Virus genome (UHGV): UHGV-0177318
DNA length: 47,797 bases
Strand: one strand, 5' to 3'
DNA from: a virus
The notes under the pieces are model-generated. The model saw only the letters and a list, made by a program, of their open reading frames with translations. It had not been told where the DNA came from and searched no databases. Below are positions 1-47,797 of this stretch, in pieces (within the stretch, counting starts at the first letter, position 1; the number at the start of each line of letters is the position of its first letter). Both the position numbers and the translations under genes were made by a program.

Positions 1-1182
1 TTCCTTAAATTCGGCGATAAAGAGACGCCATTCGGGTTCAAATGGACGCCGGGCGATCCTGCCAGCGTTATATATCTGTGTGAACACAATGCCTGCGTAA
101 TTAAACAGCAGGAGCTCGATTTTTCGCAGGCGCGGTACATCTGTGATGAAACCGGGATCTGGACGCGAGACGGACTTTGCTGGTTTTCATCATCGGGTGC
201 CGAAATTGATCCGCCTGACAGCGTAACCTTTCATATCTGGACGGCCTATAGCCCCTTCACAACCTGGGTGCAAATCGTCAAGGACTGGATCAAGACCAAA
301 GGGGACACGGGAAAGCGTAAGACGTTCGTCAACACAACGCTTGGTGAAACGTGGGAGCCTAAAATTGGTGAGCGTCCTGATGCTGAGGTGATGGCCGAAC
401 GTATTGAGCACTTCGGTGCCAGGGTGCCGGAGCGCGTGGCCTATCTTACTGCCGGTATTGACTCACAGCTTGACCGTTACGAAATGCGTGTCTGGGGCTG
501 GGGGCCTGGTGAGGAAAGCTGGCTTATCGACAAAATTATCATTATGGGGCGACATGATGATGAATCCACGCTTCTGAGGTTGGATGAGGCGATCAACAAA
601 ACCTATCCGAGGCCTAACGGTGTTGAGATGCTTATTTCCCGCATCTGCTGGGATATCGGTGGCATAGACCCAACGATTGTTTATAACCGCTCGAAAAAGC
701 ATGGTCTGTTTCGTGTCATCCCCGTTAAAGGCGCATCTGTCTACGGCAAGCCCGTGGCGAATATGCCTCGTAAGCGTAACAAGAACGGCGTTTATCTCAC
801 TGAGGTAGGAACAGACACCGCGAAAGAGCAAATTTATAACCGTTTCACGCTGGTGGCAGAAGGCGACGAACCGCTGGCGGGAGCGGTTCACTTCCCTAAT
901 AACCCTGAAATATATGATTTAGCTGAGGCTCAGCAGCTTACGGCTGAAGAGCAGGTTGAGAAGTGGGTAGACGGGAAGAAAAAAATCGTCTGGGACAGTA
1001 AAAAACGACGAAATGAGGCGCTTGACTGTTTTGTCTATGCACTTGCAGCTCTGCGGATAAGTATCTCCCGCTGGCAGCTGGATCTGGATTCTCTTCTGGC
1101 CAGCTTACGGGAAGAAGACACTGGCCGTAAAAATAATAAATCTCTGGCGGATTATGCCAGGGCATTAGCGGGAGATGAATAA
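1..1182 (+). CDS. A: Terminase large subunit (lambda gpA-like), C-terminal 393 aa; the 5' part is at the window end (47057..47797)
   Basis: Frame 1 is open from base 1 ([35 protein letters not shown]..) and runs into track ORF 268..1182. It is colinear with lambda gpA as I recall it ([64 protein letters not shown]). Both parts together give 640 aa, against 641 in lambda. Confidence 0.95.
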
Positions 1183-1388
1183 TGGCAACACAGGCTGAAC
1201 TGGATGCCGCGCGCGCAGCGTTACATGATCTGATGATGGGAAAACGGGTTGCGACGGTACAGAAAGACGGTCGAAGGGTGGAATTTACGGCGACGTCAGT
1301 CAGCGATCTGAAAAAGTACATCGCCGATCTAGAGTCACAGGTCGGTACCACTTCACGACGCCGCGGGCCGGCAAGGTTCTACGCATGA
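1182..1388 (+). CDS. W: Head-tail joining protein (lambda gpW-like)
   Basis: 68 aa. [43 protein letters not shown] is nearly identical to lambda gpW. The start overlaps the A stop (TAATG). Confidence 0.92.
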
Positions 1389-2974
1389 AAATTCCTTCTT
1401 TAGTTGGCCCCGACGGGAAAACCTCCCTGAGGGAATATGCAGGCTATCACGCCGGTGGCGGCGGATTCGGTGGGCAGCTAAATGCCTGGAATCCCCAGAG
1501 TGAAAGTGCCGACGCCGCACTTCTGCCGAACTTCGCCCGGGGGAATGCCCGTGCTGATGATCTGGTCCGTAACAATGGTTATGCGGCAAACGCCGTTCAG
1601 CTTCACCAGGATCACATCGTCGGGTCTTTTTTCAGACTGAGTTACTGCCCGAGCTGGCGTTATCTCGGCATTAAAGAAGAGGAAAGCCGAGCATTTGCCA
1701 GGGAGGTGGAGGCCGCCTGGTATGAATATGCGGAGGATGACTTTTGCGGGATTGATGCCGAGCGCAAGCGTACCTTTACGATGATGATCCGTGAAGGCGT
1801 TGCGACGCACGCATTTAACGGTGAACTGTGCGTCCAGCCCACCTGGGACAGTGATTCATCGCGACTTTTTCGCACGCAATTTAAAATGGTTAGTCCAAAA
1901 CGCGTGAGTAATCCCGGTAATACAGGTGACACGCGTAACTGTCGCGCGGGTGTCAAAATCAGTGATAGCGGCGCAGCGCTGGGGTACTACGTCAGTGAAG
2001 ACAGCTATCCTGGCTGGATGTCGCAAAAATGGACCTATATACCACGGGAACTGCCGGGCGGAAGGCCATCATTCATCCATATTTTTGAACCGCTTGAGGA
2101 TGGACAGACCCGCGGCGCAAACGTGTTTTACAGCGTGATGGAGCAGATGAAAATGCTCGACACCCTGCAAAATACTCAGCTCCAGAGCGCAATTGTAAAA
2201 GCTATGTATGCGGCGACAATCGAGAGCGAGCTTGATACCGATACGGCGATGGACTTTATCCTCGGCGCGGATAGTAAGCAGCAAAATAAGCTGACGGGCT
2301 GGCTTGGCGAAATGGCAGCATACTACGCTGCAGCGCCGGTTCGCCTCGGTGGCGCGAAAGTGCCTCATCTTATGCCGGGCGATTCCCTGAACCTTCAGTC
2401 AGCACAGGATACCGATAACGGTTATTCCACCTTTGAACAATCACTCCTGCGCTATATTTCGGCCGGTCTTGGTGTTTCGTATGAGCAGCTTTCCCGTAAC
2501 TACTCTCAGATGAGCTATTCGACGGCGCGCGCCAGCGCCAATGAATCCTGGGCGTTCTTTATGGGGCGTCGCAAGTTTGTCGCGGCCCGGCAAGCCTGCC
2601 AGATGTTCGTCTGCTGGCTCGAAGAGGCGATTGCGCGCCGGGTTGTCACGCTCCCGTCCAAAGCCAGGTTTAGCTTCCAGGAGGCGAGAACTGCCTGGGG
2701 TAACGCCAACTGGATTGGCTCGGGGCGCATGGCTATTGATGGGCTGAAGGAGGTGCAGGAGGCCGTGATGCTGATTGAGGCTGGTCTCAGCACATATGAG
2801 AAGGAGTGTGCCAAACGCGGAGATGACTATCAGGAGATATTTTCTCAGCAGGTACGTGAAACTATGGAGCGCCGGAGCGCGGGACTTAAACCTCCGGCAT
2901 GGGCGGCAGCTGCATTTGAATCTGGGCTGAAAAAATCAAATGAGGAGGTAAAAGATGACGCCAGAGCTGCGTAA
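1385..2974 (+). CDS. B: Portal protein (lambda gpB-like)
   Basis: 529 aa (lambda gpB 533 aa). Position after W, 4-nt overlap with W, and portal-family length. Confidence 0.9.
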
Positions 2975-4298
2975 TCTCCCGCATATTGCCAGCATGGCCT
3001 TCAATGAGCCGCTGATGCTTGAACCCGCCTACGCGCGGGTTTTCTTTTGCGCGCTGGCAGGCCAGCTGGGTATCACCCGACTGACTGATTCCGCTTCTGG
3101 CGTCTCGCTCGGCGCTGAACAAATTGCAGAGCCGCTGGCGCTGTTTGGCGATGACGAGGAAATGGGGCCCCGGCCAGCGCGGAGCTATCAGGTAACAAAC
3201 GGGATCGCGGTGCTGCCCGTTTCCGGGACGCTGGTCAGCAAAACCCGGTCACTGCAGCCTTATTCCGGTATGACGGGCTATAACGGGGTCATTGCCCGAC
3301 TGCAGCAGGCAATGAGTGATCCCGGCGTAGACGGTATTCTGCTGGATATGGACACGCCGGGCGGGATGGTGTCCGGGGCTTTCGATTGTGCCGACATTAT
3401 TGCCCGGATGCGGGATATCAAGCCCGTTTGGGCGCTGGCAAATGATATGAACTGCAGCGCAGGGCAGCTAATTGCCAGTTCTGCATCGCGACGGCTTGTC
3501 ACGCAAACGGCCAGAACCGGCTCCATCGGCGTCATGATGGCGCACAGTAATTATGGCGCTGCGCTGAAAACTAACGGCGTTGAGGTCACGCTGATTTACA
3601 GCGGCGATCATAAAGTCGACGGAAATCCCTACGAAAAACTACCAAAGGACGTTCGCGCTGATTTTCAGACGCGTATCGATGCCACTCGTCAGATGTTTGC
3701 CGAAAAGGTTTCCGCTTATACCGGAATGTCAGTGCAGGCCGTACTGGACACCGAAGCGGCCGTCTTCTCCGGCCAGGAGTCCGTGGATAACGGTCTGGCG
3801 GATGAACTTGTTAACAATACCGACGCGCTCAGCGTGATGCGTGAAGCACTCGACAGACGCAAAAAAACAACCACTGGAGGAACTATGCCATCACCTTCTG
3901 CATCTGCAGCGACCAATCAGCCAGCTGACCAGGCAGCAACACAGACGACTGCACCGGCTGAGCAGGTCACCACCGTTGACACAACAACTGCTGCCTTAAC
4001 GGCCCCGGCAGACCTCAGCGCTCAGGTATCGGCAGCCGTAGCTGCCGAGAATGGTCGCATCATGGGTATTCTGAACTGCGAAGAGGCAAAAGGTCGCGAA
4101 TCACAGGCCCGTGCGCTGGCCGAAACGCCGGGCATGACGGTCGAGAATGCACAGCGCATTCTGGCCGCGGCGCCGCAAAGCGCCCAGGCGCGTACCGATA
4201 CGGCGCTGGATCGCCTGATGGAAACCGCGCCAGGCGCTCTTTCAGCAGGGAATGCCTCTGCTGAAGCTGGCGACGATTTGTTAAACACCCCCGTTTAA
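2955..4298 (+). CDS. C: Head maturation protease / scaffold (lambda gpC with nested Nu3)
   Basis: 447 aa. The N-terminus [39 protein letters not shown] and the S49/ClpP-like core (LLDMDTPGGMV, NCSAGQL) match lambda gpC. The C-terminal part (AAENGRIMGILNCEEAKGRE...LLNTPV) corresponds to the in-frame nested scaffold Nu3, whose internal start I did not delimit. Confidence 0.92.
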   Translation: MTPELRNLPHIASMAFNEPLMLEPAYARVFFCALAGQLGITRLTDSASGVSLGAEQIAEPLALFGDDEEMGPRPARSYQVTNGIAVLPVSGTLVSKTRSLQPYSGMTGYNGVIARLQQAMSDPGVDGILLDMDTPGGMVSGAFDCADIIARMRDIKPVWALANDMNCSAGQLIASSASRRLVTQTARTGSIGVMMAHSNYGAALKTNGVEVTLIYSGDHKVDGNPYEKLPKDVRADFQTRIDATRQMFAEKVSAYTGMSVQAVLDTEAAVFSGQESVDNGLADELVNNTDALSVMREALDRRKKTTTGGTMPSPSASAATNQPADQAATQTTAPAEQVTTVDTTTAALTAPADLSAQVSAAVAAENGRIMGILNCEEAKGRESQARALAETPGMTVENAQRILAAAPQSAQARTDTALDRLMETAPGALSAGNASAEAGDDLLNTPV

Positions 4299-4307
4299 GA
4301 GGCTAAC

Positions 4308-4640
4308 ATGGCAATCACCGAAGTATTTACTCATACCCAGCCGCTCGGTAACAGCGATCCGGCACACACCGCGTATGCACCGGGCGAACTGACAGCATCC
4401 ACCCCGGCAATGACCCCGCTCATGCTCGATGTTACGTCCGGCAAGCTAACCGTCTGGGACGGCGAGCATGCAGGTGCAGCAACCGGCATTCTGGCGGTTA
4501 CCGCTGACCAGAGCAGTGCTGAACTGGCATTTTATAAATCCGGTTCTTTCCGCATCGAAGATGTGCTCTGGCCGTCTGCCGTTACCGACGAAAATATCAA
4601 GCGTAACGCGTTCGCCGGTACTGCGATCAGCATCGTTTAA
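4308..4640 (+). CDS. D: Head decoration protein (lambda gpD-like)
   Basis: 110 aa, the same length as gpD. Shared motifs: [37 protein letters not shown]. Confidence 0.93.
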
Positions 4641-4657
4641 TCACCCTCAACTTTCAT

Positions 4658-4682
4658 AAAAGCCGCTTATGCGGCTTTTTTT
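4658..4682 (+). terminator. Intrinsic terminator-like hairpin between D and E
   Basis: aaaaGCCGC-ttat-GCGGC followed by a T7 run. It overlaps the longest-ORF start at 4669, which supports the internal E start at 4696. Confidence 0.6.
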
Positions 4683-4695
4683 ACGGGAAAAATCT

Positions 4696-5721
4696 ATGTC
4701 AGTTTACACAACAGCCCAGCTTCTGGCGGTCAATGAGAAGAAATTCAAGTTCGATCCGCTCTTCCTGCGTATCTTCTTTCGCGAAACTTATCCCTTCAGT
4801 ACAGAAAAAGTCTACCTGTCGCAAATTCCGGGCATGGTCAATATGGCGCTGTACGTATCGCCGATTGTCTCCGGGAAAGTGATTCGTTCCCGTGGTGGCA
4901 GCACGTCGGAATTTACGCCGGGGTATGTGAAGCCAAAACACGAAGTGAATCCGCTGATGACCCTCCGCCGCCTGCCTGATGAAGATCCACAGAATCTGGC
5001 CGACCCTGCCTATCGCCGCCGACGCATCATTCTTCAGAACATGAAAGATGAAGAGCTTGCAATTGCGCAGGTAGAAGAAAAGCAGGCCGTTGCTGCAGTC
5101 CTCAGTGGTAAATACACCATGACCGGGGAAGCGTTTGAGCCGGTTGAAGTTGATATGGGACGCAGTGCCGGTAACAACATCACCCAGGCGGGTGCAGCTG
5201 CCTGGTCTTCTCGCGACAAAAAAACGTACGACCCGACCGATGATATTGAAGCGTACGCGCTTAACGCCAGCGGTGTGGTCAACATTATCGTCTTCGATCC
5301 AAAGGGCTGGGCGCTGTTCCGCTCCTTTGACGCGGTGAAGGAAAAGCTGGATACGCGTCGCGGTTCAAGCTCTGAGCTCGAAACCGCCGTAAAAGACCTG
5401 GGAATGGCCGTCTCATATAAGGGGATGTATGGCGACGTTGCCATCGTTGTGTACTCCGGTCAGTACATCGAGGATGACGTCAAAAAGAACTACCTGCCGG
5501 ATCTGACAATGGTGCTGGGAAATACCCAGGCGCGCGGTCTGCGTACCTATGGCTGCATTCTGGATGCAGATGCACAGCGCGAAGGCATTAATGCTTCAAC
5601 GCGCTATCCGAAAAACTGGGTGCAAACGGGCGACCCGGCTCGCGAGTTCACCATGATTCAGTCAGCTCCGCTGATGCTGCTGCCAGATCCGGACGCGTTC
5701 GTTTCAGTCAAGCTGGCATAA
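4696..5721 (+). CDS. E: Major capsid protein (lambda gpE-like)
   Basis: Starting at MSVYTTAQLLAVNEKKFKFDPLFLRIFFRETYPF gives 341 aa, the same as lambda gpE (MSMYTTAQLLAANEQKFKFDPLFLRLFFRESYPF). The track start at 4669 lies inside the D/E hairpin. Confidence 0.95.
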   Translation: MSVYTTAQLLAVNEKKFKFDPLFLRIFFRETYPFSTEKVYLSQIPGMVNMALYVSPIVSGKVIRSRGGSTSEFTPGYVKPKHEVNPLMTLRRLPDEDPQNLADPAYRRRRIILQNMKDEELAIAQVEEKQAVAAVLSGKYTMTGEAFEPVEVDMGRSAGNNITQAGAAAWSSRDKKTYDPTDDIEAYALNASGVVNIIVFDPKGWALFRSFDAVKEKLDTRRGSSSELETAVKDLGMAVSYKGMYGDVAIVVYSGQYIEDDVKKNYLPDLTMVLGNTQARGLRTYGCILDADAQREGINASTRYPKNWVQTGDPAREFTMIQSAPLMLLPDPDAFVSVKLA

Positions 5722-5766
5722 CTTTCCCCAGTGGCCCTGTTGGGCCACATTTCTGGAGTATTTCCC

Positions 5767-6180
5767 ATGACAGAAAAAGAAACCCTTATCGCCCGACTGA
5801 AAGAGCTGGGCGTAAAGCTTGATCGTGAGGTCAACGTCACAGGCACCATCCAGGAGCTTACGTTACGTATTTCTGAGCTCGAAGAGGAACTCGACGAAGA
5901 CGGAGAAGAGGGCGCTGAGGTGTCCGTTGCCAGCACTACTGCTATCAGCACCTCGGGCCAGCCCGGCCCAGAGAACACCTCTGGCTCTATTACCGAGAAT
6001 CCTGCGTCAAATGAGCCCGGCGAGCTGGTGGCGGTTGAGACACTGGTGACCTTGCACATTGATGCACTTCACGCCACACGCAACGAGTCCCTCTCTATTG
6101 TTGAGCCTGGTGTCGTTATTCGCGTGACCGACGCGGAGGCTACCGAACTGATTTCTCAGGGGCTGGCCCGGGAAGTCTGA
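5767..6180 (+). CDS. FI: DNA-packaging/head assembly protein (lambda gpFI-like)
   Basis: MTEKETLIARLKELG...LVTLHIDALHATRNE...GLAREV parallels lambda FI (MTKDELIARLRSLG...LVKLHTDALHATRDE...GLARMQ). The track start at 5731 is the 5' arm of a hairpin, GTGGCCC-tgtt-GGGCCAC (5731..5748). Confidence 0.85.
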   Translation: MTEKETLIARLKELGVKLDREVNVTGTIQELTLRISELEEELDEDGEEGAEVSVASTTAISTSGQPGPENTSGSITENPASNEPGELVAVETLVTLHIDALHATRNESLSIVEPGVVIRVTDAEATELISQGLAREV

Positions 6181-6191
6181 CAGGGGGCTTA

Positions 6192-6545
6192 ATGGCTGAT
6201 TTCGATAATCTTTTTGATGAAGCGATGGCGCGCGCGGATACCACTATACGTGGAGTGATGGGCGCAGAGGCAAGGATAACCTCTGGATCTTTATCCGGCG
6301 TCACGCTCCGCGGGGTCTTTGACGATCCAGAGAACATCGGTTTCGCAGAAGCGGGGATCAGAATTGACGGAACCAAGCCGACGTTTTTTGTGAACTCATC
6401 GGATGTAAGCGGGCTGGAACGTCTGGACACGCTGAAGGTAAACGGGCGTGAATTTTGGGTTGATCGCGTGGGCCCGGATGATTGCGGTTCCTGCCATGTA
6501 TGGCTGGGTAGTGGATCACCTCCCGGCGGATCGCGGCGTCGTTAA
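6192..6545 (+). CDS. FII: Head-tail connector protein (lambda gpFII-like)
   Basis: 117 aa. MADFDNLFDEAMARADTTIRG...RGVFDDPENI...FWVDRVGPDDCGSCHVWLG matches lambda FII. Confidence 0.93.
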   Translation: MADFDNLFDEAMARADTTIRGVMGAEARITSGSLSGVTLRGVFDDPENIGFAEAGIRIDGTKPTFFVNSSDVSGLERLDTLKVNGREFWVDRVGPDDCGSCHVWLGSGSPPGGSRRR

Positions 6546-6554
6546 GGAGCATTC

Positions 6555-7139
6555 ATGTCGATAAAAGGTCTTGAGCAGGCGATTGCTAACCTGAATAGCC
6601 TGGACAGAAATATGGTTCCCAATGCCAGCGCATGGGCTGTGAACCGGGTTGCTGCTAATGGCGTCTCGGTTGCCGTCCGAAGAGTGGCGAAAGAAACGGT
6701 AGCCGGTGATAACCGCGTTTCGGGGATACCTGTAAAGCTGGTCAGACAAAGGGTGAGAATCAACAAAGCCTCGGCGTCAGGGCACTCAGCGGCCCGAATT
6801 AAGGTTAACCGGGGCAACCTTCCCGCCATCAAACTCGGTGCCGCGCAGGTCAGGGCTACGAACCGAAAAGGCCCGCTGGTTCGAAAAAGTAGCGTGCTGA
6901 GAATTGGCCGTTATGTTTTTCGCGACGCCTTTATCCAGCGCCTGGCGAACGGCCGCTGGCACGTCATGAAGCGCATTGCAGGAAAAAGTCGTTATCCCAT
7001 CGACGTGGTCAAAATCCCATTGTCCGCGCCCCTCACTACTGCTTTCGAAGCAGAGAAGAAACGCATGCTTGAAGAGGAAATGCCAAAACAACTTGGCTAT
7101 GCCCTCAGGCAACAACTGAGGTTGCATCTGACACGATGA
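6555..7139 (+). CDS. Z: Tail completion protein (lambda gpZ-like)
   Basis: 194 aa. Motifs of lambda Z: MSIKGLEQAIANL, ARIKVNRGNLPAIKLG, NGRWHVMKRIAGKSRYPIDVVKIP, LGYALRQQLR. Confidence 0.9.
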   Translation: MSIKGLEQAIANLNSLDRNMVPNASAWAVNRVAANGVSVAVRRVAKETVAGDNRVSGIPVKLVRQRVRINKASASGHSAARIKVNRGNLPAIKLGAAQVRATNRKGPLVRKSSVLRIGRYVFRDAFIQRLANGRWHVMKRIAGKSRYPIDVVKIPLSAPLTTAFEAEKKRMLEEEMPKQLGYALRQQLRLHLTR

Positions 7140-7534
7140 AACACACTCTCATTCGCCAGAAAATTATTGATGTGCTTGAAGAGGCCATCGGGATCGACGT
7201 CATGTTTTTTGACGGGCGTCCGGCTGTCATTGAGGAGGAGGATTTTCCTGCCGTCGCGGTCTATCTGACCGATGCGGAGTATACCGGCGAAGAACTTGAT
7301 GCCGATATGTGGGCGGCAACGTTACATATCGAGGTCTTCCTGTCATCGCAGGTACCAGATTCCGAACTGGATGAATGGATGGAAAGCCATATCTATCCGG
7401 CCCTCGCTGATGTTCCCGGCCTCGATTCACTGTTAACGCTCATGGTTCCACAAGGCTTCGATTACCAGCGCGATGATGCGATGGGGCTGTGGACCTCCGC
7501 CGATATGAAATATTCAATCACTTACGAAATGTGA
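7136..7534 (+). CDS. U: Tail terminator protein (lambda gpU-like)
   Basis: 132 aa. [52 protein letters not shown] matches lambda U. Confidence 0.93.
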
Positions 7535-7541
7535 GGAAAAC

Positions 7542-8285
7542 ATGCCAACACCAAATCCACTTGCTCCTGTAAAAGGCGCCGGTACCACCCTCTGGCTTTA
7601 CACCGGAACGGGCAACGCTTTCGCTAACCCACTCTCTGATATCGACTGGAATCGCCTGGCGAAAATCAAAGAGCTGACGCCGGGCGAAATGACCGCCGAA
7701 TCGTATGACGACACTTACCTCGACGACGAGGATGCCGACTGGAACGCGACGGCCCAGGGGGCAAAATCTGCTGGCGATACCTCGTTCACCCTCGCCTGGA
7801 AGCCGGGCGAAGAAGGGCAAAAAGACCTGGTCGCATGGTTTATTGATGGCTCAGTACGCTATTACAAAATTAAATACCCGAACGGTACCGTCGACGTTTT
7901 CCGCGGCTGGTGCAGCAGTCTGGGTAAAGCCATTCCGGCAAAAGAGGTCATTACCCGTACAGCGAAAATCACCAATACCGGCAAGCCGGAGCTGGCTGAA
8001 GAAAGCGGGACCCCGAATATCCCCGTGACCGGCGTTACGCTCGATAAAGCCACGGCAAGCGTGGTCGTGGGCGCAACCACAACGCTCAATGTGACGGTTA
8101 ACCCTGCCAGTGCCTCAGATACCTCGTTCCGCGTGGCAACCTCCGACGGGGCAAAAGCAACGGTCACCGTTAGCGGCAACGCGATCACCGTCACCGGCGT
8201 GGCGGCAGGTACCGCTGACGTTATTGTTATGACCAGCGATGGTAATTTCGTAGCGGTCTGCAAAGTCACCGTAACTGCAGCGTAA
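7542..8285 (+). CDS. V: Major tail tube protein (lambda gpV-like) with C-terminal Ig-like (Big_2) domain
   Basis: 247 aa (gpV 246 aa). The C-terminal [41 protein letters not shown]...[18 protein letters not shown] is a Big_2-type repeat. Confidence 0.9.
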
Positions 8286-8295
8286 GGAAGGACGC

Positions 8296-8727
8296 ATGTT
8301 TCTGAAAAAAGAGAAGTTCACCTGGCAAACAGAATCCCTGACCATCTTCGAGCTGTCGGCGCTGCAGCGTATTGAGTACATCACGTTTATGGCCGCAGAG
8401 GAAAAGGCCGTCAGCGCTGACAGCGACGGCATCAGCGATCAGGAAATGACGGCCAGGCTGATTGGCTCAAATATTCGCTGCGGTGCGCGTTTGATCGCGA
8501 TGTCTTTGTGGCATAACGATCCGGCTGGCACGGATGTGGAGACGCTTTATCAGCAGGTGCTTAGCGGCTGGCCGCCGGAGGCGATCGGTAAAGCAGAAAT
8601 GGAAATAAAGCTGCTCTCCGGCATGCTCGTTCCGGTTGATGATGACAACGTTGCCGATCCGGATGCCTCCGCGGAGGCCGAAAGCGCTGAACCCGTTACG
8701 GCGGAAAAGCCCTTGCCAGCGAGCTGA
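8296..8727 (+). CDS. G: Tail assembly chaperone (lambda gpG-like)
   Basis: 143 aa (gpG 140 aa). It lies between V and H and has the acidic C-terminus typical of G. Confidence 0.85.
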   Translation: MFLKKEKFTWQTESLTIFELSALQRIEYITFMAAEEKAVSADSDGISDQEMTARLIGSNIRCGARLIAMSLWHNDPAGTDVETLYQQVLSGWPPEAIGKAEMEIKLLSGMLVPVDDDNVADPDASAEAESAEPVTAEKPLPAS

Positions 8728-9050
8728 AGTTTGTCCTGAATCTGGCGCGCGAGTTCGGGCGACCCGACTGGCGCGCCATGCTGGCTGGAATGACTTCCAG
8801 TGAGCTGGGCGACTGGCACCAGTTCTACCGGGAGCATTATTTTCAGGACGCGCAGCTCGATGCGCATTTCTCAGAGCTGCTTTATTCCATCTCCACTCTT
8901 TTCTTCCGCGACCCGGAACTTACCCCCGCACATTTCAGCCTGCTTTCTCCTTCGGATGTCGTCATCAGCGATGACGAGCCGGATGATGACACGCTGATGA
9001 CCGCAGCTGAGGGGATAACAGGAGGTATCCGATATGGCCCAGCAGATTAG
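8296..9050 (+). CDS. T: Tail assembly chaperone G-T fusion made by programmed -1 frameshift near 8703..8709
   Basis: The -1 frame is open from 8691 and reads ..[29 protein letters not shown]..., matching lambda T ([23 protein letters not shown]). That homology starts well upstream of the first ATG of track ORF 8778. The heptamer G GAA AAG (8703..8709) sits where lambda has G GGA AAG. Confidence 0.8.
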
Positions 9051-12000
9051 CGATCTGGTTATTAAGCTGGATGTTGACCGCGCAACCTTCAGCGAGCAGG
9101 TCGCCCGAATCAAAGGGCAACTGACAGGAATGGCGGATGAGTCTGATAAAGTTCAGGCGCGAATGCAGCGTGCTGCGGACCGTCAGAGCGCTGCACTAAA
9201 GAGCGTGGGCGACGCTGGCGCGGCGGCCGCCGCAGACATGAAAGCCCGTCAGTCAGCCGCAACGGAAGGGCTGACAAAAGACTGGCAGAACGTTTCCAGG
9301 TCCGTTGATGAAACTCATCGCCGCGTGACCGAACTTAACCAACGCATGCGTGAGAATGACGGACAGGCTGCAGCGCTTGCCCGCCGACAGGATGAACTGG
9401 CGGCATCATTTTTCCGCCAGATTGACGGCGTTCGCCAGCTCAATGGTGAAACACAGTCGCTTGCGAACGTGCAGGCGCGCTTTCGCGCAGCGAGGGCACA
9501 GGGCAACATAACCCAGCAGGATTATCTCGCCCTTATTTCCCGCACCACGGCCCGGCAAAAAGAACTGCAGATCGTGGAGGAAAAATCGGCCGCAGCGCGC
9601 ACGCGATTCCTCAGCCAGCTGAAGCAACAGGTTGCAGAGCAAAAGCTCTCCGGTACCGAGCTGCTGCGCATGAAGGCGGCGCAGGTCGGTGCCAGCGATG
9701 CGGCTGAAGTTTATATCCGCAAGCTTGAAGCTGCCAAAGTGGCCACGCACGGTCTGGGGCTGCAAAGTGCTGCTGCCCGGCAAGAGCTGGGGGTACTTAT
9801 CGGCGAGGTCATGCGCGGTAACTTCGGTGCGCTGCGCGGCTCCGGGATCACACTGGCGAACCGGGCAGGATGGATAGACCAGCTGCTGTCGCTGCGCGGG
9901 CTTGGGATCGCCGGCTTGGTTGGTGGGATTGCCGCGGCGGTATTCGGACTGGGTAAGGCCTGGTATGACGGCAGCAAAGAGTCTGAGGAATTTAACAGGC
10001 AGCTGATCCTGACCGGGAACTACGCGGGGAAAACGTCAGGGCAGCTGCAGGCGCTGGCGCGCTCGCTGGCAGGTAATGGCATCACGCAGCATGCCGCTGC
10101 AGGCGTGCTGGCGCAGGTCGTTGGCAGCGGCGCGTTCAGCGGGAATGACGTCAGCATGGTCAGCAATGTTGCCGCCAGGCTGCAGCAGGCTACCGGACAG
10201 GCCGTCGACGAAACCATAAATCAGTTTAAGCGCCTGAAGGATGATCCGGTTAACGCGGTCGCGACGCTCAACGATTCCCTTCATTTTCTGACAGCCACCC
10301 AGTATGAACAGATAGCTTCTGCTCAGGCGCTGGGGGATTCTCAGAAGGCCGCCGAGCTGGCCATGCGGGCATATTCCGACGCGGTCATTCAGCGCGCCGG
10401 TGCGGTCGAGGATAATCTCGGAACCCTCGAAAAAGCCTGGAACTGGGTGAAGAATGCCGCCTCCGGTGCGTGGGATGCGATGCTTGGCATAGGGCGTAAT
10501 CCTGACACCGCGATGAAGCGCCAGGACTCTTTTGCTGAATGGCAGGCAGCAGAGAAGGAGTACCGCGCGCTTTCCAGCAATCTTAAGGTCGACCCGGATT
10601 ATGCCGGTAACAACGTTCTGCAGAAAGCTGATGCGGAAAGGCTGAGAAACGCGCGCCAGCAGGTGGAGCTGAAAAAGCAGGCTTACGATCTTGCCGATCA
10701 GCAATACGCTCAGGAAGGGCTGGCAGCCGCGCGGGAAAAAATGCGGACAGACCAGCAGGCTCAGGCAATCCGCAACCAGCAGCAGTTTAACCAGCTGGTG
10801 GAGTCCGGCGCGACGGCGGCAGAAAAGCGGGCTTCAGCAGAGAAAAAGCTCAGTCAGCTTATTGAGAAAAACCGCCAGGATGCGAAAGACGGTGTCGCCA
10901 CGCTGTGGACTGAAAAGGACATTGCCGCGGCCCGCGCCGGGATTGAAAAGCAGTGGAAAGATCCAAAAACGCCGAAAGGCAAAAGCTACTCAACGCCCGC
11001 CGGGGACAAAGCAGAGGAAAAGGCGCAGGCCGAACTTCTCACCCTTCAGGCCCAGCTTAAAACGCTTGAGCAGCATACCAGCGTGAATGACGTCATAAGC
11101 AAACAGCGTCAGGATCTCTGGCAGACTGAAAATCAGTTCACCGTTCTGCAGGAGGCTGCAGGGCGTCGTCAGCTTACGGCGCAGGAAAAATCCCTGCTGG
11201 CGCACAAGGAAGAAACGCTCGAGTACAAGCGGCAGCTGGCCGATCTGGGCGATAAGGTTGCCAGCCAGCAAAAGCTCAACCAGCTGGCCGATCAGGCCGT
11301 GAAGTTTGAGCAGCAGCAAAAAGCGGCCAGGGCGGGTCTGCAGGCTCAGTCTGAGGGGGTATCCACCCGGGAAGCCGGGCGACAAACTACGCTGCAGCGT
11401 CTCAGCGAAAGCTATTCGTACAACCCTCAGGCGCAGCAAAAGGTTCTCGAAGAGCAAAGGGCGACGTTCGAGGCTGAAGATGCTCTGCGCGCAAACTGGC
11501 TGGCCGGTGCGAAACAGGGCTGGGCCGAATATCAGGATTCAGCGACAAACGTTTTCAGCTCTGTTCAGCAGATTTCGCAGGCTACGTTCAGCGGGCTGGC
11601 GGGCCAGCTTACCAGCCTGACGACAACCGGGAAGGCGAGCTTCAGGGACTTCACCAGCTCGATCCTTAAAATGATAGTGTCCGTTATCAACCAGCTGCTG
11701 GTGGCTTACACCATCCAGAGCGCAATGGGCTGGGTTAGCGGCGGGGCGAAAATCTCCTCTGCAGGTCAGTCATTCGCGGTCCCGTCATACCGGCCACAGG
11801 GTTTTGACGTGGGCGGTTTTACCGGGCACGGCGGCAAGTACGAGCCAGCCGGTATCGTTCACCGCGGGGAATTCGTCTTCACCAAAGAATCAACCAGCCG
11901 TATCGGCGTGGCTAATCTCTATCGCCTGATGCGCGGGTATGCCTCGGGTGGTCTGGTCGGCGGCGGTAGCGCAGCCGGTGCTGGCATGGGCGGGATCAGT

Positions 12001-12171
12001 GTTTATGCCCCAGTCAGCATCAGCCAGCAGGGGAGTGACGGGAGCATAAATCAGGCGAACGCCACGGGGACGGCGAAACAGCTGCAGGCGATTGTTCAGC
12101 AGACAATCACCGAGCGACTGAAAAAAGAAATGTCCGCAGGTGGCGTGCTTTATTCGAGGAGGACACAGTGA
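9034..12171 (+). CDS. H: Tail tape measure protein (lambda gpH-like)
   Basis: 1045 aa, long coiled-coil/Ala-Gln-rich. The C-terminal [28 protein letters not shown] is as in lambda H. Position between T and M. Confidence 0.92.
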
Positions 12172-12506
12172 CGGACACGTTTACCTGGCGCACGCGAAAA
12201 ACAGCGCAGGGTACTGAAACCGCCCGAACGCTGCAGGCCCAGTTCGGGGATGGCTACAAACAGATAGCGGGGATGGGGATCAACGACAAACAGGAAACGT
12301 GGAACCTGGACTGGACGGGCACCAGACAGGAGGCGGCTGCGCTGCGCGCTTTCCTGATGTCTCACGTTACTAAATCGTTCTGGTGGACCACTCCATGGGG
12401 TGAAAAAAAGCTGTTCAGAATGAAGGCCGATTCGTTCAGCGTTTCTTTCCCTACCGGGAAAAAAGCCACTGTGGCCTTCACTTTTGAACAGGCGTTCGCG
12501 CCCTGA
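12168..12506 (+). CDS. M: Minor tail protein (lambda gpM-like)
   Basis: 112 aa (gpM 109 aa). 4-nt overlap with H. Synteny. Confidence 0.88.
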
Positions 12507-12525
12507 TTTTCTCGACAAACACTGA

Positions 12526-12550
12526 AAGCTGCCTCCGGGCGGCTTTTTTT
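12526..12550 (+). terminator. Intrinsic terminator-like hairpin between M and L
   Basis: GCTGCC-tccg-GGCGGC (one G.U pair) followed by T7. The L SD (GGGGGGAG) follows at 12553. Confidence 0.55.
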
Positions 12551-12561
12551 ATGGGGGGAGT

Positions 12562-13299
12562 ATGAGTTTTACGGCAGACATCCAACAGCTTGAGCCCGGC
12601 AGCGTTATTCAGCTGATTGAGATCGACGGCACTGAATTCGGTATGGATCAGGTGCTGCGTTTTCATGCGCACAATATTCAGGAAGAGGGGTGGGCAGCCT
12701 TCGCCGCAGCAAATCTGCCCGCCATTATCTGGCAGGGAAACCAGTACGATCCCCATCCCTACGAACTGAAGGGGATGGAGTTATCGAGTACAGGTTCCCA
12801 GCCAACGCCCACGCTGTCCGTCGGGAACGTCGGAAACTATGTCACCGCGCTGTGTCTTGAATATGACGATATGGTCAGGGCTAAGGTCAAAATCCATACC
12901 ACGCTTTCGAAGTATCTCGATGCCGCCAACTGGAAAAACGGTAATCCGGGTGCCAGCCCGGCCGATGAGCGCGTACAGCTCTTTTACGTCAATGCTAAAA
13001 CCGCAGAGACGCGGGTAAAGGTTGATTTCGAGCTGTGTTCTCCTTTCGATATTCAGAGCCTGCAGCTGCCGACACGGCAGATTACGCCTGTCTGCACCTG
13101 GTGTATGCGGGGCTGGTACCGAAGCGGGACCGGATGCGATTACAACGGCACGAAATACTTTACCAAAGACGGTACGCCGACCGATGACCCGTCGAAAGAT
13201 GTTTGTGGCGGCCGCCGGCAGGATTGTCAGGATCGTCACGGCCCGGACGCGCCGCTGCCGTTCGGCGGTTTTCCGGCTGCAAACCTGCAGGGGAAATAA
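12562..13299 (+). CDS. L: Minor tail protein (lambda gpL-like)
   Basis: 245 aa. The C-terminal Cys cluster (CTWCMRGWYRSGTGCDY...CGGRRQDCQDRHG) is typical of the gpL Fe-S region. Synteny. Confidence 0.9.
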   Translation: MSFTADIQQLEPGSVIQLIEIDGTEFGMDQVLRFHAHNIQEEGWAAFAAANLPAIIWQGNQYDPHPYELKGMELSSTGSQPTPTLSVGNVGNYVTALCLEYDDMVRAKVKIHTTLSKYLDAANWKNGNPGASPADERVQLFYVNAKTAETRVKVDFELCSPFDIQSLQLPTRQITPVCTWCMRGWYRSGTGCDYNGTKYFTKDGTPTDDPSKDVCGGRRQDCQDRHGPDAPLPFGGFPAANLQGK

Positions 13300-13301
13300 A
13301 A

Positions 13302-14021
13302 ATGCGTGAAAAATTGCTGGATGCTATCCGTCAGCACGTCGCTGCTGAATACCCCAAAGAAGCCTGCGGCCTGATTGTTCAGTCAGGCCAGCAGCAAATC
13401 TATATTCCCTGCCGCAACATTGCCGATAAACCCGAGGAGACATTCACGCTCTCCCCGGAAGACCAGCTCGCTGCCCGCGCGCGCGGTGAGATCATCATGC
13501 TCATTCATTCACATCCGGATGTGGTTCGGCTGGTGCCCTCAGAGCTGGACCGGATCCAGTGCGACTGGTCGGGTATTGAGTGGGGGATCATGTCCTGGCC
13601 GGACGGGGACTTTTGTACGATCTCCCCGCGTGAAGACCGGGATTATGCCGGGCGGCAGTGGGTGCTGGGTTACGCGGACTGCTGGTCGTTAATCCGTGAA
13701 TATTATCTGCGCGAATACGGCATTGTTCTCGGGGACTATTCGGTACCTTACGAATGGTGGGAGAGCGGCAAGGAGCGGCTCTACGACGACAACTGGGAGC
13801 GCGAGGGATTCGTTGAGATTGCCGCCGGTGCAATGCAGCCCGGTGACATCATCATGATGAGTGTGCAGGCATCGGTGACTAATCACGCCGCGGTATATGT
13901 GGGTGACAACATCATTCTCCATCATCTGTTCGGGCATCTTTCTTCGCGAACGCCTTATGGAAAATATTATCGCGACAGAACGGTCCGGGTGGTCAGGCAT
14001 AAGGACCGAATGCATGGTTAA
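13302..14021 (+). CDS. K: Tail tip assembly protein (lambda gpK-like; JAB/MPN + NlpC/P60 domains)
   Basis: An internal start at MREKLLDAIRQHVAAEYPKEACG right after the L stop gives 239 aa. Motifs HSHP and DCWSL...NHAAVYVG match gpK. The track start at 13203 would overlap L by about 100 nt. Confidence 0.88.
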   Translation: MREKLLDAIRQHVAAEYPKEACGLIVQSGQQQIYIPCRNIADKPEETFTLSPEDQLAARARGEIIMLIHSHPDVVRLVPSELDRIQCDWSGIEWGIMSWPDGDFCTISPREDRDYAGRQWVLGYADCWSLIREYYLREYGIVLGDYSVPYEWWESGKERLYDDNWEREGFVEIAAGAMQPGDIIMMSVQASVTNHAAVYVGDNIILHHLFGHLSSRTPYGKYYRDRTVRVVRHKDRMHG

Positions 14022-14631
14022 GACGCTTATTCTCGAAGGGAAAATGGCTAAAAAATTCGGTAAACGCGTTCAGTTTGATGTTGCCGATCTGCGCGAAATG
14101 CTCAGGGCCATGTGTTCACAGGTTCCCGGATTCAAAAAATATATGTCGGAAGCTCATATGAAGGGGATCCGTTTCGCCTTTTTTAACGGTGACAACAATA
14201 TCGGGCTGGAAGAGTTTGATATGACCCGCGGTGGAAGCGTGTACCGGATCGTGCCCGTTTATGAGGGGGCCAAAAATTCAGGCGTCCTGCAGATAGTTGT
14301 CGGTGCCGTTGCGCTGGTCGCTGCATTCTTTACCGCCGGTGCGAGTATGGCAGCCTGGGGGGCTGCGATGAGTGCAACAGCCATCAGCGCCACGTCAATT
14401 TTGACCGGGGTCGGGGTGTCAATGATGCTGGGTGGCGTTGTCCAGATGCTTACGCCCCAGCCATCCTTCGGCGCGGGTAAATCCTCCAGCACGGACAACA
14501 CGCCTAACTACGCCTTCGGGGCGCCGGTTAATACCGTCGCTATGGGGCATCCAGTCCCCCTGGCCTATGGTCTGATCGAGGCAGGGGGAGCGATAGTCAG
14601 CGCCGGTATGTACTCGAGCGATCAGCAATAG
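14014..14631 (+). CDS. I: Tail tip assembly protein (lambda gpI-like)
   Basis: Start MVKTLILEGKMAKKFG overlaps the K stop (ATGGTTAA). GAKNSGVLQIVVGAVALVAAFFTAGASMAAWGAA...LGGVVQMLTP matches gpI (GAKSGGVFQIVLGAAAIAGSFFTAGATLAAWGAA). Confidence 0.88.
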   Translation: MVKTLILEGKMAKKFGKRVQFDVADLREMLRAMCSQVPGFKKYMSEAHMKGIRFAFFNGDNNIGLEEFDMTRGGSVYRIVPVYEGAKNSGVLQIVVGAVALVAAFFTAGASMAAWGAAMSATAISATSILTGVGVSMMLGGVVQMLTPQPSFGAGKSSSTDNTPNYAFGAPVNTVAMGHPVPLAYGLIEAGGAIVSAGMYSSDQQ

Positions 14632-14716
14632 TGAAATGCAACCTAATAAGATGAACGTTACATTGCGATCACCCTTGGTTATCATGTCCAAAAAGATGCC
14701 AATCAAGGAGATGAAA

Positions 14717-15193
14717 GTGAAAAAATACGGTTTGGTCTTATTAGGTGTGCTGTTTATTTCAGGTTGTGCCCCCCAAAATCAGAACAACAATTTACAAAAA
14801 CAATACGCTGACTTAGCAAAGTGTGAAGATAACATCACGATGCCAAAACAAATGCCGCAAAGTAAAAAGGAGTTTGCGGAGTTTTTATCCAAGGCTGCGC
14901 TTAGTGCCTCGGCAGATCAGTTTGTTACCCAGAAGCGTATAGAAATTCTGCAATTAGTTGGGTGGGATAATTCAGTAGCTGATGCAATAACGACATGTGG
15001 AGCTACCAGAAAGAGCAAGCTAAAAGATATTGGGTCGAATGTGTTTGAAACGATGAAAGCAAACACTAAAGATACAGAAGAGCGTCGCGCTCTTGTTGAG
15101 GCTTATAGTTCGTGGGAGGCTTATGTAACCAGCCAAACTCCGCTCGCAAAACAGGACTTTGACTCTAAAGTTAGCTATTACAAAAACATGTAA
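14717..15193 (+). CDS. Lipoprotein of unknown function (moron inserted between I and J)
   Basis: Signal peptide plus lipobox: (M)KKYGLVLLGVLFISG|C. SD AAGGAG (14705..14710) lies 6 nt before GTG 14717, whereas ATG 14711 abuts the SD. AT-richer than the flanks and has its own terminator. No lambda counterpart at this position. Confidence 0.75.
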   Translation: MKKYGLVLLGVLFISGCAPQNQNNNLQKQYADLAKCEDNITMPKQMPQSKKEFAEFLSKAALSASADQFVTQKRIEILQLVGWDNSVADAITTCGATRKSKLKDIGSNVFETMKANTKDTEERRALVEAYSSWEAYVTSQTPLAKQDFDSKVSYYKNM

Positions 15194-15221
15194 TAAAACG
15201 CCATCATTAATACTAACAATT

Positions 15222-15245
15222 AACCCAGCTCAGGCTGGGTTTTTT
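15222..15245 (+). terminator. Intrinsic terminator after the lipoprotein moron
   Basis: aaCCCAGC-tcag-GCTGGGtt followed by T5, ending 12 nt before the J start. Confidence 0.75.
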
Positions 15246-15257
15246 AATGGGGTAAAA

Positions 15258-18200
15258 ATGCAACTTCTCCATGGTGAAACCATCATTCAGGGTGCTAAAG
15301 GGGGCGGTGGGAGCGCGCATACTCCGGTTGAGCAACCTGACGATTTGCTGTCGGTCGCAAAATTAAAAATGCTCATTGCCGTTTCTGAGGGGGAAATACA
15401 GGGCGACCTGACCGCACAGAACATTTTTCTCAACGATACGCCGCTTGCAAACGACAGCGGGGAATACAACTTCAGCGGCGTGAAATGGGAATTCCGGAAG
15501 GGCACACAGGACCAGACCTATATTGCCGGGATGCCCCAGGTCGATAACGAGCTGGCGGTTGGCACAACTGTCACCACCACCGCGCCATGGACGCGCCAGT
15601 TTACCAACCTTTCCCTGGATGCCATCCGCATCAAGCTCAGCCTTCCGGTCCAGTATCTCTATAAAGATAACGGCGATATGGTGGGCACGGTCACCGAGTA
15701 TGCGATCGATTTATCAACGGATGGCGGCGCCTGGAAAACGGTTGTAAACGGCAAGTTTGACGGAAAGACCACGACGGAATATCAGCGTGACCACCGTATT
15801 GATCTGCCAAAATCCACGTCCGGCTGGTCTGTCAGGGTCAGGCGTATTACGGCTGATGCCAGCGGATCAAATTCGAAACTGGTTAACGCCTTCAAGGTGT
15901 TTTCGTATGCGGAAGTCATCGACAGCAAGCTTCGTTATCCTTTAACCGCGCTCCTGTATGTCGAAGTGGACAGCAGCCAGTTCAACGGCAGCGCGCCGAA
16001 AGTGACCTGTAAGATAAAAGGCAAGCTGATTAAGGTTCCGGATAATTACGATCCGATAACCCGAACCTATTCTGGTTCATGGTCCGGCGGGTTCAAAATG
16101 GCCTGGTCCAATAACCCTGCCTGGATCTTTTACGATCTGGTTCTGGATGAAATTTACGGCATGGGCACGCGCGTGGATGCGTACATGGTGGATAAGTGGG
16201 CGCTGTATTCAATTGCACAGTATTGCGACGAAATGGTTTCCGACGGCGCCGGTGGTACCGAACCGCGTTTCACCTGCAACGTTTTCATTCAGAGCCAGGA
16301 GGACGCCTGGCAGGTACTTAACGATCTCGCCGCGGTATTTCGTGGAATAACGTTCTGGGGCAACGATCAGATTTATGTCCAGGCAGACGTCCCGCAGGAC
16401 GATGTTGACTGGGTTTATAACGCCTCAAACGTTATCGATGGGCTGTTTACTTATGCGGGCGGCTCATACAAGAATCGCTACAGCTCCTGCCTCGTGTCCT
16501 GGTCCGATCCGCAGAACCATTACAGCGATACCGTTGAGGGAGTCTACGATTCAGAGCTTGTAGAGCGTTACGACGTCAGGCAAACGTCCCTGACCGCAAT
16601 CGGCTGCACCTCGCAAAGTGAAGCGCACCGGCGCGGTCGCTGGGTATTACTCTCCAATGCCAAAGACGGGACCGTATCGTTTGGGGTGGGGCTGGACGGC
16701 TATATTCCTCTGCCCGCTGAAATTATCGGTGTCGCCGATCCTTTCCGTTCCGGAAAGGAGAACGGGGGCCGCATAGTGGCGGTCAATGGCCGCCAGATTA
16801 CGCTGGATCGAGAAATAGATTACGCAGCGAAAGACCGGCTGGTGGTTAACCTGCCCGACGGAAAAGCCCAGACGCGGACAATCAGCGCGGTGAGCGCCGA
16901 TAAAATAACGGTGACGGTGGCTACGGCCTTCAGTCAGGCACCTGCCGCTGGTGCTGTCTGGGCGATAGACAGTGATAACCTCGCGATACAGTACTTCCGG
17001 GTCACTTCAATCGCGGCCAACGATGACAGCACAGGCGGTTTCACAATTACGGCCGTTCAGCACGATCCAAACAAATACCGTTACATCGATGACGGCGTTC
17101 GGATCGAGTCGCCCCCGATCACCGTCACGCCGATAAGCGTCCTGTCTGCGCCGAAGAATATCGTGGTGACTGAGAGCGATCATGTGTCTCAGGGTCTGAC
17201 GGTAGCAAGCCTTGACGTGTCATGGGACAAGGTTGAGGGCGCAATCCGGTACGTTGCCCAGTGGCGCAAGGATAACGGGGACTGGATCAACGTTCCGGTT
17301 ACCAGCGCGCAGGGGTTCTCGGTTCAGGGCATTTATTCAGGCAGCTATGATGTGCGCGTCCGGGCGCTGAATGCGCAGGATACGTCGTCACCATGGGGAT
17401 ACGCCGAAACAACGTACCTTTCCGGAAAAACGGGAAAACCGGGTACCCCGCTCAACTTCCTGGCGACCGAAGATGTGGTCTGGCATATCGATCTGACCTG
17501 GAAATTTCCGGATGGCTCAGGCGACACGGCCTATACAGAGATTCAGCGCGCCACAACCTCTGACTACGCCAATCCTGAACTGCTGGTCCTGGTGCCGTAC
17601 CCGGCTGCAGATTATCAGCATGGCCCCATGCCTGCTGGCGTTCGCCAGTGGTACCGCGCGCGCCTGATTGACCGTATCGGTAATGTCGGTGACTGGACCG
17701 ACTGGGTCATGGGCACGTCCTCGATAGATGTCAGCGAAATAACCAATGACATTCTGGAGGACATGAAAGATTCCGACACGTTCAAAGACCTGATCGAGAA
17801 CGCGGTGGACAGCAATGAAAAAGTTGCAGGCATGGCGGATGACATCAAAAAGCATGCCGACGAGCTGGAGCAGCAGGCGAAAGACATCCAGGAGAACGCT
17901 GACGGGCTGGCGCAGGCCGAAGTGAAGATAGACGAGATTTCAGTGTCGATGGACGGCATGACGGGAGGTGTGAAGAACTCGGCAATTGCGATAATCCAGG
18001 CCAACCTTGCTCAGGTGGCCACGCGTAAAACTCTGTCGGCATCGGTAGCCGGTAACAGCGCACAGCTGGACCGCATTGATGAGGTGATCGTCACTGACAG
18101 GGAGGCAACGGCACGCGCATTGCTGAGCCTGCAGACGAACGTCAACGGTAATACGGCATCCATCAACAGTCTGAGCCAGACGGTTTCGAATTATCAGCAG

Positions 18201-18722
18201 GCCACGGCGACGCAGATCAACGCCATCACTGCGACCATAAACGGTAATACGGCGGCGATAACAACAAACGCCCAGGCCATTGCGAACGTAAACGGCCAGC
18301 TCAGCGCGATGTACAACATCAAGGTTGGGGTAACGAGTAATGGCCAGTATTACGCCGCAGGCATGGGGATCGGGGTGGAGAATACGCCATTAGGGATGCA
18401 GTCGCAGGTTATCTTCCTGGCCGATCGTTTTGCCGTGACTACTGCAGCCGGTAACAGCGTGGCGTTGCCGTTTGTTATTCAGAACGGGCAGACGTTCATC
18501 AGGGCCAGCTTCATTCAGGACGGTACCATTGAGAACGCTAAAATCGGCAACTTTATTCAGTCCAATAACTATGTGGCTGGATCTGTAGGCTGGAAGCTTG
18601 ATAAGGGAGGAACGTTCGAAATTAACGGTGTGGGCGGAGGTGGAAGGATGCTGATATCGAGCACTCTCATTCAAATCTACGACAGCAATAACGTGCTGCG
18701 CGTCAGAATGGGGTTATGGTAA
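15258..18722 (+). CDS. J: Central tail fibre / host-specificity protein (lambda gpJ-like)
   Basis: Start MQLLHGETIIQGAKGGGGSAHTP; 1154 aa. Conserved J blocks: DKWALYSIAQYCDEMVSDGAGGTEPRFTCN, FTITAVQHDPNKY, SQFLV-like C-terminal region. The track start at 15159 runs through the upstream terminator. Confidence 0.92.
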   Translation: MQLLHGETIIQGAKGGGGSAHTPVEQPDDLLSVAKLKMLIAVSEGEIQGDLTAQNIFLNDTPLANDSGEYNFSGVKWEFRKGTQDQTYIAGMPQVDNELAVGTTVTTTAPWTRQFTNLSLDAIRIKLSLPVQYLYKDNGDMVGTVTEYAIDLSTDGGAWKTVVNGKFDGKTTTEYQRDHRIDLPKSTSGWSVRVRRITADASGSNSKLVNAFKVFSYAEVIDSKLRYPLTALLYVEVDSSQFNGSAPKVTCKIKGKLIKVPDNYDPITRTYSGSWSGGFKMAWSNNPAWIFYDLVLDEIYGMGTRVDAYMVDKWALYSIAQYCDEMVSDGAGGTEPRFTCNVFIQSQEDAWQVLNDLAAVFRGITFWGNDQIYVQADVPQDDVDWVYNASNVIDGLFTYAGGSYKNRYSSCLVSWSDPQNHYSDTVEGVYDSELVERYDVRQTSLTAIGCTSQSEAHRRGRWVLLSNAKDGTVSFGVGLDGYIPLPAEIIGVADPFRSGKENGGRIVAVNGRQITLDREIDYAAKDRLVVNLPDGKAQTRTISAVSADKITVTVATAFSQAPAAGAVWAIDSDNLAIQYFRVTSIAANDDSTGGFTITAVQHDPNKYRYIDDGVRIESPPITVTPISVLSAPKNIVVTESDHVSQGLTVASLDVSWDKVEGAIRYVAQWRKDNGDWINVPVTSAQGFSVQGIYSGSYDVRVRALNAQDTSSPWGYAETTYLSGKTGKPGTPLNFLATEDVVWHIDLTWKFPDGSGDTAYTEIQRATTSDYANPELLVLVPYPAADYQHGPMPAGVRQWYRARLIDRIGNVGDWTDWVMGTSSIDVSEITNDILEDMKDSDTFKDLIENAVDSNEKVAGMADDIKKHADELEQQAKDIQENADGLAQAEVKIDEISVSMDGMTGGVKNSAIAIIQANLAQVATRKTLSASVAGNSAQLDRIDEVIVTDREATARALLSLQTNVNGNTASINSLSQTVSNYQQATATQINAITATINGNTAAITTNAQAIANVNGQLSAMYNIKVGVTSNGQYYAAGMGIGVENTPLGMQSQVIFLADRFAVTTAAGNSVALPFVIQNGQTFIRASFIQDGTIENAKIGNFIQSNNYVAGSVGWKLDKGGTFEINGVGGGGRMLISSTLIQIYDSNNVLRVRMGLW

Positions 18723-19024
18723 TGCCACAGGGTTTACAGTGCTGGGACGGCGCCGGGCGTATTGCCGTTGATTTAAGTGATTACGCTATCCGGTATATTG
18801 GAAGCACTTCTGTAACATTTGCCGCGGGGGAAACGGCGAAAGACGTTTCCTTTTCCGGTGTAACGCAGGATGGATCATTTATATCAATCGTATCGGCGAG
18901 TTCGGCAGGAGTAATAAATGAATATTATTGCCGGGCTTTTAATGGTGGATTTACCGTTTTTTATTTACCGAGCGGCGGCAGTATTTCTATCACTCTCAAT
19001 ATGGAGGTTTATAACTTTCAATGA
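18716..19024 (+). CDS. Hypothetical protein downstream of J
   Basis: 102 aa, overlaps the J stop, same strand, translationally coupled to the next ORF. Its N-terminal motif GLQCWDGAGRIAVD is shared with that ORF. Confidence 0.6.
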   Translation: MVMPQGLQCWDGAGRIAVDLSDYAIRYIGSTSVTFAAGETAKDVSFSGVTQDGSFISIVSASSAGVINEYYCRAFNGGFTVFYLPSGGSISITLNMEVYNFQ

Positions 19025-19662
19025 GTGGATTCGAAGTTTATAACAGTGCTGGAAAATTGCTGGTTGATTCACAAAACAGATCAACACTTTTTTATGATCA
19101 GCGTGTGCTCGGCGCAGTGACTGACAAAGGACATTACCGTGTGGATAGTCCGTTCGGAAACGGAAGCACACTGGGCTTTACCCAGCCGCAGTTCTGGAAT
19201 GATGGGAATTTGCGTTGGCTGCAGCTGGATACTAATAAGTATGGCTTACCAGGCGCTGACCTTCTGGAAGACAATGCGGGCAGTATGATACGCACGTCCA
19301 GAAACGTTGGAATGCAAAGCGGATATCTGGATGTTTTCGACAGCGCGGGGAATCTTATCTGGAGCGCCGCCTCGGCATCGAAAATGCCGCGCGTGGTGGG
19401 CTTTTTCGACGTGCCGGCCAATTACGATCTACAGAACAATACCTTTGCGGTAAACCTGAGTTTTAACCCGTGGATTCTGGTTAACAACTGCCCTGGTAAC
19501 CTCAGTGACGACGGTACGGTTGTTGGTTATTCAGGAATCGTTCTCAAATGGACAGGCTCACAGCTGCAGGGGAGGTACATCACAAAAAATCAGCGCAACT
19601 GGAGCCAGACACTTCAGGGGCGAGGGCTACGAATTCCCATCGCTCAGTTTGTCGGAATTTGA
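19021..19662 (+). CDS. Hypothetical protein (tail-module associated)
   Basis: 213 aa, ATGA overlap with the previous ORF. The motif GFEVYNSAGKLLVD recurs internally as GYLDVFDSAGNLIW. Confidence 0.6.
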   Translation: MSGFEVYNSAGKLLVDSQNRSTLFYDQRVLGAVTDKGHYRVDSPFGNGSTLGFTQPQFWNDGNLRWLQLDTNKYGLPGADLLEDNAGSMIRTSRNVGMQSGYLDVFDSAGNLIWSAASASKMPRVVGFFDVPANYDLQNNTFAVNLSFNPWILVNNCPGNLSDDGTVVGYSGIVLKWTGSQLQGRYITKNQRNWSQTLQGRGLRIPIAQFVGI

Positions 19663-19989
19663 TACGGGCGGGACGCGGGGGTATTGAGTAGCGATCATGT
19701 TTTGCTTAACACCTTTTGCAGGTTCGAAGCGGTATACGACATCAAGCTTATCCGTTTTCTTATAACAGATGTTGCTGAGCCGCTTATTTATATGTCGGCT
19801 GAAAATGCCATTGCTGCTGTCTGAAATTACGTTAACTTCCCTCGTGGCACAGTCGATATTTACGTGAATATCTCCCCCCAGAGATAAGCGCGCCGCATCC
19901 ACCGGGTAATCCATTCTGAAGGCATAGTCTCTGTCTTTGTCGGCACAGCCAGCCGCCAGCAAAAGTGCCACGGCAAATAATCGTTTCAT
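19627..19989 (-). CDS. Lipoprotein of unknown function (reverse-oriented moron in tail module)
   Basis: MKRLFAVALLLAAG|C is a signal peptide plus lipobox. It is the opposite strand to the whole late operon. An AT-rich divergent intergenic region lies upstream (19990..20115). Confidence 0.7.
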   Translation of the reverse strand: MKRLFAVALLLAAGCADKDRDYAFRMDYPVDAARLSLGGDIHVNIDCATREVNVISDSSNGIFSRHINKRLSNICYKKTDKLDVVYRFEPAKGVKQNMIATQYPRVPPVSNSDKLSDGNS

Positions 19990-20115
19990 TTCTACATTCC
20001 TGTATCTGCGGGAATATCCATTTTATTTGAGTTTAAAAAATAGTCAGATTGATATGAGCGATCATTTTTACATTATTGATCGCTTTAAACGATCGTTATT
20101 ATCGTGAGGTAGTTC

Positions 20116-21435
20116 ATGCTTTATAACACTGGAACCATTGCTGTCAACGGAAATACCGCCACAGGGACGGGTACTAACTGGACGGCACCTGCCAGCCAGG
20201 TCCGCGCTGGCCAGACGATTATCGTCATGTCGAGCCCGGTTCAAATTTTCCAGATCTCAAGCGTGGACAGTTCCACCTCGATGACGGTTACACCTGCCGC
20301 CGCTCCGGCACTTAGCGGTCAGAAGTATGGAATCCTGGTGTCCGACAATATCTCTGTCGACGGACTGGCACAGGCCATGTCGCAGCTCATCAAAGAGTAT
20401 GACGAGAATATTGGCGCGTGGGAGACGTTCGCCACAACCTTAGCCAATCAGAGCATTACCGTAACCATTAACGGCACCCCTGTAACGATCCCCGGCATCG
20501 GCAAACTGGCGCAAAAAGGGAGTAACGGTGCGCTGGCTGTTGCTGACGGCGGCACTGGGGCCACGAAGGCAGAGGACGCTCGCACAAACATCGGTTTGGG
20601 AGACAGCGCCACCAAGAGTGTTGGGACGGTAACTGGTACCGTAGCTGCCGGCGATGATTCTCGCATCACTGGTGCCCTTCAAAAAACTGGCGGGAAACTT
20701 ACAGGACAACTGGATTTGGTAAGTGCACCGCTTGTGGCAGACGGTAACTCGGTTATTGTTGCAAATGGTGGTCTTGATGTTGATTTAGCAAAAGGACTAG
20801 CGTTAAGAGGAAGAGTGCAGCAGGGGGCGGGCAAAAACAATAATATACTTGTGGTATCTGGAGATGGTGATACAGGCGCGACGGGATATGTAGGTGCATT
20901 CCAGTATAACTGGTATACCGATGGCTGGATTACAGGGATTACCCGTGGTTCAGGAACTAACACGCTGACGTATTCGATTTACTATAACGGTGCATCTTAT
21001 GGTACAGGGGATAAACGATGGAGCTTCAATTATGATGGTTCCGCCACTTCTCAGGGGGCCTGGGTTAATGGTTCTGACGAGCGTCACAAGTCCAATATAA
21101 AGCCGGTGTCGACCCCACTAGCCGCCGTACTATCCATGCGTGGTGTCACGTATGACGTTCAGGATGGTGGTCGGGGTGTAGGACTTATTGCCCAGGATGT
21201 TGAAAATTGGTGTCCGGATGCCGTTAAGACATATGGAGATCGTGAATTCAGTGATGGCACTGTGATTGAGAATTTCAAATTTCTCGACACATCAGGCGTG
21301 TCTGCCGCATACCACACCGAAGCAATCAAAGAACTTTTTACCCTGGTGGAACTGGTACTTATCGATCCGGAAAAAGCACGTGATGTAATCAACGTGGTTA
21401 AAGAAGCCACTAAGCCTAGCCAGTCAGGTTTGTAA
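20116..21435 (+). CDS. Tail fibre protein with C-terminal intramolecular chaperone (peptidase S74) domain
   Basis: 439 aa. The N-terminus MLYNTGTIAVNGNTATGTGTNWTA is a fibre-type start. The C-terminal SDERHKSNIKP...LSMRGVTYD...GLIAQDVE...DTSGVSAAYHTEAIKEL is the S74 autoproteolytic chaperone signature. Confidence 0.85.
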   Translation: MLYNTGTIAVNGNTATGTGTNWTAPASQVRAGQTIIVMSSPVQIFQISSVDSSTSMTVTPAAAPALSGQKYGILVSDNISVDGLAQAMSQLIKEYDENIGAWETFATTLANQSITVTINGTPVTIPGIGKLAQKGSNGALAVADGGTGATKAEDARTNIGLGDSATKSVGTVTGTVAAGDDSRITGALQKTGGKLTGQLDLVSAPLVADGNSVIVANGGLDVDLAKGLALRGRVQQGAGKNNNILVVSGDGDTGATGYVGAFQYNWYTDGWITGITRGSGTNTLTYSIYYNGASYGTGDKRWSFNYDGSATSQGAWVNGSDERHKSNIKPVSTPLAAVLSMRGVTYDVQDGGRGVGLIAQDVENWCPDAVKTYGDREFSDGTVIENFKFLDTSGVSAAYHTEAIKELFTLVELVLIDPEKARDVINVVKEATKPSQSGL

Positions 21436-21637
21436 ACAATACTCAGGCATCTAACAAGTAAAACGCCGCCCATCGCATGCAAGAATTTGCGGCGGCTAAA
21501 ATCTGCTCATTAAGAGTTACTGCCATAAAATTTACAAAACTCATAATTCGAAACGACATAGAAACTTAGAAACGAAACGGCGAAGCTTTAAGCATTCATC
21601 ACAGACCCTCTGTCTTGCGTGCATACTCAAATGAAAC

Positions 21638-21657
21638 TACTGTATATAAAAACAGTG
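21638..21657 (+). promoter_or_regulatory. LexA (SOS) box upstream of umuDC
   Basis: TACTGTATATAAAAACAGTG. It has the CTGT-N8-ACAG core and differs by about one base from the E. coli umuDC box as I recall it. It lies 16 nt upstream of the umuD ATG. Confidence 0.85.
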
Positions 21658-21672
21658 TTTGAGGTATGCAAC

Positions 21673-22092
21673 ATGGAATTTATCAGGCCTGCAGAACTGC
21701 GAGAAATTATAGCTCTCCCGCTTTTCAGTGACTTAGTGCAGTGTGGTTTCCCAAGCCCAGCGGCTGATTACGTTGAACAGCGCATCGATCTCAATGAGTT
21801 ACTTGTTGCTCACCCGAGCTCAACGTATTTCGTCAAAGCCGCGGGCGATTCTATGATCGAAGCCGGGATCAGCGACGGTGATCTGCTGGTAGTGGACAGC
21901 TCCAGGACTGCTGAGCATGGTGACATTGTCATCGCTGCGGTGGAAGGGGAGTTCACTGTTAAACGCCTGCAGCTGCGCCCGAACGTGCAACTAAACCCTA
22001 TGAACAGCGCCTACAGTCCGATAGTTATTGGCTGCGAAGATACGCTGGACGTTTTCGGCGTCGTGACTTTCATCGTTAAATCGGCGAGCTGA
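21673..22092 (+). CDS. umuD: UmuD, translesion polymerase V accessory subunit (S24 self-cleaving)
   Basis: 139 aa from [44 protein letters not shown]...GDSM...VKRL, nearly colinear with E. coli UmuD (139 aa). Confidence 0.95.
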
Positions 22093-22094
22093 AC

Positions 22095-23363
22095 ATGTTC
22101 GCGCTCTGTGATGTGAATTCGTTCTACGCATCATGCGAGACGGTGTTTCGGCCTGATTTGAGGGGGCGCCCGGTTGTCGTTCTCTCGAATAATGATGGCT
22201 GCGTAATTGCGCGCAGCGCCGAGGCCAAAGCCGCCGGAATTACCATGGGTGAGCCTTTCTTCAAGCAAAAGGAGCTTTTCCGGCGCGCTGGCGTTGTTTG
22301 CTTCAGCAGCAATTACGAGCTGTACGCTGATATGTCGAACCGGGTAATGACGACGCTGGAAGAAATGAGCCCTCGCGTCGAAATATATAGCATCGATGAA
22401 GCTTTTTGCGACCTTACTGGTGTTCGAAACTGCCGGGACCTGACAGAGTTTGGCAAAGAGATCCGCGCGACGGTTCTGAAGCGTACGCACCTGACTGTCG
22501 GGATTGGCATCGCGAAAAGTAAGACCCTTGCAAAGCTGGCAAATCACGCCGCCAAAAAATGGCAGCGTCAGACGGGCGGAGTTGTTGATTTGTCCAATAT
22601 CGATCGCCAGCGTCGGTTGTTGGCTATTGTGCCTGTGGAGGACGTATGGGGCGTCGGCAGGCGCATCAGTAAGAAGCTGAACGCCATGGGCATCAAAACG
22701 GCTCTGGACCTCTCAGAACAAAGCACATGGATTATCCGTAAACACTTTAACGTGGTACTCGAGCGAACGGTCCGGGAGTTGCGCGGCGAGCCTTGTCTTG
22801 ATCTGGAGGAGTTTGCACCAGCTAAGCAGGAAATCGTCTGCAGTCGGTCATTCGGTGAACGCGTTACCGAATACGAACAGATGCGGCAGGCTATTTGCAG
22901 CTATGCGGCGCGTGGTGCTGAAAAGCTTCGCGGCGAACATCAGTATTGCCGTTTTATCTCTGCGTTCGTGAAGACGTCACCTTTTGCCCTGAACGAGCCG
23001 TATTACGGCAACAGCGCGTCAGTGAAGCTTCTCACCCCCACTCAGGATTCCCGCGACATCATCAACGCCGCGGTAAAGTGCCTGGACAAAATCTGGAAGG
23101 ATGGGCACCGCTATCAAAAGGCTGGAATTATGCTGGGAGATTTTTTCAGTCAAGGGGTGGCACAGCTGAACCTTTTCGATGAGCACGCGCCGCGCGCTGG
23201 AAGCGATAAGTTGATGGATGTGCTCGATCACTTGAACGCGAAAGAAGGGAAAGGAACACTCTTCTTTGCCGGGCAGGGCATTCAACAGCAGTGGCAGATG
23301 AAGCGGCAGTTGCTTTCACCCCGATATACTACTCGCATATCAGATTTATTAATTGTGAAGTAA
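22095..23363 (+). CDS. umuC: UmuC, Y-family DNA polymerase V catalytic subunit
   Basis: 422 aa. [41 protein letters not shown]..., the same length and N-terminus as E. coli UmuC. Confidence 0.95.
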
Positions 23364-23388
23364 AAAGGCTGCTTAACGCAGCCTTTTT
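23362..23388. terminator. Bidirectional intrinsic terminator between umuC and the convergent Zn-ribbon ORF
   Basis: AAAAAGGCTGC-ttaac-GCAGCCTTTTT, with A5/T5 flanks that serve both strands. Confidence 0.8.
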
Positions 23389-23394
23389 AGTTAA

Positions 23395-23544
23395 TTAAGC
23401 AGCTTTTTTCTCGCTGCATTTGCAATGAGGGATAACAAAAACTTTCGCCTTTTTAGGGCGGATGATTTTACCATCCTTCATTACATAGGGCGTGAAGGTT
23501 ACTTCACACGAATTCCCACATTTTGGACAATAGCCAGTTTTCAT
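23395..23544 (-). CDS. Small (49 aa) Zn-ribbon-like protein, probably LexA-regulated; absent from the ORF track
   Basis: MKTGYCPKCGNSCEVTFTPYVMKDGKIIRPKKAKVFVIPHCKCSEKKAA (CxxC...CxC). SD GGAG lies 8 nt upstream of the ATG, a CTGT-N8-ACAG box 26 nt upstream, and a terminator downstream. Confidence 0.55.
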   Translation of the reverse strand: MKTGYCPKCGNSCEVTFTPYVMKDGKIIRPKKAKVFVIPHCKCSEKKAA

Positions 23545-23569
23545 GTGAGATCTCCTATGTAAATGTACA

Positions 23570-23589
23570 GCCTGTAAATCTAAACAGAT
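23570..23589 (-). promoter_or_regulatory. LexA-like box upstream of the 49-aa ORF
   Basis: gcCTGTAAATCTAAACAGat. The core is perfect and the flanks are non-consensus. Confidence 0.55.
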
Positions 23590-23697
23590 TGCACCTTGTT
23601 AGGAGAACCACTATACTTTTAGCCGTCAAGCATTTTGTGTAGCGGTAGATTTCTCCATACACACCGAGTTATGCGTCAACATAGCTCGCCCCCTAAG

Positions 23698-23723
23698 AAG
23701 CCCTGCGTCAACAGGGCTTTTTT
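23698..23723. terminator. Terminator hairpin after the XRE/ImmA operon
   Basis: AAGCCCTG-cgtcaa-CAGGGCTT immediately after the ImmA stop, with a T6 run on the + side. Confidence 0.55.
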
Positions 23724-24205
23724 CAATAAAATTCAAAGCAAAGCTGTGCTGTTTGATAGCCCAATTTATCGAGCATCGTTTCTGCGAAAAGATCCGCCTG
23801 CCATTCAGAATCTTCATTTTGTTCCGGCATGGCATTCGCAAAGTGTAAGGCTGGCTTATGTTGTAGTAGCAAGTGCCCGAGCTCATGGAATATAACAAAT
23901 AACGCTGATCGTTCACCGCCACATGCCATTTCATAGATATGGTTTGGAACCCTGATAGTCAGTTTGTCAGGTTCACAGTGTCCAATCGTTAGACCCAGCG
24001 TTTCCTGAAACCATTCGTCATCATCCATTGGATCGAGGACAATATTCCATTGAGATAATGTTTCCAGCGCTACGTCAAATCTGCGCGGTCTACGCCGGTA
24101 TTTATACTTACTAGTAAATCCGAGTGCAAAGCAAGCATTTACAGCTATCGCTTTAATTTCCATTTCACTCAGAGGACGAACACGTGTACCGCGCATTAAA
24201 TGCAT
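23723..24205 (-). CDS. ImmA/IrrE-family zinc metallopeptidase (COG2856)
   Basis: 160 aa with HEXXH in VIFHELGHLLLQH. It lies immediately downstream of an XRE HTH gene, the canonical ImmR/ImmA-type pairing. Confidence 0.8.
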   Translation of the reverse strand: MHLMRGTRVRPLSEMEIKAIAVNACFALGFTSKYKYRRRPRRFDVALETLSQWNIVLDPMDDDEWFQETLGLTIGHCEPDKLTIRVPNHIYEMACGGERSALFVIFHELGHLLLQHKPALHFANAMPEQNEDSEWQADLFAETMLDKLGYQTAQLCFEFY

Positions 24206-24222
24206 AACAGTTTCCTAAGCAG

Positions 24223-24582
24223 TTATTTTTTGTTGATTTCTGCAAGTAATTCTGCAAATTTTTTTAATTCTTCATGGGTGAATTCCGATTTTGCAAAACC
24301 AGCAACAAGCATTTGTTGTTGCTTTGGTAAACCTTCAATAGGTACCAATTCATTCGCGATAGAAGCTAAAACATCGAGATCATCAATGTAATAACCTTGC
24401 GCTGCAAAAAGTTCATTGATTGCCGTTACCCATTTCTCTGGTATTTTTTTAGTCCCTGTTTCGAGCCCGCTTAGAAAAGCAGGTGTTGTTCCTAAAGCCT
24501 TTGCCATTGTAAGCAAAGTATAACCAGTATCGATCCGAGCTTTCCTTACGGCCTTTCCGAAATCAGTAAGAGCCATAGTCAT
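24223..24582 (-). CDS. XRE-family helix-turn-helix transcriptional regulator
   Basis: 119 aa. The N-terminal FGKAVRKARIDTGYTLLTMAKALGTTPAFLSGLETG is a Cro/CI-type HTH. Confidence 0.8.
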   Translation of the reverse strand: MTMALTDFGKAVRKARIDTGYTLLTMAKALGTTPAFLSGLETGTKKIPEKWVTAINELFAAQGYYIDDLDVLASIANELVPIEGLPKQQQMLVAGFAKSEFTHEELKKFAELLAEINKK

Positions 24583-24681
24583 ATCCTCAGTGCTTTCATT
24601 GTGGCTTACGCCAGATGTTCTAAATATACTCTAACCATAAAAAAAGTAAACTCATCAAGAAAAATAAATTAACCAAAAAGG

Positions 24682-25353
24682 TTAAGTTATTATTTCTATT
24701 AGATTTTTACCTTGATTTCTGGCGTTTCCAACCGCGCGTGTAACAGCGTGCCAGATAAACTTGTCGGCAGGCACTGCGCCGTCGGCTGCTATCTCTTCAG
24801 CTTCTTTCCCGCCTATATCCTGACGTATCCACTCGCGAGCCGCTTCCGGTGACAGAACCAGTGGCCGGCGATCGTGAATATCGACCAGACCTTTATCAGC
24901 TGCAGATGTCACGATGAGAAAACCTTCAGCTTCGTCTCCACGCTCAAATGGTGTGCTGCCGATAGCCGCCATAAATATTGGCTGGCCGTCGGCCCGGTGA
25001 ATGAAGTAGGGCTGTTTCTTGTCTGCTTCCTTCTTCCATTCGAACCAGCCATCCGCAAAGCAGATCGCCCGGCCATGTTGCCAGAGAGGCTTGAACATTC
25101 GGCTGGTGGCCGCCGTCTCGACGCGTGCGTTAATCAGTGGCGGTTTATCCCACCACTCGGGCGCGTAAGACCACAGGACTGGATCAAGATGCAGCTGCTC
25201 GTTGCGTTCGCTCAGGAGCAGCACCTTGGTACCGGGCGAGACGTTGTACCGGCCTATAGGTTCCGGGTCATACGCAATGTCACGATCGGCTTCATCGGCC
25301 AAGTATGCCAGATATTCTTCACGGGTTTGGGCTTGTGCAAAACGTCCACACAC
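24682..25353 (-). CDS. yedK: SOS-response-associated peptidase (SRAP/YedK-like abasic-site processing protein)
   Basis: 223 aa starting MCGRFAQAQTREEYLAYL (catalytic Cys2). It is colinear with E. coli YedK as I recall it (PLINARVETAATSRMFKPLWQHGRAICFADGWFEWKKE...). Confidence 0.9.
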   Translation of the reverse strand: MCGRFAQAQTREEYLAYLADEADRDIAYDPEPIGRYNVSPGTKVLLLSERNEQLHLDPVLWSYAPEWWDKPPLINARVETAATSRMFKPLWQHGRAICFADGWFEWKKEADKKQPYFIHRADGQPIFMAAIGSTPFERGDEAEGFLIVTSAADKGLVDIHDRRPLVLSPEAAREWIRQDIGGKEAEEIAADGAVPADKFIWHAVTRAVGNARNQGKNLIEIIT

Positions 25354-25533
25354 AGGAACCTCCAGTCAGTAAGACTGAAAGTATAGGGCAGGGAGAAAAA
25401 GTAGTGTGCGCTGGTTAAGTCCTACAAACGGATTCGCGCTGATTATGCTAATGAGGATGAAATGCGTAAAGCGATGCGTTGTGAAACTGGAAGGAGCTAC
25501 GCAAAGTTGCGACAATGCCAAAAGAGAAAGCTA

Positions 25534-25555
25534 AACCCGGTAGGGGATCCGGGTT
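25534..25555 (-). terminator. Hairpin downstream of dinI
   Basis: AACCCGG-N8-CCGGGTT, 24 nt after the dinI stop. The U-tract is weak. Confidence 0.4.
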
Positions 25556-25578
25556 CGCTGTGATGACAATATGGAAAT

Positions 25579-25818
25579 TCATTCATTAGTAAGCCACATA
25601 TCAGACTCTTCAAACATATCCTCCAGCATACGGTTCAACTTTTCACGGTCACTTTTGCTGGCATCACTATTCAATCCGTTAGCCTGCATAGGTTTCACCT
25701 TCACTTCAGCATCAGGGAATATGCTATGCACTCGCCTCGTCAGCTCAGCCAAAATAATTTCTCTGGCGCCATCCAAGCCCTGGACATTTCGCTTATCGTA
25801 AACCAACTCAACAAACAT
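25579..25818 (-). CDS. dinI: DinI-family DNA-damage-inducible protein
   Basis: 79 aa. The pattern ..LAELTRRVHSIFPDAEVKVKP...EKLNRMLEDMFEESDMWLTNE parallels E. coli DinI (ELSRRIQYAFPD...ILQETWESADDWFVSE). A LexA box lies upstream. Confidence 0.85.
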   Translation of the reverse strand: MFVELVYDKRNVQGLDGAREIILAELTRRVHSIFPDAEVKVKPMQANGLNSDASKSDREKLNRMLEDMFEESDMWLTNE

Positions 25819-25857
25819 AACAGTCTCCTTAATCTCTGTGAGAGGAAGCTATATTTT

Positions 25858-25877
25858 TACTGTAAATATATACAGTG
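25858..25877 (-). promoter_or_regulatory. LexA (SOS) box upstream of dinI
   Basis: TACTGTAAATATATACAGTG, 40 nt upstream of the dinI start codon. Confidence 0.85.
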
Positions 25878-25940
25878 TCAAGCGAGTGATACGATCTACA
25901 CGATGGGATTTTTCGTCCGGTTGAACAGAAATTACCGGTA

Positions 25941-25972
25941 GTTATTCCCCAGTTATTCCCCAATATTTCCCC
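25941..25972. repeat. Direct repeats next to the att core (candidate arm-type Int-binding sites)
   Basis: GTTATTCCCCA GTTATTCCCCA atATTTCCCC in tandem. A related GTTTTTCCCCA lies on the other side of the core at 26197..26207. Confidence 0.55.
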
Positions 25973-26029
25973 GTAAGAAAACTACCAATAAAAAAACCAG
26001 CCATAAGAGGCTGGTTTTCAATGTATTTT

Positions 26030-26075
26030 TGGTCGGCACGAGAGGATTTGAACCTCCGACCCCCGACACCCCATG
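26030..26075 (-). other. attP core: 46-nt 3' portion of tRNA-Pro(GGG) (proL-type), not a complete tRNA
   Basis: The reverse complement, CATGGGGTGTCGGGGGTCGGAGGTTCAAATCCTCTCGTGCCGACCA, matches the anticodon loop to CCA end of E. coli proL as I recall it. The sequence 5' of it diverges (no D-arm or acceptor 5' half). A tRNA-downstream terminator hairpin lies at about 25994..26016, and int is adjacent. Confidence 0.85.
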
Positions 26076-26129
26076 TCACTGCGTTAAAGCCGCTGCAACC
26101 CTTGTAAATACTGGTGCTACGGCATGTTT

Positions 26130-26149
26130 GACTGTATATGCAAACAGTG
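26130..26149. promoter_or_regulatory. LexA-like box in the attP arm between the core and int
   Basis: gACTGTATATGCAAACAGTg, with a perfect CTGT-N8-ACAG core. A TTGACT hexamer overlaps its left edge. Confidence 0.5.
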
Positions 26150-26211
26150 CATTTTTTGCAAAATCCGCACTATATACATCAATGAGTTACGGGTAGGTTT
26201 TTCCCCATACA

Positions 26212-27405
26212 TCACCCGGCTTTAAAGACAATTTCAGCATGAGGAACTTCTACCCATTCCACATGGTTCTGGGTATAAACTTTTGTCGATTTTGCATCAC
26301 TATGGGCCATCCTTGCCTGCGGATCGATACCTTGTCTTTCGAAAATATGAGCCGCCAGCGCTCTAATCTCGTGGAAAGTTGGCCTTTCTTTGATAGGTAA
26401 TTCTGCCGCTACACCTATCCGGTCCCGCAGCTCTGAAAATGCCCTGCTCAAATAATCAGGGGCCACCTGTGTTGGGTGGTTAACTTCCTTGCTTATCGGA
26501 TTGCTTCTCTTTTCCAGAAGCCGGTGAATAACATAAGGACTGGCCACATTGTCTCTGCTGTTGTCGATGATCTCTTTCAGGGCCCTGCCGATCGGAATAG
26601 CGACGTGTGAAGCCTCTTTGTGCTGCACTTTTTGCCGATGAATGTAAAGCGTTCCGAATATGCCAGCCTCCTCCTGATCGAACCATACACAGCCGCAAAC
26701 CCCTTCTTGAGGTTCCTTGATCGAGTACCGGATCCGGGAAACTTCCAGGCGCGCTTGCGTAGTTTGTATGGCAAGGTCCATTGCAGTCTTCAGCCAAGGT
26801 TCAGCAGCTGCATGTATGGCCAGGAACTGTTCCAAAGTAAGTCGCCGGCGGACCTTTTTATCGACACGCCGCATTTTTTTCCGTGTTGCAGGGTTATCCA
26901 TCATTAGCGATTCATCAACAGCATAAGAGAATAGCTTTTTCAGGAAGCTAACTTTTCGGTTCTGAACATTGGCCGACGATTCAGAATGGTAATTTCGTAT
27001 GTAGGCATTTACGTGCTCAAGCTCAATATCGCATGCGGGTATGTTATTAAAAAATTCTTTAACCCTGATGGCATCATTATTCCAATCGTCAAGTGTGCTT
27101 TTAGACGGCTGCTCATCTTTGATTGCTCTCTCCATAATGCGATCAACATGTTCAGAAAACGGGTGGGCTTCACCATTCAGCCCTCCCGATTCCCGAATTA
27201 ATGAATCTATCGATGGTGTATTTTCAGGGCGCATCCTCAGGTTATATTCTCGGGCGATGGCGATAGCCATTACTCGATCCGAACCGAGAGTTTTCTTTTT
27301 CCCAGTTATAAGCGTGAACTTATACACGCCACGATCTTTATCAAAAAAAAGATAATCAGGAAGGTGGCGGTATTCTTTTTTTCGTGGCCTTGCTGCCATG
27401 GTCAA
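26212..27405 (-). CDS. int: Tyrosine integrase
   Basis: 397 aa. C-terminal catalytic region TFHEIRALAAHIFERQG...AHSDAKSTKVYTQNH (H-x-x-R ... Y). Adjacent to attP and xis. Confidence 0.92.
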   Translation of the reverse strand: MTMAARPRKKEYRHLPDYLFFDKDRGVYKFTLITGKKKTLGSDRVMAIAIAREYNLRMRPENTPSIDSLIRESGGLNGEAHPFSEHVDRIMERAIKDEQPSKSTLDDWNNDAIRVKEFFNNIPACDIELEHVNAYIRNYHSESSANVQNRKVSFLKKLFSYAVDESLMMDNPATRKKMRRVDKKVRRRLTLEQFLAIHAAAEPWLKTAMDLAIQTTQARLEVSRIRYSIKEPQEGVCGCVWFDQEEAGIFGTLYIHRQKVQHKEASHVAIPIGRALKEIIDNSRDNVASPYVIHRLLEKRSNPISKEVNHPTQVAPDYLSRAFSELRDRIGVAAELPIKERPTFHEIRALAAHIFERQGIDPQARMAHSDAKSTKVYTQNHVEWVEVPHAEIVFKAG

Positions 27406-27611
27406 CCCTCAATTATTAACTGACGTACCGCCTGATTAACAATTGAGTCAACTCCCCACTTTTCGGTTTCATAGACAAAAACTGAACCATCTACAATCCT
27501 TCCCATGAGTAATCCGTTTTCGACCCAACGTTTAATTGTACGGTTGTCAGGAATGGAGTCTTTGGTAAATTCGCGCTTACTCCAGAGACTCGCTTTCATT
27601 AGCTTTGCCAT
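27402..27611 (-). CDS. xis: Excisionase
   Basis: 69 aa from MAKLMKASLWSKREFTKDSIPDNRTIKRWVENGLLMGRIVDGSVFVYE, a lambda Xis-like winged helix. Its stop overlaps the int start. An SD (AAGGA) precedes this ATG; the track start at 27695 overlaps the upstream gene. Confidence 0.75.
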   Translation of the reverse strand: MAKLMKASLWSKREFTKDSIPDNRTIKRWVENGLLMGRIVDGSVFVYETEKWGVDSIVNQAVRQLIIEG

Positions 27612-27655
27612 GGTTTCCTTCTCCATAAAGCCCGGCTGCACCCGGGCTGAGTGGT

Positions 27656-28228
27656 TTACTCGTTGGTGCTGGTGGCAGGGATAATTTTCTGCCAAATTGC
27701 TGACACATATTTTGCCTGATGGCGCGCATCAGCCAGGGCGTTGTGAACATCGCCAATGAAAGGCATGTCACGCTTCGGATCGAAACCAACACTGCGACCG
27801 AGGGTAACAATCGTGCGTACATCATGATCGTTCCAAAATTCCCAAGGGCATATGCGTCCGGCGCGTTCGTAAGCTCCGCGCAGAATCACATTGTCAAAGG
27901 TGGCCCCGTTACCCCAGACCTTCATGTATTTGAGATTATATGCATGCCGGTGAATGAAATGGCTAAGTTCCGACAGTGCATCAGTGATAGGCATCGCATC
28001 ATCAACACAAATAGCTGAGCGCGCTTCAGGGCTTTGTTTTAGCCACCAAAGAATTGTATCTCCATCCGGTACCGCGCCTTGAGCCATTGCGCTTTCAAGC
28101 GAGACGGCCGTGTAAAATTCTTGGCCAAGTTCACCTGTTTGGGGGTTAAAAAAGACGGCACCAATTGAGACGATCGGCGCGTTTGGCTTTTTCCCCATTG
28201 ATTCGAGGTCAATCATTAAATCGTTCAT
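27656..28228 (-). CDS. DEDD-family 3'-5' exonuclease
   Basis: 190 aa. MIDLESMG (Exo I D-x-E), WGNGATFDNVIL (Exo II), HNALADARHQA (Exo III, DEDDh). Confidence 0.75.
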   Translation of the reverse strand: MNDLMIDLESMGKKPNAPIVSIGAVFFNPQTGELGQEFYTAVSLESAMAQGAVPDGDTILWWLKQSPEARSAICVDDAMPITDALSELSHFIHRHAYNLKYMKVWGNGATFDNVILRGAYERAGRICPWEFWNDHDVRTIVTLGRSVGFDPKRDMPFIGDVHNALADARHQAKYVSAIWQKIIPATSTNE

Positions 28229-28230
28229 CG

Positions 28231-28407
28231 TTAGCTCTCAAATTTCCATGAATGGTTTATTACTTCAGTGGCATCGCCACGGCAGGGGTTATCTAATTTT
28301 TGTCCACCACACTGCCCGTACTCGACGTCTACCCAATCTGATATGTCGCTATCGGTAGCGTGATCCGGAACATCAATATCGATGGTTATGATGATTGTCT
28401 TAGGCAT
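28231..28407 (-). CDS. Hypothetical 58-aa protein (below the track cut-off)
   Basis: MPKTIIITIDIDVPDHATDSDISDWVDVEYGQCGGQKLDNPCRGDATEVINHSWKFES. The start overlaps the upstream stop (TGATG), and the stop lies 2 nt before the exonuclease start. Confidence 0.5.
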   Translation of the reverse strand: MPKTIIITIDIDVPDHATDSDISDWVDVEYGQCGGQKLDNPCRGDATEVINHSWKFES

Positions 28408-28646
28408 CAGGCATCATCCTCTTTATGGAAATTTACCCATTCAGTGTCCTCAGGTATTCCAGGGGATAGTAAAGGGTTTGTTGCAGCCAGCATTTCACCG
28501 GCTGCACCACTCCGCTGGATTCGGCGAAGCACTTCATAAATCTCGAACATCTCTATTCGTTCATCGCCTATGTCCAGCTCACAGGCCAACTTATGGCATT
28601 CACCGGCCAGCACCGCTACCTTCTGGAGGAATTCTGATTTAGTCAC
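28407..28646 (-). CDS. Hypothetical protein
   Basis: I prefer GTG 28646, preceded by AGGAGG with a 7-nt spacer and overlapping the upstream stop (GTGA). This gives 79 aa. The track start at 28694 overlaps the upstream gene by 52 nt. Confidence 0.55.
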   Translation of the reverse strand: MTKSEFLQKVAVLAGECHKLACELDIGDERIEMFEIYEVLRRIQRSGAAGEMLAATNPLLSPGIPEDTEWVNFHKEDDA

Positions 28647-29239
28647 AGCTTCACCTCCTGTTGTGGTGCTGCTGAGATCATCGCTGCCCAGCATAACTTG
28701 GCCCGATGCGCCGCTTGTTCGCAGCTACTCATTTTCTGATACGCCTCCCACACTTCAGATTTACTGAAGAATTCGTCTGGCTCCGACTCGAAGCCTTCGA
28801 TAACCATCTTCTCCGTCGGCACAATCGGTACCAGTTTCCAACCATCCGGAATCACCGGAGAGTTGCTGCAGCGCGAATCGGCATTTGAGGGCAAAGAATC
28901 TAATGCTGACGCGGGCTGCATGGTGCAGCGCGACTCGGTGTTTTCGGCACCCAGATGTATGGCGGTGCGGCAGGCGCTCCAGATTTTCTGTGCCAAAAAT
29001 TTATCCCCGATGTTATGCGCCAGAAGACTGACAATCTGACCAGCCAGACCTTTTGGCATTTCTTCTGGCAATACCGGCGTTGGCGGGGCGGTGTAAAGCA
29101 TCACTTGGCGGTGCGGATCAGCAAATTTATTGGCCTCACCACCAATAGCAAACAGATAGCCGCTGCCTCCATTCTTTACATCACGCAATTCATCCCCATC
29201 AGTCCACGCCACAGGCTCCACTTCAAGTGACGCCAGCAC
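28643..29239 (-). CDS. Hypothetical protein (possibly the 3' part of a frameshifted larger gene)
   Basis: 198 aa from a GTG start. The same frame is open and protein-like for 28 codons upstream with no start codon (see findings). Confidence 0.55.
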   Translation of the reverse strand: MLASLEVEPVAWTDGDELRDVKNGGSGYLFAIGGEANKFADPHRQVMLYTAPPTPVLPEEMPKGLAGQIVSLLAHNIGDKFLAQKIWSACRTAIHLGAENTESRCTMQPASALDSLPSNADSRCSNSPVIPDGWKLVPIVPTEKMVIEGFESEPDEFFSKSEVWEAYQKMSSCEQAAHRAKLCWAAMISAAPQQEVKL

Positions 29240-29356
29240 ACGCTTAGCCAGCCAGCATTTCTCTTCGTCACCGTATGGATGGCCGCTATTTCTTTGAGGC
29301 GGCCAGTGCTTATATCGCCGCCGTCAGCGCGAAAAGGTTTAGGTGTTGATGGGCAG

Positions 29357-29713
29357 TTAGTCATTCCAGGCCTCCAGCTCGTTCTGAATCTCTTCGTCTA
29401 TTTCGTCGTTGCTGGCCTCTTCATTGAGGTAGCTCAGTGCTTCTTTCCTGTACTGCTCACGACGGCTGCTGTCGTACCAAACTGAGAATTCTGGAGACCA
29501 GCCACGGTCATCGCCGTTTTCAGCAAAAAAATCATGCATTGCGTTGTTATAGGCCAGGCTCTCTACCATGCATTCAGCAGTTGTCAGGGCGCATTCACGG
29601 ATATAGCCGCGGAGATCGCGCTTATTCCACCACGGACTCACCTTCGAATCACAAAGGCCTTTGAACTCAACTTCCCAGCGGCGGATACAGCGTGCATTTA
29701 ATGATTTGCTCAT
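29357..29713 (-). CDS. Hypothetical protein
   Basis: 118 aa with an acidic C-terminus. ATGA coupling to the upstream ORF. Confidence 0.55.
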   Translation of the reverse strand: MSKSLNARCIRRWEVEFKGLCDSKVSPWWNKRDLRGYIRECALTTAECMVESLAYNNAMHDFFAENGDDRGWSPEFSVWYDSSRREQYRKEALSYLNEEASNDEIDEEIQNELEAWND

Positions 29714-29922
29714 GCTGCACCACCTTCGATCGGCTTTATACTGCTCAGAATCAAACGGCGTGATGTCAGCGGTGCGCCGCTTCGGCGGCCATCTTCTTTC
29801 CGGTAAGTTTCAGTGCGACCAACACACCAGGTCGTTGGAGTCTCGCGCAACTGCACGGTTTTCTCGCCATCTTTGGTGATGATGGTTCCGGTATGGGTTT
29901 TTATTTTCTGGTTTATTGCCAT
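29710..29922 (-). CDS. Hypothetical protein
   Basis: 70 aa. SD AAGGGG upstream. Tightly packed in the operon. Confidence 0.5.
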   Translation of the reverse strand: MAINQKIKTHTGTIITKDGEKTVQLRETPTTWCVGRTETYRKEDGRRSGAPLTSRRLILSSIKPIEGGAA

Positions 29923-29928
29923 TGTCGA

Positions 29929-30150
29929 TTACCCCTTACGCTGCTTTATCATGAGCTCTAAAACTTCCTGGCAACTGGCGCATGTTTTGCAGCCAGGCAT
30001 TGCAACCCGGCGCGCCTCAGGAATGTCCTCTTCGCATTCTGAACAGTGCTCTGCAGAGACTGCATTCTGATCAATACGGTGTTTTTGTATGGCCAGCTGC
30101 AGGCGGTGCTCTACCAGCTCGTTTGCCTGATCGATGATGTCTGAACTCAT
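29929..30150 (-). CDS. TraR/DksA-family C4 zinc-finger protein
   Basis: 73 aa with CSECEEDIPEARRVAMPGCKTCASC (CxxC-N17-CxxC). Confidence 0.8.
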   Translation of the reverse strand: MSSDIIDQANELVEHRLQLAIQKHRIDQNAVSAEHCSECEEDIPEARRVAMPGCKTCASCQEVLELMIKQRKG

Positions 30151-30650
30151 ACGGCACGCTCCTGGCGAAGTAACGCATCATGCAGTGCCATAGCACCCGC
30201 TTCACGGAGTGCTGCATCTTCATAACTGATGCCGTTCGAATCCATGATGCAGTCCCTATCGAGGCACTCCGAGCAATCGTTGAGGGCAGATTTGATAGCG
30301 TGGGCACGCACTTCATCCAGTACAGCGTCGGTCACATTGCCTGAATGGTCTGGGTCGGTGAACTCGATAAGGACTTCATTTCCTCTCTGAAGAAGTTCTT
30401 CATCAGATGCATAGGGGAGTTCATCAGCAGTATTAAGGTGCCCATGATTATACCCAGCTGAATAAACCTGCCCGGCAGCCCATCGCACCGCCTGAACTTC
30501 CGCAGCTAGCGCAGCTACCTGCTTCTCAGCGTTTGACAGTTGAAGGAGGAGTTCTTCAACTAACGTCACACGCATCACTACCTTCTGGCAGTCGTTGCGT
30601 TTAGCTCTGGCGATTGTGCCGCGCAGAGTCGCGTATTTGTAGGTGGTCAT
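30147..30650 (-). CDS. Hypothetical protein
   Basis: 167 aa, 4-nt overlaps on both sides. Confidence 0.55.
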   Translation of the reverse strand: MTTYKYATLRGTIARAKRNDCQKVVMRVTLVEELLLQLSNAEKQVAALAAEVQAVRWAAGQVYSAGYNHGHLNTADELPYASDEELLQRGNEVLIEFTDPDHSGNVTDAVLDEVRAHAIKSALNDCSECLDRDCIMDSNGISYEDAALREAGAMALHDALLRQERAV

Positions 30651-30835
30651 TGGACGGACTCCTGACGAAGATGGTTAATTTCGGCGTCAAGGCTCATTCG
30701 CTGGTCCATCGATTCCGTCAAGGCGGCAAATGTAACGTCCAGGCGAGTGGCTACCTCACGCATCAGAGAGGCTTCTGCTGGTGGCAGTTTCCCCGCCGCA
30801 GCATGGGCTGCGGCTACCAGTTCTTTTATCTTCAT
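30647..30835 (-). CDS. Hypothetical protein
   Basis: 62 aa from MKIKELV, whose ATG overlaps the HD-gene stop (ATGA). The track start at 30844 is 3 codons further upstream. Confidence 0.45.
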   Translation of the reverse strand: MKIKELVAAAHAAAGKLPPAEASLMREVATRLDVTFAALTESMDQRMSLDAEINHLRQESVQ

Positions 30836-31371
30836 GCGAGGCATGCGCGTGATTCCGTAAGCTCATTGAAACGGTTAATGAACAAGCCATATGCCTGGCC
30901 TGGGCGAAGAGGAACAATCTGGATAATGTCGCTGGCCGGAATACCTTCGAGGCAAGGCCAGAGTGAGCCGTCGTCGATATCCAGATCGCGGCGTTCCGTG
31001 GCAAGCATCACCAGATCGGCGTATTTCACTACCGCTGACATATCAGGGGTGATGCTGAATTTGGCCCGGATCAGCTGTTCTACCCGCTCTTCAATGCGAC
31101 GGTAATCTGGAAGCAATGCTTTCAGGGGGGCAGGGATGTCCTGGCAATAGGCTTCAGCTGCGTCATGCATCAGGGCTTCAAAGGCAAACTCTGGCGGCAC
31201 AATTTGGCTGCACAGTACCGAGTGCTGGGCCACGCTGTAAAATTCCGGCAGATGACCGCTGAAGCGGCAGATGTGGGAAAGTGCGGTCGCAATATCCTCG
31301 ATCTCTACGTCGTCAGTGGTTGAATTGAGGTAATCGAATTTCTTACCTGAAAGTGTCTGGATATAACTCAT
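30832..31371 (-). CDS. HD-domain phosphohydrolase (YfdR-like 5'-nucleotidase family)
   Basis: 179 aa. H...HD metal motif (VAQHSV...LMHDAAEAY). It sits next to a DUF2303/YfdQ-like gene, as in the E. coli CPS-53 prophage. Confidence 0.7.
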   Translation of the reverse strand: MSYIQTLSGKKFDYLNSTTDDVEIEDIATALSHICRFSGHLPEFYSVAQHSVLCSQIVPPEFAFEALMHDAAEAYCQDIPAPLKALLPDYRRIEERVEQLIRAKFSITPDMSAVVKYADLVMLATERRDLDIDDGSLWPCLEGIPASDIIQIVPLRPGQAYGLFINRFNELTESRACLA

Positions 31372-31506
31372 CGTATTTTCTTCTCCATATTTGGCAGCTG
31401 CACCTGCGCCAGTTTTTGGTTGTACGAATCCCTCGCCATTGGCGATTAATAAAGGGAATTACGCTTCAATAAATCCCCGCGGCGCCGGGGATTTAATGCA
31501 GAGAAA

Positions 31507-32337
31507 TTACGCTTTAAAGTTACCGATAAAGGTTTCAACCGGCTTGTCGGTGAACTTCTCGATCAGCAGGTCACGGAACTCGTTGGCGATAGCTTCTTCC
31601 TGGGCTTCCAGTTGAACGATGCGGAGTACAAACACCGGTTCACCGCTTTTAAGCAGGCTGTTACGCAGGCTAAAGCGGCGTTCGCCCAGGCCTTCATATG
31701 GCACGCATTTGAACTCGAAGGCGACAGGCATCACGTCTTTACTGCTGGCTTCAACGCTCTGCATCAGGGACTTTCTGCCGCCAAAATCTTCGTCTTCATG
31801 AGCTGCTTCCGAGACTTGTTTGATATTGACGCGACGAACGGCACCAGCTGCCTGCGCGATGGACAACACATTCCCGTCGGCATCAAATGCGCTCAGGAAG
31901 TCGGCCCAGTCCTCCAGCCATTCAGCAATTTCCTTCTGGCCCAGTCGATCGCCATTTACCTGAAGTAGGGCTCGGAATGGCGCTGTCTTTTTGAGGGTGA
32001 TAGATGCGACGTTATCAGCATGGCCAGGGTTAGCCAGAGTACCGATATTGAACACGGAGCGTGCGGTCATGTTGTCAGCATCGATAAAGCATCGCGCTGG
32101 TTCAGCTTCGTTGGCGTAGCCTGCTGCGTAACGCACAAAGTCAGGAATGCTGGTTGTAGTCATGGCACCGCGGAAACGAAAACGCTCAAACTCGAAACGC
32201 TCGAGGCTTTCTACGTGAACCCCTTCAGGAAGCAGGGCAGTCGGGCATGCCGTAACTTTTGCTGCATCCAGGTGGTAACCGGAAAGAACCAGGTCTTTCA
32301 CCTGCTGCAGGGCGTTGCCGTCTAAAATCTGGGACAT
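31507..32337 (-). CDS. DUF2303 (YfdQ-like) family protein
   Basis: 276 aa. The assignment rests on memory of the CPS-53 yfdP-yfdQ-yfdR block and on length and synteny. There is no catalytic motif to check. Confidence 0.5.
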   Translation of the reverse strand: MSQILDGNALQQVKDLVLSGYHLDAAKVTACPTALLPEGVHVESLERFEFERFRFRGAMTTTSIPDFVRYAAGYANEAEPARCFIDADNMTARSVFNIGTLANPGHADNVASITLKKTAPFRALLQVNGDRLGQKEIAEWLEDWADFLSAFDADGNVLSIAQAAGAVRRVNIKQVSEAAHEDEDFGGRKSLMQSVEASSKDVMPVAFEFKCVPYEGLGERRFSLRNSLLKSGEPVFVLRIVQLEAQEEAIANEFRDLLIEKFTDKPVETFIGNFKA

Positions 32338-32390
32338 AAAATTTCCTTAATATGTGATCAAATGGGTGTCAGTGATTTGTCTGCTGCGGA

Positions 32391-32762
32391 TCACTGTGCC
32401 GCTTTAAGCTTTCCGTCAACGCCGCCGTTGATCCCGAACAGCTGCCCCTGATCTTCCTGCAGTATGGTCAGCTTGCCGCCTTTGTTAACCCACATTGGTG
32501 TTTCGGTGGTGTCTTCTTCGGAGGCTTTACCGCGCGGGGTTGGGGTGACGTAGTTCAGCTTGTGCTTGATCTTGACGCGCTTCTCTTCGACGGAGTTACC
32601 CATACGCTCAATATCAAAGGTGAGGACTACTTTGCCTTTGGTACCGTTGTTCAGAACGCCAAGCGCGGTAGTGTTTAAAGCTGCCGCGATCTTGTTCATG
32701 AACACGCCGGCATCCAGTTCGCCCAGGAAATCGGGCACTACGGTCATGCGGTCACTACTCAT
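32391..32762 (-). CDS. Hypothetical protein, first ORF of the early-left operon
   Basis: 123 aa with an ATG start preceded by GAGAGGG. Confidence 0.55.
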   Translation of the reverse strand: MSSDRMTVVPDFLGELDAGVFMNKIAAALNTTALGVLNNGTKGKVVLTFDIERMGNSVEEKRVKIKHKLNYVTPTPRGKASEEDTTETPMWVNKGGKLTILQEDQGQLFGINGGVDGKLKAAQ

Positions 32763-32925
32763 GGTTTAACCCTCTCTGAGGCGGCTGCCACCGCCAGTGG
32801 AACTTCTCCATACACAACAGAAAAGGGCACCTGCGCTTCGGCTATGGTTAGGAGGTCCATTTCCATAGCGCCCGGGTGGATTGGGGAATGAGCCCGTCGC
32901 CCGGTGATGCCCTTGTCTCTTGTGT

Positions 32926-32953
32926 AAAAAAGGTGCCCACCGATGTGATGGGC
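32926..32953 (-). terminator. Intrinsic terminator inside the pL leader (second)
   Basis: Minus-strand RNA: GCCCAUC-acauc-GGUGGGC, then acc and U6. Confidence 0.7.
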
Positions 32954-33190
32954 AAAGACTACACACAGCAATGATTTTGTTGTGGCGGTGGTGCCTCCAC
33001 CTGCCGGGCCGGCCAGAACCGGCGACGCTACACCTCAAGAAACGTATTCATTTCAAAAGTTGAAATAAAAACTTGTTGGCCTCGTCACGTGCGCAGAGCC
33101 GCATTACCACAACTGGAAGCGCACTACTTCGGTAACAAACCTGCCCCCGCAGTGAAAGAGAGAAGGAGTGCGCTTTCACGTTGTGCCCTT

Positions 33191-33232
33191 AAAAAGCTGG
33201 CTGTCACCCTCAAGGGGAAAGTGAGCAGCCAG
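33191..33232 (-). terminator. Intrinsic terminator inside the pL leader (first)
   Basis: Minus-strand RNA: CUGGCUG...CAGCCAG (7-bp outer stem plus inner pairs), followed by c and U5. Confidence 0.6.
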
Positions 33233-33299
33233 AACAGGGATCACGTCTTATTGCTTTGGCCTGCTTTTAACCACATCAGGCGCGGTGGTTTGGTGTCGA

Positions 33300-33375
33300 C
33301 AGAAAAAAATCTAACTTAACTTAGTTTATTGGTCAAGTGAAAACATCAAACTAAACTTAGCTTGATGCTTAGAGG
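33300..33375 (-). promoter_or_regulatory. pL / OL region
   Basis: On the minus strand, -35 TTGACC (33336..33331), a 17-nt spacer, and -10 TAGATT (33313..33308). Operator-like elements share CTAAG/CTTAG and ATCTAAC with OR (33309..33315; 33347..33364, an 18-bp imperfect palindrome). Confidence 0.55.
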
Positions 33376-33390
33376 AAGAGCGGGAAGGGA

Positions 33391-34017
33391 TTAGAGTTCG
33401 TACTGAACGCCTTTAACTACGCCAATAATGAGGCAGTTACCATTGATCGGGATGTTGGGGTAGCGAGGATTTAGTGGGACTAAAAATTTTTGTGGGCCAT
33501 CAATGACCAGTTTTTTAACAGTCGCTTCGTTAGTGCCATCAATACGCGCAACAACAATCTTGCCATGAAGGGGTTCGGCATCTGGATCAACAATAACGGT
33601 TGCCCCTTCAGGGATTGTTGGGAGGCCATTTGGATTGGTCATTGAATCCCCTTTGACCTCTAAAGCGAACGAGCTATCCCCAATGCGTAGTGATGTTTCA
33701 ACCCATTTATCAACATCACTGAATAAATCAGCGGCCTTACATTCCGTAAACTGCCCAGCTTGAACCCAGGAAATCACGGGCACACGCCTCATTTTAGTTA
33801 TGAGGGTACCTTCAAATTCAGTGCCGTAAAGAATGTAATCTATTGATGTATTGAAGAATTTAGCCAGCTTAACCAGCGATTCTCCGTTTGGGATATTCAC
33901 ATCCTTTTCCCAATAACCCACCGCTACGTCACTAACCCCGCAGAACTTACCCAGTTCTTTTTGAGAGGTTTTTGTAACCCTGCGTAGGGCTTTAATGCGC
34001 TGACCAACCGTTTCCAT
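33391..34017 (-). CDS. cI: CI-type prophage repressor (XRE HTH + S24 LexA-like self-cleaving domain)
   Basis: 208 aa. HTH QKELGKFCGVSDVAVGYWEKD, Ala-Gly site in SWVQAGQF, Ser/Lys dyad GDSM ... VKKL. Divergent from cro. Confidence 0.9.
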   Translation of the reverse strand: METVGQRIKALRRVTKTSQKELGKFCGVSDVAVGYWEKDVNIPNGESLVKLAKFFNTSIDYILYGTEFEGTLITKMRRVPVISWVQAGQFTECKAADLFSDVDKWVETSLRIGDSSFALEVKGDSMTNPNGLPTIPEGATVIVDPDAEPLHGKIVVARIDGTNEATVKKLVIDGPQKFLVPLNPRYPNIPINGNCLIIGVVKGVQYEL

Positions 34018-34116
34018 GAAAGCACCAAATTTAAAAAAGACTAAGTAATCTTAGTTTTTATTGACCAAAGTTAGATTGGTTATTAATATCTAACCAAACT
34101 TAGCTAAGGAGGCTTC
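34018..34116. promoter_or_regulatory. OR / pR / pRM divergent control region
   Basis: Palindromes ACTAAGTAATCTTAGT (34040..34055), GTTAGAT-N11-ATCTAAC (34070..34094) and CTTAGCTAAG (34099..34108). Candidate pR: -35 TTGACC (34061..34066), 17 nt, -10 TAATAT (34084..34089). Confidence 0.6.
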
Positions 34117-34332
34117 ATGACAACCGACGAGATTGAACAACATTTCGGCAGCACTGAGAAAGTTGCCGAATTTTTTGGCATCACCAGTGAGGCCGTTTAC
34201 CAGTGGCGTAATCGCCCCGGACGCTTAATCCCTAAAGGACGAGCTGCTGAAGCTGCGTATCGAACTGCTGGTGAACTGGAATTCAACCCAGAACGTTATG
34301 GCAAGAATACATCGCCTAACGATCAGAAATAA
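34117..34332 (+). CDS. cro: Cro-type repressor (P22 Cro-like)
   Basis: 71 aa. IEQHFGSTEKVAEFFGITSEAVYQWRNR..IP parallels P22 Cro (VIDHFGTQRAVAKALGISDAAVSQWKEVIP). SD AAGGAGG. Confidence 0.8.
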   Translation: MTTDEIEQHFGSTEKVAEFFGITSEAVYQWRNRPGRLIPKGRAAEAAYRTAGELEFNPERYGKNTSPNDQK

Positions 34333-34354
34333 CCACAGAAGGGAGGACCTAGCC

Positions 34355-34903
34355 GTGGGTATAGAACCTGAATGGAAAGTAGATAAGCAGCCAGCCTGGC
34401 TGGTGGCCGCAATCAAAAAAACGATCACCGAGCTGCCTGGCGGATATTCAGAAGCTGCTGAGTGGTTGGGTGTGACCGAGAACGCGCTGTTTAACCGGCT
34501 GCGTACCGATGGTGATCAGATCTTCCCGCTCGGTTGGGCGATGGTGCTTCAGCGTGCTGGTGGTTCAAACCACATCGCGAACGCTATTGCACGTCACTCG
34601 AACGGTGTTTTTGTGCCATTGGCTGATGTTGAAGAGATTGAGAACGGCGATATCAACCAGCGTCTCATGGAGTCAGTTGAGTGGATCGGCAGGCATTCGC
34701 AATACGTTCGTAAAGCTACCGCTGACGGCGTTATTGATGCTCAGGAACGCGCCCAGATCGAAGAGAACAGCTATCAGGTGATGGCTAAGTGGCAGGAACA
34801 TTTGACGCTGCTTTTCCGTGTGTTTTGCGCGCCGGAAAAGAGTGACGCCCGCGAGTGTGCAGCTCCGGGCGTCGTGGCAGACAAATCTTGTATGGAGAAG
34901 TAA
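34355..34903 (+). CDS. CII-like regulatory protein (CP76/YmfL-like family, tentative)
   Basis: GTG 34355 is preceded by GGGAGG with an 8-nt spacer, right after the cro stop. 182 aa. Family call from memory of YSEAAEWLGVTENALFNRL-type HTH proteins at this position. Confidence 0.5.
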   Translation: MGIEPEWKVDKQPAWLVAAIKKTITELPGGYSEAAEWLGVTENALFNRLRTDGDQIFPLGWAMVLQRAGGSNHIANAIARHSNGVFVPLADVEEIENGDINQRLMESVEWIGRHSQYVRKATADGVIDAQERAQIEENSYQVMAKWQEHLTLLFRVFCAPEKSDARECAAPGVVADKSCMEK

Positions 34904-34908
34904 TCCGC

Positions 34909-35235
34909 ATGACCAGTTTAACGGCTTTTAACCGTTTACCGCAACTGAGGATGATCCCGGTACCGGGCGCTCCGTTGTTTCGGTATGAACGCAGAATAGC
35001 AAACCGCTGGGTGCCATGTAACCACAGTCGGGCGGTCGCAATTGTGGGGGTTTACTACAGGAAGGCGAAACGCTTATGCGCGAAGTTAACCGAAGGTTCA
35101 AAGACCACAGAGGGATCCCCGTTCGGGTTATCCGGTGGGAGCCAGAGACTCAACGAGTTATCTACCTGCGGGATGGTTATAACCACGAATGTTTCAGCCC
35201 GCTCGAACAATTCAAGCGCAAGTTTACAGAGTTAA
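34909..35235 (+). CDS. Hypothetical protein (3' half doubtful)
   Basis: 108 aa from MTSLTAFNRL. The C-terminal half has odd composition and is overlapped by a better-looking 59-aa ORF in another frame. Confidence 0.3.
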   Translation: MTSLTAFNRLPQLRMIPVPGAPLFRYERRIANRWVPCNHSRAVAIVGVYYRKAKRLCAKLTEGSKTTEGSPFGLSGGSQRLNELSTCGMVITTNVSARSNNSSASLQS

Positions 35236-35255
35236 AGGACGACCATGAGCACTAA
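35076..35255 (+). CDS. DUF4222-like small protein (59 aa; absent from track)
   Basis: MREVNRRFKDHRGIPVRVIRWEPETQRVIYLRDGYNHECFSPLEQFKRKFTELKDDHEH. The pattern RDHRG.xVxV....xRVIxxRDGY.H.C....F...F recalls DUF4222 proteins found between cII and the replication genes. Its end overlaps the next gene's start. Confidence 0.5.
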   Translation: MREVNRRFKDHRGIPVRVIRWEPETQRVIYLRDGYNHECFSPLEQFKRKFTELKDDHEH

Positions 35256-36108
35256 ATTAACGGGTTACGTTTGGGACGCTTGTGCCGCTTCTGGCATGAA
35301 GCTGTCCAGCGTTGCCATCATGGCGCGTCTGGCAGACTTCAGCAGTGATGAAGGGGTTAGCTGGCCTTCCATCGCTACCATCGCGCGCCAGATTGGTGCC
35401 GGTGAGAGCACGGTTCGAACAGCCATATCTCAACTGGAAAAAGACGGGTGGTTAACCCGCCAGCAGCGCCGTAAAGGCAACCGCAATGCATCGAACGTTT
35501 ACCAGCTCAATGTTGCGAAATTACAGGCTGCTGCCTTTTCTCACCTGTCAGATTCTGACGCATCAAAATCTGATGCCTCAAAAACCGACGCGTCAAAATC
35601 TGAGGCATCAAAAAACGATGAAAAAGACGGTTTTCACCCGTCAGAATCTGGGGGGGATCCGTCAGTAAATACAACTACTGATCCATCAGATAAAAAACAT
35701 TCTTGTCCGGTTGCTGCGCAACCCGACCCTGTGGTGGTTATCACCGATCAGGCGAAGCAGGTTTTATCACATCTGAACAAGACCACCGGATCACGGTATC
35801 AGGTCTGCAAATCGTCCTTGGAAAACATCCGGGCTCGCCTGGCTGACGGGTTTACGCCCGATGAGCTGCTGTTGGTGGTGGATTACAGCGTCGAGAAGTG
35901 GGGCGAAGATCTGAAAATGGCCGAATATCTGCGCCCAACAACGTTGTTTTTGCCATCTAAATTCCCAGGTTACCTGCAATCCGCAAATAAGTGGAACGCA
36001 GCAGGACGCCCAGAACGACAGTACTGGGGCTCAATTCGTAAGCATGATCCGATGAAATTTGGTGGGCCAGATAAAGCCATCCCAGCTGGCTTCAGGGGAG
36101 CGAAATGA
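35245..36108 (+). CDS. Replication initiator-like protein (N-terminal wHTH + phage conserved C-terminal domain), O-analogue
   Basis: 287 aa. N-terminal HTH (WPSIATIARQIGAGESTVRTAISQLEKDGWL), a central acidic/Ser repeat encoded by iterons, and a C-terminal DQAKQVLSHLNKTTGSRY...FTPDELLLVVDY domain seen in phage replication proteins. It occupies the lambda O position. Confidence 0.7.
   Translation: MSTKLTGYVWDACAASGMKLSSVAIMARLADFSSDEGVSWPSIATIARQIGAGESTVRTAISQLEKDGWLTRQQRRKGNRNASNVYQLNVAKLQAAAFSHLSDSDASKSDASKTDASKSEASKNDEKDGFHPSESGGDPSVNTTTDPSDKKHSCPVAAQPDPVVVITDQAKQVLSHLNKTTGSRYQVCKSSLENIRARLADGFTPDELLLVVDYSVEKWGEDLKMAEYLRPTTLFLPSKFPGYLQSANKWNAAGRPERQYWGSIRKHDPMKFGGPDKAIPAGFRGAK
35557..35616 (+). 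repeat. Four tandem 15-bp iterons inside the replication gene (candidate ori)
   Basis: GACGCATCAAAATCT / GATGCCTCAAAAACC / GACGCGTCAAAATCT / GAGGCATCAAAAAAC, translated as (S)DASK x4. This is analogous to the ori-lambda iterons inside O. Confidence 0.65.
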
Positions 36109-37004
36109 TGAGCATGAATGCTGATAACAAATATTGCCGCGCGCTGGCTGAACTGCGCTCAAAGCCAGCGCATGAATTGAAAGAAGTTGGCGATCAGTGG
36201 CGCACTCCGGATTTGTTGTTTTGGGGCATCAATTCGATATTTGGGCCGATGGTTCTGGATCTGTTTGCAGACGATAGCAATACTAAATGCCCTGCATGGT
36301 ACACCGCCGAAGATAACGCGCTGACGCAGGACTGGTCAGAGCGTCTGGCAGAACTCGGTGGCGCCGCGTTTGCAAATCCGCCATATAGCCGTTCTCAGTA
36401 CCATGAAAAGCAGGCCATCACTGGCATGACCCACATCATGAATCACACAATGGCGATGCGTGATAAAGGTGGTCGTTACATATACCTCGTGAAGTCAGCC
36501 ACAAGTGAAACATGGTGGCCGGAAGATGCCGATCACATCATGTTTATTCGTGGTCGTATTGGGTTCGATCTTCCTATTTGGTTTGTTCCCGCTGACGAGA
36601 AGCAGCAACCCACCAGCGCATTTTTTGCCGGGGCAATCGCTGTCTTCGACAAAACCTGGCGTGGTGAAAGCTTCAGCTATATCAATCGCACCGAACTGGA
36701 AGAAAAAGGGCGTGCAGCATTGTCATTGGCTCAATTCGCCGCGGCAAAAATGGCCCTTTCGTCGGTGCCGGAAAAAGCAATGCCTACTCCCATTGCAACG
36801 GCTGATGCAGAGTCGCGCATCTGGCCGCTGGAGGTTGGTCTGGTATTCAATCAGGTCAAGGGGGCGGATTCTCTGGGCGTGAACCAACAGAACAAGTTGA
36901 AGGCCAACATCAACCAACTCTGGCTGGAGCGTGTGCCTACCAGCGAAATAATTAGCGTGGCCGGTGGTCTGGTTAGCAGCATGCAGGGGGCCGTCAATGC
37001 GTGA
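36105..37004 (+). CDS. Phage Dam-family N6-adenine DNA methyltransferase
   Basis: 299 aa. WRTPDLLF near the N-terminus and catalytic FANPPYS. Confidence 0.8.
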   Translation: MMSMNADNKYCRALAELRSKPAHELKEVGDQWRTPDLLFWGINSIFGPMVLDLFADDSNTKCPAWYTAEDNALTQDWSERLAELGGAAFANPPYSRSQYHEKQAITGMTHIMNHTMAMRDKGGRYIYLVKSATSETWWPEDADHIMFIRGRIGFDLPIWFVPADEKQQPTSAFFAGAIAVFDKTWRGESFSYINRTELEEKGRAALSLAQFAAAKMALSSVPEKAMPTPIATADAESRIWPLEVGLVFNQVKGADSLGVNQQNKLKANINQLWLERVPTSEIISVAGGLVSSMQGAVNA

Positions 37005-38934
37005 AATCATCGTTGATAACTTTGCCGGTGGTGGCGGCGCGAGTACCGGCATTGAACTGGCCATCGGGCGTAGCGTGGATATCGCTATCAACCACGACGA
37101 AAACGCTATTGCGATGCATAAGACGAATCACCCGGACACGCTGCATTATTGCGAGTCGGTGTTTGACGTTGACCCAAGCGCAGCCACCAGCGGTAAACCT
37201 GTCGGTCTGGCCTGGTTTAGCCCTGACTGTCGCCACTTTTCCAAAGCGAAGGGCGCTAAGCCGGTTAAGAAAGAGATTCGCGGGCTGGCGTGGATTGTCC
37301 TGCGCTGGGCGCTGGCAGTACGTCCCCGCGTCATGATGCTGGAGAACGTCGAAGAATTTAAGACATGGGGACCGCTGCTGGATGAAGAATTACGCCCGGA
37401 TCCTGAGCGTGCAGGTGAAACATTCGAGGCATTTGTCGGCATGTTGTCGACTGGTATCGCGGCGAATCACCCAGCACTGGCTGAGGTTTGTGAATTTCTT
37501 GCCATTGAGCCGCACGGCCAGCAGGCGCAACAGCTGATCGCCGGGCTTGGCTATGAGGTCGATTATCGTGAGCTGCGCGCTTGTGACTACGGCGCGCCGA
37601 CGATCAGAAAGCGTTTCTTCATGGTCATGCGCTGTGACGGCCGCAAGATTCATTGGCCTGAAGCGACTCATGGGGATCCAAAATCACTGGAAGTACAAAG
37701 CGGCAAGCTGGCGCCATGGCGTACCGCGGCGGAGTGCATTGACTGGAATATCCCGGCCCGGTCCATCTTCGACCGCAAAAAGCCGCTGGCGGAAAATACG
37801 CTCAAACGTATCGCACGCGGCATCCAGCGCTTTGTTATCGAAAGCGCATCACCTTTCATCGTGAAGTGTAACCACACCACGACGAAAGGAGGTTATGACT
37901 GTTTCCGCGGGCAATCGTTGTTAGAGCCATTGCAGACCATCACTAAAAAGCATGGCTACGCGCTGGCCGTACCGCATCTTACTAAATTCCGCACCGGGGC
38001 CACCGGGCAGCCAGTGACCGAGCCAGTTCCAACTGTCACCGCTGGTACGTCGGCGCGCCCGGGCGGGAATGGGCATGCGCTTGGCGTAGTTGAGGCCGCC
38101 CTGACACCGTTCCTGGCTGGCAATGGCGGCAGTGAGTACCAGGCAAAGCCGCGCCCACTGGATAAACCCGCTCATACAATCCTCAAGCAGTCCCGCGCGT
38201 GCGTGGTTGCGCCGGTCATCGCCCGCCAGTTTGGCGCCAGTGTTGGGCATAGGGCTGACGAACCTAGCGCAACGATTACTGCAGGTGGTGGCGGTAAGTC
38301 GCAGCTGGTAACTCCAACACTGATCCAGATGGGGTACGGCGAACGCCCAGGGCAAGAACCGCGTGTTCTTCAACTGAATAACCCGCTCGGCACGGTCACT
38401 GCTGGTGGTAATAAGTTTGCAACGGTGAGCGCGTTCCTGGCGAAGCACTATGGTGGGAATTACACGGGGCCGGGTGTTGGTATGGATGAGCCTGCCCACT
38501 CAGTCACTACTGTTGATCATCACGCGGTAGTTGCGTCGCACCTGGTGAAGCTGCGCGGAACCTGCCGCGACGGTCAGACCATGGATACACCTATGCCGAC
38601 GATTACCGCTGGTGGCCAGCATGTTGGTGAGGTCCGGACATTCCTCGAAACCTACTGCGGTGATAGCGAGGATGAATGGCTGGTGACGATCGAGGGGGTT
38701 AAGTACCAGATCGTCGATATCGGAATGCGCATGCTGCAACCGCATGAGCTTTATAAGGCACAGGGCTTCCCTGACGGCTACGTTATCGATCAGGACTATC
38801 GCGGCAATCGTTACGCCAAAGACAAGCAGGTAGCGCGCTGCGGTAACGCAGTACCGCCGCCGTTCGCTCGTGCGCTGGTAGAAGCAAATCTTCCTGAATT
38901 ATGTGCAAATCAAAAGGCGGGTGCAGCCGCCTGA
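36997..38934 (+). CDS. DNA cytosine-5 methyltransferase with a very long repeat-containing target-recognition region
   Basis: The internal start MREIIVDNFAGGGGAS (motif I) overlaps the upstream stop (ATGCGTGA). Motifs: SPDCRHFSKAKG (IV), ENVEEF (VI), APTIRKRFF (VIII), QGFPDGY...GNAVPPP (IX/X). 645 aa. Confidence 0.88.
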   Translation: MREIIVDNFAGGGGASTGIELAIGRSVDIAINHDENAIAMHKTNHPDTLHYCESVFDVDPSAATSGKPVGLAWFSPDCRHFSKAKGAKPVKKEIRGLAWIVLRWALAVRPRVMMLENVEEFKTWGPLLDEELRPDPERAGETFEAFVGMLSTGIAANHPALAEVCEFLAIEPHGQQAQQLIAGLGYEVDYRELRACDYGAPTIRKRFFMVMRCDGRKIHWPEATHGDPKSLEVQSGKLAPWRTAAECIDWNIPARSIFDRKKPLAENTLKRIARGIQRFVIESASPFIVKCNHTTTKGGYDCFRGQSLLEPLQTITKKHGYALAVPHLTKFRTGATGQPVTEPVPTVTAGTSARPGGNGHALGVVEAALTPFLAGNGGSEYQAKPRPLDKPAHTILKQSRACVVAPVIARQFGASVGHRADEPSATITAGGGGKSQLVTPTLIQMGYGERPGQEPRVLQLNNPLGTVTAGGNKFATVSAFLAKHYGGNYTGPGVGMDEPAHSVTTVDHHAVVASHLVKLRGTCRDGQTMDTPMPTITAGGQHVGEVRTFLETYCGDSEDEWLVTIEGVKYQIVDIGMRMLQPHELYKAQGFPDGYVIDQDYRGNRYAKDKQVARCGNAVPPPFARALVEANLPELCANQKAGAAA

Positions 38935-38948
38935 TATGGAGAAATAGC

Positions 38949-39641
38949 ATGAATCAGTTAACCGCAAAGGGTGTTGTGACAATGTCCAGCCGTGAAATTG
39001 CCAGGCTGGTGCAGAGCAAACATGGTGATGTGAAGCGCTCAGCTGAGCGCCTTGCATCTGCTGGTATTTTAACCGCGCCGTTGGCGCACACCCCCTACAC
39101 ACACCCGCAAAACGGGCAAACATACGAGGAGTATTGGTTCAACAAACGTGATTCTCTGGTGATCGTCGCCCGGCTGTCGCCAGAATTTACCGCCGCTGTT
39201 GTCGATCGCTGGCAAGAGCTGGAGAACAGTCAGGCCGTAAGTGTCCCGCAAACATTGCCGGAGGCATTACGTCTCGCCGCGGATCTGGCCGAGCAGAGAG
39301 AACAACTGGCCCAGCAGTTAGCCGCTGCCGCGCCGAAAGTTGAGTTTGTCGATCGGTATTGTACTGCTAAAGGCTCAATGTCTTTCCGCCAGGTGGCAAA
39401 GCTGTTGCAGGCCAAAGAGACCGATTTCCGCTTGTTCCTCATTGAGAGCGGCATTTTGTACCGGCTCAGTGGAGTGCTGACACCGCGGCACCAGCACATT
39501 GCTGCCGGGCGGTTTGAAGTGAAAACTGGTACCACGAGCGAAACAAACTACGCCTTTAGCCAGGCACGTTTTACACCCAAAGGCATCGAGTGGATCGGCG
39601 GCCTGTGGACGGCACACATCGCTAAGGGGCATGCCGCGTGA
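38949..39641 (+). CDS. Antirepressor (Rha N-terminal domain + KilAC/ANT C-terminal domain)
   Basis: 230 aa from MNQLTAKGVVTMSSREIARLVQSKHGDVKRS...VDRWQELE (Rha-type), plus C-terminal FVDRYCTAKGSMSFRQVAKLL (KilAC). SD GGAG. Confidence 0.8.
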   Translation: MNQLTAKGVVTMSSREIARLVQSKHGDVKRSAERLASAGILTAPLAHTPYTHPQNGQTYEEYWFNKRDSLVIVARLSPEFTAAVVDRWQELENSQAVSVPQTLPEALRLAADLAEQREQLAQQLAAAAPKVEFVDRYCTAKGSMSFRQVAKLLQAKETDFRLFLIESGILYRLSGVLTPRHQHIAAGRFEVKTGTTSETNYAFSQARFTPKGIEWIGGLWTAHIAKGHAA

Positions 39642-40699
39642 GAGGACTGTTTACAGCCGAGACTGTTCCGCGCCTTGGCCTGGTAGTGTTAAAGCCGGGC
39701 AGCGAACTGATGTCTCTGTTTCAACAGGGGCGTGTGCTGGTGGAGCCTCAGCCAAAAAGCATGGCTGGGCTTCCGTCGGGCCTCGTCCCTGATGCCAGGC
39801 AGCCGCTGGCAGAAGATAAGTCCCTCGAGGAATTCTTCACCGACGAGAGAGTAATCCGTGCTGCAGGCGGTTTGACCGCGTTGGAATCCTGGTTAGAACG
39901 TAACGTGAAGGAATGCCAGTACCCGCACACTGATTATCACCATCATGAGCTGGTAACGATGCGACATCCCCCTGGATCAATGTTGCTCTGTTGGCATTGC
40001 GATAACCAGCTGCGCGAGCAAACCACCGCGGCGCTGGCAGAACTGGCCCGGCGTAATCTCATTAACTGGCTGATCAGTTCCATCCTGTCTTCGCTTGGCT
40101 ACAACAACGAGCGTGAACTATCCCTCGGTGAATTGTGCTGGTGGGCTGTTTATTCAGGCATTGCTGATGCAATCACGGAAAGGATGGCCCAGCTTGCGCT
40201 TCGATTACCGGATGAGCCGTTTTTATCCGTATATCGAGAAAGTGACATTGTGCCGATGCCCCCGGCAAAAAGCATTTTGCAGAAGAAGGTCACCCCTGCG
40301 GTCACGGCTGCGAAATTAAATCATGGAGCAAATCAGGAAGTAGCATATGAACTGCCAAAGGTTCTGGCTCTGCATGCGGATCCTGAATCCCCTGAATCAT
40401 TCATGTTGCGCCCAAAACACCGCAGGTGGGTGAATGAGGAATATACCCGGTGGGTTAAAACCCAGCCCTGTGAAGCTTGCCGGCGGCCAGCGGATGATCC
40501 ACACCATGTCATTGGTCACGGCATGGGCGGTACCGCCACTAAAGCCCACGATTTGTTTGTGATCCCTCTGTGCAGAGAGTGTCATGACAAATTACATGCT
40601 GATGTTGCAGCGTTCGAGAAAAAGCACGGTACCCAGCTGGAGCTGCTATTCCGGTTTATGAATCGAGCGCTGGCGATCGGCGTAATAACAAAAGCGTAA
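39638..40699 (+). CDS. DUF968-family protein (YdfU-like)
   Basis: 353 aa with a GTG start overlapping the upstream stop. The C-terminal Cys/His cluster CEACRRPADDPHHV...PLCRECHDKLH is typical of DUF968. It is followed by Q, as in the Qin prophage (ydfU-quuQ). Confidence 0.65.
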   Translation: MRGLFTAETVPRLGLVVLKPGSELMSLFQQGRVLVEPQPKSMAGLPSGLVPDARQPLAEDKSLEEFFTDERVIRAAGGLTALESWLERNVKECQYPHTDYHHHELVTMRHPPGSMLLCWHCDNQLREQTTAALAELARRNLINWLISSILSSLGYNNERELSLGELCWWAVYSGIADAITERMAQLALRLPDEPFLSVYRESDIVPMPPAKSILQKKVTPAVTAAKLNHGANQEVAYELPKVLALHADPESPESFMLRPKHRRWVNEEYTRWVKTQPCEACRRPADDPHHVIGHGMGGTATKAHDLFVIPLCRECHDKLHADVAAFEKKHGTQLELLFRFMNRALAIGVITKA

Positions 40700-40720
40700 T
40701 TGTATGGAGCGCTGAGCATA

Positions 40721-41413
40721 ATGAATTTACAAGAACTGGAATATACGCGGATTGAACTGCGCCGTGCGCTGGCGGATTTATCAGGATCGACAAAAGGGCA
40801 GCTGCAGGCGTTCAGTGAGCATCCACCAGCAGATAAGAATAAATACCCCCGGCACCATCCTGAAATCGTCATGGAGGGTGGGGAAGGTTGTGGATCGAAG
40901 GTTGTAAAAACTCTGGCCACTCCGCTTTATGTTCTTGAGACAAGGAGCCGTCGCCGACCTTTACCGCCTATTAAGGATGCGGAGTTCGCTTGTTCAGCAT
41001 GGCGTCGTTCGGTCAATGGTCTGGGGGAGCATTTGCAGGCATGGGTGCGGTACTGCTATGGGCATGACCTTGCTTTCCGGTACCAGAGGTTAATGTGCCA
41101 GCACGTATGGGAAGAGTTCCAGCGTCAGCATAGCGGCAAAAAAATCCAGGACCGTGTCACTAAAAAACTGGTTGGGCTTGTCTGGCTGGCGGCGCAAGAA
41201 GTTGCTGCCTCGCGTAATAACGATACCTATCAGGAGTATGCTGGTGCAGCTCTGGCGCGCATGGTCAGCGTTGAGCGTTCCACCTGGCTTAGAGTGTATT
41301 CAGGCCACTGGGCGGCTTTCAAAGCGTCGTTTGCTGAAATGGACAGCCAGGCACTAAGCGAAATTTTGTCACGGTACGAAGGGTACCAAGAACTGAAAGT
41401 GGCGGAAATGTGA
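40721..41413 (+). CDS. Q: Late-gene antiterminator Q (QuuQ/phage-82-type family)
   Basis: 230 aa. It lies directly upstream of a promoter plus a short-leader terminator and the lysis genes. Size and DUF968 synteny match Qin quuQ. There is no sequence motif I can verify by eye. Confidence 0.65.
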   Translation: MNLQELEYTRIELRRALADLSGSTKGQLQAFSEHPPADKNKYPRHHPEIVMEGGEGCGSKVVKTLATPLYVLETRSRRRPLPPIKDAEFACSAWRRSVNGLGEHLQAWVRYCYGHDLAFRYQRLMCQHVWEEFQRQHSGKKIQDRVTKKLVGLVWLAAQEVAASRNNDTYQEYAGAALARMVSVERSTWLRVYSGHWAAFKASFAEMDSQALSEILSRYEGYQELKVAEM

Positions 41414-41443
41414 GATAACTTTCACTAACTCCCTCAATTGGGC

Positions 41444-41500
41444 TTGCAAAATGCAACAAAATGAGCCATATTTGAAGCTAATTTGATATTTTGTCATAAT
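41444..41500 (+). promoter_or_regulatory. Late promoter pR' region (two overlapping candidate promoters / pause element)
   Basis: TTGCAA-17-CATATT (41444..41472) and TTGAAG-17-CATAAT (41472..41500). The second -10-like hexamer could be the sigma-dependent pause signal of the first promoter. Confidence 0.55.
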
Positions 41501-41509
41501 TATATCTTA

Positions 41510-41532
41510 CCTCGCCTCGGCGGGGTTTTTTT
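41510..41532 (+). terminator. tR'-like intrinsic terminator just downstream of pR'
   Basis: CCTCGC-ctcg-GCGGGG (one G.U pair) followed by T7. Confidence 0.8.
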
Positions 41533-41611
41533 ATGCCTTTTGTATCTAAAGCTTGATGCAAAAATGAACCAGAGTTATCTGTGTGTCACACGATAAAAAA
41601 GGGGAAAAGGC

Positions 41612-41803
41612 ATGCAAAATCAACCTTATATGACAGAAGAAGCAAAGGCGGTTTTTAACGAACTCAGCGCTTCACCAGCGACAGCTGGGGAAATTGCACA
41701 GAATACGCACCTAAGCCGAGAGAAATGCCAGCTCATCCTGACGCAGCTGGTTATGGCGGGGTTATCAGATTACCAGTTTGGATGTTACAAACGCCTCCAC
41801 TGA
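41612..41803 (+). CDS. Small putative winged-helix DNA-binding protein
   Basis: 63 aa. TAGEIAQNTHLSREKCQLILTQLVMAGL looks like an HTH recognition region. SD-like GGGGAAAAGG lies upstream. Confidence 0.45.
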   Translation: MQNQPYMTEEAKAVFNELSASPATAGEIAQNTHLSREKCQLILTQLVMAGLSDYQFGCYKRLH

Positions 41804-41953
41804 AGGGGGCATTCTGCTGTGGAAATGGGCGGCTGGTGGGTGTTGTAGCACCCAACCAGCCATTAGCTCATGCTTTCAGGTCACAAGCTAACCAAGGCCC
41901 ACTGCTTTAGCGCAAAAGCATAGTGAGCCTATCAGAGTTACGCTTACGGATCT

Positions 41954-43006
41954 ATGAAAAATACTGTAAATATAAACAGTGTTGAGCTTGTCAACGCTGA
42001 CTGCCTGCAATACCTCGCAACCCTCCCAGATAACACCATCGACCTTATTGTTACGGATCCGCCTTATTTTAAGGTGAAGCCGAACGGCTGGGATAATCAG
42101 TGGAATGGTGACGCCGACTATCTTCGCTGGCTTGATATGTGTCTTGCCCAGTTCTGGCGAGTGCTTAAGCCTGCCGGCAGCCTGTATTTGTTTTCAGGTC
42201 ACCGACTTGCATCCCATATTGAGATCATGATGCGTGAACGCTTCAACGTCATGAACCACATTATCTGGGCGAAGCCATCAGGGCGCTGGAACGGGTGTAA
42301 TAAAGAAAGCCTGCGCTCTTACTTTCCCGCGACGGAACGCATCCTTTTCGCTGAGCATTATCAGGGGCCATATAAGCCGAAAAGCGACGGATTTGCTGAG
42401 AAAAGCAACGAGGTCAAACAGCACGTCATGGCTCCGTTAATCACCTACTTTCGGGAAGCACGAGCCGAACTGGGGGTCACGTCCAGGCAAATAGCTGACG
42501 CCACCGGAAAGAAAAATATGGCGTCTCACTGGTTCGGTGCCAGTCAGTGGCAACTACCGAACGAGCAGGATTACGAAAAGCTGCAGGAATTGTTCACTCA
42601 GATCGCCATTGAGAAGCACCGCGCCTCTGAACTCAAAGCACCGCATCACCAGCTGGTGGCCACATGGCATTCGTTGAACCGGAAATACCTTGATCTGCTG
42701 GAAGAGTACAAATCTCTTCGGCGGCATTTCTCTGTGACAGTAGCCGTGCCCTATACAGACGTCTGGACACATAAACCCGTCCAGTTCTATCCAGGCAAAC
42801 ACCCGTGCGAAAAGCCCGCTGATATGTTGCGGCAAATCATCAACGCCAGCAGCAGGCCCGGCGATGTGGTAGCTGATTTCTTTATGGGCTCGGGATCAAC
42901 TGTTAAAGCAGCCATTGAACTGGGCCGCCAGGCTATCGGCGTAGAACTGGAAGAGGAACGTTTCAACCAGACGGTAAGTGAGGTAAGGCAGCTGGCAGGG
43001 GAATAA
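41954..43006 (+). CDS. Beta-class N6-adenine/N4-cytosine DNA methyltransferase (DPPY, N6_N4_Mtase family)
   Basis: 350 aa. NADCLQYLATLPDNTIDLIVTDPPYF (motif IV first), then the C-terminal HPCEKP and FFMGSGST (motif I). Confidence 0.88.
   Translation: MKNTVNINSVELVNADCLQYLATLPDNTIDLIVTDPPYFKVKPNGWDNQWNGDADYLRWLDMCLAQFWRVLKPAGSLYLFSGHRLASHIEIMMRERFNVMNHIIWAKPSGRWNGCNKESLRSYFPATERILFAEHYQGPYKPKSDGFAEKSNEVKQHVMAPLITYFREARAELGVTSRQIADATGKKNMASHWFGASQWQLPNEQDYEKLQELFTQIAIEKHRASELKAPHHQLVATWHSLNRKYLDLLEEYKSLRRHFSVTVAVPYTDVWTHKPVQFYPGKHPCEKPADMLRQIINASSRPGDVVADFFMGSGSTVKAAIELGRQAIGVELEEERFNQTVSEVRQLAGE
41962..41981 (+). promoter_or_regulatory. LexA (SOS) box overlapping codons 3-10 of the DPPY methyltransferase
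   Basis: TACTGTAAATATAAACAGTG, one base different from the dinI box at 25858. Confidence 0.75.
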
Positions 43007-43012
43007 AAGCTT

Positions 43013-43035
43013 GGGTCGCTATCGCGGCCCTTTTT
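43013..43035 (+). terminator. Intrinsic terminator after the DPPY methyltransferase
   Basis: GGGTCGC-tatc-GCGGCCC (one G.U pair) followed by T5. Confidence 0.7.
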
Positions 43036-43076
43036 ATTACCTCAACTGGACACCCGCAACGTAGCGAGGTGAGAGC

Positions 43077-43292
43077 ATGTATCGAATGGAAAAAATCACG
43101 ACGGGTATTGCATACGGCGCATCGGGAGGGGGGACCGGATACTGGTTGCTTCAGCTCCTCGATAAAGTCTCCCCATCTCAATGGGCGGCTATTGGTGTGC
43201 TCGGTAGCCTCATGTTTGGTTTGCTGACGTGGTTAACGAGTCTGTACTTCCAAATCAAAGCGGATCGCCGCAAAGCTGCGCGGGGTGAATGA
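43077..43292 (+). CDS. S: Class II holin (phage 21 S21-type pinholin) with dual-start motif
   Basis: 71 aa. [45 protein letters not shown]...[10 protein letters not shown] is nearly colinear with S21. Met1/Met4 form the dual start. Confidence 0.9.
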
Positions 43293-43828
43293 TGTCGAAC
43301 AAAGCAAAGCTCAGCGCAGCAGTGCTGGCGCTAATCGCGTCAGGGGCATCTGCGCCACTCATTTTCGACCAGTTCATCAGCGAGAAAGAAGGAAACGCGC
43401 TGGTGGCCGTTGTTGATCCTGGCGGGGTCTGGTCTCTATGTCACGGCGTGACCGTTATCGATGGCAGGCGTGTTGTTAAAGGCATGACGGCCACTGAGGA
43501 ACAATGCCGGAAGGTTAACGCTATTGAACGCGATAAGGCATTAGCCTGGGTTGATCGCAATATCAAAGTGCCTCTGACAGAGCCACAGAAGGTGGGTATC
43601 GCATCCTTCTGCCCGTATAACATCGGCCCCGGTAAATGCTTCCCATCGACCTTCTATAAGCGTATCAACGCAGGTGACCGCATCGGTGCATGCGAGGCAA
43701 TCCGCTGGTGGATTAAAGATGGTGGCCGTGATTGTCGTCTAACCAAAGGCCAGAAGAATGGCTGCTATGGTCAGGTTGAGCGACGGGACCAGGAAAGCGC
43801 GCTGGCGTGCTGGGGGTTAGACCAATGA
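43289..43828 (+). CDS. R: SAR endolysin (GH24 lysozyme, phage 21 R-type)
   Basis: 179 aa. N-terminal weakly hydrophobic SAR segment ([19 protein letters not shown]), then the catalytic E-x8-D-x5-(T/S)-like region [18 protein letters not shown]. Confidence 0.88.
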
Positions 43829-44340
43829 AAATTAATCCGGGTCTTTTAGGCGTTGTTGTTATTGCCGTCCTTTCGGTCGCTCTCGTTAAGAGTTGCTCCA
43901 ACGCCAGTAGTCTTCAGAGCGATATCGACGTTCTGCGAAGTGACAACTCTATGCAGGGGCAGGTGATCGCCACCCAGGCATTCAACTTCAATCGATTCAA
44001 TCAGGTTGCAGAACATGCCAACAGGCTTAACTCCCTGATCGACACTAGCACCGAAGAAACCGTAATCGAATACCGGGAGATACTCCGCCGTGAAAAAACC
44101 TGTGATCTGCCTGTTCCTGCTGACATTGCTGGTGGGCTGCTCGAATACGCGTACCGTTTACGTTCCAGCGCAATGCACGCCGATACCGACGGAACTGACG
44201 CAGCCGATGATAGTACCGCTGCCGCCCGTTCAATAACGTACTGCCAGGCTGTGCTCTGGATTAAGCCGTTGCTGGCCGTAATAGAGAAGGGCAACAATAA
44301 CTTCGCTGGCATTCGTCAAGTAGAACAGGAGCGACAATAG
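43825..44340 (+). CDS. Rz: i-spanin Rz
   Basis: Start [20 protein letters not shown] (N-terminal TM) overlaps the R stop (ATGA). 171 aa and coiled-coil rich. Confidence 0.85.
   Translation: MKINPGLLGVVVIAVLSVALVKSCSNASSLQSDIDVLRSDNSMQGQVIATQAFNFNRFNQVAEHANRLNSLIDTSTEETVIEYREILRREKTCDLPVPADIAGGLLEYAYRLRSSAMHADTDGTDAADDSTAAARSITYCQAVLWIKPLLAVIEKGNNNFAGIRQVEQERQ
44090..44236 (+). CDS. Rz1: o-spanin Rz1, embedded in the +1 frame of Rz (absent from track)
   Basis: GTG start. (M)KKPVICLFLLTLLVG|CSNTRTVYVPAQCTPIPTELTQPMIVPLPPVQ has a lipobox and a Pro-rich mature part. 48 aa, entirely inside Rz. Confidence 0.85.
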   Translation: MKKPVICLFLLTLLVGCSNTRTVYVPAQCTPIPTELTQPMIVPLPPVQ

Positions 44341-44496
44341 GTATGGGCAAATCCTAACGTGAAAATCTGCAGCAGCATTTCCATTATGTTTGGCTGTAAA
44401 TTATCTATCACCATAGGTTTCTTGCGTCATCAGGTAATAGACCGACCTCATAAAAAGAGGTAAATTATTACTTTACGTTGCGCTCAGGTAGACGAG

Positions 44497-45285
44497 ATGG
44501 AAGAACGTCATCACAGCTATATCCTTAAAACTATTGAAGAAATAGGAAGGGGTGGGTTCGGTTACGTTGAAAAAATTGAACTTTTCAATGTTAACGGTCA
44601 CAAATGCGGTGACTACGCCAAAAAGATTTTGGCGCAGGATCATGGGCTTAGCAAAGAGGACTTCAAAAGAAGATTCAAACGGGAAGTGGATTATCAGGCT
44701 AGGTGTACGCACTCGAATATAGCGCCTATATATCTACACAATCTTCAGGTTGATAGTCCTTGGTTTGTTATGGATCTCGCTGAAAGTGATTTAAGTACAG
44801 ATTTAGCCTCAGGCACGCTCGATAATGCAAGCAAAATGCATATTGCAGAAATGATCCTTTCAGGGGTACGTTTCATGCATACAGAGAAAACTAATGATCC
44901 AGGACGTAAGCCAGTATATTTACACCGTGATTTAAAGCCATCTAATATTCTTCGTTTTAAAGATGGAGTTTACAAAATTTCCGATTTTGGTTTAGTAAAA
45001 AATGCAGGAAAAGAAAGACCAGAATCTGAGCTTTTAACAAGAGTCGCTACAGCCATGGGAACGCTCAAATACATGGCTCCTGAGATAACAACAGCTGGGC
45101 ATTACTCAGAGCAAACTGACATTTTTGCTCTCGGAGTAGTTATTGATGATATGGGGTTTGATAACGTTAATGGTATTAGACAGTTAATCGATAAATGCAC
45201 CGCCTGGAGAGCTGCAAGCCGATACAAATCGGTTGATGATATGATGCAGGAACTGGCTGATATAAAAATAAGGAATGGGCTATGA
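44497..45285 (+). CDS. Hanks-type (eukaryotic-like) Ser/Thr protein kinase, bare catalytic domain
   Basis: 262 aa. IGRGGFGYV (G-loop), DYAKKIL (VAIK Lys), YLHRDLKPSNIL (catalytic loop), ISDFGLVK (DFG), GTLKYMAPE (APE). Confidence 0.9.
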   Translation: MEERHHSYILKTIEEIGRGGFGYVEKIELFNVNGHKCGDYAKKILAQDHGLSKEDFKRRFKREVDYQARCTHSNIAPIYLHNLQVDSPWFVMDLAESDLSTDLASGTLDNASKMHIAEMILSGVRFMHTEKTNDPGRKPVYLHRDLKPSNILRFKDGVYKISDFGLVKNAGKERPESELLTRVATAMGTLKYMAPEITTAGHYSEQTDIFALGVVIDDMGFDNVNGIRQLIDKCTAWRAASRYKSVDDMMQELADIKIRNGL

Positions 45286-46031
45286 TTACCCTACTTTCAA
45301 GTGGTCTTTTCTCTTACGCTAAAAGTTCTTCGCGTACTAATCAGGATTCTATTCTTGCTCCACAGTGCATCGATAATGGCTATTTGATTGCTGTCGCTGA
45401 TGGCGTTGGCTCGTACTTGGGCGCAGAACACGCTTCACAAACAGCAATTAAATATTTAGCGAACCTAATCAATGCTTCTTCTATCCAAGATCTTGATAGC
45501 CTCTTCGCCACAATAAAAGAAAAGATTTCTGCGTTATCTGACGCTGATGAATCCTATTTAGAAGCTGCAACGACGTTGACGTTTGCATATGTAAACAATC
45601 AAGGTTTGTACATTGGTCATGTTGGTGATTGTCGTTTGTATATTAAAAAAGATAATAAACTCAAACAACTAACGAAAGATCATACCCAACATCAAAAACT
45701 GTTGGATCAGAAGATTTTCAATAAAAAAGAACTTAAGGATATGGGGGGGAAAAACACCCTAACAACTGCGATTTCTAAAGTTATCCCATTGGAATTTCAA
45801 CAAACGTTTATTCCTGCGTCTGAAGTTTTCGAAGACAACGAAGAGGCCACTCTCTACATTCTTTCAGATGGAGCACACCACTTCTGGGATAAGAGACCAA
45901 GATTCTCAATCACTACTTTGAGCAATCCAAACTGTTTTGCAGCTAGCTTGCATAAACGAATTATTCGTAATGGGCCTATAGATGATTTTTCTTTGGTTGT
46001 AGCCAAGTTCAAGCGCAGCAGTGTTAACTAA
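45282..46031 (+). CDS. PP2C/PPM-family Ser/Thr phosphatase
   Basis: 249 aa. IAVADGVGSYLGAEHASQ, GHVGDCRLY, YILSDGAHHF. ATGA overlap with the kinase stop. Confidence 0.85.
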   Translation: MITLLSSGLFSYAKSSSRTNQDSILAPQCIDNGYLIAVADGVGSYLGAEHASQTAIKYLANLINASSIQDLDSLFATIKEKISALSDADESYLEAATTLTFAYVNNQGLYIGHVGDCRLYIKKDNKLKQLTKDHTQHQKLLDQKIFNKKELKDMGGKNTLTTAISKVIPLEFQQTFIPASEVFEDNEEATLYILSDGAHHFWDKRPRFSITTLSNPNCFAASLHKRIIRNGPIDDFSLVVAKFKRSSVN

Positions 46032-46146
46032 TGGTGTGGTTGAACTTGTAAGACTTACGGCTCAATAAAGGTTCGGGCATACGTAGTTCGTGTTGAACAT
46101 AAGGGCTGAAATTCTGATTACATAGTTGAACAAACTCCATACCAGG

Positions 46147-46175
46147 GCCACCAGCAATCACTGGTGGTTTTTTTT
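46147..46175 (+). terminator. Strong intrinsic terminator after the kinase/phosphatase cassette
   Basis: CCACCAG-caatca-CTGGTGG followed by T8. Confidence 0.85.
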
Positions 46176-46348
46176 GCGTATCGCACGCGCACATCAAGGA
46201 AAGTCTTTCAGTTGTGAGCCCGGGCAAACCGTTAACTTTCGGCGGTTTCGCCTTGCGATAGGCGCAATATGGGTTCAACAAAGAGCGCGTTGATGCTGTC
46301 CCGCAGAGCAGGGGCCGCGGGTCCTTTCCGGCTATCTGACATGTTACG

Positions 46349-46360
46349 GGGCGGCGACCT
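46349..46360 (+). other. cos: cosN cohesive-end sequence (within a lambda-like cosQ-cosN-cosB region, about 46320..46536)
   Basis: GGGCGGCGACCT is identical to the lambda 12-nt cohesive end. The flanks (gggtcctttccgg..gttacg | ..cgctatttatgaaaattttc) match the lambda right and left termini. Confidence 0.9.
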
Positions 46361-46536
46361 CGCAGGTTCTCGCTATTTATGAAAATTTTCAGGATTTTGC
46401 CTTTTCCGTTCTTCTTCTTGCTAAGTATCTGTCTTTACTGGGTATAACCCACCACAAGAAAGGAAGTGTTAAAGCCTGGTAGTAGTCATTTTACCCGGCA
46501 TGGTTTCCTTACCCTGTGTTTCGCCTGGAGTTCGTC

Positions 46537-47082
46537 ATGGAGGTCAATAAAAAACGCCTTTCAGAGATTTTTGGTGTCAGCATCCGCACGATCCAGAACT
46601 GGCAGGATCAGGGAATGCCAGTTGCGCGCGGTGGTGGAAAAGGGAATGAAGTGCTTTATGACTCTGCCGCCGTAATCGAATGGTATTCCGCCCGTGACGC
46701 AGCGATAGAAAACGAAAAGCTGCGCAAAGAGGTTGAACAGCTGAGAGTTGATTCAGAATCAGACCTTGTGCCTGGCACGATTGATTATGAGCGCCATAGG
46801 CTTACCCGAGCCCAGGCTGATGCTCAGGAACTAAAAAATGCAAAAGAGTCCGCTGAGGTGGTGGAGACCGCATTCTGCACGTTCGTGCTGTCGCGGATAG
46901 CCGGAGAAATTGCCAGTATCCTTGATGGAATACCTCTGTCGGTTCAGCGGCGCTTTCCGGAACTGGAAAATCGACATATTGATTTCCTCAAGAAGGACAT
47001 CATAAAAGCCATGAACAAAGCAGCTGCGCTGGATGAAATGATACCGGGGTTGCTGAGTGAATATATCGAACAGTCAGGTTAA
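46537..47082 (+). CDS. Nu1: Terminase small subunit (lambda Nu1-like)
   Basis: 181 aa from MEVNKKRLSEIFGVSIRTIQNWQDQGMPVARGGGKGNEVLYDSAAVIEWY, the same length as lambda Nu1 and near-identical to it. The track start at 46516 adds 7 non-homologous residues. Confidence 0.95.
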   Translation: MEVNKKRLSEIFGVSIRTIQNWQDQGMPVARGGGKGNEVLYDSAAVIEWYSARDAAIENEKLRKEVEQLRVDSESDLVPGTIDYERHRLTRAQADAQELKNAKESAEVVETAFCTFVLSRIAGEIASILDGIPLSVQRRFPELENRHIDFLKKDIIKAMNKAAALDEMIPGLLSEYIEQSG

Positions 47083-47797
47083 GGGGCTACAGCACTCCGC
47101 GCGCTCGGGGCTCCGTTCGTTGTACCGGCCAGAACCGCAAACGGCGGTTGAGTGGGCAGACGAAAATTATTACCTTCCAAAAGAGTCTGCTTATCAGGAA
47201 GGGCGCTGGGAAACGCTGCCGTTTCAGCGTGCGATAATGAATGCGATGGGTAATGACTATATCCGCGAGGTCAATGTCGTTAAGTCTGCCCGAGTAGGCT
47301 ATTCAAAAATGCTGCTCGGCGTGTATGCGTATTTCATCCAGCATAAACAACGTAACTCGCTTATCTGGTTACCTACCGACGGTGATGCAGAAAACTTCAT
47401 GAAATCCCATGTCGAACCGACAATCCGGGACATCCCCTCACTGCTGGCGCTGGCGCCCTGGTACGGTAAAAAGCACCGGGACAACACGTTGAGTATGAAA
47501 CGTTTCTCGAATGGGCGAGGTTTCTGGTGCCTCGGTGGTAAAGCTGCAAAAAACTACCGTGAAAAATCTGTTGATGTGGCGGGTTATGACGAGCTGGCGG
47601 CATTTGACGATGATATCGAGAAAGAGGGCTCTCCAACGTTCCTGGGGGATAAACGTATTGAAGGGTCGGTCTGGCCTAAATCGATACGAGGATCCACACC
47701 CAAAATTAAAGGGACATGCCAGATTGAACGTGCCGCCAAGGAGTCAGAGCATTTCTTGCGCTTCTATGTTCCCTGCCCACATTGTGGGGAGGAGCAG
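47057..47797 (+). CDS. A: Terminase large subunit (lambda gpA-like), N-terminal 247 codons; open at the window end and continues at base 1
   Basis: GTG start inside the Nu1 3' end, as in lambda: (M)NISNSQVKGLQHSARSGLRSLYRPEPQTAVEWADENYYLPKESAYQEGRWETLPFQRAIMNAMG...KSARVGYSKMLLG (Walker A region)...PCPHCGEEQ. It has no stop before the window end, so it is absent from the track. Confidence 0.95.
   Translation, partial: MNISNSQVKGLQHSARSGLRSLYRPEPQTAVEWADENYYLPKESAYQEGRWETLPFQRAIMNAMGNDYIREVNVVKSARVGYSKMLLGVYAYFIQHKQRNSLIWLPTDGDAENFMKSHVEPTIRDIPSLLALAPWYGKKHRDNTLSMKRFSNGRGFWCLGGKAAKNYREKSVDVAGYDELAAFDDDIEKEGSPTFLGDKRIEGSVWPKSIRGSTPKIKGTCQIERAAKESEHFLRFYVPCPHCGEEQ

Follow-up and report, generated by a model that had tools for sequence, protein, structure and literature searches.

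The adenine methyltransferase gene in the late region of phage genome UHGV-0177318 carries a LexA-type SOS box on its first codons. Judged from the homologous gene starts, selection holds this box in place across many bacterial genera, and the methylase is probably under direct SOS control. Upstream of the gene lies a gap of ~130-150 nt which is as conserved as the gene itself and contains covarying helices on both strands; from these pairing patterns it appears to be a structured sense leader together with an antisense RNA, and not a spacer. All positions, including those in Table 1, refer to the window, that is, to the whole stretch of 47,797 nucleotides that was analysed.

Table 1. Features of the methyltransferase locus and other SOS-box matches in the window
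Feature	Position	Strand	Basis or remark
pR'-like late promoter TTGAAG-17-CATAAT with TG, then tR'-like intrinsic terminator (41509..41533)	41472..41533	+	consensus scan; PWM score 11.7
63-aa ORF with weak winged-helix matches	41612..41803	+	outside conserved module
Terminator-like GC hairpin GCCTCC/GGGGGC (41793..41810), overlapping ORF stop	41793..41822	+	read from sequence; absent from the terminator calls of the scan
Predicted antisense RNA, ~97 nt: 5' hairpin, three-way junction (closing stem GUGGGC/GCCCAU, H2' at 41862..41893, P1'), short U run	41822..41920	-	strand-specific pairing; predicted ends
Sense-leader helix P1: lower stem AUGGGC/GCUCAU, upper stem 41831..41861	41825..41871	+	upper stem, 8 pairs changed on both sides
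Sense-leader long-range helix P2: GGUCACAAGC (41879..41888) with GCUUACGGAUC (41942..41952)	41879..41952	+	3 pairs changed on both sides
Candidate extended -10 promoter of antisense RNA: TGATAGGCT (+ strand AGCCTATCA)	41926..41934	-	TGnTAnnCT in 41 of 44 diverse leaders
M.EcoGII-family beta-class N6-adenine DNA methyltransferase, 350 aa	41954..43006	+	PF01555, E = 2e-43; 76% identity to M.EcoGII
Intrinsic terminator closing the moron, upstream of holin	43013..43035	+	scan
Other CTGT-N8-ACAG site	21640		upstream of umuD-like gene
Other CTGT-N8-ACAG site	23572		upstream of 49-aa zinc-ribbon gene
Other CTGT-N8-ACAG site	25860		upstream of DinI-family gene
Other CTGT-N8-ACAG site	26132		between attP tRNA fragment and int

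Methyltransferase gene and its slot in the late operon

The PF01555 domain (N6_N4_Mtase) covers residues 29-340 of the protein; DPPY occupies residues 35-38 and FFMGSGS lies close to the C-terminus, which matches the beta-class order of an N-terminal DPPY, a central target-recognition region and a C-terminal FxGxG SAM motif. Comparison with M.EcoGII gave 76% identity and 87% positives over 347 aa, the reference being a sequence from the machine-read supplement of PMC11551740, with a few reading errors. Loci sharing the first 60 residues printed for M.EcoGII (L002) carry the box TAATACTGTAAAAATATCCAGTTG. M.EcoGII is a non-specific adenine methylase that is reported to act in any sequence context, to be silent in the lysogen and to be deleterious when constitutive; its silence was ascribed only to general prophage repression, in a paper that does not mention LexA, SOS, a leader or an antisense RNA (PMC5778455). 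By homology, the phage enzyme would be a non-specific and toxic adenine methylase, and the pre-methylation at a motif expected in the original prediction was the wrong expectation for a member of this family (PMC5778455). The solved structures found were those of distant beta-class relatives only (M.RsrI, CcrM) and were uninformative on regulation. The gene family is present in 2637 of 5426 complete E. coli genomes, about half of them, including O157:H7 and O104:H4 prophages, with a total of ~3,800 copies in E. coli.

The gene occupies the Q-to-holin moron slot, as had been proposed, between Q (PF06323, 40700..41413) upstream and a P21-type holin (43077..43292) downstream. In distant genera, too, the module is without exception found between Q and lysis genes, behind three different Q families (PF06323, PF03589 and DUF1133), and the M.EcoGII and M.EcoGI loci (PMC5778455), which the phage gene resembles in full-length identity and beta-class motif order, lie in the same prophage slot. 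The gene upstream of the conserved module varies between loci. The upstream border of the module is the hairpin at 41793..41822, the T run of which is poor here and long in most homologues; at the other end the methyltransferase has the terminator of its own (43013..43035) that had been predicted, and the module is thus bracketed by terminators.

Conservation of the LexA box

The box TACTGTAAATATAAACAGTG lies at 41962..41981, beginning 8 nt past the A of the ATG at 41954 and covering codons 3-10 (N T V N I N S V); the sequence, coordinates and codon span given in the original prediction were exact on re-checking. It contains an exact CTGT-N8-ACAG match (41964..41979) with a spacer, AAATATAA, composed entirely of A and T, and it differs from the dinI box of the same phage (TACTGTAAATATATACAGTG) by the single base that had been reported. 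There are five CTGT-N8-ACAG sites in the window against 0.53 expected, and none of 100 shuffles reached five. The phage thus has LexA boxes also at its umuDC-like and dinI morons, with a dinI promoter of the form TTGACA-[box]-TAAAAT. The approximate heterology index (HI) is 4.2 for the methyltransferase box, 2.5 for the dinI box and 1.9 for the umuD box, values that are indicative only, the matrix being an approximate one built from E. coli SOS boxes; on the same scale, the median for known reference sites is 5.1 and their highest value 9.3. The methyltransferase box is within this range, and its predicted LexA affinity falls in the functional range. Palindrome, HI and conservation together support a bona fide LexA-type box. 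It shares the CTGT-N8-ACAG palindrome and A/T spacer of the canonical SOS boxes of dinI, umuDC and recN; however, theirs overlap intergenic -35 and -10 elements, whereas this one is intragenic, ~135 nt into a structured transcription unit and inside the coding sequence.

The original prediction would have been contradicted by a 20-mer conserved only as far as its peptide (KNTVNINSV) imposes; conservation clearly goes beyond this, with CTG-N10-CAG kept in the same register in 102 of 104 distinct homologous gene starts and the synonymous sites frozen. The Thr4 codon is ACT in 103 of the 104 starts; the catalytic Thr34 uses four codons (ACG 45, ACC 43, ACT 9, ACA 7). Codon 8 encodes N, S, P, H or T with a third base that stays C, its entropy being 0.97, 0.81 and 0.08 at positions 1, 2 and 3, and the third-position mean over codons 11-60 is 1.22 bits. 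The Ser9 codon is invariably AGY, and 31 of 33 distinct 20-mers retain an HI of 9 or less. Since synonymous bases are frozen and the amino-acid changes spare the contact bases, selection acts on nucleotides, at the triplets that LexA contacts. The CTG/CAG triplets show no compensatory changes, whereas the adjoining RNA helices covary freely, a pattern that fits protein-DNA recognition.

Box and leader are both present in 126 unique sequences and both absent from 46, with eight mixed cases. The box is dispensable, since several lineages (L202, L204, L067) have lost it while gene and leader remain intact. Relative to the ATG, which it overlaps, the box of Gilliamella is displaced by 17 nt, so that its place depends neither on the peptide nor on a fixed RNA geometry. 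Scanning metagenomes with the protein from Gilliamella turned up no further members.

Sense leader, antisense RNA and promoters

The hairpin at 41831..41861 described in the original prediction is real (12 bp, one bulge) and forms the upper part of the longer conserved helix P1; the rest of the conserved RNA content of the gap had been missed. The lower stem of P1 is paired in 99.2% of cases as plus-strand RNA versus 83.7% as minus-strand RNA, and P2 in 92.2% versus 83.3%. P2 encloses a further helix, H3 (41896..41929), and its 11 nt stop 2 nt before the AUG; the fold z-score is -4.8. Most homologues have no Shine-Dalgarno sequence, whereas homologues without leader and box carry ordinary Shine-Dalgarno sites, and P2, as modelled, appears to bury a start region that lacks one. 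A leader peptide (ATGGGC...) was rejected, its reading frame not being preserved between homologues. A sense-strand switch between mutually exclusive folds, H2 and P2, was dropped once the strand test placed the pairing of H2 on the minus strand. The Rfam scan at E <= 1 returned only sub-threshold P26 and GcvB matches, the best being P26 (20 bits, E = 0.29, below the gathering score), and ARAGORN found no tRNA.

H2 is paired in 99.0% of cases as minus-strand RNA versus 76.7% as plus-strand RNA, and the minus-strand model is 95.2% paired overall, with 11 pairs changed on both sides. Its closing stem is paired in 98.5% and has a G.U/A-U alternation that works on the minus strand only. At its 3' end this RNA would have the closing stem and 3-4 U but no canonical terminator; we infer its ends, as well as the sign of its effect. 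An antisense RNA thus appears to be encoded here, with a conserved extended -10 promoter of its own. The invariant bases outside any helix are those at -15, -14, -12 and -11 of this promoter, the variable base is the 'n' of TGnTAnnCT, and with a mean score of 6.0 it ranks first in conservation among the promoter-like sites of the region. The box lies at about -43..-62 relative to the predicted start of the antisense RNA. In Gilliamella, the antisense promoter TGGTCA-17-TAGAAT has the box at -21..-36, over its -35.

In ~80% of enterobacterial variants the minus strand has a second and weak promoter, TCAACA-[box]-TATTTT, with the same architecture as the dinI promoter of the phage; the A(-11) of this second promoter is lost in all CACTGT variants (Providencia, Hafnia), where the box is retained. 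Another minus-strand candidate, with a perfect TTGACA at 41994..41989, was rejected: it lies 14 nt from any usable -10 and 16 nt from a poor TATTTA, and it is specific to the window, other homologues having TTGATT or TTGAAC.

On the sense strand, no conserved promoter was found upstream by consensus scan, homologue comparison or PWM scoring, and sense transcription must therefore cross the box. Promoter scoring of the enterobacterial homologues also found no strong conserved promoter on the box itself. The candidate put forward originally, TTACGC-18-TACTGT, was rejected. Its -35 is not conserved (ACCCGC, TCCTGC or AAAGGT in homologues), and the caveat given with it holds, that the transcript would start past the only in-frame ATG and so lack a start codon. 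A TGTGAAAAT-like promoter on the 5' border of the conserved block was also discarded, the equivalent of A(-11) being G in most homologues; the conserved GAAAT at this border is better read as the base of P1 in the sense RNA or as the U run of the antisense RNA. Promoters right before the ATG (TATCAG, TACGCT) lack T(-7) or are not conserved.

Explanations of the locus and their meaning

We tentatively explain the locus as a portable 'multi-lock' moron of ~1.3 kb, in which the 20-mer would be a functional LexA operator within the first codons of the gene and LexA a roadblock, forming an AND gate of SOS and late transcription. Without a sense promoter of its own, and behind two terminators in a Q-dependent late operon, the moron would be transcribed in the sense direction from pR' only, by rare read-through in the lysogen or by closely spaced Q-modified polymerases once the prophage is induced. 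A further lock would lie in the mRNA leader, where P2 would hide the start region and the extended -10 would give rise to the antisense RNA. In undamaged cells, LexA on codons 3-10 would in addition halt stray read-through polymerase at the start codon. DNA damage would remove LexA and, with Q antitermination added, full expression would follow, so that both 'SOS on' and 'late transcription on' would be needed. Use of the universal LexA of the host, and not of a phage-specific repressor, would make the moron movable between phages of different immunity. The selective reason for redundant locks would be that M.EcoGII is deleterious when constitutive (PMC5778455). Both the occupancy of the box by LexA and the roadblock effect are what we infer, and the roadblock reading is viable. 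Intragenic operators that halt elongating polymerase are known from PurR in purB and from the CcpA and CodY roadblocks, which are helped by Mfd. The likeness is that a repressor site in a transcribed or coding region would stop elongation and not initiation; the difference is that those sites act on the gene's own promoter, whereas here the target would be terminator read-through from a late promoter and the repressor LexA. LexA usually acts by promoter occlusion, and we are aware of no LexA roadblock that has been characterised. When SOS drives induction, LexA is already gone, and the benefit of a roadblock therefore rests wholly on silencing leak. Against a roadblock, Q-modified polymerase may ignore a LexA block.

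The strict association of box and leader and the Gilliamella box on the antisense -35 fit control of an antisense promoter at least as well as a roadblock. LexA would then control the antisense RNA and not the sense transcript, from -43..-62 (the UP-element zone) in enterobacteria and from the -35 in Gilliamella, an explanation that we consider somewhat unlikely. LexA would keep the RNA low, and upon damage the RNA would pair with the 5' strand of P2 and free the start, possibly with RNase III processing; a variant of opposite sign, an SOS-induced delay, is possible. The strand-specific pairing of H2 and of the closing stem, the TGnTAnnCT motif, the Gilliamella promoter with its box and the ordinary Shine-Dalgarno sites of relatives without leader and box are consistent with such control, as are the co-occurrence counts and the second minus-strand promoter, with its dinI-like architecture. 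However, the co-occurrence may reflect common descent alone, the second promoter has lost its A(-11) in the CACTGT variants despite the kept box, and both the ends and the main promoter of the RNA are predictions. In enterobacteria the box lies off the core antisense promoter, and LexA is not known to repress from -43..-62. Moreover, a negative regulator of a toxic gene is expected to be on in the lysogen, so that control through the antisense RNA needs the less common, activating sign. Its most elaborate form, a LexA-gated cis-antisense activator that unlocks the Shine-Dalgarno-less start, with the methylase needing Q antitermination, LexA cleavage and antisense pairing, is in our view unlikely.

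An SOS-derepressed sense promoter inside the gene, either TTACGC-18-TACTGT or an in-box extended -10 (TGtAAAnAT) with an RNA start at ~41980, is very improbable. Many real SOS promoters have their -10 within the box, the equivalents of A(-11) and T(-7) in the in-box motif are invariant, and this motif is the third-best conserved promoter-like site (mean score 4.8), the umuD-like promoter of this phage scoring just 5.8. However, past the start codon there is no in-frame ATG, GTG or TTG before DPPY, and the RNA cannot make the enzyme; the motif in Gilliamella would likewise start past the ATG. TTACGC is unconserved, and the conserved bases of the in-box motif are equally explained by the LexA consensus together with coding limits, a T at box position 6 creating a stop codon. 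We also judge it improbable that the palindrome acts as RNA, as a small hairpin or an A-rich standby site after the Shine-Dalgarno-less AUG, its likeness to a LexA site being incidental and LexA binding perhaps inconsequential. The palindrome does fold as a 5-8 bp mRNA hairpin in a region clearly under RNA-level control, and codons 2-3 (AAA AAT) are typical of efficient starts. Yet in 44 diverse sequences the four pairs on its CUG/CAG side show neither variation nor covariation, in contrast to the neighbouring helices; its fifth pair does not form in any CCAG variant (26 of 104), and the Gilliamella box is differently placed relative to both AUG and P2. Conservation falls precisely on the positions of the LexA consensus, its 10-nt spacing and A/T-only spacer among them, and a match by chance to a 16-of-20 consensus that is identical to the dinI box of the phage is improbable.

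Among known systems, tisB/istR-1/istR-2, symE/symR and dinQ/agrB are SOS-linked type I toxin-antitoxin loci with a LexA box on the toxin promoter. They resemble the present locus in combining a harmful product, a LexA box, a cis or near-cis antisense RNA and a leader hiding the ribosome-binding region; here, in contrast, the 'toxin' would be a 350-aa enzyme in a phage late operon and not a small peptide. Small RNAs in or beside moron or regulatory genes also occur in lambdoid phages, as in lambda OOP, P22 sar and AgvB/AsxR (PMC4104026), and the EcoRI antisense RNAs are a comparable case from an R-M system. An identity with the prophage anti-sRNAs AgvB and AsxR was rejected, since these are encoded 3' of the moron CDS and act in trans (PMC4104026), whereas the present candidate runs antisense to the 5' leader and has no Rfam match. 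A literature search found no published description joining LexA with M.EcoGII or with prophage methyltransferases, and none of the papers in the collection searched names both M.EcoGII and LexA, in agreement with the original statement that such a coupling had not been seen described.

M.EcoGII is a widely used biotechnology enzyme, and how this harmful gene is silenced has so far only been guessed at; the conserved LexA site and the sense/antisense module provide a concrete circuit that can be tested cheaply. If LexA control holds true, DNA-damaging antibiotics would trigger genome-wide adenine methylation in lysogens and, if leak suffices, methylation would be switched on even in defective prophages. 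Consequences would follow for how progeny phage evade restriction, for mismatch repair and gene expression in the course of the SOS response, and for the way methylomes are interpreted. The known modes of LexA action would come to include an operator inside a gene, or one on an antisense promoter, and phage biology would gain a new structured RNA family. Should the LexA-gated antisense activator be true, it would represent a new kind of SOS-controlled riboregulatory module, a safety cassette present in about half of the complete E. coli genomes.

A LexA-type box within the methyltransferase gene

The methyltransferase (MTase) of the window is 76% identical and 87% similar over 347 residues to M.EcoGII, whose reference sequence was taken from the supplement of PMC11551740. 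Adenine is methylated by M.EcoGII whatever the sequence context, and the enzyme has a very large number of family members in E. coli prophages; it is unexpressed in the lysogen, and an unregulated promoter for it is not tolerated (PMC5778455). That paper mentions neither LexA nor SOS, and a literature search for "M.EcoGII" and "LexA" together found no paper naming both. The LexA-type (SOS) box of the gene, TACTGTAAATATAAACAGTG, occupies 41962..41981, corresponding to codons 3-10, and is one base apart from the dinI box. Five copies of the strict core CTGT-N8-ACAG are present in the window, where 0.53 would be expected, and none of 100 shuffles reached this number. The approximate heterology index (HI) of the box, 4.2, lies inside the range of reference sites (median 5.1, maximum 9.3), the matrix having been rebuilt from E. 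coli sites and its values being indicative only. Coordinates, core count and HI bear out the original prediction of this box in every particular. As a sequence, the 20-mer belongs to the gammaproteobacterial SOS-box family by motif, score and conservation.

Features of the window relevant to the MTase gene (pairing: alignment of 44 diverse leader sequences; score: mean in the promoter scan)
Feature	Position	Strand	Remarks
umuD-like (Peptidase_S24, PF00717) and umuC-like (IMS family, PF00817) pair	21638..23363		between tail genes and attP
DinI-family gene	25579..25877		minus strand; promoter TTGACA-N16-TAAAAT, LexA box filling the 16-nt spacer
3' tRNA fragment and LexA-like box	26030..26150
Q antiterminator, PF06323	40700..41413		upstream of MTase
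pR'-like promoter and tR'-like terminator	41472..41533		upstream of MTase
63-aa ORF			upstream of MTase
P1 lower helix, AUGGGC/GCUCAU			paired 99.2% as plus RNA, 83.7% as minus RNA
P1 upper helix	41831..41861		91.9% as plus RNA, 83.5% as minus RNA; 8 pairs changed on both sides
P2 helix	41879..41888 with 41942..41952		92.2% as plus RNA, 83.3% as minus RNA; 3 pairs changed on both sides
Antisense extended -10 candidate		-	score 6.0; 30 nt from box edge
TCAACA-(box)-TATTTT candidate		-	score 5.0; dinI-promoter layout; A(-11) lost in all CACTGT variants
In-box TGtAAAnAT candidate		+	score 4.8; start would follow the sole in-frame start codon
MTase ORF, PF01555 N6/N4 methyltransferase	41954..43006	+	350 aa; DPPY at residues 35-38
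MTase terminator	43013..43035		downstream of MTase
P21-type holin and lysozyme			downstream of MTase and its terminator

Two of the four other CTGT-N8-ACAG sites are in textbook positions, one (the near-consensus TACTGTATATAAAAACAGTG) just upstream of the umuD-like/umuC-like pair, which is an error-prone polymerase moron, and one before the DinI-family gene. A good LexA-like box, GACTGTATATGCAAACAGTG (26130..26149), with no gene start near it, lies just past the 3' end of the integrase gene (26212..27405, minus strand); the tRNA fragment there is presumably the attP core, because ARAGORN found no complete tRNA in this interval. A weak LexA-like box, GCCTGTAAATCTAAACAGAT (approximate HI 12.5), precedes a 49-aa CxxC...CxC zinc-ribbon ORF (23395..23589, minus strand) adjoining a Peptidase_M78 (IrrE-like) gene (23723..24205), and this could be an antirepressor-type module under SOS control.

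Conservation of the box across relatives

Relatives of 41814..42150 are present in 2,637 of 5,426 complete E. coli genomes. Our set of 240 related loci, drawn from species-representative genomes and viral contigs, extends down to about 55% protein identity and covers Enterobacter, Klebsiella, Citrobacter, Salmonella, Escherichia, Erwinia, Hafnia, Ewingella, Rahnella, Lonsdalea, Providencia and others. CTG-N10-CAG at nucleotides 11-26 is kept in 102 of the 104 distinct same-register 5' coding sequences, and low HI values were found for 31 of 33 different 20-mers. Thr4 is encoded by ACT in 103 of the 104 distinct starts; the invariant catalytic Thr34 uses ACG (45), ACC (43), ACT (9) and ACA (7). 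The residue at codon 8 varies between N, S, P, H and T, yet the third base of this codon is C in 103/104 (entropy of 0.97, 0.81 and 0.08 bits at positions 1, 2 and 3). At Ser9, 103/104 use AGT or AGC and none has a TCN codon; over codons 11-60, the mean at the third position is 1.22 bits. Ordinary coding constraint would give the opposite pattern, so that conservation exceeds what the peptide imposes, a point on which the original prediction hung. The synonymous freeze at Thr4, codon 8 and Ser9 indicates that selection acts on the nucleotides that LexA would contact. The gene type of the published M.EcoGII itself also carries the box, because loci whose translated first 60 residues equal the printed M.EcoGII (for example, L002) have TAATACTGTAAAAATATCCAGTTG in the corresponding position.

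In Gilliamella (Orbales, 56% identity) the box, CTGTAAAAATGACCAG, includes the ATG and is displaced by 17 nt relative to the enterobacterial layout, so it goes with the DNA of the gene start and not with the peptide or a set position along the mRNA. The box can be dispensed with, as a few lineages have lost it and yet keep an intact gene: L202, L204, L067, the Serratia/Chania type with a 24-nt deletion, and Xenorhabdus with degenerate copies. The Serratia/Chania type (L050, L051, L060, L065 and L078) lacks the segment ATGAAAAATACTGTAAAAATAT (compared with window 41948..41975), forms its start ATG within the P2 3' strand (cgcttATGATCTCCAGT) and retains the right half-site alone; this layout is ancestral or, alternatively, the product of a clean deletion that removed the box.

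The leader and a predicted antisense RNA

The MTase module has a constant slot between Q and the lysis genes, behind three unrelated Q families. Conservation of the approximately 130 nt preceding the ATG equals that of the gene, and the DNA further upstream varies between loci, usually ending in a terminator hairpin and T run, which points to a mobile unit composed of leader, gene and terminator, without an evident sense promoter. In two E. coli loci, L002 and L003 (including O157:H7), tRNA-Ile and tRNA-Arg genes follow the module at about 2737..2969. This arrangement precedes stx in Stx phages, so the methylase with its predicted LexA box lies directly upstream of the toxin slot in these prophages. 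After the lysis cassette, the window carries a gene pair for a eukaryotic-type Ser/Thr protein kinase (PF00069) and a PP2C phosphatase (44497..46031); a kinase of the same family directly follows the MTase in the Providencia prophage L059 (3686..4435).

The hairpin of the original prediction is real and constitutes the upper part of P1, but the gap in which it was placed is not a mere gap: 41822..41953 is conserved and structured on both strands, as is the same region in L001-L163. The Shine-Dalgarno sequence is absent from most homologues (cttactgatctATG), and P2 ends 2 nt before the AUG; relatives without leader and box have an ordinary Shine-Dalgarno sequence, such as aaggagacaagaATG and gtaggagcacgggatATG. 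We read the sense leader (P1, the long-range P2 and the further helix H3) as a fold that would hide this start codon region.

A further helix, H2 (41862..41893), and P2 are mutually exclusive on the sense strand. In the 44-sequence alignment, H2 is 99.0% paired on the minus strand, where the mismatches C.A and A.C of the plus strand turn into G.U and U.G, and 76.7% paired on the plus strand. RNAalifold on the reverse complement gave a compact minus-strand RNA with a 5' hairpin, a three-way junction and then 3-4 U, in which pairing extends to 95.2% of cells and both sides have changed in 11 pairs; the junction closing stem, GUGGGC/GCCCAU, is 98.5% paired, with a G.U/A-U alternation that works only on the minus strand. 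Just upstream, on the same strand, there is an extended -10, TGATAGGCT, with TGnTAnnCT in 41 of 44 sequences (conserved form TGnTAGGCT); the invariant helix-free bases are its positions -15, -14, -12 and -11, and the sole freely varying base is its "n". We read this as a predicted cis-antisense RNA of roughly 97 nt, from about 41920 to 41822, both ends and promoter being predictions. An Rfam search of the leader/antisense region matched no family. Its identification as an AgvB/AsxR anti-sRNA was rejected, as these lie 3' of moron genes. Over the pR'-tR' short-transcript region, a sub-threshold GcvB-like match (41384..41534; 18 bits, E = 0.3) is probably due to chance; GcvB-interacting prophage RNAs are known from this part of lambdoid phages.

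Possible modes of control

A simple position-weight scan of 109 distinct sequences, in which pR' scored 11.7 and the dinI promoter 12.9, found nothing comparable on the MTase box; the candidates that were best conserved are the three given in the table. The promoter originally proposed, TTACGC-18-TACTGT, did not hold, its TTACGC not being conserved among homologues. An internal sense promoter overlapping the box is highly improbable, since the in-box plus-strand candidate would start its RNA too late to include the only start codon in frame. The weak minus-strand candidate resembles the dinI promoter, with the box as spacer. A purely RNA-level role for the conserved palindrome is also improbable: compensatory changes are never seen in the CTG and CAG triplets, whereas RNA helices only a few dozen bases from them covary freely, and this speaks for a protein that recognises the sequence and against an RNA stem. 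The main rival, regulation of the antisense promoter by LexA, seems to us rather unlikely. It draws on Gilliamella, where the box spans -21..-36 of the promoter's positional homologue (TGGTCA-17-TAGAAT) as well as the ATG, and on the tight association of box and leader (of the unique sequences, 126 have both, 46 have neither and 8 are mixed); the enterobacterial box is at about -43..-62 of the predicted antisense start. Since the mRNA is closed by its own fold, an SOS-induced antisense RNA pairing with the P2 5' strand could expose the start site.

The reading that we tentatively favour is a portable multiple lock, in which LexA on codons 3-10 silences leakage. The MTase gene would have no sense promoter of its own and would be reached only from pR'. 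The enterobacterial box is right after the ATG, in the path of every sense transcript, and we infer that LexA bound there would halt the rare polymerases leaking through two upstream terminators in the lysogen, the leader fold and antisense RNA handling any mRNA still made. After damage, LexA would be cleaved and trains of Q-modified polymerase would flood the locus. The precedent for such an intragenic roadblock would be PurR in purB rather than a LexA system. The multiple lock is consistent with the constant slot of the module, with a host-universal repressor in a unit moving between phages of different immunity, and with the reported toxicity of M.EcoGII (PMC5778455).

As a system, the module most resembles SOS-linked type I toxin-antitoxin loci. 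In such loci a harmful product goes together with a LexA box, an antisense RNA and a ribosome-binding region that is hidden. Unlike them, the module would have as its harmful product a non-specific methylase of 350 aa, encoded in a phage late operon, and its putative operator is within the coding sequence. The predicted RNA module would be unreported, as apparently is the putative link between LexA and the M.EcoGII family to which it is attached, a link that appears to be widespread and strongly selected.

Follow-up and report, generated by a model that had tools for sequence, protein, structure and literature searches.

A bare Ser/Thr kinase gene followed by a coupled PP2C phosphatase gene appears, from comparison of the loci that carry it, to form a conserved mobile cargo module of temperate elements with no core phage function. 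The pair was analysed in virus genome UHGV-0177318, the whole stretch of which (47,797 nucleotides) is hereafter called the window, and was followed through a family survey of 79 loci corresponding to 38 dereplicated lineages. By analogy with the kinase-kinase-phosphatase module KKP, it may constitute a minimal phosphorylation-based toxin/antidote module for defence or exclusion, a reading to which we attach a probability of about one half.

The carrier genome is complete, circularly permuted, 47.8 kb long and lambdoid, and belongs to a temperate, lambda-like phage. An Enterobacter is the probable host, judging by proteins of 99-100% identity assigned to E. hormaechei and E. asburiae. A preliminary description of the locus, made from the sequence alone, had placed the two genes between Rz/Rz1 and cos, and this placement was borne out by profile matches of both spanins and of Nu1, as well as by a match of cos to phi80 (Table 1). 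The suggested correspondence with the slot of bor was consistent with phage 933W, where bor lies after Rz1. On the left, homology to phages Phi06_2987 (97%) and LLS (94.6%) ended exactly at the Rz stop codon (position 44340), and on the right, homology to the cos/Nu1 DNA of phi80 and of an Stx1 phage restarted at about 46316-46349. The AT-richness noticed by eye was reflected in a GC content of 39.3% for the cassette versus 52.5% for the remaining phage genome, and both the non-coding gap ahead of the kinase and the strong terminator behind the pair were recovered. The cassette is missing from the near-identical phages LLS and Phi06_2987 and is therefore dispensable; in LLS, the Rz-to-cos slot was filled with other cargo. 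The homology break, the different cargo of LLS, the deviant GC content and the terminator of its own mark the segment from 44341 to about 46316 as foreign, moron-like cargo in a variable Rz-to-cos slot, and it is a self-contained kinase plus PP2C cassette, as previously proposed. No RNA element was recovered by Rfam and tRNA scans, whether of the cassette or of the entire window. A megablast search with the cassette DNA also came back empty, both from 50,697 phage records and from 5,426 complete E. coli genomes; the cassette is rare in these sets.

Table 1. Features of the kinase-PP2C cassette and its flanks (positions in the window)
Feature	Position	Strand	Evidence or remark
Rz-like i-spanin, left flank	43807..44340	+	phrog_214, 4.2e-57
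Rz1 o-spanin lipoprotein, inside the Rz-like gene	44090..44236	+	phrog_456, 1.6e-6
AT-rich leader and left cassette border, 156 nt	44341..44496	+	homology break at Rz stop codon
Hanks-type Ser/Thr kinase, domain-only, 262 aa	44497..45285	+	Pfam Pkinase, 2.7e-34; phrog_2361, 1e-67
ATGA, kinase stop overlapping PP2C start	45282..45285	+	read from sequence
PPM/PP2C Ser/Thr phosphatase, 249 aa	45282..46031	+	Pfam PP2C_2, 7.6e-16; PP2C, 2.5e-9
3' non-coding cassette tail, up to right border	46032..46316	+	phi80/Stx1-phage homology returns at ~46316-46349
Intrinsic terminator ending the cassette	46144..46179	+	11-pair stem, 6-nt loop (46144-46171), T8 run
cos cohesive end GGGCGGCGACCT, right flank	46349..46360	.	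aligns with phi80 genome position 1, where the record gives a 12-base 5' extension
Nu1, after cos	46516..47082		Pfam, 1.6e-93

The first gene of the pair encodes a complete, domain-only Hanks Ser/Thr kinase. All five motifs of the signature attributed to it beforehand were present, namely GRGGFG (17-22), YAKK (40-43), HRDLKPSN (143-150), DFG (163-165) and YMAPE (192-196), and Pfam Pkinase (PF00069) scored 119.2 bits (cutoff 31.7). The residue check covered the G-loop, the VAIK Lys, the alpha-C Glu, HRDLKxxN, DFG, APE, the alpha-F Asp and the subdomain XI Arg. G19, G22, K43, E63, H143-R144-D145, K147, N150, D163-F164-G165, D208 and R242 were invariant in two alignments (19-31 relatives), and E196 was invariant in one and nearly so in the other. 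Its bareness was confirmed as well, PK_Tyr_Ser-Thr being the sole Pfam domain found besides Pkinase. The AlphaFold model (pLDDT 87.6, pTM 0.86) displayed one kinase domain throughout, with a complete bilobal fold using up all 262 residues and a disordered activation loop (174-184). A Foldseek search with this model retrieved TKL-type kinases (TM ~0.7) and assigned a probability of 1.0 to many kinase structures.

The second gene encodes a PstP-like PPM/PP2C phosphatase. The motifs first recognised in it (AVADGVGS, GHVGDCRLY, LSDGAHH) were accompanied by scores of 58.7 bits for PP2C_2 (PF13672, cutoff 24) and 37.6 bits for PP2C (PF00481, cutoff 20.3); the recommended profile HMM check therefore placed both proteins above curated cutoffs. 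Residues D22, D40-G41-x-G43, G115-D116-x-R118, D196-G197 and D234-D235 were invariant among 23-30 relatives. The protein aligned to the metal-site motifs of PstP, and the metal-coordinating Asp residues of motifs 1, 2, 5, 8 and 11 were all kept. The AlphaFold model (pLDDT 92) adopted a PPM beta-sandwich, with PstP of M. tuberculosis as closest fold match (TM 0.78-0.86, E 2e-16). Sequence and fold searches of solved structures retrieved only generic relatives for both proteins.

Analysis of the distribution of the pair showed that the kinase gene hardly ever occurs alone. A same-strand PP2C ORF was found 3' of the kinase in 78 of the 79 loci, the last one being interrupted by a contig end. The PP2C ORF directly adjoined the kinase in 76 loci, and the 4-nt ATGA overlap, which proved real in the window, recurred in 57 of 79. 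The two-gene, kinase-then-PP2C layout was common to the 38 lineages, and all nine chromosomal loci inspected had the same pair. Kinase-PP2C pairing is thus obligate, and the overlap would provide translational coupling of the two genes. The Hanks catalytic residues and the PPM metal-site Asp were invariant across relatives sharing 35-70% identity, which marks the two enzymes as catalytically intact and subject to purifying selection. Decay was seen at three loci, two with a broken kinase and an intact PP2C gene and one (L146) with an intact kinase and a frameshifted PP2C gene. With roughly 500 members, the family is compact and, at E <= 1e-30, falls into 21 clusters of 50% identity. Generic Hanks kinases dominated a scan of reference genomes with the kinase alignment, owing to search patterns derived from the HRD and DFG motifs, and just one family member turned up in 80 loci. 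Because phrog_5650 spans 565 positions, fused kinase-PP2C proteins were sought as Rosetta-stone evidence; none occurred among the best 120 and best 150 phosphatase homologs. A 366-aa Yersinia protein considered as a fusion candidate was discarded, its locus having internal duplications and looking like a misassembly.

The arrangement is not peculiar to this locus: carriers were widespread in Gammaproteobacteria, including prophages of Enterobacterales, Vibrio, Pseudomonas, Xanthomonas and Haemophilus. Within the 50,697 phage records, family members were restricted to Cronobacter phage phiES15, which is temperate since it was UV-induced from its host, and the lambdoid-type Escherichia phage Flotzy; the same pair is annotated in both and uncharacterised. 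The co-occurrence that the preliminary description proposed to survey was found, as was a recurrence of the pre-terminase slot, but this slot was not exclusive. The pair occupied at least four phage slots: a post-spanin/pre-terminase slot associated with three or more different packaging modules, a Q-to-holin slot, a slot adjoining cI/Cro/YdaS-type immunity genes and an int-proximal slot in the early-left arm. It was also located at the edge of a PM2-like (corticovirus-like) prophage, inside an integrase/resolvase island of E. coli and in non-phage islets, where it directly adjoined either a type I R-M system with integrases or a NACHT/STAND NTPase and SymE; defence-gene neighbours were seen at a few loci. 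In 36 of 37 contexts the pair had a higher AT content than the adjoining DNA (mean difference, 10 points), and a terminator-like hairpin followed the PP2C gene at 17 of 35 dereplicated loci, where 1.7 would be expected.

KKP provides the experimental precedent for the toxin-antitoxin-like logic suggested in the preliminary description. This PfpC-PfkB-PfkA module of Pf6, P2, P4 and Mu-type prophages is a type VII toxin-antitoxin system whose defence against T4 and T-odd phages sets in once the phosphatase is inhibited by a phage protein (Guo et al. 2024, PMC11341870). On this model, the kinase would be a potentially growth-arresting effector that autophosphorylates and then phosphorylates host, and possibly phage, proteins, while the co-translated phosphatase would constantly undo this phosphorylation in the manner of a type VII antidote. 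The pair would be silent as long as the phosphatase continuously reverses the action of the kinase. A trigger, for which candidates are an incoming phage protein binding or inhibiting the phosphatase, or loss of the element, would shift the balance, and the freed kinase activity would block the superinfecting phage or the cell, leading to exclusion or abortive infection. Toxicity, trigger, defence output and expression in the lysogen are the parts of this mechanism that we infer from KKP. Several observations weaken the defence reading. KKP toxicity requires the CSD and FHA domains, a single KKP kinase being non-toxic (PMC11341870), and the present kinase has neither; gene decay (two loci versus one) showed no clear asymmetry; and the association with defence genes comes from a few loci rather than a statistical enrichment. 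At a more specific level, and with somewhat less than even odds, the pair may be the founding member of an unnamed, minimal family of coupled two-gene phospho-switches, a domain-only kinase first and PP2C second, acting as a self-contained type VII immune or exclusion module devoid of the CSD, FHA, vWA and sensor repeats on which the characterised kinase-based defences rely. The cassette, AT-rich and bringing its own terminator, would then spread through lambdoid phages, corticovirus-like prophages and defence islets across Gammaproteobacteria.

Expression signals have to be considered at this point, as they bear on a competing explanation. The idea of a promoter in the gap was not substantiated, no recognisable sigma-70-like site being found on the + strand of the 156 nt. 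The proximal ~90 nt of the leader were partly conserved with two 70%-identity relatives having different flanks (L128 and L096). Family-wide, promoters were not enriched upstream of the pair (13 of 35 leaders versus 11.8 expected), in a scan that also missed island loci needing a promoter. Rz and the kinase gene are not separated by a terminator. Placed at the end of the late operon, the cassette would be read from pR' in the lytic growth of its own phage as well, and the lack of a detectable promoter makes expression solely by pR' read-through possible. Such expression would suit a host-takeover or timing module of the lytic cycle, transcribed only from pR' or early operons, serving the phage's own replication and analogous in purpose to T7 gp0.7; late in infection, proteins of the host would be rewired by the kinase, whose action the phosphatase would limit or time, unless it served to remove host phosphorylation. 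At most phage loci the upstream neighbour was on the same strand and the pair was co-oriented with the surrounding lytic operon, and the late-operon and Cro/YdaS-adjacent slots are lytic transcription units. For the same reason, lysogenic expression, needed for a defence role, is only proposed. However, a lytic role would be meaningless in the R-M- and NACHT-adjacent islets and in the integrase/resolvase island, no virulent phage known among the 50,697 records had a family member, the cassette is dispensable to near-identical phages, and a permanently coupled antagonist fits poorly with pure takeover. We consider this explanation unlikely.

Quite unlikely, too, is a role as regulator of lysogeny or host physiology, in which the pair would tune how far a nucleoid or regulatory protein of the host is phosphorylated and thereby control induction or lysogen fitness. 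KKP has exactly such a second function, exerted on MvaU (PMC11341870). Carriers of the present pair were almost exclusively temperate elements, some members adjoin immunity regions, and the constant AT-richness would make the cassette itself a target of H-NS-type proteins. On the other hand, the pair also resides in small chromosomal islets that have no prophage in their vicinity, neither protein bears a sensor domain, and such regulation is compatible with the defence reading, both being combined in KKP. Pure addiction by post-segregational killing, in which the kinase would outlive a short-lived phosphatase and so stabilise the carrier element with no part in phage-phage conflict, could draw on the opposing enzymes, their tight coupling and the many kinds of integrative elements involved, but it is highly improbable, given that plasmid-style addiction is of little use to integrated prophages or islands and that locus L146 keeps an intact kinase beside a frameshifted phosphatase.

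To our knowledge, phosphorylation-based bacterial immunity is represented by few systems, namely Stk2, KKP, PD-T4-6, TerY-P and the BREX and MADS kinases, and all those we know of depend on extra domains or partner proteins. If a kinase domain and a phosphatase suffice, the pair would be the simplest such phospho-switch, and the restraint of an unregulated Hanks kinase, its trigger and the host or phage targets required could be addressed in E. coli-type hosts. A defence role would also bear on phage-therapy host range because of the wide spread of the pair in clinically relevant carriers. Annotation pipelines go no further than the labels 'serine/threonine kinase' and 'PP2C phosphatase'. The pair would be overlooked by defence finders or mislabelled as PD-T4-6. 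The recognition of the kinase-PP2C pair as a conserved mobile module is new.

As suggested in the preliminary description, the pair belongs to no named system, and full-text literature searches found no description of a bare two-gene kinase-PP2C module. The housekeeping couples PknB/PstP, PrkC/PrpC and Stk1/Stp1 are adjacent genes of the same two enzyme families, and the fold of the present phosphatase was closest to PstP and Stp1. Their order is nevertheless the reverse, phosphatase then kinase, and their kinases are chromosomal core genes with a transmembrane segment and PASTA sensors; NCBIfam scores were far under equivalog cutoffs (97.7 versus 450 and 101 versus 230). The analogues cited at the outset, 933W Stk, Stk2 and T7 gp0.7, turned out to be domain-level relatives with no closer kinship. 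The suggested PADLOC check did yield matches, but those of the kinase were generic: Stk2 of Staphylococcus (3.6e-24, positions 129-354 of 500) and PD-T4-6 of E. coli (3.3e-34, positions 13-205 of 327) were matched over kinase-domain positions only, and both are single-gene systems without a phosphatase. The PD-T4-6 match is not diagnostic, since its models also call housekeeping PASTA kinases (PMC11514479). For 23 family phosphatases PADLOC gave no match other than PDC-M21C, and 'PDC-M21' occurred in no paper found by full-text search.

The kinase 933W Stk, a prophage product that reportedly excludes HK97 (work attributed to Friedman et al. 2011), is likewise eukaryotic-like, is encoded by a lambdoid prophage and falls into the same remote-homology cluster, phrog_2361. 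Identity to the present kinase was limited to 22% over 230 columns of the C-lobe (pairwise E 7e-8), and 933W Stk was not recovered by tblastn with the kinase at E <= 1e-5. With 347 aa, a location in the cI/pM operon downstream of cI and no phosphatase partner, it differs from a kinase encoded after Rz in the late region, and an identity of the two was rejected on account of distant sequence and different operon. The TerY-P triad, said to consist of the vWA protein TerY, a PP2C and a Ser/Thr kinase and to be a defence system of Gao et al. 2020, also encodes kinase and PP2C together in a conflict or defence context. In agreement with the earlier remark, a TerY/vWA gene was absent from the window flanks and from every surveyed locus, and vWA did not figure in the top Pfam families counted for 278 neighbours (38 lineages). 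The TerY-P model was absent among the best 25 of 34 PADLOC kinase matches, and with neither a TerY gene nor a TerY-P profile match among those listed, membership was rejected and the pair is no relative of the triad.

Membership in KKP was rejected as well, the genes being flanked by Rz and cos and having no second kinase, CSD or FHA. The order of KKP is phosphatase-kinase-kinase, in three genes, with a C-terminal FHA in PfkB and CSD in PfkA, whereas the present pair consists of a 262-aa kinase without either domain, followed by PP2C with an ATGA overlap; the two are set apart by described gene order and domains rather than by alignment to PfpC or PfkA. Carriers differ too, being lambdoid phages here and Pf6, P2, P4 and Mu-type prophages for KKP, and tblastn with the PP2C protein against the 50,697 phage records retrieved no P2, P4, Mu or Pf record. 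KKP is nonetheless the closest characterised system: each of the two unites, in one operon, a Hanks Ser/Thr kinase with a PP2C phosphatase (PF13672), travels on prophages or mobile elements of Gram-negative hosts, and has occasional links to R-M, TA or integrase genes.

The kinase-PP2C pair encoded between Rz/Rz1 and cos is, judged from sequence comparison, a conserved mobile module, and this constitutes the main and new result of the analysis. The two reading frames, their motifs and their ATGA overlap, as given in the preliminary description, were all present, and the feature is real and had been correctly read. The profile HMM searches proposed there placed both proteins above the Pfam cutoffs (see table).

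Alignments of 19-31 relatives (37-71% identical) showed that the G-loop glycines, K43, E63, H143-R144-D145, K147, N150, D163-F164-G165, D208 and R242 of the kinase were invariant, as was, or nearly so, E196; HRDLKxxN is the catalytic loop of the Ser/Thr type. Its AlphaFold model displayed a complete bilobal fold (pLDDT 87.6), with disorder limited to the activation loop (174-184), and the closest solved folds were generic TKL-type kinases at ~21% identity. As had been claimed, the kinase is bare: the modelled chain is wholly kinase fold and leaves no room for a further domain. A short insert upstream of the HRD motif, modelled with low confidence, was confined to the window's subclade, Dickeya and Yersinia relatives included; it may form a partner- or substrate-specific loop on the surface. 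In the phosphatase, the PPM metal-site residues D22, D40-G41, D116, D196-G197 and D234-D235 were invariant in 23-30 relatives, and the model (pLDDT 92) overlaid M. tuberculosis PstP at a TM of ~0.8. From motifs and models, both enzymes look active. The phosphatase aligned to phrog_5650 (565 positions) at positions 273-520 only, a hint of fused or far longer members in some phages; among its closest homologs, no fused kinase-PP2C form was found.

Kinase family members (~250 aa) were found in Enterobacter, Dickeya, Yersinia, Serratia, Pectobacterium, Photorhabdus and Xenorhabdus, and also in E. coli, Citrobacter, Pseudomonas, Xanthomonas, Vibrio, Haemophilus and others. The phosphatase belonged to a tight clade of 21 clusters (50% identity) at E <= 1e-30, versus ~16,000 generic PP2C matches, in a search covering 1.84 billion representatives. 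Seventy-nine family loci (38 lineages at 90% kinase identity) were scored with family-specific HMMs; they comprised two annotated phages, viral contigs from IMG/VR and chromosomal members retrieved by nine exact-sequence look-ups. A same-strand PP2C ORF lay 3' of the kinase in 78/79 loci, the last being truncated by the contig end. It directly abutted the kinase in 76 of these 78 (4-nt overlap in 57), the two others having a frameshifted PP2C and internal duplications, respectively. Decay showed no clear bias, with a broken kinase in two cases and a broken phosphatase in one. Kinase and PP2C gene segments were repeated internally in locus L147 and protein P0126 (Yersinia enterocolitica, 366 aa); the repeats reflect either misassembly or genuine tandem duplication in the module. 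In two distant variants (L156 and L157), PP2C likewise follows the kinase, which is extended at its C terminus to ~440 aa; they may connect the bare pair with larger kinase systems.

Features of the window and of surveyed loci (L numbers)
Feature	Location	Remarks
Dam-like DNA methyltransferase	36105..37004
C5-cytosine DNA methyltransferase	36964..38934	656 aa
N6/N4 DNA methyltransferase	41954..43006	between Q and holin; own terminator 43013-43030
Rz-like spanin	left neighbour of cassette	phrog_214, 4e-57; Rz1 embedded
Gap (leader)	44341-44496	156 nt
Promoter-like site	44411..44383	minus strand, leftward
Kinase ORF	44497..45285	262 aa; Pkinase (Pfam E 2.7e-34; 119 bits vs cutoff 31.7)
Kinase insert TEKTNDPGRKPV	44887..44922	residues ~131-142
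ATGA overlap	45282-45285
PP2C ORF	45282..46031	249 aa; PP2C_2 (E 7.6e-16), PP2C (E 2.5e-9)
Terminator-like hairpin	46144-46171	11 pairs, T8 run; 3' of phosphatase gene
cos GGGCGGCGACCT	46349-46360	right neighbour; aligns to base 1 of phi80 record
Nu1	right neighbour, with cos	Pfam 1.6e-93
gpA terminase	47079..47797 + 1..1182	640 aa
Internal repeats	L147 1..2540
Distant variants	L156 1554..3565; L157 921..2956
Unrelated gene in LLS slot	L177 5755..6387	210 aa; phrog_1349, 4e-105
Post-spanin, pre-terminase slot		identical cassette in other Enterobacter-type phages; Escherichia phage Flotzy; Serratia prophage
Between Q-type antiterminator and holin		Cronobacter phage phiES15; Yersinia pseudotuberculosis prophage (L180)
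HicA/HicB toxin-antitoxin	L180 14968..15602	among packaging genes
Adjoining cI/Cro/YdaS/YdaT-type immunity genes		several IMG/VR contigs
Between ssb/recT and bro/int		Haemophilus prophage
Edge of PM2-like prophage	L013 8001..9493 and 13968..14801	Vibrio vulnificus; coat protein matches PM2-type P2_N/P2_C
Non-phage, directly 3' of hsdRMS (type I R-M operon)	L011 1153..7401	Pseudomonas viridiflava; integrases flanking
Non-phage, convergent with NACHT/STAND (NACHT/nSTAND3) NTPase	L179 11682..13646	Xanthomonas arboricola; SymE toxin near
Non-phage, integrase/resolvase island		E. coli
Non-phage, small islet amid housekeeping genes		Vibrio parahaemolyticus

The gpA gene is uninterrupted once the window's end is joined to its start, and the window is thus a lambdoid genome of 47.8 kb, complete and circularly permuted; proteins 99-100% identical had Enterobacter hormaechei and E. 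asburiae as named sources. Its three DNA methyltransferases represent a heavy anti-restriction load, and the N6/N4 gene is a second cargo insertion within the late operon. On the left of the cassette, similarity to the near-identical lysis region of phages Phi06_2987 and LLS (L177, PQ299149) ended exactly at 44340, the Rz stop codon; on the right, similarity to phi80 and Stx1 phages restarted at ~46316. Because the same slot holds an unrelated gene of unknown function in LLS, whose lysis genes are 94.6% identical to the window's, and bor in 933W, the Rz-to-cos interval is a cargo hotspot. The likeness to the bor slot, the flanking spanin, cos and Nu1, the gap and the terminator had all been anticipated, as had the AT-richness: GC content was 39.3% versus 52.5% in the remaining genome. 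Across lineages, the module was AT-richer than its flanks in 36/37 cases (mean difference 10 points), and a terminator-like hairpin lay within 300 nt 3' of it in 17/35 loci versus 1.7 expected, in many cases no more than 20 nt past the stop codon. No plus-strand sigma-70-like site was found in the gap, the same scan being blank also in island loci, which must have a promoter, and such sites were not enriched upstream family-wide (13/35 loci versus 11.8 expected). The sole promoter-like site in the gap, antisense to Rz/Rz1, may well be fortuitous in such AT-rich sequence. The leader's proximal ~90 nt were partly kept in 70%-identity relatives with other flanks. Neither Rfam families nor tRNAs were found in the cassette or the window.

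The proposed co-occurrence survey also revealed that the post-spanin slot is one of several contexts, and that the packaging modules beside it vary (Nu1/gpA, Terminase_4 with HK97-type TerL, Terminase_2 with Terminase_6). Besides tailed phages, carriers include a corticovirus-like element, and the surroundings in X. arboricola and P. viridiflava look like small defence islets. Pfam counts for the four genes to either side, taken over the 38 lineages, agreed with these contexts (upstream: lysozyme 7, Rz 5, holins 7, Q 3, several HTH/cI/Cro-type; downstream: small terminases 8, integrases 4, lysis genes, resolvases). Family-level matches came only from phiES15 and the lambdoid-type Flotzy in a search of 50,697 phage records.

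The comparison shows an obligate, translationally coupled pair of opposing enzymes, both intact, that travels between temperate elements and defence-type islets as AT-rich, terminator-bearing cargo. By analogy, the pair has about an even chance (roughly 0.5) of being a defence or exclusion module, a toxin/antidote phospho-switch whose phosphatase would restrain a promiscuous kinase until a trigger shifts the balance. This proposal leans on the precedent of KKP, the PfpC-PfkB-PfkA kinase-kinase-phosphatase module, a type VII TA system of Hanks kinases and PP2C whose kinases target many essential host proteins for phosphorylation and whose defence is triggered when T4 gp59 inhibits the phosphatase; toxicity there requires a pair of kinases bearing CSD and FHA domains, one kinase alone being inert (PMC11341870). 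The earlier interpretation of the cassette is plausible and gains strength from the comparative data. A lytic-cycle role in takeover or timing is unlikely. Regulation of lysogeny or of the host, as in the second function of KKP, seems a little less likely again, and a pure addiction module is highly improbable.

The pair had not been recognised as a named system, and no paper describing the two-gene module turned up in full-text literature searches; phiES15 has its genes annotated only as 'putative protein kinase' and 'putative serine/threonine phosphatase', Flotzy only as 'serine-threonine kinase' and 'hypothetical protein'. It stands outside TerY-P because a vWA gene, already reported missing, is absent and no TerY-P model appeared among the best 25 of 34 kinase matches or among the PADLOC matches of 23 family phosphatases. 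The Stk kinase of 933W is 22% identical over the C-lobe, and is located in the cI operon without a phosphatase. Matches to Stk2 and PD-T4-6 models were restricted to the kinase domain, and PD-T4-6 models also call housekeeping PASTA kinases (PMC11514479). Gene order, sensor domains and score set housekeeping PknB/PstP-type pairs apart. Closest in kind is KKP, whose phosphatase-kinase-kinase order, CSD kinase and FHA kinase are all lacking here; as a further prophage-borne kinase/PP2C module the pair is no great surprise after KKP, but it is compact, widespread, unnamed and directly testable.
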